A DNA stretch of 63,460 bases, filler included, from Intoshia linei (taxonomy: Eukaryota > Animalia > Orthonectida), in the NCBI GenBank assembly GCA_001642005.1. It is 8 parts of 8 records of this genome, joined end to end, with 100 filler letters (N's around TTAATTAATTAA, not from the genome) between each part and the next. Parts side by side here need not be neighbours in the genome. Positions count along the whole stretch, not along the records: positions 2,713 to 19,750 come from LWCA01000825.1; 7 more parts are not named here. One strand, written 5' to 3'. The notes under the pieces are model-generated. The model made no database searches, was not told the DNA's origin, and worked only from the letters and a program-made list of their open reading frames with translations. Each line of letters opens with the position of its first letter. Position 1 is the stretch's first letter. The position numbers and the translations under genes were made by a program. Of this stretch, positions 1-63,460 are shown piece after piece.

Positions 1-707
1 AATCCCATATTAGGATTGGACTTCTTGACATACTACAAAATCCAATTCGCTTACGCATAAACTATTCAAACTCATCAGTGTCTTTTATTAAAAACATTGT
101 TACCAAATAGTATTGACTCATGTGAACCGTATTTAAATGGTAAAATTGATATCGATATGGCTTATTTAAATCAATAATTTAAATCAATTGTTAATAAATA
201 CCAACACATATTATCACGGAAACCGGGGCGTTCCAAAAGCTATGTCCATGATATTCGTATAAAAAATGATTGTAAACCGATAGTTGGTCATTGTTATTCA
301 TCACCCACACATAAACGAAATGAAGTAGCCTTACAAGTTAAGGAAATGTTAAAATCTGGAATTATAGAAACGACCACTAGTCCATATCGATCTTCATGTT
401 TATTAGTGAAAAAGAAAGATGGCTCGGATATATTTTGTGTGGATTACCGTAAACTCAATACAATCAGTGAACAAGATACATATCCAGTACCCCGACAAAA
501 TGTTATTTTTGATTCTTTGAAAGGAAATAAATATTATTCAACATTTGATCTGTGTTAGGGTTTCTGGCAAGTTCCTTTGTCCAACAATGCCAGAGAAAAA
601 ACCGCTTTCTCTGTTGGTCCACGAGGTACATTATACCAATTTAAAGTCATGCCTTTTGGTTTAAAAAATGGACCCACCACCTTTCAACGCAGGATGGACG
701 TGGTTTG
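1..707 (+). mobile_element. Ty3/Gypsy LTR-retrotransposon pol relic (protease end plus RT N-terminal half), pseudogenised
   Basis: One frame reads ILGLDFL (protease), then VKEMLKSGII..SPYRSSCLLVKKKDGS..FCVDYRKLN..YPVPR..STFDLC*GFWQVPL..EKTAF..YQFKVMPFGLKNGPTTFQRRMD. It has in-frame stops and ends before the YxDD motif. Confidence 0.92.
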
Positions 708-924
708 AACATCAGGCCCAAATTTCTCATTGAGAAGGAAAAATAAATTTCTATATTAAAAAATTTTTGATTATGCTTTTAGGTGCCGCGATTTTTTGAA
801 ATTTCATATGGGTTCCGCGCAGTAAAAAAGGTTGAGAAACACTGGGTTAGGGTGTTCCAAAATTTTATAAATCAGCAAATTTTCAGCAACCATTGAGATA
901 AATTTTACTGTATCTATATTAAAT

Positions 925-1159
925 GTATGTTAACAAAACAAATTAAGATGGAATAATTTACTTTAAAGTAAAAAGTAATGTGATATGACGGTTCACCTGA
1001 AACAAACTTCATTAAAGGATTAATAATAGTGAATAGTAGGATTTTTAAGTTAGATTTTCAACATGAATTTATTTTTTTGATAAAATAAAAATGTGTCTCG
1101 GCAGAGCTAGGTGCTGTTTGTACGTACAGTCATAGTGTAGTACATAACAGTCAACCTAG
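925..1159 (+). mobile_element. Non-autonomous Helitron 3' end
   Basis: Ends ...TACATAACAGTCAACCTAG|T with a subterminal hairpin-forming block. The same block recurs reverse-complemented at about 5758, 11108, 48963, 60902 and 61455. Confidence 0.75.
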
Positions 1160-1387
1160 TATTTTATAGAGATAACTATTGTAAAATTGATATCAAGTTG
1201 TGCTTAAAGTTTAACGCACATTATTTTTTATTAGTCATCAATCAATTATTATTAATTAACCATAAATTTAAAAAAATATATTTCCATGGAATTATTGTCC
1301 GATACCTTGTGAAAAAAGTCACGCTACGCCACTACCGAGTGTATATTGTACTATGTATTATTACTTTGATATTCAACTTATTTGTAG

Positions 1388-1878
1388 GATAAATGAAGAG
1401 TATACACAAGTTATTGAAAACGAACTAACAATTGTGAAAGAATTATTAAATCTCGGCGATAAAAATAAGTGTAATTTTTGATATTGCACATGCAATACTA
1501 ACCAATTACATGAATTGATAATTTTATTTATATGAAGGGATTTATATGGGTCTGATTGACCTTAAAAATGCCTTATATCTTGGAAAAGACGACTATTCTG
1601 ACGAATTTAAAATTCTTGCCGATATTGATTCTTATAGAGTAAACTGTTATAAACACATGAGTATAATTTGAATAAACTTAATCTAATAATTCCATGTAGA
1701 AATTCGTTACAATCTGTTGAAACAAATACGCACAAAACTTGATGAATTTATAGGTCCTGTTGATGATTTCTTCACCAAGATTGAATTGCATTTACCAGAT
1801 CAAAAACTTGAATTTTCAAAAATTGAATACCATCAACTATCAAAAATTTTTAATAATGTTGACGTTATTTATGATTAG
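1388..1878 (+). CDS. RABGGTA: Rab geranylgeranyltransferase alpha subunit, 3' exons (1388-1470, 1538-1660, 1700-1878; possible further exons from about 1170)
   Basis: GT-AG splicing gives VIENELTIVKELLNLGDKNKW..LADIDSYRVNCYKHMKIRY..IELHLPDQKL..*. This parallels RabGGT-alpha ELQELEPENKW..LKAVDPMRATYLDDLRSKF..VLHLAHKDL. Confidence 0.65.
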
Positions 1879-2015
1879 CAATGAATTTTGTTTGTATAAT
1901 TAAATTTATAAATTGGTTCATGTTTCACGCTACATTAATTAGAACGTGTGTTTTCCTTTGTATCAAACGCGTTAATATTTATAATTTTTTAATCCTATTA
2001 AATTATTTTAAATTC

Positions 2016-2253
2016 ATGTCTCAAGATCTAGAATGTAAGTATCTATTTTTATATGAACCATTTTATATATGTAGTATTTGAAAAAGCTTTCAATGTTTTC
2101 CGGGATAATAAAGATGAATTGATAGATATTCCATGCATTTCCAGAGTCATGGAATTGTTGGAAACTACTGCTACCGAGGCGGAAGTGCAAGGTATTTTCA
2201 GGTTATCAAAATTAATAATATTTTAGATATTATTAATCTACTCGATGATAATG
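2016..2253 (+). CDS. Calmodulin-like EF-hand protein, 5' exons (2016-2034, 2075-2191, 2227-2253); remainder absent
   Basis: Spliced MSQDLELFEKAFNVFRDNKDELIDIPCISRVMELLETTATEAEVQDIINLLDDNG aligns with calmodulin [48 protein letters not shown]. Introns are 40 and 35 nt, GT-AG. Confidence 0.75.
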
Positions 2254-2301
2254 GTATATTTATTAGAAATAATTATAACGATAAATTACCGAATTTGAAT
2301 T

Positions 2302-2612
2302 TTGCCTTTAAAATGTCAACATGTCCGAGTTTTTAGTTACAATTATAATGGTAAGGATGTTTTAAATGACAGAAAATGTCAAAGATGGTTTAAAATATTT
2401 CGAGATGAAAAATATACCCTAATGGATTTCCAACGTTCCGGTAGACCTTCAACTGTTGATATTAATCAAATAAAAAGTGAATTGAAAAAATCTCCAATTC
2501 AAACATGTCAATCGCTTTCCATTGTTACCAGCTGTTCAGAAACCAGTGCCTTTGATTTTTTGAAACGTTTAAAAAAAGTGAATAAGTCTGGAATATGGGT
2601 ACCCCACTTATT
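2302..2612 (+). mobile_element. Mariner (DD34D-type) transposase N-terminal fragment, cut by spacer
   Basis: CQRWFKIFR..DFQRSGRPS..GIWVPHL: mariner HTH region plus the WVPHEL-type linker. Confidence 0.85.
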
Positions 2613-2712
2613 NNNNNNNNNNNNNNNNNNNNNNNNNNNNNNNNNNNNNNNNNNNNTTAATTAATTAANNNNNNNNNNNNNNNNNNNNNNNNNNNNNNNN
2701 NNNNNNNNNNNN
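2613..2712. other. Artificial contig spacer (also 19751-19850, 25754-25853, 37802-37901, 49964-50063, 54603-54702, 62273-62372)
   Basis: Identical N44-TTAATTAATTAA-N44 blocks. The 12-mer places stops in all six frames. Confidence 0.95.
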
Positions 2713-2869
2713 TATTATACATCATATTTGAATATTAATTAATTCTGAGTAACCTTAACATAATTTAAATTTAAATACGAAAATTTAAATATAAATCCAT
2801 TTATATGAGTATTTAATTAATTAGTTAATTAAAATATAATAAGGCTCTAAAATTATTTCTTAGATTGCA

Positions 2870-3115
2870 TATTTTTAAAAATCATTTTGCTCGCTATATA
2901 CAGCTTCAAATAAGGCTTACTGTTATAGAATAATTTTATAGCTCAGAGAAAACGTAAAATATTGTATTTTATTAGTGAGACTTTCAATTGTTCACTTTGA
3001 ATAATCTTTCGAAATAATTTTATGAAATAGTTTGGCTTTTATTTTGTGAAATTTAAGTTTTTATGAAGTGAAAATGTTATGTAAATTTTATTATAAATGC
3101 ATAGTCTCGTAAGGG
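2870..3115. mobile_element. piggyBac-like non-autonomous element end; second copy inverted at about 17901-18148
   Basis: Terminates ...GTCTCGTAAGGG|TTAA. A reverse-complement copy begins TTAA|CCCTTACGAGAC at about 17897. Confidence 0.6.
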
Positions 3116-3601
3116 TTAAAATAATATTTAGAGGTGGCCATTATTCAAAGTCAATTTTTGAAAAATTTCGACGATAAAATTAAGGTCAATCAAAAAATTT
3201 CCAAGTACTTATTATTCTAAATCAAACATTCCAATGTGGTCCAGTGGCCCAGAGCTGTAGAGAGTAAATGTTGGAAGCAAGTCGTATGTAAACTTTAGCC
3301 GTACATAAGTTTTTAGTCATTAATTTTTGTTCTATTAAATTTTTAATCCAACGGTTTCCAAATTTATTTCTTAGTGTAACCCTTTTGTAGTAAAAAAATT
3401 TGACCACATTTCCGAGGTCGATGCGTAGTGTCATCTAGCTCATAGTAATTTATCCAAAAATTTTGACTTAATATTTTAAATTAAACTCGTTATAGTTTTG
3501 ATTAAATTAAATTAAATTTTATGTAAGCTGTTATGAATTGTTAAAAACCAGTTTATAAATTGAATATAAATATATGTAACAAATTTTTTTAAATATTGAG
3601 T

Positions 3602-5614
3602 ATGGACGATTCCGATAATAAAAATAGTGAACCTGAAAATGACCCAAATAGTAGTGCAAATATTGAAAAAATCTCAAAAAATACAATAGATGACATAAAA
3701 GAGGATGTACTATGTGATTTAGTTTGGTTGACTGGTACCGGTACATCCAACCCAATGACATCAATAATTTATGATTTACCTAATTCGTTAAAATCAAAAC
3801 CAAGAAGGAAATATTGTGATATGATTCATTTATGCTTGCTCACAATTTCTAAAAAACAAATAATAAACGATAAAGAAGTTTATGGAGTTTCATTGAGAGA
3901 TATTGTAGATTGGATAAGACAAAATTATAAATTTTTAAATGGTGTTAGTGAAGGTTACGTGATACGTAGTATTCAATATGCATTATCATTATACAGAGAA
4001 GAATATAAATGGGTTCTACACGAAGATTTAGAATTTAATTTAATGTGCGTTTGGGGTATTCAAGAGCAACCTATAGTCAATACACCAGATAAAGAATTGA
4101 AAAGAAGTATAACAAATCAAATTGATCAGTTGGACCTTAAAAAAATGAAGCAAAGTAAAATTTCAGTTCCAGGTATTCCTCCAGAATCTATTATAGATGA
4201 CGTTGCAACTTTTGGTCCAGGTATTGTAGTTTCCGTAACCGCTCACTCGTCAACATTTCTTATGTCAGAACCTAAAAAAAAGATGGCATCACGTATTACT
4301 AATATCGGCAGACCTGCAATATCATATAATACCCTGATTTTAATTTCCATTAGAAGCAAAGGAAGAAAGATTAAAAATAAACATCAAGAAATAATTGGAC
4401 TAACTTTGAATGAAATTATAATGTGGATACGGAACCAGTACCAGTTTTATAAAAAATATGGATACAACAAACTACGAACAGCCGTGAGACACATTTTAAT
4501 AACGACACCATGCTATTACACCTGGAGAATAGATGATAGTGTTGAATTCAATTTGGCACCTATATGGTCAGTGGATAACCGATATCAATTGGCAGTTATT
4601 GCTCCAAAAGAATTGTATACATTTGGTTTAAACGAAAATATGAGCCCTATAGAAATATTGGACAATTACAACGAAAATACAAATATAATAGCATCTCAAC
4701 CATCTCTAACAGCTGAAGAATGTGAATCGTGTAGTTTAGATGAAAGGATACATAAGTTATTAAAGGGGTTAAAAATTATCACAAAAGAAGAAAATGAAGC
4801 GCGTGAAATTGAACCTAAATTTGAAAGACCAAAAATGACTTATGGTGGAATGATTATACTAAGTATATTAATTAGTGGAGAAATGCATCAGCGTAATTTC
4901 AAAAAAATAAGAGCGCTTCAATTGGTGCATATATACACATGGATTAAACTCCAATATCCGTATTATCGGATATACTATGATAAAATGCAAAAGGCTGTTA
5001 GATCTACTTTAACAATTAGCCCATGTTTTTACCATTGGAAATCAGGCACTAAAGGGTCATTATATGCACGGAATGTTTGGTCTGTTGATCCAAGTAAACC
5101 GATTCCTATACTGCGAGACGAAAATTTTATTGGTTTTCAATTGTATGAAATAGAACCGACCATCAAATTGAATGAACCCAGTTTTAGTATACCTCCCGGG
5201 AAAGTTAAAACTGAAAGAATGGACTATTATCCATTGTGCAAAGAAAAACATAGCCCATTTAAAAGAAAACCTTCTGCATTAGACATAATCACAATTCCAA
5301 TTAGATCTAGATCTCAAAAACAATCTCTACGATCTTTGCTCACTTCGAGTTTACGTTCTCGTGTAACTCTTTATAAACATATTCCTCAAACCTTTGATAA
5401 AGCAGTTTTATATGAGAATGAAACTGAGTCGAAAATAAAGTGTGACATTGAAAAATCTGATATTTTCCGATCGGATAAGAATATTAATTCACACAAACCC
5501 TTATCTACTGATGCACCTATCAAACAAAGTAAGTCATATTTAGTAGAACGTGTTACTTTCAGTGACAGTGACAGTATTAATAGTAAAGTGTCTCAAATTA
5601 CTGCGAGTCAATAA
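3602..5614 (+). CDS. Intronless protein with three tandem divergent forkhead (winged-helix) domains
   Basis: 670-codon uninterrupted ORF (first ATG 3602). Three repeats match forkhead KPPYSY..LI..AI..LTL.EIY.WI...FPYY....W.NSIRHNLS...CF....W..DP at nt about 3797-4066, 4310-4579 and 4826-5092. Confidence 0.88.
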   Translation: MDDSDNKNSEPENDPNSSANIEKISKNTIDDIKEDVLCDLVWLTGTGTSNPMTSIIYDLPNSLKSKPRRKYCDMIHLCLLTISKKQIINDKEVYGVSLRDIVDWIRQNYKFLNGVSEGYVIRSIQYALSLYREEYKWVLHEDLEFNLMCVWGIQEQPIVNTPDKELKRSITNQIDQLDLKKMKQSKISVPGIPPESIIDDVATFGPGIVVSVTAHSSTFLMSEPKKKMASRITNIGRPAISYNTLILISIRSKGRKIKNKHQEIIGLTLNEIIMWIRNQYQFYKKYGYNKLRTAVRHILITTPCYYTWRIDDSVEFNLAPIWSVDNRYQLAVIAPKELYTFGLNENMSPIEILDNYNENTNIIASQPSLTAEECESCSLDERIHKLLKGLKIITKEENEAREIEPKFERPKMTYGGMIILSILISGEMHQRNFKKIRALQLVHIYTWIKLQYPYYRIYYDKMQKAVRSTLTISPCFYHWKSGTKGSLYARNVWSVDPSKPIPILRDENFIGFQLYEIEPTIKLNEPSFSIPPGKVKTERMDYYPLCKEKHSPFKRKPSALDIITIPIRSRSQKQSLRSLLTSSLRSRVTLYKHIPQTFDKAVLYENETESKIKCDIEKSDIFRSDKNINSHKPLSTDAPIKQSKSYLVERVTFSDSDSINSKVSQITASQ

Positions 5615-6494
5615 GACGATATTGTTTCTCATTTGAGTAATATTTTTTAACTTAAATATTGTCGGTTTTTGGTAAATATGGATTTTTTTGTTGGTAAAAT
5701 ATTTATTAGCGAATAGTGATGAAATCATATTTCAGTTTTATAATGAAACAAATGAAACCAGGTTGACTGTTATGTACTACGTACAAACAGCACCTAGCTC
5801 TGTTTCACTTTGAATATTTAACTTAAAAATCCTACTATTCACTATTATCACTTTTAAAAGAGTAGTTCCAACTTGTTTCAAGTGGAACCGTCATATCACA
5901 TTACTTTTTAATTTCAAGTGAATTATGCCATCTTATTTTTGTAATTAACATTGGTGTAAAGAATTAAAAAAAAAGGTATCCCATTTAATTAATTTATTAG
6001 ACAGTGTATAATATTAAAAATCAAGTAAAAACAGTCCAATTTAATTCAATTTCAATTCAATATTAATTTAATATGATGAACCATCATTGATGGTATATAT
6101 ACCGCATCTACTTTCGATGAGTAAAAAATATCACAATAAATATAAAAATGATAATAACAAAGTTGTACTTTGTAGTACTTCGTTGTTGTGGTTTTATACA
6201 AAATTTTGTACAAAGTATTTTAGATTTTTTGAAAATATATTTGAGAATCAAAAATTGCATAGCAATGAAAAAAAATCCGAAGGAATCAATTATATAGATT
6301 TCCACCTATATTTATTTATTGGAAATGTGTAGACGTTCAATTATCATTTTTTTTGAAATTGTAGGATGATTATTTACATTTTTAATTTTAATCCAACATT
6401 TGAAAAATATTGGTTGATAATACATTTAAAAATTATTTTTCACAGGGAATGCGTAGATTTCTGGGGTTGAAATTATGTTTTTATATCAAATGGA

Positions 6495-7292
6495 GGGTCT
6501 TTCGTATTTTAGAGACAATAGTTTGAAGATTTTATATAAACTTTATTGAAAAAATAAATACTGTCATAAAACCACAAAATTTAATTATAATTTATTATTT
6601 TTATTGTACTTTTTATAATGAGCATGGATATTTCGAGTTTAGTCTAAACTTTAGATGATTTTAATTTGGAAAATCTTTATATTACAACTAAAAATATTGA
6701 AGCAAGCATAACTTTTTGCTAACAATTCGGTTTTTCTTATTTTAATTGTGAATAGGTCTAATAAGTTCATGTAAGGTATGTCCATTGTGCAACCGGCAGA
6801 TGTTTTTTTCCAAAAAGGTGTGTATAGATGGTTATAAATAGAGATGTTCAGCCCCGTGTAGCAAAGTATTATCGATAAGGAAGGATATATTTTTTTAAAA
6901 AAGTTTTTATTTTAGATTTAAAATCTTATACAGATTGTTTTAATATAATGTAACCATTTAATAAGCGTATTGTAACAATTAAACATTAATTATGTATTTT
7001 TTAATTCATTGATTAATTTTCATTCCTTTTTTTGCACTTTCTTACTATTTGATTAAAAATTAAATTTATCAATATTATTTTTAGTATAAAATACAATTTT
7101 ATAACAATTGGAAATGAATTATCGATAAAATTAGAAAATACGTCAAGTGTAAATTTTTATCTTGTCTATTTGTACACTAAAACAACTTTTGCCATCACTT
7201 ATGTATATTGTTAACAAAAAAAATATATTTTATTTTTTCAATAAAGTTTATATAAAATCTTCAAACTATTGGCTCTAAAATACGAAAGACCC
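6495..7292 (+). mobile_element. Merlin DNA transposon, internally deleted
   Basis: About 65-bp TIRs starting GGGTCTTTCGTA and a perfect 8-bp TSD CAAATGGA. The internal relic reads CPLCNRQM..DGYK*RCSAPCSKVLSIRKDIFF (Merlin/IS1016 N-terminal Zn motif). Confidence 0.8.
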
Positions 7293-7709
7293 CAAATGGA
7301 ATTATTTATATCAGAATAATTTTTTTTTAATTGTAGTAGCGTTAATTTTTTAAAATTTTTTGTTTTAATAAAATATTTGAAAAAAAAATATGAATACTAA
7401 AATGCTGTTTTGACAGTGAAGTCGTCACGTATTCGAATTGAAATTTTTTGTATGTGTTAACAGGATACAAGTTGTATCATACAACTCTACCATCCGTAAT
7501 TTTTTTTAAAATATATGAGCTGTTTTCATTTTAAAGAAAAAATGTAATCTGTGGTTTTGGTTGTGAAAATTATCTTTTGTGATGTTACCAATTATGATAA
7601 TGCTTGTGGTTTTAAAAACTATCCCAGTATTTAATTTTTATAAAATTTTTGGTCATGTTTCATTTTTAAAAAAAATTGTAATTTGATGTTTTTACAATGA
7701 AGATATGCG

Positions 7710-8486
7710 TAGTTATTGTAATTTTCCGGCAAATTTCAAAAGTCGAGAACCGGGAAATTAAAAATTAAATTTCCCGGGAAAAATATAAAATTTTGATTGA
7801 TATATAATATAGAAGCATTAAAAATTTTAGAGACCTTATTTAATTTTAGAAATAAAAAGAAATTTAATTAATGAAATAACACTAATCTAGATTGAAATTT
7901 ACAGATTTAATTAGAAAAAAATTTATTTATTTTAGATTGTTGAAGAAGTGTTTCAAAACACACATAATATTGATAGATTTGTCTTTTAAACGCGTTCTAC
8001 GTTTTGTAACAAAATTAGAAACAGTAGAGAAATTTCTTTCATTTTGTGTTGACGTAAGTTGAACAGTCATAAGGGCTTCTTTTAATTTTAACAATCTTGA
8101 TGATAGCGTTCCAGTTCGTAACAACTCATAATATTTTTCAAAATAATATTGGAAAAAGAGGATAATTCCCTTAAGCGTTAGTAATTTGTGGTTAGAATAA
8201 GAGGTTTTTAAAAAAAGTATTAAAAAAAGGATATTTTACCATTAAGAGCTAAAAAATTAGATTTTTTGGAATAATGAAGTAGATTTTTTTCATAAGATTT
8301 TGTAAAATCGGATTTTTGAAAAGAATATCGGTGTAAGTCAATTTTTCCATGAGGGCTTGAAATGGTATTTTTGAAATGGTATATTTTCATAGTAATAATA
8401 AACATAAATAAAATACAGGTATGTTTAAATTTTTTTCGGGAAATCCCGGAAATTTTGTCCCGGTTTTTTTCCCGACACAATCACTA
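7710..8486 (-). mobile_element. hAT (Ac-like) deletion derivative with dimerisation-domain relic
   Basis: Termini TAGT(T/G)ATTG, 8-bp TSD GATATGCG/GGTATGCG and subterminal CCGGGA repeats. ORF 7927-8124 reads TSTQNERNFSTVSNFVTKRRTRL (hATC motif). Confidence 0.8.
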
Positions 8487-10422
8487 GGTATGCGTTTCTG
8501 AGACTGAGATTTACGAAAATGCTAATCATTTTAAAATGCGTCCCAGAATATATTTGTTTAATTAAATTTTTAGGTTAATTAATTTATTTAATAAAAGTGG
8601 CAATTGGGTTTTTGATGATAAGGGACTCAAATTGGGAAATTGAAAGATAAATATAGACACGCTCAGGAAAAAACTGTATTAGAAATGGGGTTTTTTAAAT
8701 TCTACGACAGTCAATTTTTTCAATAAATGGTAACATACATAGAAATTCAATTTTATGTAAGTAAAGGATATCCGATCATATGGATATTGGAGTTTGATCC
8801 AGGCGTATATATGCTCCAATTGAAGCTCTCTTAACCTTTTGAAATTACACTGACGCATTTCTTCACTAATTAATATACTTACAATTAACCTTTATCCTTA
8901 ATATTAATATTATCATTCCATCAAAGGTATTTTTAGGTCTTTCATGTTCAGCTTTAAGTTCACGAGGTTCGTTTTCATCTTTTGTAATAATATATACTTA
9001 TTCAAATATTATTTAACCAATGTAAGATTTTTTTTGTGCGCCGGCGTAATAATTTTTATTCAAATTTGGTCCGCCAAGGAAATTGAGACTGATGCCCCAG
9101 GTTTAGACTCTAGAGTCTTTATTTCAATAAAAAATTTTTAAAAAGTATATATGGCATATTTATTTATCAATAACATTAAAAATTGCTAATAAATTATTTA
9201 GTTGAAAGAGCCGATACATTGTCACCCAGTTTGAGAGATTACGTTGATGAAACATTACATGATTGAATATTTTACCTTGTATAAAAGAATTTTCGTTCAA
9301 TTCAAACAAATACATTTTTTTTTATTAATATATTTTAGTTATTTTACAAATGCTTCTAGAATCTATACAAAAATTTAAATATTATAAATCTGTTATTATT
9401 TATTGATATTGAGATTTCAGAAAAGTTTTTTTATGCAGTTTCTATGAATTTTCATACTCTTAAGAATCCGTTATACGACTACTCTATTATTTGGAGCTGA
9501 CGTTTGAATTATTGTGGTGATTTTTTCTGATCTTGTTATATACAATTTTGTGATACATTTTAATCTGATATGAAATTTGTCTGGGTTAATTGCGAACCAA
9601 ATTTTTAAATACGATACGTTTCTTCCACGTCTTTATAATGTTGTTTTATGTGTTTTGATCAAATAATTATATATGTTACATCTACAGGGTTTGTACTTTA
9701 TTTTTATTTACAGACGGATTGTATTTTTTAAAAAACAAGAAAATTGTGTTTTTGACCCTGAAGAATTTATTTTCGGAAGATGACTCATTGATAAAAACAG
9801 GACCTACGAAAAACTGTATTAGAAAGTATGTTTTTAAATTCTAGGACTGTTTATTTTATAAATCAATAGTATATAGTAATGGTAAATTGAATATAGCTGC
9901 AAGGTTGTTATTCCGTATTCCATGTTAGGTTTCAATCGGAAAATGAATAAAAGCAAAAAAAAAATCCCGCCTACAATCTTTTTACTAGAATGTCTCGTAT
10001 TCCGTCCTAGTATACAGTAGTCTTTGGCGACAATTAAAAATGATTATTATTTGAAGATTTTATTTTTTCATTCATATAATTTTAAATTTAAGAATATTTA
10101 TATTTCTCGAGAGCAAGCACTAAGTGCATCGGAATTTTTTTATTTATTTTTTAGTGCGCTGTGAACTAAAAATTTTGGAAATTGGGACTTAGACTATACT
10201 ATTTTAATTGGATCTATACTAATCTAATTTTTTTTTGGACTACTCTGATGTTTCATTCAATGTTAAGTTCACTATTATTTTACTATTATTAAGCTATTAT
10301 TAATATTACTGTTTCAGTTTAAGAAAAATTTTGTGTCATTACTAATGATCGTTCTATTTTAGTAAAAGCAATGTAAAAAAACCAATTATACAGAAAATTC
10401 ATTTAATACAATTAATTAATCA

Positions 10423-12539
10423 TTATTGATGTATTAAAGGAGTATTTTCATTTTTCTCTTTTGTTTCATTTGGATTTTTTTCCGTTTTTTTTCTTGTAAA
10501 AATTATTACAAAAAACCATCTAAAATTGAATTTATTAAATGTATATATGACTGTAACTATGATTAATGATGCGAGGATTAATAAAAATTCAACTAATGTT
10601 TCAATATCTGCAAATTATTACCGGTAATGATTTTCGGTTACCGTTAATTTAAAAAAAACCTATTAATTTAGAATAGTTAGTTTTTGATTGACTAATGTTT
10701 CCACATCGGTAAATTTTTACTAGTAATTAATTTTTATCATTTTCCGGTCATTCTAAAACTATTATTTTTCATATACATATATTACATAGTTTTTCAGGTA
10801 CTGAGAGTCTCAGTCTGAAACTGATTCAATATTGTAAATAAACATTTAACCAATTTTTACACTTATAATTGTATCATTTAATGTCGACATAGATAAAGAT
10901 TTAAAACTTTTTGAAGCGGTTTGTAAACGAGGTGAAGGGGAGTTTTCGGGTACTGGATATTTTCTTAAAAAAAGACGATCCAGATGGTCTCCTAATTGCT
11001 TTTGATGCAATATATTTTTTAAGATCCTATTTTGCATCTGAAAGATTGAAAAGATTTGTGATGTTAATTTTTAATTCTGATCTATTGGTGAACATTTTTA
11101 TAGTGTACTAGGTTGTCTGTTATGTACCGTATAAACATCACCTAGCTCTGCCGAGGGCACATTTTTATTCTACCAAAAAAATTTCAGGCGAATTTTACCA
11201 ATATTGAAAAGGATTATAATAAATATAAAAATGATAATAACAAAGTTGCATTACTTTTAGTAATCGTTGTTGTAGTTTTAATTTAAATTTGATACAAAAT
11301 GTTTTGAAAATGAGAATTTGAAATTTAAAAATTGCGAAGGAATCAATTATATAGATTTTCACCCATATTTCTTTATTCGAAATGTGTAGACATTCACTGC
11401 ACATTTTTTTTGAAATTATAGGATCAATATTTACATTTTCAATTTTTATTTTATTCGAGATATTTGGAAAATATTGGTTGATAATATATTCAAAATTATA
11501 ATTTCACCGGGAATTCGTAGATTTCTGGGGTTGAAATTTTGTATTTATATCAACTGGAATAAGCTCTATCAGAATAATTTTTTTTTTAATTTTTGGACCG
11601 TTAATTATTTTACATTTTTTGTTTTAATAAAATATTTCAAAAAAAAAATATGTGAAAACTAAAATGCTTTTTTGACCATGAAGGCGTCACTTATTCAGAT
11701 TGAAATTTTTTGTGTGTGTTAACAGGATACAACTGTACTACCTGTAAATTTTTTGAAATTCTAGGGCTGTTTTCATAAAAAAAGAAGGGTAATTTAATTT
11801 TTTTTTAAATTCTAGAGCTGTTTTTATTAAAAAAAAAAGGGTAATTTTGGGTTTTGGTTCTGAACATATATTTTTTTTAAATTTAAATTTATGATAATGT
11901 TTAATATTTTTAAATCTGTATCAGCGTATATATTTTATTAAATTCTCCAACTTGTTTGATTTTCAAAAAAAGGACAATTGGGGTTTTTGACCAGTAAGAT
12001 GTGAGTTTGGGAGGTTGAAATTTAGTTTGCCAACACCTCCGGAAAAAACTGTAATTGAAATGTGGACTTTATAAAATTCTAAGACGCGTAGTTATTTAAA
12101 TAAAGTTGAACACACACAAACAAAAATTGCGTAGCATATTATATAAGGATAAAAGAATTACTTTAACCAAAATATTACGTTGATATTTTAACTAGGGGTT
12201 GGGACAGTGACTAAAGTTGTTAAATCATTAAATTCATATTTTTCCTACCCATATCCTCGGCAAGGTCTACCTGGAACAATTAATTTTAATTATAAATTAC
12301 ATTATTAAAAACGTTATAAATACGCATACTATAACAATTAGTATAATATGAAACATTGTAAGCTTGACAAAAACTGAGCCTGAACCTGAAAACGATGACG
12401 ATCTACCTAAATATTTAATTTAGAAAATACGACAAAATTTTCATCGTTTGCATATGGAAAATTTAGTGATACCTCTACTCCTCTGAATAGTTACAGAGTA
12501 AAAAGAAATTAGAACAAGCAATACGATCAAAATATTCAT
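10423..12539 (-). CDS. Putative small membrane protein (about 100 aa); exons 12539-12473, 12406-12375, 12270-12249, 10607-10423
   Basis: Phase-compatible GT-AG splicing gives MNILIVLLVLISFYSVTIQRSRGRSSSFSGSGSVDLAEDMDIETLVEFLLILASLIIVTVIY..RKKTEKNPNETKEKNENTPLIHQ*: signal-like N-terminus, TM segment and ExxPLI tail. The exon-2 donor is uncertain and no homologue was recognised. Confidence 0.45.
11108..12149 (-). mobile_element. End-to-end non-autonomous Helitron (about 1.04 kb)
   Basis: On the minus strand: A|TCCTTATATAATATGCTACGCAATTTTTGTTTGTGTGTG...(hairpin)...CAACCTAG|T. It shows 5'-TC, 3'-CTAG, an AT target and no TSD. Confidence 0.82.
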
Positions 12540-12723
12540 TCAATTAGATGTTCCAATTGTGATATTTGAAGTTAAATTTACAGAAATATATCACTGAAAG
12601 ATTGCATGTTTTTATTATAAACTTAGTTATGAAAGAAAACATTGACATTAAAAGTAACTTATATTAAATTTAGATCACACGAAACATAAATTATATACAC
12701 AATTTATATTACAAATGAACAAA

Positions 12724-13839
12724 TTAAATTTTAGTCGTCTGTGAAATACTGATTATATTCAGAGTATTATGTTTAAAAATGAGTTTGTTGACAAAATGAG
12801 AATGTTTAAAAAGATATCTAGACGTAAAACTAAAATTTTGCAGTTTAACTTCAAACAATTTAATTAAATTTCCAGAACTGCACATCATTTTGGTGTTATG
12901 AGTCTCATTTTTAAATAAAGTATAATTGTGATTTTTATCTCTAATTTTAAAAGAAAAATCCATTTTTCCACAAATCTTATTGGTACGTAAATCTTCAATA
13001 ATAACATTTCCATAAATATCAGAGTACATAACATTTTCATTGATAAAATCACACCATACAATGGGTTTATTTTTCTTGTATTCAAAATTGCTGCAGAGTC
13101 TAACCGTATTGGCCGTGCGAATATCCCATAAGCGCAAAGTTGAATCATCGGAAGTAGTAGCTAATAAACTAGTATTTTTTTTAAATTTAACACAATTGAC
13201 AATATCATCATGCGAGGAAAATATTCTGAGACAAGACTCACGATTATAGTCCCAAATAAATGCATTAGTATCCATTCCCCCCGACGCGTACATTTCAGGT
13301 CTCAAATCCAAGCTAAGAATCGGAAATTCACCATGACCAATATAATTTTTCGCTTTTTCACCATTATTTAAACAAATTAAATTAATGGAACCAAAATTGT
13401 TTCCAATTAAAGCATAATTTTGTATAATCTTTGCAACGTGGATAATTTCGTCAAACTTTTTCTTGACGTACACTTTTTTATATTTCTTTTCGCTTGTTTT
13501 ATTGAATGTTTTGTAATAATATCCATACCCGCCAATACATACCAAACTGTTTGTTAAATCCTGGGAAATGTCCATATAAGTATAACAATTTGAAAAATTA
13601 TCTTTACTTTTTGTTAATGATGGATGAACTTCATATGAAATAAAATTATTAATAATGTCTAATTTTGAATGAAATTCCGCCAAATTGGTAAATTCTTTCC
13701 AATTGTTTGATGTTTCACTTATCTGTCTATGGTTTATGTTTTGGCCGTTTTGGAGGTTTTTTATAGTTTCAACTTTTGATTCTATTTTTCGTTTAGTTTT
13801 GTAGCATTTTATATAAGTAGACAAGATATCATTCTCCAT
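12724..13839 (-). CDS. Intronless WD40-repeat protein, divergent TAF5/TAF5L-like
   Basis: 371-aa ORF. YIGHGEFPILSLD..YASGGMDTNAFIWDYNRESCLRIFSSHDDIVNCVKF..LLATTSDDSTLRLWDIRTANTVRL parallels TAF5 YKGHNYPVWD..FVSGGHDRVARLW..PLRIFAGHLADVNCTRF..VATGSADRTVRLWDVLNGNCVRI. Confidence 0.75.
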   Translation of the reverse strand: MENDILSTYIKCYKTKRKIESKVETIKNLQNGQNINHRQISETSNNWKEFTNLAEFHSKLDIINNFISYEVHPSLTKSKDNFSNCYTYMDISQDLTNSLVCIGGYGYYYKTFNKTSEKKYKKVYVKKKFDEIIHVAKIIQNYALIGNNFGSINLICLNNGEKAKNYIGHGEFPILSLDLRPEMYASGGMDTNAFIWDYNRESCLRIFSSHDDIVNCVKFKKNTSLLATTSDDSTLRLWDIRTANTVRLCSNFEYKKNKPIVWCDFINENVMYSDIYGNVIIEDLRTNKICGKMDFSFKIRDKNHNYTLFKNETHNTKMMCSSGNLIKLFEVKLQNFSFTSRYLFKHSHFVNKLIFKHNTLNIISISQTTKI

Positions 13840-15907
13840 CAAACTGATTAGGCAATTTTATTTATATTTGATCATATTACATTTAATTTGAACATTTTTT
13901 GTGTCGTCATGTCATTCGATTTTAAATTGAGAGTCTGAATTTCAGACTAGAGACTGTCAGATGTCTGATACATCATTGATGTATAGTTTTAAAATCAACC
14001 CCTGTATATGCACTTTTGTTCATCTATAAAGCTCTTTTGGAATGGGGAGTAATTAATTTGTCAGTATTTAATTAAAATACTGACATTTTTTAATAAAAAA
14101 TTTTTTGTAATTTCAACATAAAATTGTCAGTATACACCTAGTTTGGATTTTTTGCAGTGGTGGGCAAACTTATCGATATGCGGGCTACATTAAACACGTA
14201 TAATTATGTCGCGGCCGCCCAAATTTCGTGAATACACATGAAACAATTTAAATTGATGAATTTCTATTTTGGTTTGTAAATTTGATTGCTTTTTTTAAAT
14301 ATTAAAGTGTCAAAATTCCATTTGAATAATTAGCAATTATTATTTTTGCAGTGCATTTTAATTATTAATTGTGTTTATTATCAAGTTTCAAAATTGTACG
14401 TATTTATAATTATAGCTATGCAAACAATATAAGAAAATTTGAAAAAAATTAGCCTATTATTGATAAATAATAAAAATAATTTTTTTGTTCAACTATTAAT
14501 AAGACCAACCAAAAAATTTAATTTTTATATCATTAAATTTAGATGAAAAATATTTTAAATATATCATAATTTCGATAATCAATGCGAATTCCAATGGTTA
14601 TTTTTAATTTTTAGATAATGAACGATCGATTAATTAATGTATAGAGGTCCATTTTTAAAATTTTTTTTAGAGTGGCCTACACTTTTTATCGAGCCCGGGC
14701 CTACTGTTGGCTCTCCACGACCATTATTATGACCAAATTAGCTTTAATTCTTAAATTGTTAACACTTCATTTATAATTAATATTTTATTAATTGATTGTT
14801 AATCAGGGGTGCACAGTCATTAAGATCAATATTTGGGGGTGCATACGTCAAAAAAAATTAAGAACCACTTCTTTAAAGGATTGATAATAGTGAATAGTAG
14901 GATTTTTAAGTTAGATGTAAATTTATTTTTTGGTAGTATAAAAATGTTCCCTCGGTAGAACTAGGCTACGGGGATTGATAATAGTGAATAGTAGAATTTT
15001 TAAGTTAGATTTTCAACGTGAATTTTTTGATATAATAAAAATTGCCTTAATCTTAAATCTTAAATCAATATTCGGAAAATTTAACTAATTTATTATATTG
15101 AGCGATAATACATATTTAATCCAATTCAATTTAAAAAAACTCCGGATTTTGCAATAATTTGTATTTTAAAAGTCGTAAAGAATCGGAATCGGAAAAATTT
15201 TAAGAATTTTTATGAATCCGATGCCGATTTCTAAAAAACAACGATTCCAGCGATCTCGATTCCGATTTTTTGGAATCATCGTATCATTAGTTATAAGCTG
15301 ATGTTTTGAGTAAAGATTTTTTTTGTGCGGCACACCAAAAAAATTGAGTCTGACACCCGTGCTCAAGACTCTTGAGTCACATTAAAATTAATGTCTTTAT
15401 TACAGTTTTTGCATATATTTTTCTTGATAAATTCAACTGGTACCAGAATTTCAGTAGAAAAATCAACTAATTGAAAATTGAAACAGTTTTATGAAAAGAT
15501 ATCAATAAAATTACATAATTGTGAGTTATTGGATGCTTGCGTAACATATTCCATCTATGTACCCTTGCATCTATAATGAGCTTACCACAAAATTGTAAAC
15601 ATTGTGGATTCACTATATTTGCTAAATATAATACTATTATAACTATATTATAATAGTATGGTATATATTATATCCTTACTTGTATAATATACAGGATAAA
15701 ACTGTACCATCTGTAAATTTTAAAAAAAAAGACAATTCGATTTTTTGAACCGTAAGATGATAGTTTTGGAGGATGAAATTTATCTTATTATCACCTCGTA
15801 AAAAAATATTATTGAAATGTGGATTATATAAAATTCGAAGACTGGTAGATATTGAAATAAAGTGGAACACACAAATAAATATTGCATAGCATATTATATA
15901 AGTTAGG

Positions 15908-16127
15908 ATGTGGCAAAATATTAGAATATCTCAACTTTATCCAAATATATGGAAACAAATTCTGAACTTAATGATTCCATCTTCATATTTAGTTGAAAAA
16001 GGTTTTAGTGTCGAAAATCAAAGAAAATGGATATTATTAAAAGAGGAGATATTTGTTTATTCCTGTCAAAAATTGAACCCGATATAAAAATATTGGTTAA
16101 CGACCATGAAGCGCAAGTATCACATTA
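15908..16127 (+). mobile_element. hAT Buster-type transposase C-terminal relic
   Basis: IPSSYLVEKGFSV, then (frameshift) MDIIKRGDICLFLSKIEPDIKILVNDHEAQVSH*. Confidence 0.75.
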
Positions 16128-16236
16128 AATTTAATTATCTTATTCGCTAATAATACTTTCATAATACATTTATTTAGTTTTCATTCAGTTTAAAATAAAA
16201 TAAATGTATTTGTTCCTGCATATAATATATATAACG

Positions 16237-18821
16237 TTACACTTTGAAATTAAAATTTTTTTTACTGGGCAATAAAAATAATAAATTATTGTTCATTGTG
16301 TGTAATTTTAATAGTACATTATTGGACCGTGGTGATTTTTCGAATTCAAAGACTTCATTGCTACATTCATAGTTATTAATGACATCTTCTAATTCAGACT
16401 TTATTCTATAGTTATGCCTAAAATACTTTATACTATACAGCATTACACAAATTTTGTAAAAATTTTTACTAATTAGAAGTCAATTCATTACGTTTTGATC
16501 AAATTATTTTAAGGTTGTATGGACTAGAGCAGTGGTCAACAACCTGCGGCCGTGGGTAATCCATGTGATCATAATGCAATATATGATTTTACTTCAAATT
16601 GAAAATTTTAATTCAGATTTTATTCTAGGACTATTCAATTTTATTCAATATTTGTATTAAAAAGTTACATTTTTGATTTGACACTTTCTCAAAATGGTTT
16701 TAAACTTTCTTAGTGGCAAAGTAAATTTTGTGCGGCCGTAGTATTAATAAGTAAAGTAGCTTTGCGGCTGACTTGGTATAAAGGTTGTGCACCCCTGGAG
16801 TACAGGTAATATGTACTATGAACCCCTATTTCAAAATATTTATTTTATGGATACATAGGAAACATGAAATATAAAAAATTTATTAAAATGTTTTTTTAAA
16901 GTTTTTTCTGATAAGATTTATAAAATTGGATTTTTCAAAAAAGTATTGGAAGAAGAGGATATTTCCCTTAAGCGTTGCTAAAATTGAATTTTTACTTTGG
17001 TGTTTTAATAAGAGGTTTTTCTTAAAATATTTGATAAAATCGTTTTTTTCAAAAATATATTGGACTATTAATTATTTCACATTTTTTGTTTTAATAAAAT
17101 ATTTCGAAAAAAAAATATATGAATACTAAAATGCTTTTTTGACCGTGAAGTCGTCACTTATTCAGATTGAAATTTTTTAATATAATAAAATTTGTGTGTG
17201 TGTGTTAACAGGATACAAATGTACCAATTGTAAATTTTTTGAAATTCTAGGGCTGTTTTCATTAAAAAAAGAAGGGTAATTTGTGGTTTTGGCCCTGAAA
17301 ATATAATTTTTTTAAATTTAAATTTTTGATAATGTTTATGATTTTAAAATCTGCATCAGCGAATATATTTTTTAATTCTTCAACTCGTATGATTTTCAAA
17401 AAGATGGACAACTGGGGTTTTTGACCCCTAAGATGTAAAATTGGGAGGTTGAAAATTATCTTATTATGCGGCCCGGAAAAAACTGTAATTGAAATGCGAT
17501 CTTTAAAAAATTCTAAGACTGGTAGTTATTTCAATAAAGCGTAACACACAGACACACACAAACAAAAATTGCGTAGCATATTATATAAGTTAGGTTATCA
17601 CCTTATGAAGGTGCGTTATCAAGTTTTTTAAATGCTGCCCCAAATTTTTTAATTAATTTGTTATTCCTTACACCAATGTACTTGCACCATGTGAATATAG
17701 ATGTAAAATTAATAAATTGTTAAGTAAATCACCTGTATATAAAATAAAGAATAGCCACAATCATAAAAATCAAAATTCCAAATGCCACCATTAGCAAAGT
17801 TGTGTAATTAACCGGCAGTTCGATTGCTTTTAGTTTAATCTCCTTTGTTTTACTCGAGGAGATATTTTTATCTAAAAAATATAACATACCAATGAATTAA
17901 CCCTTACGAGACTATTCATTTTTAGAAATGTTTACACTAATTTTTTTAAAATTTTCACTTGAATAAAACTAAAAATTAAAAAAAAATCCAAACTATTTCA
18001 TAGAATTATTTCGAAAGATTATTCAAAGTGAACAATTAACAAGTGTTACTAATAAAATACAATACTCTACGTTTTCTCTGAGCTATAAAATTATTCTAAA
18101 ACAGTGAGTCTTATTTGATGCTGTATATAGCGAGCAAAATGATTTTTAACTATCATTACATTGGCTGTAAAAGCACAAAAATATTATTAAATAATTGTCT
18201 TGATATTTAAAATAAGGAAGAAATTTTCCAGTTTTTATGATAATAAAATTTTTAGAATTCGGGTTAGAGACTATAACCTTTAAATACTTTGTATGTACTT
18301 TTCAAAATAATACTTCAGTACACTGTGCATTTTGCGATATCACATAAAATGAATTAGGACTTTGATAAAAGATGTTCAATCTGTTGTTGGTGCAACAAAA
18401 TTCCAATTTCATTCCATTCGTTATATATTTACCTCGTGGAACGTTCCCTGGATATATATTATGAGAATATTACCTTTAATTTTAAGATTTAAACCTCGGG
18501 TATTATTCATATACCAATGAATCGAGGTTTGTTCGTTGTCACTTGAACATTTGGATATATTTTTGAACTCACATAATTTGTTGTCCCACTTTTGATTTTA
18601 ATTGCATATTATTACAGAAAGTTAATTATTTATGATATGTTATATTGGATGGTATTTGTTCAGTTTCGTCGATAGTTGTTACAAAATTGTTATTCATTTT
18701 TATTCTACTTTGCTTCGTGCTACATTTTTCATCTTGATTTAATATTCTTGTTCCTCTAATGCTTTCATAATTATACTCTATTTTGTCTAATTTGTATACT
18801 ATTTTTCCATTTACATAATAT
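16237..18821 (-). CDS. ApeC (apextrin C-terminal) domain + TM + cytoplasmic tail gene; intact-versus-pseudogene status unresolved
   Basis: Reads GTRIL..KC..; WDNKLCEFKNISKC..TSIHW..GNVPRGKYITNGMKLEFCC..SFYVISQNAQC..GKFLPYF..IIFLCFY, matching ApeC W..G.YC....C....I.W....G.LP.G.Y......FCC...FYL.....C...PY....YCYY. A phase-1 splice (18160 to 17871) leads to TM LLMVAFGILIFMIVAILYFIY, and a phase-2 splice leads to an open exon at about 16468-16237. Confidence 0.65.
16860..17594 (-). mobile_element. Helitron family 5' portion (further partial copies at about 9690-9860, 15690-15908, 25854-25962, 34540-34710, 42162-42472)
   Basis: Near-identical to 11575-12149, including the (CA)n tract and the GCGTAGCATATTATATAAGTTAGG terminus. 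Confidence 0.75.
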
Positions 18822-18907
18822 TATAGCAGTGATAACTCTCAAATCGATTTTTGACCACTTTTATTGCTACTGTTGCACAACTTTAAAAGTTATGAATTGA
18901 ACATATA

Positions 18908-19750
18908 CACTGCGTTCCAAGTTATTATGCAAACATTAAAAACATTAATAATTTAAAAAATAGTCACTTAATTCTATTAATTTTTTTTAATTATATTTAT
19001 ATATTCAACTAATAATACAATAACGTCCCAAGAAAAATGTAATTTATTCAAAAAAAAAATACACGAAGATTTAAGAAAATTTTGTGATTTTTAAATGCCA
19101 AATTATTATGCAAATGAATATTAAACCATAATTTTAATGTTAATACAAATAAATAAATTTTTTAAAATATTTAAATAATATAATCCATTGTATTTTAAAC
19201 TAAATTGTTTTTGCATCGATTTATTTCAAAATTGCATGCCATATATCGTTTTTTTATTGGTATTGTTTATTCCCACTGTATATCTTTCTTTTAATTATGG
19301 ACCATAGATGCTCAATACAATTAGGATCGTTAACAATAACAATTAATTTGGCGACCAACACATTGTATTTTCTGATCCATAACCATTTGATGAAAGATAT
19401 TCTTTTGTATGATGGAATGTGTGACTTGGGGCATAATCATACATAAAAATTAAATTTTTAAGAAAGCTTTTTCCTCTTTTTTATCCACGAAAAATCGTTA
19501 TTTTTTAAAAACGCTCAGTATGTTTCAGAATTAATTTTGACTTCATCATTTAACTTAAAAGGTCCAATAATAGTGTGTTTCACAATGCCTGCCCAAATCA
19601 TTATACTCCCACCCCCTTGATGCCGTCTTAAACAGTTTTGTGGTGATCTGTTATTCACTAACCAACCCTTAATCCACGAATCTGGCCCATCTAAAGATAT
19701 TCTGGTTTCATCGGTAAAAATTACATTTGAAAAATTTATCTTCATGTAAT
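18908..19750 (-). mobile_element. Tc1-like (TRT/DD37E-type) transposon, 3' half, degenerate
   Basis: FTDETRISLDGPDSW..RRHQGGGSIMIWAGI..GPFKL..KINSETY, then frameshifted D.APSH..W.PN..IEHLWSIIK. The terminus TA|CACTGCGTTCCAAGTTATTATGCAAA has its ATTATTATGCAAA core repeated at about 19102. Confidence 0.82.
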
Positions 19751-19850
19751 NNNNNNNNNNNNNNNNNNNNNNNNNNNNNNNNNNNNNNNNNNNNTTAATT
19801 AATTAANNNNNNNNNNNNNNNNNNNNNNNNNNNNNNNNNNNNNNNNNNNN

Positions 19851-20343
19851 AATGGCCATTGAATAAATGTAGATTTAAATAAATTACGTTCTCATCTGAT
19901 GTGGACGTACACATAATTGTTAAAAAATATTTTATATTTCAAAATATGTGAAATCTTATCGGTGATAAGCGTTTCTAATCAATTGTATCAATAAAAACGA
20001 CATAACTTTGTAAGTCACCTAATATATAGGAGTAAACAATACTGCTATTGATTGCAAATATAACCTTATTGCTGAAAACATAATCTTAACTATTGAAAAC
20101 GTCTATATGTAATTACAATGCTAAAAGAACATTTCAAGTATGCGTTTCATGTAATCAGCATATTTGCAAAGATCATGGAAATATTATTTGTAAAAAATGT
20201 TCTTAAAACCACGCCTATTAAAATAATTAAATCGTATAACAAAATGTTTTATTGCTTCGTGTCACATTTTTCATTCATAAAAATCGACCATTTTTTGACG
20301 TCTGCGAATGTTTACGTTATAAAAAAGAGCGAGCACTAACGGG
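19851..20343 (+). mobile_element. piggyBac 3' end relic
   Basis: Cys-rich C-terminal domain C..KRTFQVCVSCNQHICKDHGNIICKKCS* and terminus GCACTAACGGG|TTAA. Confidence 0.72.
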
Positions 20344-20517
20344 TTAAGGGGTGTTTTTAGGAATTTTTTTTAACATTTATTTTTGTACATAACATTCAAG
20401 TTAGTGAAATTTTGAAAGGGTCTGAGAAGAATTTTAGATGAAGTAATGTGCCCGCAGAGTCACTTACGAATATAATATATCTCAGTTATAGTCTTTAAAT
20501 TAAATAAATTTAATTAC

Positions 20518-23500
20518 CCCCATAGCAGCAAACACAATAGCAAAATTTTCAACATTTTTATCTCCTTGTGAAACTAAACAACTTTGTCGACACAATTGAG
20601 CCGCCAACTAAAATTTTATATAAATTTAATAACTTCATATATCAAATAGTCAATTAATTATTTGAGTTACACAAGTGTAATACAGTATACGCTATTCATA
20701 ACAACACTTTTCATTAAAACACATTCTAGTATAACACGTTGAAAAATGATGTTCAATTGTAACATTTTCTATAGTAAATGTATAGAAAATGACTTCATCC
20801 TAGTACAGTGGTTCCAAAAGTGGTCCACAGGAAATTATAGGTGGTCCACCAGAAAAAATTTAAATAAAATGAAGATAACCTTTTTTTAACAATATTAACA
20901 TTAAATTAATGTAAATTAGAATTGTACCGATCATTTATTATTAGTGCACGTAAACAAAATTTAATCAAAATGAACTGAAATTTTACTGAATAACGTGAAT
21001 AATTTTCACGTTCGTTAAATTTAATCTATGTAACGATTTAACTTCGTTCGATTATAGTTTCCGGAATCGAACCTAGAAAGCCCGTTGCCACTTCAAAAAT
21101 GAAAAATAGCCCATTAAAAAATTTTGTAAACAAATTATAATGTCATATAACCCTATCCACATTTCTAAGACGGTTGAGTTGACATTTTAAATTTAACACT
21201 CAAATTAGTTGATGTTCAAGAATTTTTTTAATTACGCCATTGAAGCTACCTTGTCAAAATTAATGTAAAATTTTCGATTTAAGGTAGTGTGACCAAAAAA
21301 AAACGTACTATCAATTTTGGTTTATTTGATGATAAATTTAAAGCCAAAACTACTTATCTATGATGATGAATAAAAATTTTCGGCTTAAAATTTATTCCAA
21401 ATAAACTAAAAGTGATAGTACGTTTTTTTTCTGGTCACACTATATAAGGAAGAATATATAATAAAAAAATCAAAATATTACCTTAGTGACGTGTTCAGGA
21501 TTAAGGGGATTGTTTTTAAAAATTATGTGGTCTACACATATTTTTTTTTATGACAAGTGGTCCATGGTGGCAAAAGTTTGGAAACCACTGTCCTAGTACA
21601 ATTAAATCATCCTATAAGTGACAGATCATAGGTAACGCATCTATTTTTTAGTAACTAAAATTACATTTTTTACTGTTTAAATTGTATTGTGCATTGTTGA
21701 CTTTGTAAAATAAAATTAAATTCATTATTTACATTATCGAAATAAAGCGAAATTTTTTAAAATATAATAAAGATTATAACATTAACGTTTACATTATACA
21801 GTGGAATCTCGATTATACATACAGCAAATTGCACAATAATTTTGTGCTATTTTTGTCATAACTAAGACAAATTTAAATTACAATGAATAAATAAAGGTAA
21901 TTTGGCGCTACATTTAACTAACGATAATTAAGAGAAAGTATAAATTTGTTATGATGTTATAATTTTTAATGATTTGTTATAAATTACCATATGCATAGCA
22001 TAATCTTTTTACAGTGTAAATTAGGTTTTGGGTACATAATGGGGATTTATTTGGTGAAAGCCATTGTTTTTTCAATTTTGTGTTATCCCATATTACCCAT
22101 TTTTCATTTCCTGTGATAATTTGTTCTAAAAATGATTCATTTTTAAGCCTTTTAAGTAGTGATTTGCAAATATTTAAACGATTTAATTTGTGTTGACTAG
22201 TTAATACATGAGGAACCCAAATACCACATCGATTCGATTTATTCCATCCTTTTAAGAGCTCGATATACACTTGTTCTTGAACAACCAGCAACATTTGATA
22301 AGGATGTACGTTTGAATTGGAGATTTTATCAATTCTTCTTTAATTTTGTCTTCATCTACTTGACTAGGTCTACCGGAACGTTTGACATTTTCTAGGTTAT
22401 AATTGTTTTGTCTGAACTTTAAAAACTATCTTTGAGTTTTTCGTATGTTGATAGCATCTTTGCCATAAACATTACATATATTTTCATTAGTTTCCGATAT
22501 GGTATGCCCCATATAAAACTCATAAAGTAAAATATGTCTGATATGACCATCACAATCATCCAACTTGTTTCTCTAAATACTAACTAAAAATATGTTTGTC
22601 ATCGGAAATTATTCTTTCATCGAATACACATTTGTCCATATTTCGTAAAAATAAAAAAATAACGCACTTACAGTAAATATTCGTAAAGATATAATGATTT
22701 ATAATAAAGTTACAATAAAAACGACATTACTTATGAAACGACCTAATAGTANTTTTGTCTGAACTTTAAGAACCATCTTTGAGTTTTTCGTATGTTGATA
22801 GCATCTTTGCCATAAACATTACATATATTTTCATTAGTTTCCGATACGGTATGCCCCATATGAAACTCATAAAGTAAAATATGTCTGATATGACCATCAT
22901 AATCATCCAACTTGTTTCTCTAAATACTAATTAAAAATATGTTTGTCATCGGAAATTACTCTTTCATCGAATACACATTTGTCCATATTTCGTAAAAATA
23001 AAAAAATAACGCACTTACAGTAAATATTCGTAAAGATATAATGATTTATAATAAAGTTACATAAAAACGACATTACTTATGAAACGACCTAATATTTAGA
23101 CTCAATTAAGTTTTAAAATCAAATTTAAATTTATTTTAATATATCATTATTTAGTATAAAATAATCTATTAAAAATACTAATTCTTATTTCAACAGAATT
23201 AGCTAAACTTAAAATGTAATATGAAGTTTTGATTTTGATTTCATATTTTGATGTTTTGATAATATATGTAGTTAAGTTAAATTTACAATTTTGCTGTATG
23301 TATGATCAAGATTCCACTGTAATGTAATTAATCCATTACAACACCAAAAAATGTTGTTATGAATAGCGTCTACTGTATAAATAGGATAAGTTTTTTAGCA
23401 GTTCATTAACACAATAATACTTTACAGATACCTATTAAATCCATATAAATTATCTTATTAATTTAATTATAAATTATAAATTTAATTACAGCCAATTTAA

Positions 23501-25176
23501 ACTGGTGGCAGCAATCGCAAAATAGAGTTTTTTATTTTTATTTAAAAAAAAGTTGATTTTAATTTACCTATCTCTGATCTATAGCACAAAAATTATACAA
23601 AAAATTTTTTTGAAATATTTTATGTAAAAACTAATTTTGATCACATTGAGTAATGCATAAGTATGATCAATAATTCCTGATAGTTTTTTATAATAATAAC
23701 CTCATTATGAGGCAAACCGGCTGAAGAAAAAATTGGAATTTTTTGACCACGTGCAATTGTATTCATTCCGTCAATAGCTGATATTCCCGTCTGAATCATT
23801 TCTTCAGGGTAAGTTCGTTTAGATGGGTTAATTGGTGTACCTATGGGTAAGAAATTAAAAAATAATTTGAATTGTAAAAACCTTGAATATCTACATATGC
23901 ATCAGGAATTACGGGAGGACCACCATCGATTGGTTTACCAGATCCGTTAAATACGCGGCCCAACATATCAAGAGATACGGCTATTTTCATTATATCACCA
24001 GAAAATTCGCATGTCGTATATTTTGCGTCTATACCTGTAGTACCTTCAAAAACCTAATAATAATGATATTAATGCAATCAAACCATTCTTTTGACTAACT
24101 TTTCGTATGAATTTGAGGGACAGTCCATTTAGAAATATGTTAACTTGTAAATCAAATTCACTTAAATAATTTCAATAATTTTATTTTTTGATGCGGCACA
24201 GTAGCCCCAGTTTAAAAATGATTCAAGAATAGATATTAAATTCCATGCACAATAGTAAATTATACATTACAAATTACATTGTACAATGGAGATTGCTGAT
24301 TATCAATCTGTCAATAAATTCAATATAATGGTTCGAAAATATTACAAAATATCAAAAAATAAAAATTAAACCAAATGGATAAAACTTTTAGCACTGTGTT
24401 ACCATTATCTGTATGAAAATATAAAATAATTGGATACTTGAATGACAGCCTTATCGTCGTGGGCTTCTAATACTTGACCTGTTCGTAATGTTCCATCTTT
24501 TAAACGGAATTGAACAATTTCTCCATATTTTGGAAACTAATTAATAATCATAAAATAATTAATACTAATAAGTCGATAAAACGATGATACAATTTTAATT
24601 TACTCCATTAGTTAAATATGGTTGACCAAAAAATGTTTAACTAGACTTTAGATTATAAATCAACTTAATCTATTCAATCGTAGTCAAGATGCTCATTTAC
24701 ATTATGATAATTACATCTTTACAAAACCATTTCTTTCTAAAGAAAATAAATCGATATAATCAGTCGCTAAAAATTTATAAATTAAGTAAATGAATTTTTT
24801 TTTATAATTCTGATTGATTTATACGCGGGCCGCAAAAATTCGTAAATAATTGTTCGGATTATTTATTAACGAGTCGAGTAAAATAAAATACAAAAATATT
24901 ATGAATAAATACTTAATACTATTCAAAAATTACCTTAACATGTTCAACAATCACCAATGGTCCATTAACTCCGCTTACTGTACGATAGTCTAATTTTATA
25001 AAGTTATTATACAGTATACTCTATACATTATCAACAATATGATGGAAATACATTGTAAATAATTGTTAAATATTGAAATAAATATAAATTTTACTCAATC
25101 GTGGTTGTTCAGAATCAATTTTAATTGATTCCATATTAATTTTTAAACTATCAAGTTTTTCTGTATATTCGCTCAT
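20518..25176 (-). CDS. ATP6V1B: V-type ATPase V1 subunit B, first six exons (25176-25095, 24989-24934, 24536-24438, 24053-23882, 23840-23701, 20607-20518); 3' half absent
   Basis: [32 protein letters not shown]../[23 protein letters not shown]../[54 protein letters not shown]. Confidence 0.95.
20806..21590. mobile_element. hAT (Buster/Charlie-type) MITE
   Basis: TIR CAGTGGTT(T)CCAAA and perfect 8-bp TSD TCCTAGTA. It contains a nested ~157-bp foldback MITE (about 21286-21442, TAGTGTGACC termini). Confidence 0.85.
21799..23319. mobile_element. Tigger/pogo-like MITE hosting a mariner
   Basis: TA|CAGTGGAATCTCGATTATACATACAGCAAA ... TTTGCTGTATGTATGATCAAGATTCCACTG|TA. Confidence 0.75.
21977..23094 (-). 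mobile_element. Mariner 5' half (5' end duplicated across a single-N join at 22752)
   Basis: [47 protein letters not shown]; TIR TA|TTAGGTCGTTTCATAAGTAATGTCG. Confidence 0.85.
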
Positions 25177-25390
25177 CAATATTATAATTAATAATAGAGA
25201 ATTATTGTAAAACTTTCAAAAATGCTATAGCAGTATAACCTTATAGTTTATTGATTTTTATTGACAAAGTTAGATTTGTATAGTACATTTGTAAGGGAAA
25301 TTTTTCTAAATTTTTTCCATGTAAAATTTATTTATTTATTATAATATTGATTTTTTCGTCAATGCATTTAATGGCATGTAATTAAACTTT

Positions 25391-25753
25391 GGGTCTTTCG
25401 TATTTTAGAGCCAATAGTTTGAAGATTTTATATAAACTTTATTGAAAAAATAAAGTTTTGTTTCTTTGTTAACAGTATACATCAGTGATGGCAAAAGTTG
25501 TGTTAGTGTATAAATAGACTAAATAAAAATTCACACTTGACGTATTTTTTAATTTTATCGATAATTTATTTCCAATTGTTATAAAATTATATTTTATACT
25601 AAAAATAATATTGATAAATTTAATTTTTAATCAAATACCAAGAAAGTAGAGAAAAAGAAATGACAATTAATCAATGAATTAAAAAATACATAATTAATAT
25701 TTAATTGTTACAATACGCTTATTAAATGGTTACATTATATTAAAACAATCTGT
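25391..25753 (-). mobile_element. Second Merlin copy (right end), cut by spacer
   Basis: Reverse complement of about 6930-7292, starting GGGTCTTTCGTATTTTAGAGCCAATAG. Confidence 0.8.
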
Positions 25754-27402
25754 NNNNNNNNNNNNNNNNNNNNNNNNNNNNNNNNNNNNNNNNNNNNTTA
25801 ATTAATTAANNNNNNNNNNNNNNNNNNNNNNNNNNNNNNNNNNNNNNNNNNNNAAAAAACTGTAATTGAAATGTGGTCTTTAAAAAATTCTAAGACTGGT
25901 AGTTATTCCAATAAAGTGGAACACACACACAATAATCGCGTTGCATATTATATAAGTTAGGATAGTTCTGTTGTAAAACAAGCAGCGTTGTCTAATGTCC
26001 GTAAATATCTAATGCAGGGTTTCTTCACTTTTTTTAAATTTAGTACCCGTTAGTCATATCAACTATTTCTAGTACATCTAAAAAAAATAAAAAAGTGGTC
26101 CACTAGGTGCAAAAAGGTTTCCGATCTCTAATTTAAGTCTTAATAAAGATTATTTAATTAAATTTTTTACGTTTGATATTTAGCTTTTTTAATTTTAATA
26201 TAAAATAATACTAGGAAAAGATAATTGAATTTTCAAAAGGAAGATTACTCTATTTAAATCATCTACAGAGCATGATAATAAATTTCTTTCAAATACACGA
26301 CAAAAGAGTGCGTAAAAGAGACATTGTATACTACGACCCACCAGGATATAATCCAATAAATGCGGACAATTCTGTAGTGATAATTTTATGAAAAATATCA
26401 ATATATATAATTAAAAATATGATTTATAGTGTGTTAATTTATTGTATTACGCATAAACAATGTAGTCTTTTTAAAAGTAATCTTCGATATATCCATTAAT
26501 ATATACTTTTTATCAGTGTTTCTCAATCTTTTGTTCAATGGTCTTATTTGAAAGAAAATTTAAAAGTTGCGCAGTACAATGTCAACTAATTAGGTAGGAA
26601 ATTTTTGTGTGGGTTATTACATTTGTGCAATGATTGTTAAGAGAACACAAGACATTTTAAGGTAAAGGTAATTGTTTTTAAGAAAAAAAAATTATTTGAT
26701 TTAAATGAGAGAACTACAATTTTTATCTGATTTATGATATTGAGAAATTTGTACCTTTACAAATTTAAAGTCAAAAAATTTTTTGTATTACTCTAATATC
26801 ATAAGATCCTAGTGTTGCGAAATCAAATAAAACATGCCTGCAACCATGATACTGTATAATTATAAAATAATACATATACCATATAACACGCACGATCGAT
26901 GGGCATCTTATATCATGAGTTTCTCAATTATTTCCATAACAAATGTTTTATTGACGCATATCGATAAATTAATAATTATTATAATTAACAATGTAAATTA
27001 AGATATCAGATTGACTTAGATAATATATTTAATGCATATTATTCATTGCATTTATGCAACATTATTTTTATATTTCATGTTTACTTAAATTGCACTAAAT
27101 TTAAAACTGATTTACGTATAATTTTGTTTACATTGAGTATTGTTTTTAGAAAGTCAAAATATGGTACAATTACTAGTATGCATAATCAAAATATTATGTC
27201 AAGATATTTGCATTTATAATGGTAATATACGAAAGGAATAAATAATATATGCATGGATAATTCACAATGACTGTAGATACGGAAAGCCATTATTGATACA
27301 GCTTGAATTTAAATAAATATTTACCTATATTTGTTGATAAATTTAATTTACACAATATGTAATAAATACTTTCTTATACTCGCTCAAATTGAATACGAAA
27401 AA

Positions 27403-30400
27403 ATGGAATTTCATTTAAATGCAAATAGAAACAATTTAATTTATTCAAATTCATCTATTAGTACATTGAAAAAAACTGATAGTGTTTGTTCTGATGATCA
27501 AAATTATACCAATTTACACAATGGTAGACAAATTATCATTGATTGCTATGCTAGTCAAATTAAGGAAATCCGAAATAGTATCCCTCAGGATAGTGATTTA
27601 TTTGATAAAGAAATAAAATATTGCAATGTAAAATAACACCAAATAAAATATAGTATACCAGGGTGGACATTGGTCAAGTCATGTGGTAATTTAAATAAAA
27701 TAACATTTTTATACAAACGAAGGTAAACTATAATCTGGTTAACATTATTACTTAATATCAATTTTAATTAGTCCACTTTGGTTACGAGTCAAAGTTTTTA
27801 TCAAAACTTTTGATTTTTTAGATGTAAAATTTTATTTATTTTTTTTTTCATTTTAGGCACAAATCTGTAAACATTGTGCTTATCAATTAGATGAAAACTG
27901 GACTAATGATTACGCAAGTAGTGAAAATGAAATATTATCAAGCTTATTAAAATTAGTCAATTTCGAGGATGATGAAATACAAGTACGTTTATAGATTTTA
28001 TTATAAGTTGTTATTAAATTTTTTATTTTAGAAAATTTGTCAATTTTATCATTTTAATGAATTGTTTACTATGAGTAAAAAAGAAATTTATATTGTTCTC
28101 AACCACTTTATATCTGAAATTAATTTGCTATCATTGGAAACTTTGGACAATATTTTTAAACTAATCAAAGTTACATTAAGTAATTAAAATTGTATTTTAG
28201 ATAATTTACAAAGTTTTCTGCTTTATATTGCATACAAACAGGACCTCGGAGATAAGCATTAGGCCCGGGTTTGATTAAAAATGTAGGCCTCATCAATTTT
28301 TTTTTAAATTGGAATGAAAGTCTACATTGTTTTATCGATCGTTTATTGTTTAAAAATTAAAAATAACAGTTGGAAATGGCATTGGTCATCACAAAAGTGC
28401 CTATATGTAAAAAATTTTCCAACATAACTTATTAATAAATAAAATAGTTCACCCTCATGATTTTAGACCCGGTCATGGCATCCCTAACCCTCTACACGGC
28501 CCTGTATACAAACGGTGGATAGATTCACCGAAAGCGGGAGCTTCTATATTTCAATTCCACAATTCTAATTATCACCTATAGCAGTGCTTTCCAACCGGTG
28601 TGTCGCCAACCAAAATGGGTTGGATAGCACTGAACTATAGTGTAATGGCTGTTGCATATGAGATTGGTGTAGCACTAAGTTAAAACGTACTTTGTGCTAT
28701 TATGTTTAATGACCATTTAAGTCCATTTCTAACCATTACAATTCGGTTTAGTATGCTATTATAATACCAATGAATTGAAAATATATTATTAAAATATTTT
28801 TTAGATCAAATAAAGCATGTGACAGATTATACGTATATGGTGCCTACATATAGTTGTACCAATGAATCTTTAAATAAAAAATTTGTTATGCGAATCAATA
28901 CTAGTTGTACGATGACTGTAAAAGACAAATTTCGTATGATGAAAAGATATAGTAGTGTGTTTGATTGTGATGAAATTGAATCGTAATCATTTTAAGAATT
29001 ATAATTCATTTTATTATTAATATAATTATAATAATATTAAAATTGTAATAAGAAATATAAAGAATAATACAATACGAGAATATTCAAAATGCTTTGCTCT
29101 CTTCAAAATAAATTAAATGAACTTGGATAATTTAACAATAAATTACGTCCAACTTACCGTACCTGCAACACCTCCTCAGGAGGGGTTTGAGAATTTTTGT
29201 ACAATTGTAAGAGCTGGCTTCGTTTTTCCAAATTGAGCATTTAAAGAATACACACTTCAATATCATAACCACTGCTGAATCTACCATACCGGATACTTTC
29301 TTCGGAGGGCGTCAACGAAGTTTTTGTAAAATGGGCTTCGCTTTTCAAAACTGAGCATTAAAAAAATAATATTTTTGAATTTCAACTATTTTGTGTATTA
29401 AATTCAAAATTTCAAGTAAACAGTATTGGAGGAATGACAGGGCTATATTTTACAATGCATACTTTGCATTACTCATCGTTTTAGAAAATTTTTTTAAGGT
29501 CCATTTTTTATTTTCCTGGTTTCACTAATGGTAGGTTCGGCTTTTATTTTAAAATTTATCAATAAAGCACCGCAGTTTGGATGGTTACCATAAAGTTAAC
29601 ATATTAGAATGTAAAAACAATTGATTTTTTTGAGATTAACAAATTTGAAGTCTGAGAACGGACTGCCAATAAACTTTATTATCTTATTTTTTTGAGGCCC
29701 ATGTATAATTTATAATTATATGCAATTTGTTTTATATTTTATTTTTAGAAAAGATAACACAAATACAGAACATTTATCAGCTGGTTCCACGCCGGTATCA
29801 ACTGAGAAACATTTTTTTTCACCAGCCACGGAAACCAAAAAAATTGATCATAATATTCACAAGTAATATTATTTACTCCTTATTTATTTAGATGTTAAAT
29901 ACACTATCGTAAATGTTACTCAATCAGATCTTAGTTTTCTAGCATCCCATAATTTGACTCGGACTATTTTGAACCTATGAATATGTCATTCGATATTGTT
30001 ATTAAAAATAAAGATGAGAGTATATTAGGAATAGATAATGATAGACGAATCTAGATAGAATTGTCGCTAAACTTATTTTTCAGTGCTGCCATTCGAAAGA
30101 GTTCGAAAAATTTTTCTAAAATTTTTTTTTTCATTTTGAAATTTATAGAATATTATACAAACTTAAAAATATTCTTTATGAAAAAAATTAAAAGTATTTC
30201 CCATTCCAATTTAGACAAAACTCACCTAAGTAGTAACTTTTTTTCTATATAAATAAAAGGGATTCAAATAATACATATGGCGCGAACATAAAATAAGGTG
30301 TTAACTTTGTTCTAGGAATAAATACATCGTCATACAAGATGAGAAAAAAAATTCTAAGAACGGTGGTACCATTCGTTAAGCCTACAATTTAAAAACATCG

Positions 30401-33400
30401 CCTTCTCCAAGGAAATAGTTTTCATAAATAAGATTTATAACATTGTGTGTAGCCTTGCCATTAAGTTTATATTATTTATTGAAATTGTCATTTCTATTGA
30501 CAACAATCTTACCTTCCTGTGAAGAAAATTAAAATGGGTCTAATTAATGACAAAAAAATATTTTTTTCTCTCTATTTTATATTCAAAATTTCATCAGTAA
30601 TTGCTAAAATATATAAACGTAATATAATCAACATCAATCACTTAATGACAGTCAGTTCAATGAAAAAATAATAATTATTTTATTGCAATCAGATCGTTAT
30701 GTTTCATGTTTCCCACATTCTATCTGTAAAATAAAAAGAACCCTCGATAAATTTGCAAATCAAGGATAACAGAAGTGTAGGTTAGCATCATGTTGATATC
30801 TTTGAGAGGCAACATTTTTGACAAAACTGTAATCCGTATATAAAATCTCGCAGAAATTATACAACACGGGCATAAGTTAGATGAAATTTTAATGAAGGCA
30901 AATTCGTAACTGTTGGACGCATACAAGTTGTATGGTTGTAAGTTGTATCATAATGATGCAACCATTAAAAACGTTTGTTGCATCATATGGATATTTTTTC
31001 ACTGTTAGGTGTTCTACCATGGAATTCACTTTTAAAGAGTCAACCTTTCTACTTCTTTTAAAAAAATTAATTTTTACTATTTCTCAGTTTCTTAAGGGGA
31101 TGAAGTAAGGACAGTACCATAAATTGCAGAGCAGGCCAATTTTTTTGTTATAATAAAAATAAACACTACATATGTTATTTTTATAGCATTTCTCATACCG
31201 TACGGCCCTGTATTTTTTTAATTTTTAAAATTCCATCAAAAAATTAACACTTTAATAAACACTCTTTAATAAACAGTCTTCCGTCTGAATAACATAAATG
31301 TGTTTTCATTTAGAATAGCTTATATTTCATTTATTTGATATATAAGTCTTAATATTAGTAAAAATAATTAATTTTTAAATAAATGTATGAATTACGTATT
31401 ATTTCATGATATAAAAATTATTAATTAGTAATTAATGACTAAAATTTTAGATTTAAATCATTTCTTTCTTTGACGATGAAATCTCACATTTGTACTTTAT
31501 GTTATAGAAAAATTATTGGAATGGGAACAAAATGTCGAAACTGTCAGTAGTTTTTTATATCATTATAAACTAAATTCCATCTTTTTAATTTTTTTTTAAA
31601 AATATTCTCAATTTTAAATGTTTAGTTTCTATTATCACATAAACTGTAGTAGATTGTGTGCCAAAACGTGCTCAATATCGGAAAAACCTAAAACGAAAAT
31701 ATCAAGTAAAAAATACCTTAAAAGTATAAAAATAGTGATAAAATATCAAAAGCATCTTTATTATAATATAAAAGTGTATTTTGTTAAGTATTCATTATAA
31801 TTTTTAAGGTTTAATTGAAAGTAATTTTTATTTCGTTTGTAACAACATTGATCTTAACAAATCTGGTTAACAAATCCTCTCTACGACCCAGCACTTGTAA
31901 TAAAGTGAATTACGCACACAGTGTGTAATACATTATGTATATCAGTATAATTTAAACACATTTAATATTTTAGAAAGTTCTGTAAAATCAAAAAGAAATT
32001 CTTCATATTTTAAAACCAGTAGGTTTAAGAAATCATTAAATTATAGCTTAATTTTACAACAATTAGATCATCTACATCTGGTTTTTATAATAGCTCTAGT
32101 ACGAAAGGAAATACGTACAGTCGTAATTCTGATATTTCTGAATCTACACAAATTTCTAGTAAATTTATGATTTTTATATCATAAAAGTTATTATATCTAT
32201 ACAAATGAATGTAAAAAACAAAAAAATACACGTGTATTAACATTTGAATTCAGGGTAGTGTATAAATAAGTAATAAAGAAAGTGATTTTTTGAAGACGGG
32301 TATGGGAAATTTTAAATTTTCTTAAATTTTATTCTATTCACTCAGATCGTTGTTTTTGGATTTGTATTTCTTTTTATCTTTAATATATTTGTTAAAAAAA
32401 TTGAGTTGAAGTTGATTTATTAAATTGGTAAATTAGAGGAGACTTAAGAGACATGACTCATAACCAAATAAATACTTATTGACGGTATTGATTAGTTAGA
32501 AAAAGTTTATGATTCAAATTTTAATTTTAATTTGTAAATTAAATTTGCTTTTAATGGTAACTTGATGAATTTAATGAAAATTATTGCTAAACAATTTTAT
32601 ATAAATCCTGATTCAGGATTCCTGACTTTCATTTTTCATTGTTCATCATTTTTATTTTAATTTTTTATTATTTTAGCCACTCGTTCATTAAATAATGATG
32701 CACTAAAATCTGTCTAGTAAGCAATATTTTACATTTATCTAAATATATAAATAGTTGTATCACTATGTGAGTACGGGTGAGTATGATTTCGTACAATAAT
32801 TTCGTATATCCTTACTTATATAGTATGCTACGCGATTTTTGTTTGTGTGGGTATGTGTGTGTGTTCCACTTTATTTCAATAACTACCAGTCATAGAATTT
32901 TATAAAATATATACGCTGATATGGATTTTAAAATCATAAACTTTATCATAAATTTAAATTTAAAAAAATATATCTTCAGGGCCAAAACCACAAATTACTC
33001 TTCTTTTTTTAATGAAATCAGAATTTCAAAAAATTTACAGGTGATACAGTTCTATCTTGTTAACACACACAAAAAATTTCAATCCGAATAAGTGACGACT
33101 TCACGTGAAATTTATCTTATTATACGTCCGGGAAAAAACTGTAATTGAAATGTGGACTTTATAAAATTCTAAGACTGGTAGTTACTTCAATAAAATTAGA
33201 ACACATACAAACAAAAATCGCGTAGCATATTATATAAGTTAGGATTGCGGTTATAGTATAGAAGGGATTATTGTATGTGTGTAGTTTTAATAAAAATGTA
33301 TTTTTATTTTACCCAATTACAAACATCAAGAAGCACAAAGATGATAAAATAATATATGAGAAAAAAATATAACCCGACCGGAACTGTGGAAACTTTTTAA

Positions 33401-36400
33401 TATACTATTTTTTTTATTTTTTTAAAAAGAATTTTTTTTTCTATGTATGTTTTAAAAATATGTTAAAATAACGCCTGCTGTAAGGTATCAATATCTAGTT
33501 ACTAAGAACAATTTTTTTAAATTTTGTTTAGTAATTTCGTTTTAATGGTCCGCGATAAATTTTATAGTATATTATCGGTCAGTAGTGAAGAAAGTATGGG
33601 AACCCCTGGTATATAACACTTATTTGATACTAATATTAATTATAGCAAAACAGCAAGTTGTATGGACGATTTTTCTATTAATAATCGTTTTTCTTCAAAT
33701 GAAATTGATCACTTGGTTGTCCATGAGAATGCGGTAAACATTTATTTTAAAATCACTAAAATTTATCACATAAGACCTAGTTATTGGTACAGCAGAACCT
33801 AACAAGCTCAAGGTCACTCGAAAATAAAGAATAGGTCCTAAGAAATTTTTGAAAGCGCTGCGTAGTGTCTTATAGCCCTAGCTACTTATCAAAGGATCTT
33901 GATTTTTTATTTAAATTTAACACGCAAAATAGTTACAATATTCAATAATATAATTTTTTAAATGCTCAATTTGAAAAAATGAGGTCCCTATTTTTAGGAA
34001 TTAAAAAAAATATTAATTTATGTAAATAATAAGTTATTATAAATAACTATGCTGGTAATATAACTAGATATATGTATGTTTAATTGTACCAGCACCTGCA
34101 CTGCACATGCAGGTAATAAATTTGATATCAGAAATAGCACTGACATAATTTTCATACTATTAAAAATCGTTGTGTAATTAAAAAATTAAATTTAGTTGGA
34201 TTTACTCATTGAAAAATATTATATACCAATGAACGAACTAAATGAAATCAGTTTAGTTGAAGATGGCGATTTTGGATGTATTTATAGGTTAATTTTGTTT
34301 ATTTATCACAACGCAGCTAGCTCTGTCTACAACTTACTTTTTAATTGATTATATTTAATTAATAAGGTGTCAAATCATTTTTTTTTAATAAAATTTTGCA
34401 TGACGCTTAGCATACGTTTGTATTCGTTCTAAATTATTATATTATCATCATACATAAGCATTATCGTAAATGGAAACTTTAAAAAAATTTATTTTCACTA
34501 TCAAACCTATCAAACACTATCAAAATTGCTGATTACCTTGTTTTAAAAAATGAAAACAGCTCTAGAATTTTAAAACAAATTACAGATGATACAAGTATAT
34601 TCTGTTAACACATAAAAAAATTTTAAATCTGACGCCTTCACGGTCAAAAAAAATGTTTAGTATGGATTTTTTTTATTTCGAAACTATTTTATTAAAACTA
34701 AAAATTTATAATAATTGGCGCATATCGAGATGTTGTGCAGAGAATGTCAATTTGGAACATTCATTGTTTTGAATAAAATGTCTCTCGCTTCTCTTACTGC
34801 CCTCTCTATCTCCCTCTCACCCATTTCTGTGGTCGAAATCTGTTGGTCTATCCATGTCCTTCAATATCCAGTATTTTCATTTTTTTGAAAAATTTGACAG
34901 GTAGTGATCCGAAATTCGGATTCCGAACCGAGTACCTCTCTAGATTGCAGTCTGTCATAGTAGGCAATGTACTAAATTGGAAATTCTGGTGTAAACACCA
35001 TAAAATGCTTTTATATTGTAATATTAGTTGGTTCGGCAGTTTTTCAGTCTTAACTTTGGTTTGTAGGTATGGTTTGTATGATTGTAGTGCGGTACTAGTA
35101 GTACAGAAAACTACATACTATCACTTATAGTTTATTTGGAATAAATTTTAAACCGAAAATTTATATTCGTCATCATAGATAAGTAGTTTTGGCTTTAGAT
35201 TTAACAATAAATAAAATAAAATTGACTTTTAGTATTACCCTTCGTTAAGAATGAATGCTACTCTACAAGTATTTTTGTTATATTATAAAACAGTTGGTTT
35301 TCCACTCAGATATAATCTATTGATCAGCCATAAGTAATTTTTAAGAGTACTTACTTTTATATACTATGTATTAAAATATTTATTATAAATTCCACAAATT
35401 TAAAAATAAAATATTTTCCAATGTTTCTAGGATCATTCCTTCAGTTAAAAATTATCTATCTTTTATAGATTTATTTAGAAAACATTCTACTGATTTTTTT
35501 TCATTTTCAGTCAAATTATCATTACCATTTTGTATTTTACCAGTGCATTTATCTGTATTGCTGTATCCCGTTTTTCTAGTAAAAAGGTGACGACCCTAAT
35601 GCAATGTATGTATATTATATATTATTATATGTTGTATAATATGCGTTGTATATACTAAAGTATGTTAAACAATAACTATTAGAGCACAATGGCACGGTGC
35701 TATAAATATACGAATATCTAAATTGGATGTACTGGACGAAATAAATCTAGAGAAAACATATTGTCAAATGGTATAATACAGTAAACTATGCGTTATAATA
35801 ACAAAATAAAACAGTTGTAACGAATTTTATTGTAGCAAATTTAATATTCTACTTTTTACATTTTAACAGTCATTTTAAAACAGTTTTTAATTTTATTTTC
35901 CTTTAATATACTCTTACATTGCGATATTGTTTAAATTGCTTCGTGTAGATTGACACTGCAATGATTAATATCAAATTTTTCATTTTCCATATTCTTTTTT
36001 TCCATTTGAATCAATAAACGTTTGACTAAGCATTTACGATATTCCTGTTTACATTAATACATTTTATAATGCCAGCATCCAAGAGTTAGGTTTTACTTGT
36101 AGTATTTTTAGGAAAAAAAATTAATTTAACATTAGTTAAAACTTGTAATGACGAATTTAAATTTGTGCTTATATCGAATTTACTTGTAGCTTATAACGAA
36201 TGTGATTTTACTGTGTACGTACGATGGAAATCAAAATTTATTACTAAGCTGTTATTATAATGAGTGTTCTTATAACGCATAGTTTACTGTATTATAATTA
36301 TTATATAGAAATATAGTAGCGACAGATTAATCCAGGGGTTTTTAAAATACTTTACAGTTGGTACCCCTACATTCAACAACAAAGAAAACTAATTCACCAC

Positions 36401-36650
36401 TACCTTTAACGGTTTCACATCCAATGATTTAATTTTTCAAATTTTTCATTTCATTCATAATATTAACCAATTTTAGCTCTAAATTTTAGATTTCTATTTG
36501 TATTTAATATCATAACCCGATTAAGAATAATCCTTTTTTTATTAATTAATGTATTATTTAGATTACAAATCTTGCCAAAACGCGCCATGAACACATTTGT
36601 CTTTTTATGGGTGCATGTTTAACTAATGATTATCTTATAACAATGAATCA
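27403..36650 (+). CDS. ksr: Kinase suppressor of Ras (KSR), about 14 exons from ATG to kinase subdomain IV; C-terminal part absent
   Basis: CA1/CC-SAM IIDCYASQIKEIR..SDLFDKEIKYCNAQICKHCAYQL; C1 domain HKF..CTLCYRKIIGMGTKCRNCHFYYHINC..C (31451-31705); kinase YIPMNEL..VEDGDFGCIY/RAQWHGAINIR/..KTRHEHICLFMGAC (34197-36650). Junctions are GT-AG and phase-compatible. Confidence 0.88.
28239..28504. mobile_element. hAT-like MITE
   Basis: CAGG(A/G)CC..G(T)AGA-type termini; 8-bp TSD CATACAAA/TATACAAA. Related internal sequence at about 14520-14720 and 44590-44700. Confidence 0.6.
28582..28632. mobile_element. 51-bp minimal hAT derivative
   Basis: CAGTGCT(T/A)TCCAACC inverted termini; flanking 8-mers ACCTATAG/AACTATAG. 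Confidence 0.65.
32809..33244. mobile_element. Inverted pair of Helitron 5' ends (foldback)
   Basis: The left arm A|TCCTTACTTATATAGTATGCTACGCG.. and right arm ..CGCGTAGCATATTATATAAGTTAGGA|T are about 90-bp imperfect reverse complements. Confidence 0.75.
35779..36289. mobile_element. Tigger/pogo-like MITE in KSR intron
   Basis: TA|CAGTAAACTATGCGTTATAA(T/G)AACA ... inverted copy ending CTG|TA. Confidence 0.8.
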
Positions 36651-37025
36651 GTATATTTTTTCTGTTAAAAATAAATAACACGTATAACGTTATTAACTTG
36701 TAATTTTATTTGTATTAGTAATTTATTTAATATTAGGAATAATTTCAATTCTTATCTACCCATTATTAAATGATATTTTATTTAAATTATTTACTATTTA
36801 TCTATTAGTAATTTATACTAATTTATACCTATTGTATTACTATATATTAACTAAAGCGACCAAAGTACGTATTTTTGGCAACACCGAAAAATGTACTAAA
36901 TACGTACTATCACAATTGTAAGTTTGTTATGTATTCAATTTGTACTAAGAAGTGACAAAAACCGAATTTTTAATAAAATCAAAACGAAAATCAAAATTTT
37001 TATGACAAATTCATTTATTATAGTA

Positions 37026-37366
37026 CAGCGGATCCCAAATGAAGATACTGGAACCCCTAGGGACCCAGAAAATATTTTAGAGTGCCAGCTCGTCTGATAC
37101 TATGACTCATAAATTATATATATTTTTTTAAATCCCAAAAATAATTGAAAATAATAAATTTGTAATAATATACTTAGTTCCTTATGTATTTACATCTATT
37201 TGATAGTCTCTGTATTTTTAAGATTATATATTAAATACATTTACGCCCTTATTTCGTCAGTTCAATCATTAAAGATTTTTTAGATATCAATTTTGGGTCA
37301 AGTAGAGTTTTAACAATTTTTTTTTAGTTTAGGGGTACTAACAGTCAAGTATGTTGGGAACCGCTG
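37026..37366. mobile_element. hAT MITE
   Basis: CAGCGG(A/T)TCCCAA termini and perfect 8-bp TSD TTATAGTA. Confidence 0.8.
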
Positions 37367-39054
37367 TTATAGTACAATATAATATATTTATAAATATTTT
37401 TTTTTAAAAATTTCTTTCGTCAGATAATATATTCTTCAACAATGAAAGCGGATCTTTTAATACTTGATGATGAGGTTTGACTGTTCAATAGCTGTGCATA
37501 AATTTTAGGTGATATGATTTCACACAGTATAATTGAAAATTGTTAATTTATATTATCGTTTTAGTTAGGAGATATTATTAGTTATCATTCGTTAGGAGAA
37601 TAAAAATTTTTTTAAATTATGATTTTAATAATATTATTATGACAACTATAATTCCATGAAAAACATTTTCTGGTAATCATAAAATTACGTGTCCGTTCAA
37701 AAGATCGTATTTATTTTGTTTTAACACTAAAACTGTTTGTAGAACACTGTTCACACCAGAGAATATTTTTTATCCAATTCAATTTAGTATATTTAGTTTA
37801 GNNNNNNNNNNNNNNNNNNNNNNNNNNNNNNNNNNNNNNNNNNNNTTAATTAATTAANNNNNNNNNNNNNNNNNNNNNNNNNNNNNNNNNNNNNNNNNNN
37901 NAAAAATTAATATTTAGCAAACAATTAATTGGTTTGTACGGAATAATTGATGGTAATCAGTTATTTCCAATCCCTGCTTATATATGATATGCATGCGCTT
38001 ATAATTTAAGTATTATTTTGAATTTCTCACACTAAAACATCGTTTTAAATTTAATTTAATTTAAACGTCATTGCCATAAAAAATCTATACAAATGATAAC
38101 AAATAAATTATAAATACTCGATAAGATAAGTTTTTTTTTGGCAACTGTTTTGTGATTTTAATTTTGAGATTATTCTCTTGGTGTTTCTAATAAAAAAATT
38201 ACTCCGACTGTCAATTGAAACCAAAGCCAAATTTTTTACCTATATGAGAGAAAATTAGTACCATTTTTCATCAATTTTTTCAATGAAATGAACAATTCTA
38301 GTAGATTTCAATGATACGCAAGTAAACCTTGTTTAATCATGAAATCCATTTCTTTTATGATAAATAAATAAAAAAATAAAAAGTATTTTCATTTTGTAAA
38401 TTTACAAAACAATTATAACATTTATTATAAAAATTTTTGAGGTTTACATTTTTTAAAGTGTGTTAAAAAATACCTCAAGTGTGTATTTTCAACACAAAAA
38501 CACACCTTTTCCCATGGCTGATATGTGATGACAAAGTGATGCAAAATGTTTCTTTGTATGTGAAACATACATACTCACTTTTACTTTACATACTTTTTTA
38601 ATCTTTTTTAAATACAGTTCAAAAAATATTAGTAAAATAATACCATAAAACAGTCGAAAATGGCTTGAAAAATGATTTCTCTTTAAAAAAATAAGTGTAT
38701 TATTCGAAATTCTCTAAATTACGTTAGTAGAAGCTCTAAAGAAGTATCTAATGTTAAATTTTATTTTAAATTCATAATATTATTAATAGTATTTTGAAAA
38801 GCTAATTTGTCGATTATGACCACTAAGATTTTATGGATCAAATTTTTTTAAGAGATGATAGTTATTATTATGAGACTTATTCATTGCCATATTTGGAACA
38901 TAGAATTTTTGAAAACTAGTCATTTTTGATAGCATCGACTAATCGACTGTATAAAATGGCTTACAATAATAAAAGACAAATCAGATAAATATTAAGTATC
39001 TTACTATTATACATATATTGTACTATTAAATTGTAATTTAACATTACTTTCTAG

Positions 39055-42000
39055 GGTGATACATCGGGTGATTATTGTCAAATGTTATTGGCTCTGATAG
39101 GAATTCGAGATGCTCCAATAATAACTCAAGATGACTTAGACGCAGTTGGTGACCCTCCAGAATTGGAAGAAGTTGAAGAAGAAAAAATTGAAGTAAATTT
39201 ATTTATTATAAAAAATAATGATCCAATTTTTATTAAATTTAAAAAATCTTTTTTTCCAGGAAACGCCAACGGTTACACCATTTTCTGGTTTTAATTGTGA
39301 TGAAGATTGCCAAGTGTTAAAAAAAGCTATGAAAGGATTTGGTAAGATAACATTTTGAATTTTTACATTTCTCTAAATAGGAACCGATGAAGCCGCCATT
39401 ATCAAAGTTATGGGTCACAGATCCAGTGATCAGAGGGTTCAAATTGTTGAAAATTATAAAAAGCTTTTCAATAAAGTATATACAAATTAAATATAATTAA
39501 CATGCTCGCAATCGAGGTCATGTAATCCCGTCATCACCAACAGAGAAATATCGCATCATAGGGCTATTTTTAAATTTTGATACATTACTAATAATATGTA
39601 GTAATTAACCATCTCTGATACTACAAAACCTATCAAATTGGCAGTTGATAAAATTATGTAACATAATTGTTGTTAAAGTTCGCGAGTCACGACATGAGGT
39701 ATTACATTAGAATGGAATACCTATAGCTGGATTTTGATTTCAATTAAAAAACATTAAACGTGTTTATTTGACATATTGTTATAAGGGACGCACATTAAAA
39801 TGTTAGATAAATCCAATTAATAAAACTCGTAATAGGATTACATTTAGTTATCAATTCATTAGGCGGATAGTTTGATTTTTTCATTAATTTTACTTATTTT
39901 GGTCAATATTTATGGTTACTAATTGTAATTATAATAATGATATCCAATGTGCTGATGTAAACGTCAATTTCATCACTAGCGGTAATATCTAACCCCAGCT
40001 TAATGCGTATTCATACTTAAAAATTACATTTTTGTTTAAATAATAAAATATATACCGTTTCATGCGGCTATAGGACCCCACTATGTGCAGCAATTGATTA
40101 CTTAAAAATATTAACGGAACTTTCCTGATAAATTTAATTTAAATATATAATTATAGGATTTGCGTAAAGAATTAAAAAGTGAACTAAGCGGAGATTTTGA
40201 AGAAACTATACTTGCATTATGTGAAGGTAAATTAGAACACGATGCATTTCAGCTGATGAAATCTATGAAGGTATATTTTAACTGGTTTTATATTGTAGTC
40301 CCTGCAACGCTGTCGTTAGCCGACAGTAGAACAGTCAGGTGAAAAGTGTAGGCCCTAAATGTATATACACAATAAAAAAATATTTGGTTTCTTAATCTAT
40401 TGTTTAATGCATGGTTCCAAGCTTCAGGAGTTTTTTTCAGTGTTACCCTCCTAGAGTAATAAAATTGATTCCATCATTTAAAAAATTTTCTAACATCACT
40501 ATTACTTTAGAATAATAGCTCCATGATGACGGGTCCAATAATATGGCTCATAGTGTCAATTTTTAAATTGATTTATTTTATTTTTTTATTATATTTTTAA
40601 CACGAAAACACACCTTTTCCCTCATTGATTTGTATTTATGTAGTAATGGATTAAAAAAATAATTTTAATAGGGTCTTGGAACAGACGAAAATGGACTGAT
40701 CGACATATTGTGTACTAGATCGAGTGCTCAAATTGAAAAAATCCGTGAATATTATAAAAACAGTTAATTTTAATTAATAAAAAATTAAATAGTATTATAT
40801 TAGAATATAAAAAAAATCTTGAAGACGATATTAGTTCGGAAACATCTGGTCACTTTAAACGGCTTTTAATATCTATGACTCAAGCAAATAGACCGGAAGG
40901 TTGTGTCATTGATAGAGCTAAAGCAAGAAATGACGCTAAAAAGATTCACGAAGCTGCCCACAAATTTGGTACAGATGAATCTCGATTTAATGCAATATTA
41001 TGTTCTAGGTAATTAGTACTCATGTGTAATATTTTTTTAATTGCAGAGCCGACCTACCGTACCAAGAAAAAAATTTTGATAAAACTGAATTGTCATTTAT
41101 CCAAAATGAGCATTTAAAAAAATTAAATTTTTCAATATCATAACTTGTATTGATACGGGTGTGTCAAATTTAAACTGTTAAGCTCAAAACTGTAGATAGG
41201 TGATTAAGGGTATATGATAGTACGCATAATTTTTAAAACATTAATTAGGTTTATTTTTGACTTTAGGAGCGTCGAATATAGTAGGTTTGGTGGTCTGTCG
41301 GTCGTAGAATTGTGTTTTATTTTAAGATTGATTTTTCTTAATGTAAAGTAAAAAATCCATTTGATAGATTTGTAAGCCACAACTATAATTTTATTTACTA
41401 AAACTACAAACCTCCAGTATAATTATAAAGTTTTAATTATTTTCAAATTTAGATCGTATGCACAATTACGTGCGACGTTTGAAGAATATAAAAAGTTGAC
41501 TTCTAAAGACATTCAAGATACAATAAAAGACGAAATGTCTGGTGATTTATCGGCTGGAATGATAAGTATAGGTAACATTTCATTATTAAATTTATTAATC
41601 AAAATATAATAAAATATACAGTTCAATGTGTTGAAAACAAATCGAAACATTTCGCTAAACGTCTTTACCAATCAACAAAAGGATTAGGATCGGATGACAA
41701 TGCTATAATAAGAATAGTAGTAGGTCAATGCGAAATAGATATGGTTCAAATCAAACAACAATTTCAAACAATTTATCAAAATTCACTTAAAGACTATTTA
41801 TCGGTAAAAATTTTTAAAAATAGTTACATCCATACATTTATATCATTATTTTATTATCGGTTATAAATAAACGAGAATATCCTTAAATTCAACCATTTTT
41901 ACTAAATAAAAATTTAACAACCCTTAAGCCAAAAATCAATAATTGTTGATTACCGAAAATTTATAAACTGTAGAAAAGTCATAACTAAATTGTTCTTTGG

Positions 42001-42723
42001 ATTTTCGTTACAAATTTACGTTTACGTTGACAAATTCCTGTTTTTAAAGAGAAACATTTTTGATCTTTTATAAAATATGAATAATTCATATAATTTTATA
42101 AATCTTACGTAATTATATATTTATACTATGTGCTGTTTGTACGTAGTACATTACATAATTAACAGGATTTCATTAATTTTAACAGGATACAACTGTACCA
42201 CTTGTAAATTGTTTTAAATTCTAGGGCTGTTTTCATAAAAAAGGGGTAATTTGTGGTTTTGGTCCTGAAGATATAATTTTTTAAATTTAAATTTACGATA
42301 ATGTTTATGATTTTAAAATCCGTATCAGCGTATTTATTTTTTAAATTCTTCAACTCGTTTGATTTGGAAGAACTGTAATTGAAATATTGACTTTATAAAA
42401 TTCTAAGACTGGTAGTTATTTGAATAAAGTGAAACAGACACACAAAAAAAAATCTCGTAGCATATTATATAAGAATATATATTCACAGTAACTCATACGA
42501 TACATAAAATATACAATTTTTATATTCAATAAGGGTAAAACTGGATTTTTCCTTTTAGGGTTGGTAAATTTTGATTTTTAGTAAAAATGGTTGGATTTAA
42601 GTAGACACTTTAACTAAATCCTACGAAAAATAAATAATTTTTAAAACTTAAAATTTAAAAATTTAGGATGACATATCTGGAGATTACAAAAAAATCATAT
42701 TAGCATTAATTGGAGAAGGATAA
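39055..42723 (+). CDS. Multi-tetrad annexin, 3' nine exons (end of one tetrad, acidic linker, one complete tetrad)
   Basis: [16 protein letters not shown]-linker-PTVTPF..[16 protein letters not shown]..; [18 protein letters not shown]..; [21 protein letters not shown]..; [33 protein letters not shown]. Confidence 0.95.
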
Positions 42724-42746
42724 TTTATGTTAACATTTTATAAAAA

Positions 42747-45700
42747 TTATAAATATGTTAAAATTTCTTCAACGTCTTCAGTAGATCCGACATAAAAAGG
42801 TGTTCTCATGTGAATTTCTGTAGGTTTAATATCCAGAATATCAATTTTTCCATTTGTCGCTTTTCCACCCGCCGCTGTTATTATATGAGCTATTGGATTA
42901 CATTCGTAAAAAAGACGTAGCTAGTTTGATATATTAATTATATAATATGTATATATTTTAAAACTACCTTTCCATTTTCTTGGTTTTTCATAGCTGGATA
43001 AACAAATATTCCACCATAAATAAGAGTTCTATGAATATCCGCAACCATAGATCCAATATATCGTGAACTGTACGGCTTCTAAAGAAATTTAAATGGAATA
43101 AAAATAAACATGAATATAAAAATATAATAATTGTAACATATTTGTGTATAAAAAGCTTGGTAGTCTCAGGGTTCAGTTTCACCGAGACAATACTGATCCT
43201 ATTAAACAAGGGTCCAACATTTTAAAAATCACTTAATTATAAATAGAACCTTAAATTAATTTTTACATTCATGAATCATTATAATAATTTACTTCCTGGT
43301 TTTTCTTTTTTTCAATATATTTTTTAAGTCCATCACTCCATCTTGAATAATATCCTTCATTTAAAGAGTAAATTTTACCCTTTGGTTTGATTTTGATATC
43401 AGTGTCAGTTAATATAAATTCACCAATGGCCTATTGATAATTACGGAAATAGTTATAAAATAAATACTGGATCCAACATAAATCCGTTTACTTTTTTGTT
43501 TAAAGCTACAACAACCATGCATGCACTTCCATATAATGCATATCCCGAAACTACCAATTCTCTTCCAGATTGATATATATCCTTTTCCAAGCTAATATCC
43601 TGAGAAGATGGAGTCTAATGATCAAGTATGAATAAATTTAATATTGAAACATATATTTTTATAATTTCTATAAAAACATATAAAATAGGTATTACACAGT
43701 CTCGTACAAGTCCATACCCGCCTGTGTGATATCATTCAACTTAATTTAATATTTAAATGTATCATTTTACGTTATTATCCATCAACTTTGAAATAGTATT
43801 AAATTATGATCAAATATAATATTATTCTTTGCGGGTCCCAATTTTCCAAATTTAATCTTTTTTAAATTTACCTGTAATGCCAGTAGTGTAATACATACAT
43901 GCAAGGCGTGGACAAAGGATAGGTGGTCATAGCGCCTACAATCATAAGGGCCTAATATTTTAATTTATTAATAGGTAATGTTGGAAAATTTCTTAAGTAT
44001 GTCAAAATTATGATGACCAATGCGATTTGCAACTGTTTTTTGAATTTTTAGGCAATATGTCATTCTAGAGAATTATTGGAAATTTTGATAAATTAAAATT
44101 TAAATTGTGGGATAATTGAAAATGAAATTTTAAATTTTAAGTAAAATTCATTTTCTTTCAGTAATCCGTGGTAGTGGAAAAATAACCTGAAATCTTTCCG
44201 ATTCTACTGGAAAATCCGTTCACCCTATATTGGTTAATCTGAATTTAACAAGATAATACTAATCATTGATTTACTGGATCTTTGATAATCTCTAATCACT
44301 TAATAATTAAGTTTTAATTAATTAATGGTTTATTATACATTTTCTTGAAAAACATTATTACAGTCTCAGTGACGCATTTAAATCAAAATATGGGAAAACT
44401 GGCAAGATCAAAACAACCCAAAAGGTCTCATTAATTAAGAACCACTACACAATTAAAAAAATTAAAATAATTTATAATTCTATACGTATAAATTCTATTA
44501 GTAGCCGAGAGTTTTACAAAAATTTTTGGCGCATCTGAGATCGCATGATAAAAATGTGGCGCATGGTATGTAAAAGGTTGGCCACCCCTGAAATAAACGA
44601 TCGATTAAACAATGTATAGATGTCCAAATTTAAAAAATTTTTTAGAGGGCCTACAATTTCCATCTGGCTGGGCCTACTGCTGACTCTCCACGGTCCTGCA
44701 TACAGATAATACAGGCAGGCACACAAGTATAAATAACTTTAAAAAATTTGCGACAATAACCGTATTTTTTGGAGTATAAAACTTACCCTTTTACATAAAA
44801 AATTAGTAATGCACCTTATACGCCAGAGCGCCTTATATGAGGATTTTGCAAGGGAAAATTTTTTTCTAACTATATACAGTGATCGCCCTCTAAATTGAAC
44901 ACTAACTGCAAAAAAATGGATGGTGTTTAAGTTTTAGAGATTGAACACTGTTTATATTAATATTATATTAAAACAAATTTATGAGAAAAATCACAATAAA
45001 TTGTGTTCATGTTCAAGAGCGGGAATGTATATTCTTAGTGTGTTTTTATTTTTATACATGTATTTAGATACTTTTCAATTTAGGGAGCGACCACTGTACT
45101 GTACCATTTGATTCTTAATTTTTCATGGATATCTCTTAATAAAATTTCTCGCGTCTTATACGCCAATGCGCCTTATATGTGAATTTTGTGTTGTAAATTG
45201 TTTTTTATACAGGGTGCGCCTTATACTCCGGAAAATACGGTAAACACTCTCTCCATACCTTACACAAATTTTTTCTAAAAATACTGTNTATGTGAATTTT
45301 GTGTTGTAAATTGTTTTTTATACAGGGTGCGCCTTATACTCTAAAAAATACGGTATTCTGATACGAATTTTCAAAATCATAAATATTATCATAAATTTAA
45401 ATTTAAAAAAAATATATTTTTATGGCNATTATATTAAAACAAATTTATGAGAAAAATCACAATAAATTGTGTTCATGTTCAAGAGCGGGAATGTATATTC
45501 TTAGTGTGTTTTTATTTTTATACATGTATTTAGATACTTTTCAATTTAGGGAGCGACCACTGTACTGTACCATTTGATTCTTAATTTTTCATGGATATCT
45601 CTTAATAAAATTTCTCGCGTCTTATACGCCAATGCGCCTTATATGTGAATTTTGTGTTGTAAATTGTTTTTTATACAGGGTGCGCCTTATACTCCGGAAA

Positions 45701-47482
45701 ATACGGTAAACACTCTCTCCATACCTTACACAAATTTTTTCTAAAAATACTGTATTATAATAATTCTTAATGGTATATTTTAGAAGCTGGTAAAAATGTA
45801 TTTGTGAGTAACCATTTAGAAAATTGAGCTCGAAATTTAAAAAACATAAATTGTACATCAGTTTTTTTAGCGTAGAAAGCAAAATTAATTTCGCTGTGAG
45901 AAATTTGCATCTTCAAGGTATAAACAGCAAATTACCCTTTTTTTTAAATGAAAAAAAAGACCTAGAATAAAAAAAATTATAACTAATACAGTTTTTTTTA
46001 ACTAATATGAAGAAAAAATTTCAATCTCCAAAATTAACTCCTTAAGTGTCAATAAAGCAAATTATTTAATTAATAATTTACCTATAAAAAATATTCTCAA
46101 AGTATCAATAATTATTATAAGTAAATTTTGTATATAGCCAAAATTTTAAAAAAAAAATTAGTTTGATAAAATTGATTAAAACAGTGGTCCCCGATTCAAA
46201 TATTGTACTTACCCTATTTCAAAATATTTATTTTATTCCACTCCAAAGTAAACATGAAATATAAAAATTTATGAAAAAATTGATTTTTTCTCATAAGATT
46301 TGGTAAAATTGGATTTTGGATTAATAATTGTTGCTCATAAGATTTGGTAAAATCGGATTTTTCCTAAGGTTTAAAATTGCATTTTTTATTAAATTTTATT
46401 AATGATGGGATAAACGTGGAATTTTTGAAATAATAATGTACCGGTCGTCTAGGCTTTGGGATAAATTCCCAACATCTGGAAAATATGTAATAAATATAAA
46501 AAATTCTCCTATAAAATTAACAAAAGTTATAAAAATTTTTAATATTTTATTTAAATCTTACGTACCCCAGGAATATAGTTTTGAACCCCAAGTGGTCCAG
46601 AGACTCCCAATCGACAACCACTGGATTATAAAATGAAAATACCTTTCTTTTATAAATAGCAAAGATGGTACCAATACTAGCCAAACAATCAATATTTGAC
46701 GAACCATCCAAAGGATCAAAGCAAACAATGTATTTACCCTAAAAATAAAAAATATAAACTAAAAAATAAATTACGTGCTTAGCTTTGTCAATAAGTATAA
46801 CTTTTTCATTTTCCTCGGAAATTAAAGCACATGTAGCATAAGAAGCAGAAAGCATTTCAATCATAATGTCATTTGAAATAATATCTAATGGTTTTACAAT
46901 TTCACCTTGAACGTTTGTATTATCTGTATGGCCATATCTACAATATTTAGATATTTTTATTTTAACTTCAAAATTTTGATTTTCAAAAAAAAGTGTCAAA
47001 TCGGTAACCCCTAATGTTCACATTAACATATTTACAAGTTAATTTATTTTAAAGGTCAATAATACAAATTGGATCATCAACAAAAAACTTTTCGCGAATC
47101 TGTTGTAAAACTAACACTCTTAACCAGAGCCAGAGACCTTAAGACACAGGCCCCGATGAGGGGTCTCCGTGTACGGACTATTTCTTGAATGATTTTCTCA
47201 TATGGTTGTACAATGTACATTATAAATCTAATTTTTCTCAGACCCACATTGGAAACAATTGACGGATATAAGCCTTAAAAATTTACAAATTAATAAATCC
47301 AGCCCTCCTAACCTTAGCTTGAATGGCCTTGATAGATGTCATAATGGCATTCATCAAATTTGTTAATTCACCTAAACGAAAAAATGTAATGAAATTTAAA
47401 AACAAATACCTTTTGCCTCTGGGAATTTGGTCTGTTCGGACAACAGGTGCATTGTAAAAGTTACTGGTACACGTTTAGACAT
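42747..47482 (-). CDS. FBP: Fructose-1,6-bisphosphatase class I, complete, 8 exons
   Basis: [94 protein letters not shown]; ATG at 47482, TAA at 42747-42749. Confidence 0.97.
44761..45240. mobile_element. Tc1/pogo-type MITE (CCGTATTTT..GGAGTATAA termini) with nested TA-flanked MITE (about 44877-45096); partly re-duplicated at single-N joins 45288 and 45427
   Basis: Terminal inverted repeats are visible for both layers. Confidence 0.65.
46182..46623. mobile_element. hAT MITE
   Basis: CAGTGGT..(C)GATT termini; TSD GATTAAAA/GATTATAA. Confidence 0.6.
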
Positions 47483-48416
47483 TGAAATAAGATTCTAATT
47501 AAATACAGTACAAAGTCAAAGCAGATTGTATCTAATACACATCAATAGAAACGAGTCTAAATAAATTGCAATTTTAAAATGTTCATAAAAATTCAGAAAA
47601 ATTGTAATTGAGGATATAAAACCAATAGCGAGATATTGAATTATTTACGATTTTTTAAATTTGTATATAAATTTTACAATATACATTTATGAAACTTTAT
47701 TTTGATTTATTTTTATAATTTTCATAAATTGTTAGTTATGGATAGCATTAAAAAATTGACAAAATCTCTACAAGAATTGATCAAATTTAAAACAATTGAC
47801 GTCATCAAGGTAATTTTTAAATAATTGTGAACATTGAGGATTTCAGAATATGAAATGAACGTCAAAATACACAAATGTAATTATCTTACTACAAATTGTA
47901 TTAACCTCGTGTTGACATAATTGAAATTTTTTAATTGCTAATCTCAAAACTTAACTTTTAAAGTAATGTTGTGAATTGTCACAATAATTAATAAATGATG
48001 CAGTACAAGTCCTATTTAAACGTTGTTACCTTCAATGCTAAATAATTTTTTTAACTTTAAATCTACAAAAGTGTTTTTTTCTATTAGCGATTGTTAATTT
48101 TAAATTATAATACAAACTTTTAAAAATTGTACTATCGTTTTGAAAAGGGAGAGAGGTATTGTCTTTTTTTTAATTTGAATATCGCTCAGAATTTAATAAT
48201 AATTCTGGTTCAGAAAGTACATGGAAGAATCCCAGTTTATCGATATTCTGAGGCTACAATAGTAAATTATTTCCCAATAACTCCCTTTTAAAAAAATATG
48301 GTTGTCAGGAATCGTTAGTATGCTGTGTTAAGCTGACTGGTAGACTCACGATATATTGATTGACCTGGAAAATTTCACGAATTTGTTGGAATTATGAAAA
48401 CTTTAAATTAATTTAA

Positions 48417-48933
48417 CCCTAATACTCCCAGTGTGACCATATGGTCACACAACATTACAATTATAAAAACACGTATCAAATTGAAACAAAGTTAATTAAA
48501 TATGAAAAATTAAATTAATTAGTATATTATATAACATTCGAGTATATTAGTTATGGGTTTTCACCGATTAGCCTTCTGTGTCACTGACAGTGGTCAAAAT
48601 GATTTTTCAAAGCAAAAAAAATTCACTGAAAAAATTTTTTATATTTTTTTTTGTTAAAGTTGTGACAACTGAATTTAACGAATATGATATGATGAATTCA
48701 TGTATTGGCTACAATTTGATGAAATAATTAGGTATATTGACATGCGGTTTTATATATACACGCTTTTATTTGCCTTATTCTCCCAATGTCAACATATGGA
48801 ATGTGAAATAACTACAATTGGTAATTACCTAAAATTTTATATGGCTAAAAATAGGCAAGTATGTATTAACTTCCCAATTTTTTGGAAAAATCGAAGCCAA
48901 AAAATTGCAAAAATTTGTCTGGGAGTATTAGGG
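48417..48933. mobile_element. piggyBac-type MITE
   Basis: TTAA|CCCTAATACTCCCAG ... CTGGGAGTATTAGGG|TTAA: perfect 15-bp TIR and TTAA TSD. Confidence 0.9.
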
Positions 48934-48962
48934 TTAATGTGTTTTTTGTACAATACTCGCTT

Positions 48963-49449
48963 ACTGTTATGTACTTCGTACAAACAATAGCTAGCTCTAT
49001 CGAGGGCAGAATTTTTTATTTAAGACAGATTTTTTAACCGATTTTAAGTTTTTGCGGTTGCTATTTATGATAATGCTCATGATTTTAAAAACTATCCAGA
49101 ATTTATGTTTAATTTGTTTTATAGAATTCTGTAACTTTTTTCATTTTTTAAAAAAATGTCGATTTTAACGTCAAGATGTAAACTTCTGAGCTTCAGATTT
49201 ACGACAATAGTAACGATGTTAAAACGTGTCCCAGAATGTGTTATTTAAAATTCTAGGATTGGATTTATTATTTTTTAAAAAAAAGATAATTTAGGTCTTT
49301 GACTCTAAGTGTTCAATTTCTGAAGATGACATATGCAATAAAACATCACTCGAAAAACTGTATTAGAAATTATGGTTTTTTAAATGTAGGAGATTTAATT
49401 TTTTAATTAAATGGTAACACACAGAAATTCCATTTTATATAAGTCAAGA
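48963..49449 (-). mobile_element. Short diverged Helitron family copy
   Basis: Contains both the 3' hairpin block and the 5' TATATAAGT terminus of the family. Confidence 0.6.
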
Positions 49450-50063
49450 ATTATCATGTGCATACCTAATAAAGTCTAAGTAGTCCTTATTCCTTATTAG
49501 TCCTTATTACCGGATTTGAAAATTTTGTTATTCCATTAATATGGAATTTTTATCTAAGTAACCCTTGATAACGGAATTTAATTTGGTTAAATAAAAACCA
49601 TAAATGGTCATATTTCTTGTTATGAGTTTTTGAATAATACATGACGAAGTAATATTCGAAAAACATTATCAACGGGTCATAATGTGGACTCTTTGGTCCC
49701 TAGCAGTTTTTTGGGTCCATGAAAAATTATATAAATTTTAAATTATTAATAGAAATAAAATAAAGTTTAAAATGATATTTCCGCAATGAGAATAATTAGT
49801 AAGATTTAAATAAGAGCTTTTAATAGAACAAGCAAATTCAACTTAGGTTGATAATATAGATAAATAACAATCAATCTCATCTTCAATCTTCATAGTGATA
49901 TTATATATCATTACTAGAGTCGACATTTTATAGCACTAAAAATTCGATGATAATGCTAATTTTNNNNNNNNNNNNNNNNNNNNNNNNNNNNNNNNNNNNN
50001 NNNNNNNTTAATTAATTAANNNNNNNNNNNNNNNNNNNNNNNNNNNNNNNNNNNNNNNNNNNN

Positions 50064-50686
50064 TTAATAAAAGATACTATAGATATATTTGTAGGAGGAA
50101 AGACAAAAGATTATCATAATATGTTCACAAATACATATTTTATCAAATGGATGAACAGATTACTCATATATTTAAAGAATAAAAATATAAAGAATACGGT
50201 TATCATATTTGATAATGCAAAATATCACAAATTTTTACCTCTAAATACACCTAAAAAAAAAATTTTAATTAATTATTGTGTTAAAAAAAATATAGCATAT
50301 AATGAAAATGAATTTAAAAGTATTTTGTGAAATAAAATAGAAATGTATATAGGTAGTCACATTAAACCCATGATCTGTGAAATGGCTGAGAAGCAAAAGC
50401 ATAGTGTTATGTTTACTCCACCATATCACTCTGATCTTCAACCAATAGAGTTAATATGGGCTATAATAAAAGGAGAAGTTAGTAGACAATATGTATTGTA
50501 CTGTACACTAATTTCAACGATGTATTACTAAGACTAAATCAAGCATTTAACAATCTTCCAAATAATGTTGTCAAATGTTGTATACAAAAAACTGATTCAA
50601 TTTTAAATAATATGTACCATGAAATTATTAATGATGAAATAGATGCAACATTTAAATCCTCTGCAGAAAGTATAGATACAGATTAA
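50064..50686 (+). mobile_element. IS630-Tc1-mariner transposase relic with long D-E spacer (Sailor-like)
   Basis: KDYHNMF..IIFDNAKYH ... FTPPYHSDLQPIELIWAIIKGEV. There are 78 residues between the second D and E when one in-frame TGA is read through. Confidence 0.8.
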
Positions 50687-51242
50687 ATTTTTATTTTTCG
50701 TAATTTTTAAGTTATCCATACAATAAATTATCATTCATGGTAACGTGGAAAATATGTTGTTGATTAATTGAAATTTCATTAACTAGGTATATATTTACAT
50801 TATAAGTATTTGCGCGATATTGCATTTAAATTTATAGATAACTTGGTTTTTAAAAATTGAAAAATGGGGTATTATTTTAGATTTTATCTTAGTTACCTCG
50901 TATACTGTCATCTACTGTAAATACCGCTGGATTTTCGAAGAGTAGAATAAATATATAAATATGATATATGATAAATTATATATCAATTTAATTATCATTA
51001 ATAATTATATAATAATTTTCCACGTAATCCCATCAATTTACTGTGTTACCACCCAAGATCTGTACAGATGGTGCCATTACGGGTCTGAATTCCATATACA
51101 TTATATTCGGCATACATTTAAACTAGCAGTAACATTTTGAGCAGTAGTTATGTCGATTTTTAGCAATAACTTTACTAAATTGACAGTAGAATTTCTTAAA
51201 CTAGCAGTTACCGCGTAAACCAATATTATCGTTAAATTAAGC

Positions 51243-53096
51243 ATGCTGATTGATAATTACGAAAGTAATTCTTCGTTTGAAGATATTGTGCCAATTACTA
51301 CACAAACCAATACCATTAGGGTTGTATCAGACTGGACTTTTGTCAAAAACTTTAATAATGACCATGAACTATTAACTTTTTTTAAAAATAATGAATCTTG
51401 GAGTATCTCATATACGTGATAATATTTTGATCATTATTTTATAAACATTTAGAAATAAAACAACTCTTGGTGAAAAAATTTACTATAGGTGTACTAAAGG
51501 TGGAAAGAGCAGGAAGTCTGATGAATGTAAATCAAGAATATACATGATACATTATTTGACTTCCTTTGAGGTTGGATATTATATAAATAATGTCCCTCAT
51601 GACCATTTAGGAATTTCACATGGTATAAACGTCGAAATAAAATCTGCAATAAAAGACATTTACAATGAAGGTCATACAAAACTTAAAGAAATCGGTCATA
51701 TTTTAAGGGCAAAAAATAATGCAGTCCCAAAGAGTCGTAAAATTTCTAATTATTTGAATCAACTAAAATTAGATAAATATGGCCCATGTAACATAAATAT
51801 TAATGATGTTATCATATATTGTGAAAGTAGAAAAAGTGTACCATCTAATTTCGATACTGTTTATATGATTAATTATGTAGTAAATAAAAAAAACAAATCA
51901 GAATATTTTTTACAACTAAACGGTTACTAATGACGGTTAGTGACGAAATTTATATTCAGGTTAATGCAACCTATAAGCTGATATGGCAAGGATATCCTGT
52001 TCTAGTATCAGGTACGTCGGACATGAATAGAAGATTTCATCCAGTTGGCTTAGCAGTTACCACTAAAGAAAAAACCAAAGACTACGAATTTCTTTTTAAA
52101 TCTATTAAATTGGGAATGCTTCAATTGGACATTGCAAAAGAATTCAATATTCTCGTTGCTGATGCAAGTTATGCTGTAACTAATGGTTTTAGTAAGGTTT
52201 GAGACCTGAGAACGCGTATTTATTGTTATTTTCACGTAATGAAATCTTTTGATAAGCATAAAAAATTCAGTCTTATCAAAGCAGGACAGACTAAATATCC
52301 GTTTAGACATTGGTTTATTACAAATTTGTTATTCAAAATCTCTTTTTACATTGGCTAAGAGGGTGTTCATTGAAAAATGGAGTCAACGTGGACCTGATGC
52401 CTTAGAGTTTATTAAATATTTTAAATTACAGTGGTTGACTGAAAGGATAGGGTGGTATGAAGGATACGCTATAAATATCCCATCTACAAACAATGGATTG
52501 AAGTCGACAAATGCTGTTATTAAAAACACCGTTACTAGAAGAACCCGTTTGCCATTTAATGTATTTACAAAATCGATCGAAAAAAAAAGCTCAATGTTTG
52601 GTCGTCTGAACGAAAAAATGGCTCTTATAAGCATTTACCAACATTTAACACTAAAATATGGACTAAAGCTTATAAATAAGTAAAATCGAAAAAACCCTTA
52701 ATTTTAAGTGGTGGGAAACATTATACTCTAAAAAATATCGAATTTAATCAAATAATTGTAGATAATTTTCGTCACAACATGGAAAATTTAGTGATATCAG
52801 ATTTTGCAGAGTAATTAATCGTATTTTTAATATAAATACTTAATATAAGGAGTATAGTAAATAATATTATTTTAGTTATTGTGACATGATTACCAAAATA
52901 GCATGCATAAATATTGACGAATTAACTTGGAAAAAATCAACATGTACTTGCAGAAATTTTCTTAAGAAATATGTATCCAACTGAAAATTTCTGGATGCAT
53001 AATATCAAGAGAAGCGTGATGCAGACGCACGACGCTTTGCAGAAAAAAAGAGGTAGATCTACATTAATTAGATCAGCTTTTGTTAGAGATAATTAA
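51243..53096 (+). mobile_element. Mutator/MULE transposase pseudogene with SWIM finger and two introns
   Basis: YYRC..C..HDH Zn finger; QVNATYKL..GTSDMNRRFHP..LVADAS..CYFHV..GWYEG..PSTNNGL; CTCRNFLKK (SWIM). Several frameshifts; first catalytic D replaced by N. Confidence 0.85.
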
Positions 53097-53459
53097 TTGT
53101 GCATTAATATATTTGCAAATAAATTTATGCTTTATTTAATTAATTTGTGATCATTTGTCTATTCGTAGTCTATTTCATCAGGTTTTATATTTCCTTAAGT
53201 TTAAAATTAATTTACTTTCCAAATTTTAACAGTTGTATCGTAACTCTTATCTCAAAAAGGTTAAAAAAAATAATCTTTCAAATATTCACCAATTTGATAA
53301 AAAATGTACAAAATTATGCCCTTAAAGTTTAAACCATTGCAAAATTTTGTAAAAAATTAAGATTTAATTTTTAAAAACTATTATAAACATAAGCAATATT
53401 ATTGATCTATAAATATTAATAATAATAAAATAATCTTAAAAAACCTGAACTGGATCTTT

Positions 53460-53560
53460 GGTTTTGAACCTGGCAAAAAACCCTTATCAACGAAAAAGAT
53501 GCAATTGACTCGATTACAATGGGCCAATCAGCATAAAAATTGGAATGAAGATAACTGAAT
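53460..53560 (+). mobile_element. Short Tc1 transposase fragment
   Basis: KKPLSTKKMQLTRLQWANQHKNWNED (Tc1 KKP..RL.WA..H..W motif). Confidence 0.55.
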
Positions 53561-53575
53561 CAGGTAAATCATATA

Positions 53576-54602
53576 CAGTAGAATCCGCTTATATTGATCA
53601 CGGATATAGTGATCAAAATTAATAATCTTGCACATTTTAATCAAAATGTATGGAATTTAATCCTCTTATAGTGATCAATTTGTTGATTTTTTAAACTTTA
53701 CATTTTAATTTAAATGTTAAAATTAACATTTATTATAATTATAATTGACAAATAATCATTAACAGTCTCAAGTCTGAAGTGTTATATTTTGTTGATAAGT
53801 ATTTCATAAGTACGTAATTATAATTGTGTAGCGTTTTTGTAGATTACTATATCGAGATATGACTATTATTTTTAATATTAAAATAAAGTTAAGTTAAATT
53901 TATATGAAAATGTCAGAACACAAGAAAAGATCAAATTTAACAATTCAAGAGAAAAAAGAAATAATAATGGAATATGAAAAACTACCAAAAATGAGTCAAC
54001 GCAGTACTGCTACAAAGTTCAAAATAGCACAATCTCTTTTGAACACAATTTTAAAGAATAAAACGAATATTCAATGTGCATCAATCATGAATGACAACAT
54101 GAAGAGGAAAAGACCAGGAATGTATAAAGATGTTGAATCTGCACTGAAGCTTTGGTTTTTGCATCTACGTGAAAAAATGCTTCAATATATTGACCAATTT
54201 TGCGTCAAAAAGCTGAATAAATTGCAAAAACTATAAATATAGAAAATTTCAAAGCTACAGATAGATGGTTCAATAGGTGGAAAAAAGAGAGAATATTGTT
54301 TATAAACAAATTCATGGAAAAGAAAAAAGTGCAGATTTTGTAGCAGCTGACGATTGGCTAAAAACCGAGTGGCCCAGAATTGTAAATAAATATAGTCCGA
54401 AGAACATTTACAATGCTGATGAAACCGGATTATATTTTCGGGCAATGCCTAATCATACATATTTATTTAAAAATGACAGCTGTAAAGAGTTTAAAGTAAT
54501 CAAAGAACGACTTACACTATTGTGCTGCGTCAATATGGAAGGCCACATAAAAAACTATTGGTAATCGGGAAAAGCAAAAGCCCACGATGCTTTAGAGGCA
54601 TT
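53576..54602 (+). mobile_element. Tigger/pogo transposon 5' half (CENP-B-like HTH plus start of DDD), frameshifted, cut by spacer
   Basis: TA|CAGTAGAATCCGCTTATATTGATCAC TIR; LTIQEKKEII..VESALKLWF..IYNADETGLYF..KERLTLLCCVNMEG. Confidence 0.9.
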
Positions 54603-55005
54603 NNNNNNNNNNNNNNNNNNNNNNNNNNNNNNNNNNNNNNNNNNNNTTAATTAATTAANNNNNNNNNNNNNNNNNNNNNNNNNNNNNNNNNNNNNNNNNN
54701 NNGCGTTATTATCAATATTTATCAACAACCAAGAAAATAAAATTAACTTTTTTTTTTAAAAAACGACGTATGTCTATGATGAAAATGTCTATAATATGTA
54801 ATAAATGTATGTAATTTTTATGGACACCAAAAAAGTGCTATGGACCTCAAGGGATCCACATGGATTCCGTTGAGAATGCCTGTTGTAGAAGGAAATGATA
54901 TACTTTTTAATTTAATGGGTATGGGGTTTTCTTAAATTCTTCCCATTACATCATAAACTCCATGTTTAATTGCAGGCCAATGTATAAATTGAATTTTTAA
55001 TTTAG

Positions 55006-55489
55006 TAATAAATCAAATGCAATCCAATTGACTCAGCCTGAATGGTTAATATTTCTAAAAACTATTGCAAAGGATATTATTTCCGGTCAAAATTCAAAAA
55101 AGTATATATAAAATTTTAAATTATATTTAAATTATAATTATGACAATTAATTATTACTGCATTATATTTTAATGATTAAACTAATATTTTTAGAATTGGG
55201 GAAATTAGAACGAAACTATATAATTTACTCAGCAGATGTATACCTCCAGAACTAATAATGGAAGTTTATATTATATTTTTTGTAATTTTTAAATTAGTAT
55301 TTTTAGAATTTACAAAATGAACTATTGGAAAAATTTAATGGAAATTTTACAATTCAGAAAAAGATTATTGTCGCTGGATCGAAATGTGAATATCAATTAA
55401 AAATGGGCAACAAACCAATATTCCATATAGAAGCGTTTGTTATTTCATCAATGTATATTATAAATTCAAACACTGCTATATTAAACTAA
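55006..55489 (+). CDS. RFC3: Replication factor C subunit 3, last three exons
   Basis: QPEWLIFLKTIAKDII../IGEIRTKLYNLLSRCIPPELIME/..CEYQLKMGNKPIFHIEAFV parallels RFC3 DWEVYLRETANAI..VRGRLYELLTHCIPPEIIMK..YEHRLQLGSKAIYHLEAFV. Confidence 0.88.
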
Positions 55490-55623
55490 AGACAAAAGTT
55501 GCTATTAATTAATTTGTAAACACTGATGTATAATTAAATTTTATACTTGTAAAACACTATGACAAAGTCACTTGTAATTGGTCTTTAAACATGGAGATTT
55601 TTGTCAACAGTTAATTAACGGTC

Positions 55624-58600
55624 ATGTATTATGTGGTTGTAATCAATTTACTTTTTTCTTCGTTTGTATCATCAGGTTGGTTGGGATTCAATTATTGGAA
55701 TGGTTTGTATTCTACCAAAAGTGGGTATGTGGCTTATACGAAAGGTTTTTAAAAATTAAACTTTTTTTTAATTTCATATTTAAAGATGATTCTTACAATG
55801 GTCTTTGGAATAATTGGAATATGATATATCCTTATGATAGTTCTGCTTCATTATTGTAATTATTTATTATTATTTTTTTTTAAATTTATTATTAGTGAAA
55901 TAAAGACTAGTGACGTCATTAATCTTGATACGTTTAAAAACAAGGGTGGAACGACAGATTTGTAAATTTTTTCCTAAAATTTTCAAATTGTATAATTTCT
56001 ACTTTTTAAATTAACTATTAATTAATTATTAATTAATAATGTTTATTAGACTTATTCAAAATGTAAATTTAAACGGAAAAATTGAAGAAAATGCATTTAC
56101 AACTTTAACTAATCTAGTTAGAATGTATTTTATCATGGTTCAATATACAATGTTATTTTAGAACAATCCGTGGATGCCAAATTGAAAAAATCCCTGATTT
56201 ATCCAAAAATACAAAATTGAAAATTTTGTAAAATTTAACATTATAACAAAAAAAATTACACACATTAAGTTTAATAAATAACATAAATTTTTTTCGTTTT
56301 AGATAATACCTATCAGTGTATTGATTAATTATCTAAATAAAATACCCATACCAGTACCTTTATATACAATCATTAATTGTTACCTTTTTATTATAATAGC
56401 AATATAGAGTAATTATATTTTTTAGAAACCTGCAAAATAATAAAATAACCTTAACAGTTGAACCTGCATCTTTTCCTGTCAGTATAACTCACATGTAAAT
56501 TTATATACATAAAAATTTTGAAATTTACCAATTTTATTTGATTAGTGATTTGGGAAAAAATCAAATTGACTATGTACCACAAAATATGTTTTCTAATAAA
56601 CCAGATTTGCGAATATTGTAATTTTTCATACTTTTTGTATATTCATTAATAAATAACAAAATAAATATTATTTAATGTTTATTTTCATTACATTTTTCTA
56701 GGTCACTTGCCGAAAATCAACTTGAGGAAGTACCTTATACTGCTATTCAAAATTCTAATAATCTTATTTATCTGTAATTTTTTTAATTTTGTTTCTAATT
56801 TATTTACTTCTTTATTATTTGTATTTATTGATATTTATATATTAAAAAAATATTTCAAAATAATTTTTTAGTGGGTAGATTTATAAATTTTTAAAAATAT
56901 TAGTAAATTATATTAGTAAAAGTATACTTTTATATATTGAGTAAATCCGTTATTTTTTGGTATATTCTTATTTAAATTTGTTTATACAAATATTCATTAA
57001 ATTAATGAAATGTAATTTTTTCTTGTCGCAAATTGCAATGTTCATGATTTTTAAAAACTATTTCAGATTTTTTTTGTTAAATTCTATGACTCTTTTCATT
57101 TTTAAATAAAATTAATATTTTTTATGAAATTTTAAAAATGATGTGTGTATCATCGTCTTAATAAATGGTTACACATCAACACTACATTTATAGCAAATAT
57201 TACTCTATATAAACTATGTACTGGTAAGTGGGGATTTCGTATTGATAACTTTCATCGTGTATTTCATGTTAATACATTTCAATAGTCTATATCATATAAC
57301 TAAATTTATGGCTTTAACTTCTACGTAAATACTTTATTGGAATTTAGATCAACCTCAATCCACGAATAAAACAAAATTTACAAAAAACTGTTTTTGAATA
57401 GTTAGGGGGGAGTACATGATGTTTTATATATAAAATAGAATTCATAGATAATTCTTCATGATATAACCAAATATATGACTTAAAACGCATCTTCAACACT
57501 TTATTGGTATTTAGACCACCCTCAATACATAAAAAAATAAAATTTACAAAACTGTTTTTTTTAATTTTTTTGTATGAAATGTTGCATTCATAATATAAAA
57601 AATTCCAACTATTATATTATAACAATACATGCTAAAAATAAAATTTAGCGGACTAGAAAACAATAAAATAAAAAATATAGCTCAAAAAGAATTTTTAAAC
57701 TTCAAAATAGGAAATTTACAACATTTGTATAAAATTTTTAATATAAATATAATGGACAAAATTTATTTAGAAATTTAAGCTACAACGAAATAGTTTCATG
57801 CGGTGTTGACACATTCAAGGAAATGACAAATTTAAAAATTTTGTAAATTTTAAATTACAATATTAATATTGATATTTATTTATTATTAATATTTATATTA
57901 TTAACATGTTATAAATAATATATTATAAATCTATAGTATATTTTGATTTTTTAAATAAATTTTTCTATTAGAGAAATGCACAACTCAAAAATGATAAATA
58001 TTGATCCCGGTTGTTTTCATAATGTTCCAAATGTGTTTAGACTGTAATTATTTAAAATTTATTTAATTTGTAATTGTTAACAATTGTAAAAAATTAGTGA
58101 TCTTTTTTCAAACCAATTTTCATATTTGGAACAACACTTGTTTACGAATATGCCTAAACTTACTGAATTAAGATTACATAGCCAAAGATTATTTGGAACA
58201 AATACAAAGAGCCTCAAGTCGGTCAATTTTGATTTTATCAAATCTTTGGGAAGCAATCTGGAAATTTTGTATTTTCAGAAATTATCATTATACTCAAATT
58301 TCATGTTTTTAGGTATTTGAGTGATAACGAACTATCATGCTATCCACATCATATATTTATTGGTGAAACATTTACCAAATTGGTGGAAATGTAATTTTTA
58401 TTTTTAGTTTTATTTTTAGTTTTGTGTTTTAACACTTTTTTAAATTATTATAATGTACGTATATTATAATTTTTATTCACATTTTATATAGTCATATTGA
58501 CAACAATGTTATCACCGATTTGGGGTTAATATGCTTGGATGGATATTCAGAAGATCATATTAGTCGATTCAATTATGATACCATCAATTATAATCGATTT

Positions 58601-60364
58601 TCGGATACGCCTAATTTGAAAGATTTGTATTTTTTTTATTTTATTTTTTACATTGAGTCCCCAGTGAAATTTCAATTGTCTTTTTATTATACATGTTAAT
58701 ATTATCGGGACTGAGAAGACTGGGTTGGTAACTTTGGGGCGACCGGTTCTAAATGATTATTATTTTAATCATTCTTTATTTTAGACATATCCATCAAAAC
58801 AAAATATCCACAATATCTGATATAGCAATGAAATATATACCAAATTTGATATACATGGATTTTTCCAATAATTTGTTAGAATATAAATATATTGATAAAT
58901 CTGCTTTATCTACAGCTACAAAATTAATTACACTGTAATATTTTATTTTATTTCATTTACTGTTTTGTATTATGAATTTTATAATGTGAACGTTATTTTA
59001 TCGAAATGGGCTCTTTATTTAAACATTTAATTTGAGTTTTTGAGAAATTAAAAAAAAATTTGCAAATGAAATTTTTACAAGGATTACGAAAAATGAGAAA
59101 ATATTTTGAAACGAGCTAAAATCGCTGAAATTATTTTTATCGATATAATATATGTATTAAACTACAATGTATTTAGAAAAATGTCAAATAACAAAATAAA
59201 CCAGATGCCATTAATGATAACCAATGGAAATTTACCTGCATTAATATCGCTTGATTTATCATCAAACAAATTAACATATTTGATTAATGGAGATTTTTCT
59301 AAAACCATTTCTCTGAAAAAATTGTTATTATTTCTTTTATTAAATTTAGATTCATTTAAACTGTTGGAGAGATATGGTCCCTTCGCCAGTCATTTATATG
59401 TTTTCAGGGTGTTTTTTACACAAAATCTAAAAAGATTTTTAATGATATTTTTCATCAAACTTAAAAATTCAAGCTAAATTATCTTAAAATGACTGTAAAG
59501 TGATCAACTCAATTTAAAATGTATATAATAATCTATTTCACTAGTTATGCTAATAATAACGGAATTGTATCAATCGAAGTAAACACATTCCCTGCATCAA
59601 TTGTTACCATGTTTAAGATTAATTAAAAATTATAAAAACTATTTAGTGAAATGTATAATAATTTGTACAATTTTTCTCCTACTTTTACCTTTCAAAATCT
59701 CAAATTTTTGTCAAAATTAAGACTGGATAATAATAAAATTGGAGAAATTCCAGTTGACGCCTTTAAAGGGTGTATTGCATTAAATACTTTGTAACTTTTT
59801 ATTTTATTTATTATTTATTTATTTTTATTATAAATACATGTTATATAATTAAAATGTAGATGGATGAATGGAAACAAGATAAAGATAATTTTAAATACTA
59901 TGCTGACTAATCCACCATTGAATTCCATTTTATATTTGCATGATAATCAAATTCATTATATTGAAGACTTGTTCTTTAAAAACAAACCTACCAATAATAT
60001 GTATATTTTAAAGCAGTGATGGTTAAACGTTTTATAATTTGTCATACTTTTGAATGATTTGTGATCAATTAATAATATATTGCTATTAATGTGTAAAATT
60101 GACAAAATAATGATGATTAATTCACTAAATGATTCGATCATTATTGCATAAACCTGTTAATTATAATTATTAATAGCAATTTTACCTAATTTCGAGTATA
60201 TTTTATTCATCTTTCAATTTTAGTAATTTAAAAAACAACAAATTAACTTCTATAAAACCCAACATGTTTCAATTTACGGATATGTCTGGAACATTAGATT
60301 TGTCTAATAATCAAATTGAAACAATATACGGCTCAGCATTCAGTGGTTGCAAGGCGGGATACAT
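55624..60364 (+). CDS. Large secreted/extracellular leucine-rich-repeat protein (more than 20 LRRs, about 21 exons; 3' end not found)
   Basis: Signal-like MYYVVVINLLFSSFVSSG, then repeated LxxLxLxxNxI units (e.g. LKILNLQNNKI, ITHIDLGKNQI, LRILSLAENQL, LQHLNLSYNEI, LISLDLSSNKL, LDLSNNQI) joined by GT-AG introns. Confidence 0.88.
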
Positions 60365-60901
60365 GTAATTTATTACTACATTTTTATATTAAATACAACC
60401 CTTTTCATGTCAATGCTCTTTTCCTTTGTTAATATATTTCATACATATTTTTTTATCACCTGGGTATACCACATATAGGGTAGAACACGAAAATAAGAAA
60501 ACACGCCAGGGAATTTTACGAGTATTAATATGAAAACGTGTAACTAGTATTTGCTAGTTAATCTGTAAATACTATGAGCCGTGTTTTTCTCAGTAAAGTA
60601 AAAATAATTTAAAAAAAATTTTAAATTTAAAAGTCCTTAACTCTTTGAATAATGTGCTTAATTCAAAATACATAAAGACAACAGGTTACCATTTCGTTTA
60701 TTATGCATTAATGTTGTAGAGAGGAAGTAACATTAATAGTAGGAACTTTAAATGTTTTGCCAATCATGCGGTCATTAGTGTTTTCTAAAAATTAAACATA
60801 ATATTAAAGGATTTTAATCCGTTAACAGATCGTCTATAAATGTTTGGATGGTTAAAAACTGTTTATTATTCTTCTACATAGAGTGCGTAGTATAAAATAA
60901 A

Positions 60902-62272
60902 TTAGGTTGACTGTTATGTACTACGTACAAACAGAACCTAGCTCTGCCGAGGGGACATTTTTATTATACCAAAAAAATAAATTCACGTTGAAATCTAACT
61001 AAAAATCCTACTATTCACTATTATCAATCCTTTAAAGGAGTGGTTCCCAAACTTGTTTCAGATGGAACCATCATATCACATTACTTTTTACTTTAAAGTA
61101 AATTATTCCATCTTAATTTTTTTGTTTGTTAACATTTGTGTAAATATTTTAAAAATAAAAGAAAAAAAATATAGGCAGTCGATTTTGTATCAGTCAAATA
61201 AATACACTAAAAGTCATAATACATGTTCAACAGTCAGATGTGATTATTAAATGTGAGATCCAATTAATCACTGACAATAAAAATGAATTTATATTTAAAT
61301 TTGGTGCCATAGAGTTAATCTCATTTTATTTGCATCAAATATGTTGTTATACAGACAGATAAGTTATAATAAAGTCAAGTCAGTCAAATGTATTTTTCGC
61401 AGTCAAATTTACAAATTAAAATAATTTATGATCATCATAAGTAGAGTAGACAAAAACGTACAAACAGCACCTAGCTCTGCCGAGAGAATTTTTATAAAAT
61501 AATAAATTCATGTTGAAAATTTAACTTAAAAATCCTACTATTAACTATTATCAATCCTTTAAATGAGTGGTTCCCAAATTTGTTTCAGGTGGAACCGTCA
61601 TATCACATTACTTTTTACTTTAAAGTGAATTATTAAATCTTAATTTTTTATTAACATTTGCTTAAAGAGTTTTAAAAACAATTGTTATCCCATTTTTTTA
61701 ATTTATTAGACAGAGTGGTGTATAATATTAAAAATAAAGTAAAAACAATCAAATCCTAAAAATTATCATAAATAGCATTAATTCCAGAAAAAATAAAATT
61801 ATAAAAACCTATTTTGTCATTTTCAATGTGATGATATATATTCAGAACCAATTTAATAAATACTTACAAATACCAATTGTGTATCAATAATTAATCGAAT
61901 CTTCACTTTATAAACATTTCAGTCGAATTTTACCATTAGTGCAAAGGGTTGTAATATAAACATGATTGATGTTAAAAATGTGTCCATACTTTTGGCCTTT
62001 TTTCTTGTGAATGTTATTTTTCTTTTTAGCATTTTCAAATTAAGTTAAATTAAGTTAAATTAAGTTAGTATCAAAACTTTTATAAATTCGTTGCTGTAGA
62101 TGTTCAAAATGTTTGGAAAATCAAAATTTGAAATTTAAAAATTGCGTAGCAATGAAAAAAATTGCGAAGGAATGAATTATATAAAATTTCACCCATATGT
62201 CTTGACTGGAAATGTGTGGACGTACAATCCACATTTTTTTTGAAATTGTAGGATCAATATTTACATTTTCAA
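60902..62272 (-). mobile_element. Two tandem Helitron family 3' portions (from about 60902 and 61455), cut by spacer
   Basis: Match to 925-1159 (rc), 5758-6400 and 11108-11440. Confidence 0.7.
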
Positions 62273-62544
62273 NNNNNNNNNNNNNNNNNNNNNNNNNNNN
62301 NNNNNNNNNNNNNNNNTTAATTAATTAANNNNNNNNNNNNNNNNNNNNNNNNNNNNNNNNNNNNNNNNNNNNACATTGTGTTTTGAAGCAAGAAAACGTT
62401 GTGTACTACGTTTGTCTTCATCAAACTGTAATTTTTTAGATACTAAGATATTTACAATATAAATTTTATATTTAATTTAATATAATTTCTGGACGATATT
62501 ACAAATCAATAAAGTTTAATATGTGACAACATTACACCTTCATC

Positions 62545-63020
62545 CTAAAAAGTAACATAGTCCTTAAATTTTCCAGGTATAACTGTGTGTCTTTTTTGTT
62601 TGAGAATATATAGAGGATTTTGTTTATTTTTATGAGGTAATAGAGGTTTAAATTTAGTATGGAATTTAGATTTTTGTACATGAGAATCATAGTTTCTCTT
62701 TACTCTAGAATTGTGAATTTTTTTATGAGATGTAATTGCCTCCTTTAAGGATAATCTATTAGCATTATCTCTATTTATATCGTAGCCTAGTACTATTTCA
62801 GCAGGAGACACACCGATTTTTTTAGATATGGTATATCTTGTGTTCATAAGTATATACGGTAATAATTCATCCTACTCATTGATTTCACTTAATGTTCGAA
62901 GGCGTTCACGTATGGTGCGGTTTTTTCGTTCAACTACCCCGTTTTCCCAATGTTGGTAAGGTGCCGAGAATTCACGTGTGATTTTGTACATGGTACATAA
63001 TTTTTCAATTATTTTACGTT
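62545..63020 (-). mobile_element. Ty3/Gypsy integrase (rve) relic
   Basis: KLCTMYKITREFSAPYQHWENGVVERKNRTIRERLR..*DELLPY..NTR..IGVSPAEIVLG. Confidence 0.85.
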
Positions 63021-63199
63021 GAATTTGATTATAATTATAATTATAATTTGATAAAATTTAAATGGTTAATAATTTATGATTATATTATTATAATTAAATT
63101 TATTTTAAGTCTTATATTTTACATCAAATTTGTATCACTTATTTACATAATTTTGTATTTATTTACATCAGGAATCATTTCAATTCATTTACATTTTCA

Positions 63200-63460
63200 T
63201 TTCAAGTTTGAATTTAATTAATGAAATAACAGGAATATTAAATTGAAATTTACAAATTTTAAACGTTTTTTAAACGCGTTCTACGTTTTGTAACGAAATT
63301 AGAAGCAGTAGAGAAATTTCTTTCACTAATGTAGTTACGTAGGTTTAACGGTCATAAGGGTTCCTTATATTTTTACCAATCTTGATGATAGCATTCCAGT
63401 TCGTAGCAACTCATAATATTTTTCAAAATAATATTGGAAAAAGAGGATAATTCCCTTAAG
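63200..63460 (-). mobile_element. hAT dimerisation-domain relic, paralogue of about 7860-8175
   Basis: Near-identical to the 7860-8175 block; ERNFSTASNFVTKRRTRL. Confidence 0.8.

What the first reader, a model, noticed from the sequence alone, without database searches (positions are those of the whole stretch)
3602..5614. Single-exon protein with three tandem forkhead domains
Seen: three forkhead-like units start at ORF residues 68 (KPRRKY), 239 (RPAISY) and 411 (RPKMTY), a regular 171-172 aa period. Each has the helix-2 L..I..WI...Y and a terminal W(G/S)(I/V) strand, and units 1 and 2 share EFNL..(V/I)W. An S/K/R-rich low-complexity tail follows. Established: Fox transcription factors characteristically have one forkhead domain. 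Inference: an old internal triplication produced a multivalent winged-helix DNA/chromatin binder, possibly a lineage-specific regulator reading spaced or repeated sites. An intact 670-codon ORF in such stop-rich DNA argues for selection. This is the best candidate for an undescribed system in the window.
Basis: partly seen in the sequence, partly recalled or inferred. Interest (0 to 1): 0.85.

Follow-up and report, generated by a model that had tools for sequence, protein, structure and literature searches.

The report
Orthonectid protein with three forkhead domains
A transcribed gene of the parasite Intoshia linei encodes one protein with three very divergent forkhead (winged-helix) domains in a row, an architecture I found described in no searched paper; it comes from an orthonectid-only expansion of Fox genes, and its DNA-reading residues are partly lost.

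Summary
The core observation holds. The ORF at 3602-5614 (+) carries three forkhead (PF00250) domains at residues 66-155, 237-328 and 409-498, a 171/172-aa period. Pfam, HMMs built from other genes, and AlphaFold2 models all support this. The U1 model's best solved-structure matches are forkhead domains.

"Single-exon" is wrong. Assembled contigs from two studies end exactly at 5528 and continue at 9202. So there is a GTAAGT...TTTAG intron at 5529-9201, a 21-codon second exon, and a 663-aa product. This also shows the gene is transcribed.

The genome is Intoshia linei (orthonectid). The three domains belong to a strongly supported clade of 12 I. linei forkhead domains. Their nearest kin are three single-domain paralogues that share a 9-residue insertion after helix 1. 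None of the 12 appears in the one published Fox survey that covers this species.

No unit keeps the full N-x-x-R-H base-reading triad. U1 is also nearly neutral in charge.

Most likely it is a lineage-specific product of an internal tandem triplication. It probably acts as a multivalent DNA/chromatin binder through U2 and U3, with U1 degenerate. That function is inferred, not shown.

Multi-forkhead predicted proteins also exist in two insects, apparently by convergence. Verdict: a new variant of a known kind, of moderate interest.

The parts
3602..5528 (+). Exon 1 coding part: ATG at 3602 with an in-frame TAA at 3590-3592 upstream; 642 codons plus the first base of codon 643.
   Evidence: ORF list and sequence. 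Contigs from 4 runs cover 3637/3676/3690-5528 without gaps.
3710..3730 (+). N-terminal L-x-x-L-x-W-L type motif (residues 37-43, LCDLVWL). Similar motifs lie upstream of the forkhead domain in paralogue P0003 and in the I. linei genes on L008, L010 and L006.
   Evidence: Sequences. That this motif is typical of FoxJ/N/M-type proteins is from memory, plus the FOXN3 and Ili_J rows shown.
3797..4066 (+). Forkhead unit 1 (residues 66-155), the most degenerate. The triad reads R..QY and the net charge of the 104-aa domain stretch scored (residues 67-170) is +1.
   Evidence: Pfam 22.9 bits. 30.0 bits against an HMM built from other I. linei genes, and above all 1000 shuffles. AF2 pLDDT 79.4. FOXM1 Z 9.2, rmsd 2.5 A over 79 residues. 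Foldseek top hits are all forkhead.
4067..4309 (+). Linker 1 (residues 156-236), predicted disordered. Three of the four variant codons that could be read lie here.
   Evidence: pLDDT below 50. Variants D178E, L179I and G207N.
4310..4585 (+). Forkhead unit 2 (residues 237-328). The triad reads T..RH and the net charge of the 103-aa stretch scored (238-340) is +8.
   Evidence: Pfam 35.0 bits. 51.0 bits against the paralogue HMM. pLDDT 84-94 in the whole-protein model, with no alignment depth on this unit.
4586..4825 (+). Linker 2 (residues 329-408), acidic (net -8 over residues 341-408) and mostly low-confidence.
4826..5095 (+). Forkhead unit 3 (residues 409-498), the closest to canonical. The triad reads K..RS and the net charge of the 103-aa stretch scored (410-512) is +10.
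   Evidence: Pfam 37.6 bits. FOXG1 chain E 1.4e-4. 57.2 bits against the paralogue HMM. pLDDT 95-98.
5096..5528 (+). C-terminal tail of exon 1 (residues 499-642), with a short RS-like patch and K/R clusters; predicted disordered.
   Evidence: No Pfam family reaches its cut-off.
5529..9201 (+). Intron of 3673 nt (GTAAGT...TTTAG). It holds dispersed repeats. Its first 86 nt are the read-through end of the ORF (5529-5614).
   Evidence: Contigs end at 5528 and their overhang equals 9202 onward. No contig depth over 5529-5712 beyond the 16 exon bases in three of the four runs; a small surplus in X4.
8760..9003 (-). Decayed inverted copy of the part coding residues ~388-460 (end of linker 2 plus the first half of U3), with stops and a frameshift.
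   Evidence: Inverted repeat I1, 137 nt, 83% complementary. tblastn 70% and 61% identity in two frames. Genome search.
9202..9266 (+). Coding part of exon 2: completes codon 643 (I), adds 20 codons, then TGA at 9264-9266. The spliced product is 663 aa.

Best explanation
This is a real, transcribed, two-exon gene of the orthonectid Intoshia linei. It encodes a 663-aa 'beads-on-a-string' protein. Three divergent forkhead (winged-helix) modules are separated by linkers of about 80 residues that are mostly disordered, and a disordered basic tail follows. The modules belong to an I. linei-only clade of 12 forkhead domains. Within it they group with three single-domain paralogues (A3Q56_02973, _02974, _03964), which share two features: a 9-residue insertion after helix 1, predicted to extend strand S1 into a beta-hairpin, and a P-x-K-E-L-x-x-F-x-L-like motif after the wing. 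The three-domain form most likely arose by tandem duplication of a unit of about 171 aa (domain plus linker) inside one gene, long enough ago that the units are now only 17-20% identical over the whole 171-aa repeat (up to 32% within the domain). Inferred function: a nuclear multivalent DNA/chromatin-binding regulator. The basic units U2 (keeps R-H) and U3 (keeps R) would contact DNA with a specificity shifted away from the canonical forkhead site, and would gain affinity and selectivity by binding neighbouring sites together. U1 is neutral and has lost the triad, so it would serve as a structural or protein-contact module. What is shown: the architecture, the predicted folds, transcription and splicing, lineage restriction, and the residue states. 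What is inferred: DNA binding, multivalency, and the role of U1.
For: - Three PF00250 matches, each covering almost the whole profile.
- HMMs built without this protein score U1, U2 and U3 at 30, 51 and 57 bits. U1 exceeds all 1000 shuffles.
- The AF2 model of U1 has pLDDT 79.4. Its best structural matches are forkhead domains: FOXM1 Z 9.2, rmsd 2.5 A, 79 of 80 residues.
- The whole-protein AF2 model gives three modules with the same H-hairpin-H-H-H-E-E pattern at pLDDT 76-98, and mostly low-confidence linkers. U1 and U2 had no alignment depth there.
- Spliced contigs in two studies, 2016 and 2024, carry all three units on one contig. The junction is unique in the genome.
- The organism and paralogues were identified by accession.
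- The clade of 12 has 100/99 support, the six insertion-bearing domains 94/79, and U1-3 plus P0003 91/82. Monophyly of U1-3 is not rejected, p-AU 0.44.
- Hydrophobic core residues are invariant while the triad is changed.
- Net charge is +1, +8 and +10.
- An exhaustive HMMER search of 1.84 billion representatives finds only the three I. linei paralogues and two insect proteins.
Against: - No unit has the complete N-x-x-R-H triad that reads bases in solved Fox-DNA complexes (the triad's role is from memory of those structures). Sequence-specific binding may be weak or lost.
- U1 alone is below Pfam's gathering score.
- The U1 model was made with an alignment of forkhead domains, which favours that fold.
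- All five variant positions between the 2016 and 2024 samples that could be read change amino acids, conservatively. That gives no sign of strong constraint; the other five were not listed.
- There is no orthologue from another species, so conservation over time is untested.
- In the best tree P0003 pairs with U1 (84/47), so the history may be more complex than one triplication.
- The runs are contigs of unstated library type. Transcription rests on the canonical splice junction and on the lack of flank coverage.
Confidence: 0.6

Rival explanations
1. The three modules keep the fold but no longer read DNA. The protein would then be a scaffold, or a competitor or decoy for partners of the single-domain paralogues or of other Fox proteins, rather than a DNA-binding transcription factor.
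For: The triad is altered in every unit: R..QY, T..RH and K..RS. U1 has a net charge of +1, against +7 to +12 for the six canonical I. linei domains. A conserved post-wing motif and an N-terminal W-L motif could be protein-contact sites.
Against: U2 and U3 are as basic as canonical domains (+8, +10). U2 keeps R-H and U3 keeps R. Paralogue P0002, in the same insertion-bearing clade, keeps the full N-S-I-R-H. The tail has K/R clusters of the kind found in nuclear proteins.
Confidence: 0.2
2. It is a sequence-nonspecific chromatin architectural protein, like a linker histone. Several winged helices would bind AT-rich linker DNA or nucleosomes.
For: The U1 model aligns to the histone H5 globular domain almost as well as to Fox domains: Z 8.9, rmsd 2.0 A, 72 residues. 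Paralogue P0003 has a sub-threshold Linker_histone match, E 0.0015. The base-reading residues are lost, and the genome is very AT-rich.
Against: The protein itself gives no Linker_histone match. The genome still has a linker-histone match of 45.7 bits, so nothing needs replacing. Similarity between H5 and forkhead domains is a general property of the fold.
Confidence: 0.12
3. It is an evolutionary leftover: a young or drifting duplicate array that is transcribed but under little selection, on its way to becoming a pseudogene.
For: The domains are extremely divergent. All readable variants change amino acids. A decayed partial copy lies in the intron, so the locus is unstable. No orthologue is known.
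Against: There are 642 open codons where about 7.6% of codons are stops. Fold-determining residues are invariant in all three units even though the units share only 17-20% identity. The intron is cleanly spliced, and the contigs are present in two studies.
Confidence: 0.06
4. It is an artefact: an assembly error or gene-model error joined tandem single-domain genes.
For: Two single-domain paralogues do lie in tandem on another contig. The deposited 670-aa model has the wrong C-terminus.
Against: One uninterrupted frame spans all three units. Independent contig assemblies from the 2016 and 2024 runs each span 3637/3676-5528 in one piece, with 0 and 10 differences and no gaps.
Confidence: 0.02

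Closest known systems
Intoshia linei single-forkhead paralogues A3Q56_02973, A3Q56_02974 (tandem on one contig) and A3Q56_03964
   Same: They share the 9-residue insertion between helix 1 and strand S1 and a similar post-wing motif, and they fall in the same 94/79 clade. They are the only proteins outside the window with E below 1e-5 in a search of 1.84 billion representatives.
   Different: Each has one forkhead domain, not three. A3Q56_02974 keeps the canonical N-S-I-R-H recognition helix, which none of the three units does.
FOXM1 (human; solved forkhead domain, PDB 3G73 and 7FJ2)
   Same: It is the best structural match of the U1 model (Z 9.2). It is also the best sequence match of L008, a sister gene in the same I. 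linei clade: 63.7 bits against 44 for the next class. L008 carries an S-L-S-N-I-N-W-L motif upstream of its domain. There is no basic wing-2 stretch.
   Different: Membership of class M is not established. The profile of the six insertion-free clade members prefers FOXM1 by only 3-4 bits, and the profile of the insertion-bearing six prefers FOXG1 and FOXN3. FOXM1 has one domain, the full triad and no hairpin insertion.
Canonical Fox transcription factors (Pfam PF00250; classes A-S)
   Same: The helix-strand-helix-helix-strand-wing-strand order is predicted in each unit, and the hydrophobic core and wing tryptophan are conserved.
   Different: There are three domains per chain, a 9-residue insertion, an incomplete base-reading triad, and no RRRKR-type wing 2. 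The protein is absent from the published I. linei Fox list of 11 genes in 10 families.
Predicted multi-forkhead proteins of insects (Schistocerca nitens XP_049796147.1, 4 domains; Teleopsis dalmanni XP_037951248.1, 2 domains)
   Same: Each has more than one PF00250 domain in one predicted chain.
   Different: Their domains are near-canonical (329 and 150 bits) and fall outside the I. linei clade. The Schistocerca repeats are young and similar to each other. Both are uncharacterised gene models without transcript checks here. The architecture therefore looks convergent, not a shared family.
FOXP3 multimers on TnG repeats (PMC10719092)
   Same: This is a precedent for several forkhead domains acting together on repeated DNA and bridging it (abstract seen). 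The resemblance is one of working principle only.
   Different: FOXP3 achieves this by non-covalent multimerisation of a one-domain protein. Here the domains are covalently linked, and DNA binding is untested.
Linker histone H1/H5 globular domain (PF00538)
   Same: The same winged-helix fold: Z 8.9 to 1HST.
   Different: No sequence-profile match for this protein. A separate linker-histone match exists in the genome.

Membership tests
Forkhead/Fox superfamily (PF00250) | A profile match above Pfam's gathering score (27 bits) | tested here: met
   The whole protein scores 67.2 bits. U2 scores 35.0 and U3 37.6 alone. U1 alone scores 22.9, below the cut-off, but is supported by the paralogue HMM at 30 bits.
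Forkhead/Fox superfamily (PF00250) | Winged-helix fold with three helices, a three-stranded sheet and wing 1 | tested here: met
   This rests on predicted models only. U1 has pLDDT 79.4 and Z 8-9.2 to many Fox domains. U2 and U3 have pLDDT 84-98 with the same order of elements. No experimental structure exists.
Forkhead/Fox superfamily (PF00250) | Recognition-helix triad N-x-x-R-H that reads the RYAAAYA core (the triad's role is from memory of Fox-DNA structures) | tested here: not met
   U1 reads R..QY, U2 T..RH and U3 K..RS in the alignment with canonical I. linei domains.
Forkhead/Fox superfamily (PF00250) | Sequence-specific DNA binding | not testable with these tools
   Needs EMSA, PBM or SELEX.
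Fox class M | The forkhead domain groups with FoxM of other animals to the exclusion of other classes | tested here: inconclusive
   L008 is closest to FOXM1 by 20 bits. The clade profiles are not decisive. No invertebrate FoxM sequences were available for the tree.
Orthonectid-specific insertion-bearing Fox subgroup (defined here) | A 9-residue insertion between helix 1 and S1, and clade membership with the insertion columns removed | tested here: met
   All three units and P0002-P0004 have the insertion. The clade has 94/79 support with those columns dropped.
Linker histone H1/H5 (PF00538) | A profile match above the gathering score | tested here: not met
   No match for this protein at E up to 10. 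There is only fold-level similarity.

The most novel reading that the evidence does not exclude
The triple-forkhead protein is an orthonectid invention that works as a covalent array of winged helices, reading composite or regularly spaced sites much as multi-zinc-finger proteins do. One possible reason: in a genome of about 25% G+C, a single AT-rich 7-bp forkhead site carries too little information. The hairpin insertion would then create a new DNA- or nucleosome-contact surface. This would be the first functional multi-forkhead DNA reader.
Probability: 0.2. Interest if true: 0.75.

Novelty: new variant of a known kind. Interest (0 to 1): 0.55.

Why it matters
Fox proteins are a textbook example of transcription factors with one DNA-binding domain per chain. 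Cooperative or bridging behaviour, as in FOXP3 and FOXM1 dimers, is achieved by association between chains. A natural, expressed protein with three covalently linked forkhead modules, each with a new hairpin insertion and re-tooled recognition helices, offers two things. It is a ready-made test of how domain valency and linker length shape winged-helix DNA or chromatin recognition. It also shows that a drastically simplified parasite, with one of the smallest animal genomes, still invents regulators. About half of its forkhead loci (12 domains in 10 genes) form a private clade that the published Fox survey of this species does not list. If the function turns out to be a degenerate scaffold, the interest drops to a case study in domain decay.

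Tried and rejected
- **Word-indexed homologue searches.** The whole protein and the U3 region returned only the protein itself, so no named relatives could be drawn from them.
- **ESM Atlas look-up.** It gave only generic forkhead clusters with scores below 0.85, and its own model is poor.
- **Literature phrase searches.** Searches for two, three, multiple or tandem forkhead or FKH domains found no paper describing such a protein. The hits concerned pairs of Fox factors, binding sites or FHA domains. The orthonectid/dicyemid review says nothing on Fox genes.
- **Replacement of a lost linker histone.** Rejected, because the genome has a linker-histone match.
- **Assignment to Fox class M.** Left open. 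It is clear only for the sister gene L008.
- **Whole-protein alignment for AF2.** MAFFT placed every homologous domain on U3, so U1 and U2 were modelled without depth. They still folded.
- **Selection test from the 2016 versus 2024 variants.** Only 5 of 10 differences were listed, which is too few.
- **Bacterial-type promoter/terminator scan after exon 2.** Uninformative for a eukaryote.
- **Joined (spliced) protein.** Exon 1 was used by reference and exon 2 was only translated in a script.
- **Forkhead loci split by introns** (L012, L015, L017, L018). These were left out of the tree.
Full report
**What is there**

The piece (window 2713-19750) is contig C2344 of a 41.6-Mb genome in 3520 contigs, with 23-33% G+C. 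The + strand has one long open frame, 3596/3602-5614. An in-frame TAA at 3590-3592 lies just before the ATG at 3602. About 7.6% of codons in each frame of the piece are stops, so 670 open codons cannot be chance.

The genome is Intoshia linei, an orthonectid. The three nearest paralogues elsewhere in the same assembly carry the accessions OAF69298.1, OAF69299.1 and OAF68283.1 (A3Q56_02973, _02974, _03964), which are labelled with that species. The protein itself is already deposited as a 670-aa predicted protein in NCBI and UniRef; no accession or name is shown.

**Three forkhead domains**

Profile evidence:
- Pfam PF00250 matches the protein at 67.2 bits in three stretches.
- Scanned separately, residues 60-175, 230-345 and 400-510 give 22.9, 35.0 and 37.6 bits. 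Each covers profile positions 2 to 81-83 of 88.
- The linkers and the tail match nothing.

U1 alone is below the 27-bit gathering score, so I tested it further:
- An HMM built only from other I. linei genes of the same clade (none from this protein) scores U1, U2 and U3 at 30.0, 51.0 and 57.2 bits.
- Against an HMM of canonical domains, U1 scores 14.3 bits, while the best of 1000 shuffles scores 8.1.

Structure predictions:
- An AlphaFold2 model of U1, made with an 18-row alignment, has mean pLDDT 79.4 and the element order helix, hairpin, helix, helix, strand, strand.
- Foldseek's first 30 or so matches to that model are all forkhead domains, at probability about 1.0 but E about 0.02.
- VIA-align gives Z 9.2, rmsd 2.5 A and 79 of 80 residues for FOXM1, and Z 8-9 for many other Fox domains. 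Histone H5 scores Z 8.9.
- A whole-protein model of exon 1 gives three folded modules: about residues 70-132 (pLDDT 76-88), 240-325 (84-94) and 410-510 (95-98). All show the same secondary-structure pattern. The termini and most of both linkers are below 50.
- In that run MAFFT had aligned every homologue to U3. U1 and U2 therefore folded without alignment depth, which makes them partly independent support.

The units begin at K66, R237 and R409, a period of 171 and 172 residues.

**Gene structure and expression**

Contigs assembled from six public runs in two studies (2016 and 2024) hold the stretch. I laid four of them on the window:
- Each has one contig (two overlapping contigs in X6) running from 3637, 3676 or 3690 to exactly 5528, with 0 or about 10 differences and no gaps.
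- In three of the four runs the depth over 5513-5712 is just what the 16 exon bases give, so nothing of note covers 5529-5712; run X4 shows a small surplus (16.5 against about 13).
- One run from each study (X1 and X6) shows the same overhang after 5528.

That overhang matches the window once, at 9202, and the whole genome once, at the same place. Position 5529 starts GTAAGT, and 9202 is preceded by TTTAG.

So the gene has a 3673-nt intron. The last 28 codons of the ORF are intron read-through. Exon 2 completes codon 643 and adds 20 codons and a TGA at 9264-9266, which gives 663 aa. "Single-exon" is therefore wrong, and the deposited 670-aa model has the wrong C-terminus.

The canonical splice junction also shows that these runs contain cDNA, so the gene is transcribed. 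All three domains sit on one transcript contig in both studies. In run X1 the depth in 3513-3712 needs further contigs upstream of 3637, and there is none in 3313-3512. This fits a short 5' UTR and the ATG at 3602 (my arithmetic). Contigs cannot give expression level or life stage.

**Relatives**

- An exhaustive HMMER search of 1.84 billion cluster representatives gave six hits. They are the protein itself, three I. linei paralogues with one forkhead domain each, and two insect predicted proteins with four domains (Schistocerca nitens) and two domains (Teleopsis dalmanni).
- The word-indexed searches found only the protein itself.
- In the genome there are about 20 forkhead loci. No second multi-domain ORF was found.

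I aligned 12 complete I. linei domains, the three units, the three paralogues and the insect domains. Two groups stand out:
- L007-L010, L013 and L014 share a distinctive sequence pattern and a post-wing P-x-E-Y-L-x-x-F motif.
- U1-3 and P0002-4 have, in addition, a 9-residue insertion between helix 1 and strand S1.

With the insertion columns removed, the maximum-likelihood tree gives these supports:

| Group | Support (ultrafast bootstrap / SH-aLRT) |
|---|---|
| All 12 divergent I. linei domains | 100/99 |
| The six insertion-bearing domains | 94/79 |
| U1, U2, U3 plus P0003 | 91/82 |

The insect domains lie outside these groups. Holding U1-3 together as one clade costs 1.6 log-likelihood units, p-AU 0.44, so a single internal triplication is compatible but not proven. 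Profile-profile comparison of the two subgroups gives 99.5% probability.

The regular period points to duplication of one unit of about 171 aa inside a gene, rather than fusion of separate genes. So do the low identity between units (17-20%) and the absence of DNA repeats between them. The linkers themselves are no longer alignable.

The one Fox survey that includes I. linei lists 11 genes in 10 families. Its supplementary tables contain none of the 12 divergent domains. No paper in the searched library describes a protein with several forkhead domains.

**Which Fox class**

- The sister gene on L008 matches FOXM1 best by 20 bits. It has an S-L-S-N-I-N-W-L motif upstream of its domain, and the window protein has L-C-D-L-V-W-L at residues 37-43.
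- FOXM1 is also the top structural match of U1.
- The clade profiles do not separate FOXM1 from FOXK, FOXA, FOXG or FOXN.

A FoxM origin is therefore a lead, not a result.

**How it may work**

In the alignment, the canonical N-S-I-R-H of the recognition helix reads as follows:

| Domain | Residues at the canonical N-S-I-R-H positions |
|---|---|
| U1 | R-S-I-Q-Y |
| U2 | T-A-V-R-H |
| U3 | K-A-V-R-S |
| Paralogue P0002 | N-S-I-R-H (fully kept) |

Fold-determining residues are invariant across the units: the Y after the first P, I, L, I, W, I, Y, the L of helix 3, and the wing W. Net charge of the domains is +1 (U1), +8 (U2) and +10 (U3). The six canonical I. linei domains have +7 to +12.

The simplest reading has three parts:
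- The fold is under selection in all three units.
- U2 and U3 still contact DNA, with changed specificity.
- U1 has become a structural or protein-contact module.

Flexible linkers would let the domains bind neighbouring sites together. All of this is inference.

Three rivals remain open:
- a non-DNA-binding scaffold;
- a nonspecific chromatin architectural protein (the genome still has a linker-histone match);
- a drifting duplicate array.

The last rival draws on two observations. The five readable differences between the 2016 and 2024 samples change four codons, all conservatively: V138I, D178E, L179I and G207N. A decayed inverted copy of the start of U3 also lies in the intron. An assembly or gene-model artefact is excluded by the continuous frame and the transcript contigs.

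**Verdict**

This is a new variant of a known kind: a lineage-specific Fox protein with three covalently linked, re-tooled forkhead domains. It is deposited but not described in any paper I could search. Interest is moderate and depends on whether the array binds DNA.

Noticed in passing
window 8760-9003 (-): A decayed, inverted partial copy of the gene's own coding sequence (residues ~388-460: end of linker 2 plus the first half of forkhead unit 3) lies inside the gene's intron. It is 83% identical over 137 nt and carries stops and a frameshift.
   Followed up: yes
G000 contigs C2410, C1216, C1795, C1737, C1612, C3286, C641, C522 (loci L007-L011, L013, L014, L016): Ten I. linei genes, holding 12 forkhead domains, form a strongly supported private clade (100/99). 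It is absent from the supplementary tables of the published Fox survey, which lists 11 I. linei Fox genes. The gene on L008 looks FoxM-like.
   Followed up: partly
L011:2788-4365 and L011:7423-9405 (G000 contig C641): Two single-forkhead paralogues with the same 9-residue insertion lie in tandem on the same strand about 3 kb apart (A3Q56_02973 and _02974). The deposited 580-aa model of the second removes part of the 660-aa open frame.
   Followed up: partly
P0005 (Schistocerca nitens XP_049796147.1) and P0006 (Teleopsis dalmanni XP_037951248.1): Uncharacterised insect predicted proteins with four and two near-canonical forkhead domains. The grasshopper repeats, linkers included, look recently duplicated. 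I did not check them against transcripts.
   Followed up: partly
window 7331-7639, 11593-12122, 17060-17556; also 6270-6494 and 11327-11558: Several families of dispersed direct repeats (60-93% identity) fill the intron and the intergenic DNA. They show very high contig depth in all runs, so they are probably a high-copy interspersed element of this genome.
   Followed up: no
window 2875-3045 and 17978-18149: A pair of inverted repeats (109 and 60 nt, 93-95% complementary) about 15 kb apart brackets the forkhead gene and its neighbours.
   Followed up: no
window 12724-13842 (-): A 372-aa ORF with WD40 repeats. The WD40 family scores 49.4 bits; THOC3-, WDR3- and WDR55-type propeller models match below their own cut-offs. 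It is a neighbouring gene on the opposite strand.
   Followed up: partly
window 19515-19745 (-): A 76-aa ORF cut by the edge of the piece. By eye it resembles the catalytic region of a Tc1/mariner-type transposase, but it has no Pfam match at E 0.01, so this is only a lead from memory.
   Followed up: partly
G000:C398:4567-4824 (+): The only linker-histone (PF00538) match in the genome, 45.7 bits, has two stop codons inside the matched stretch. These may mark an intron or a broken gene.
   Followed up: no
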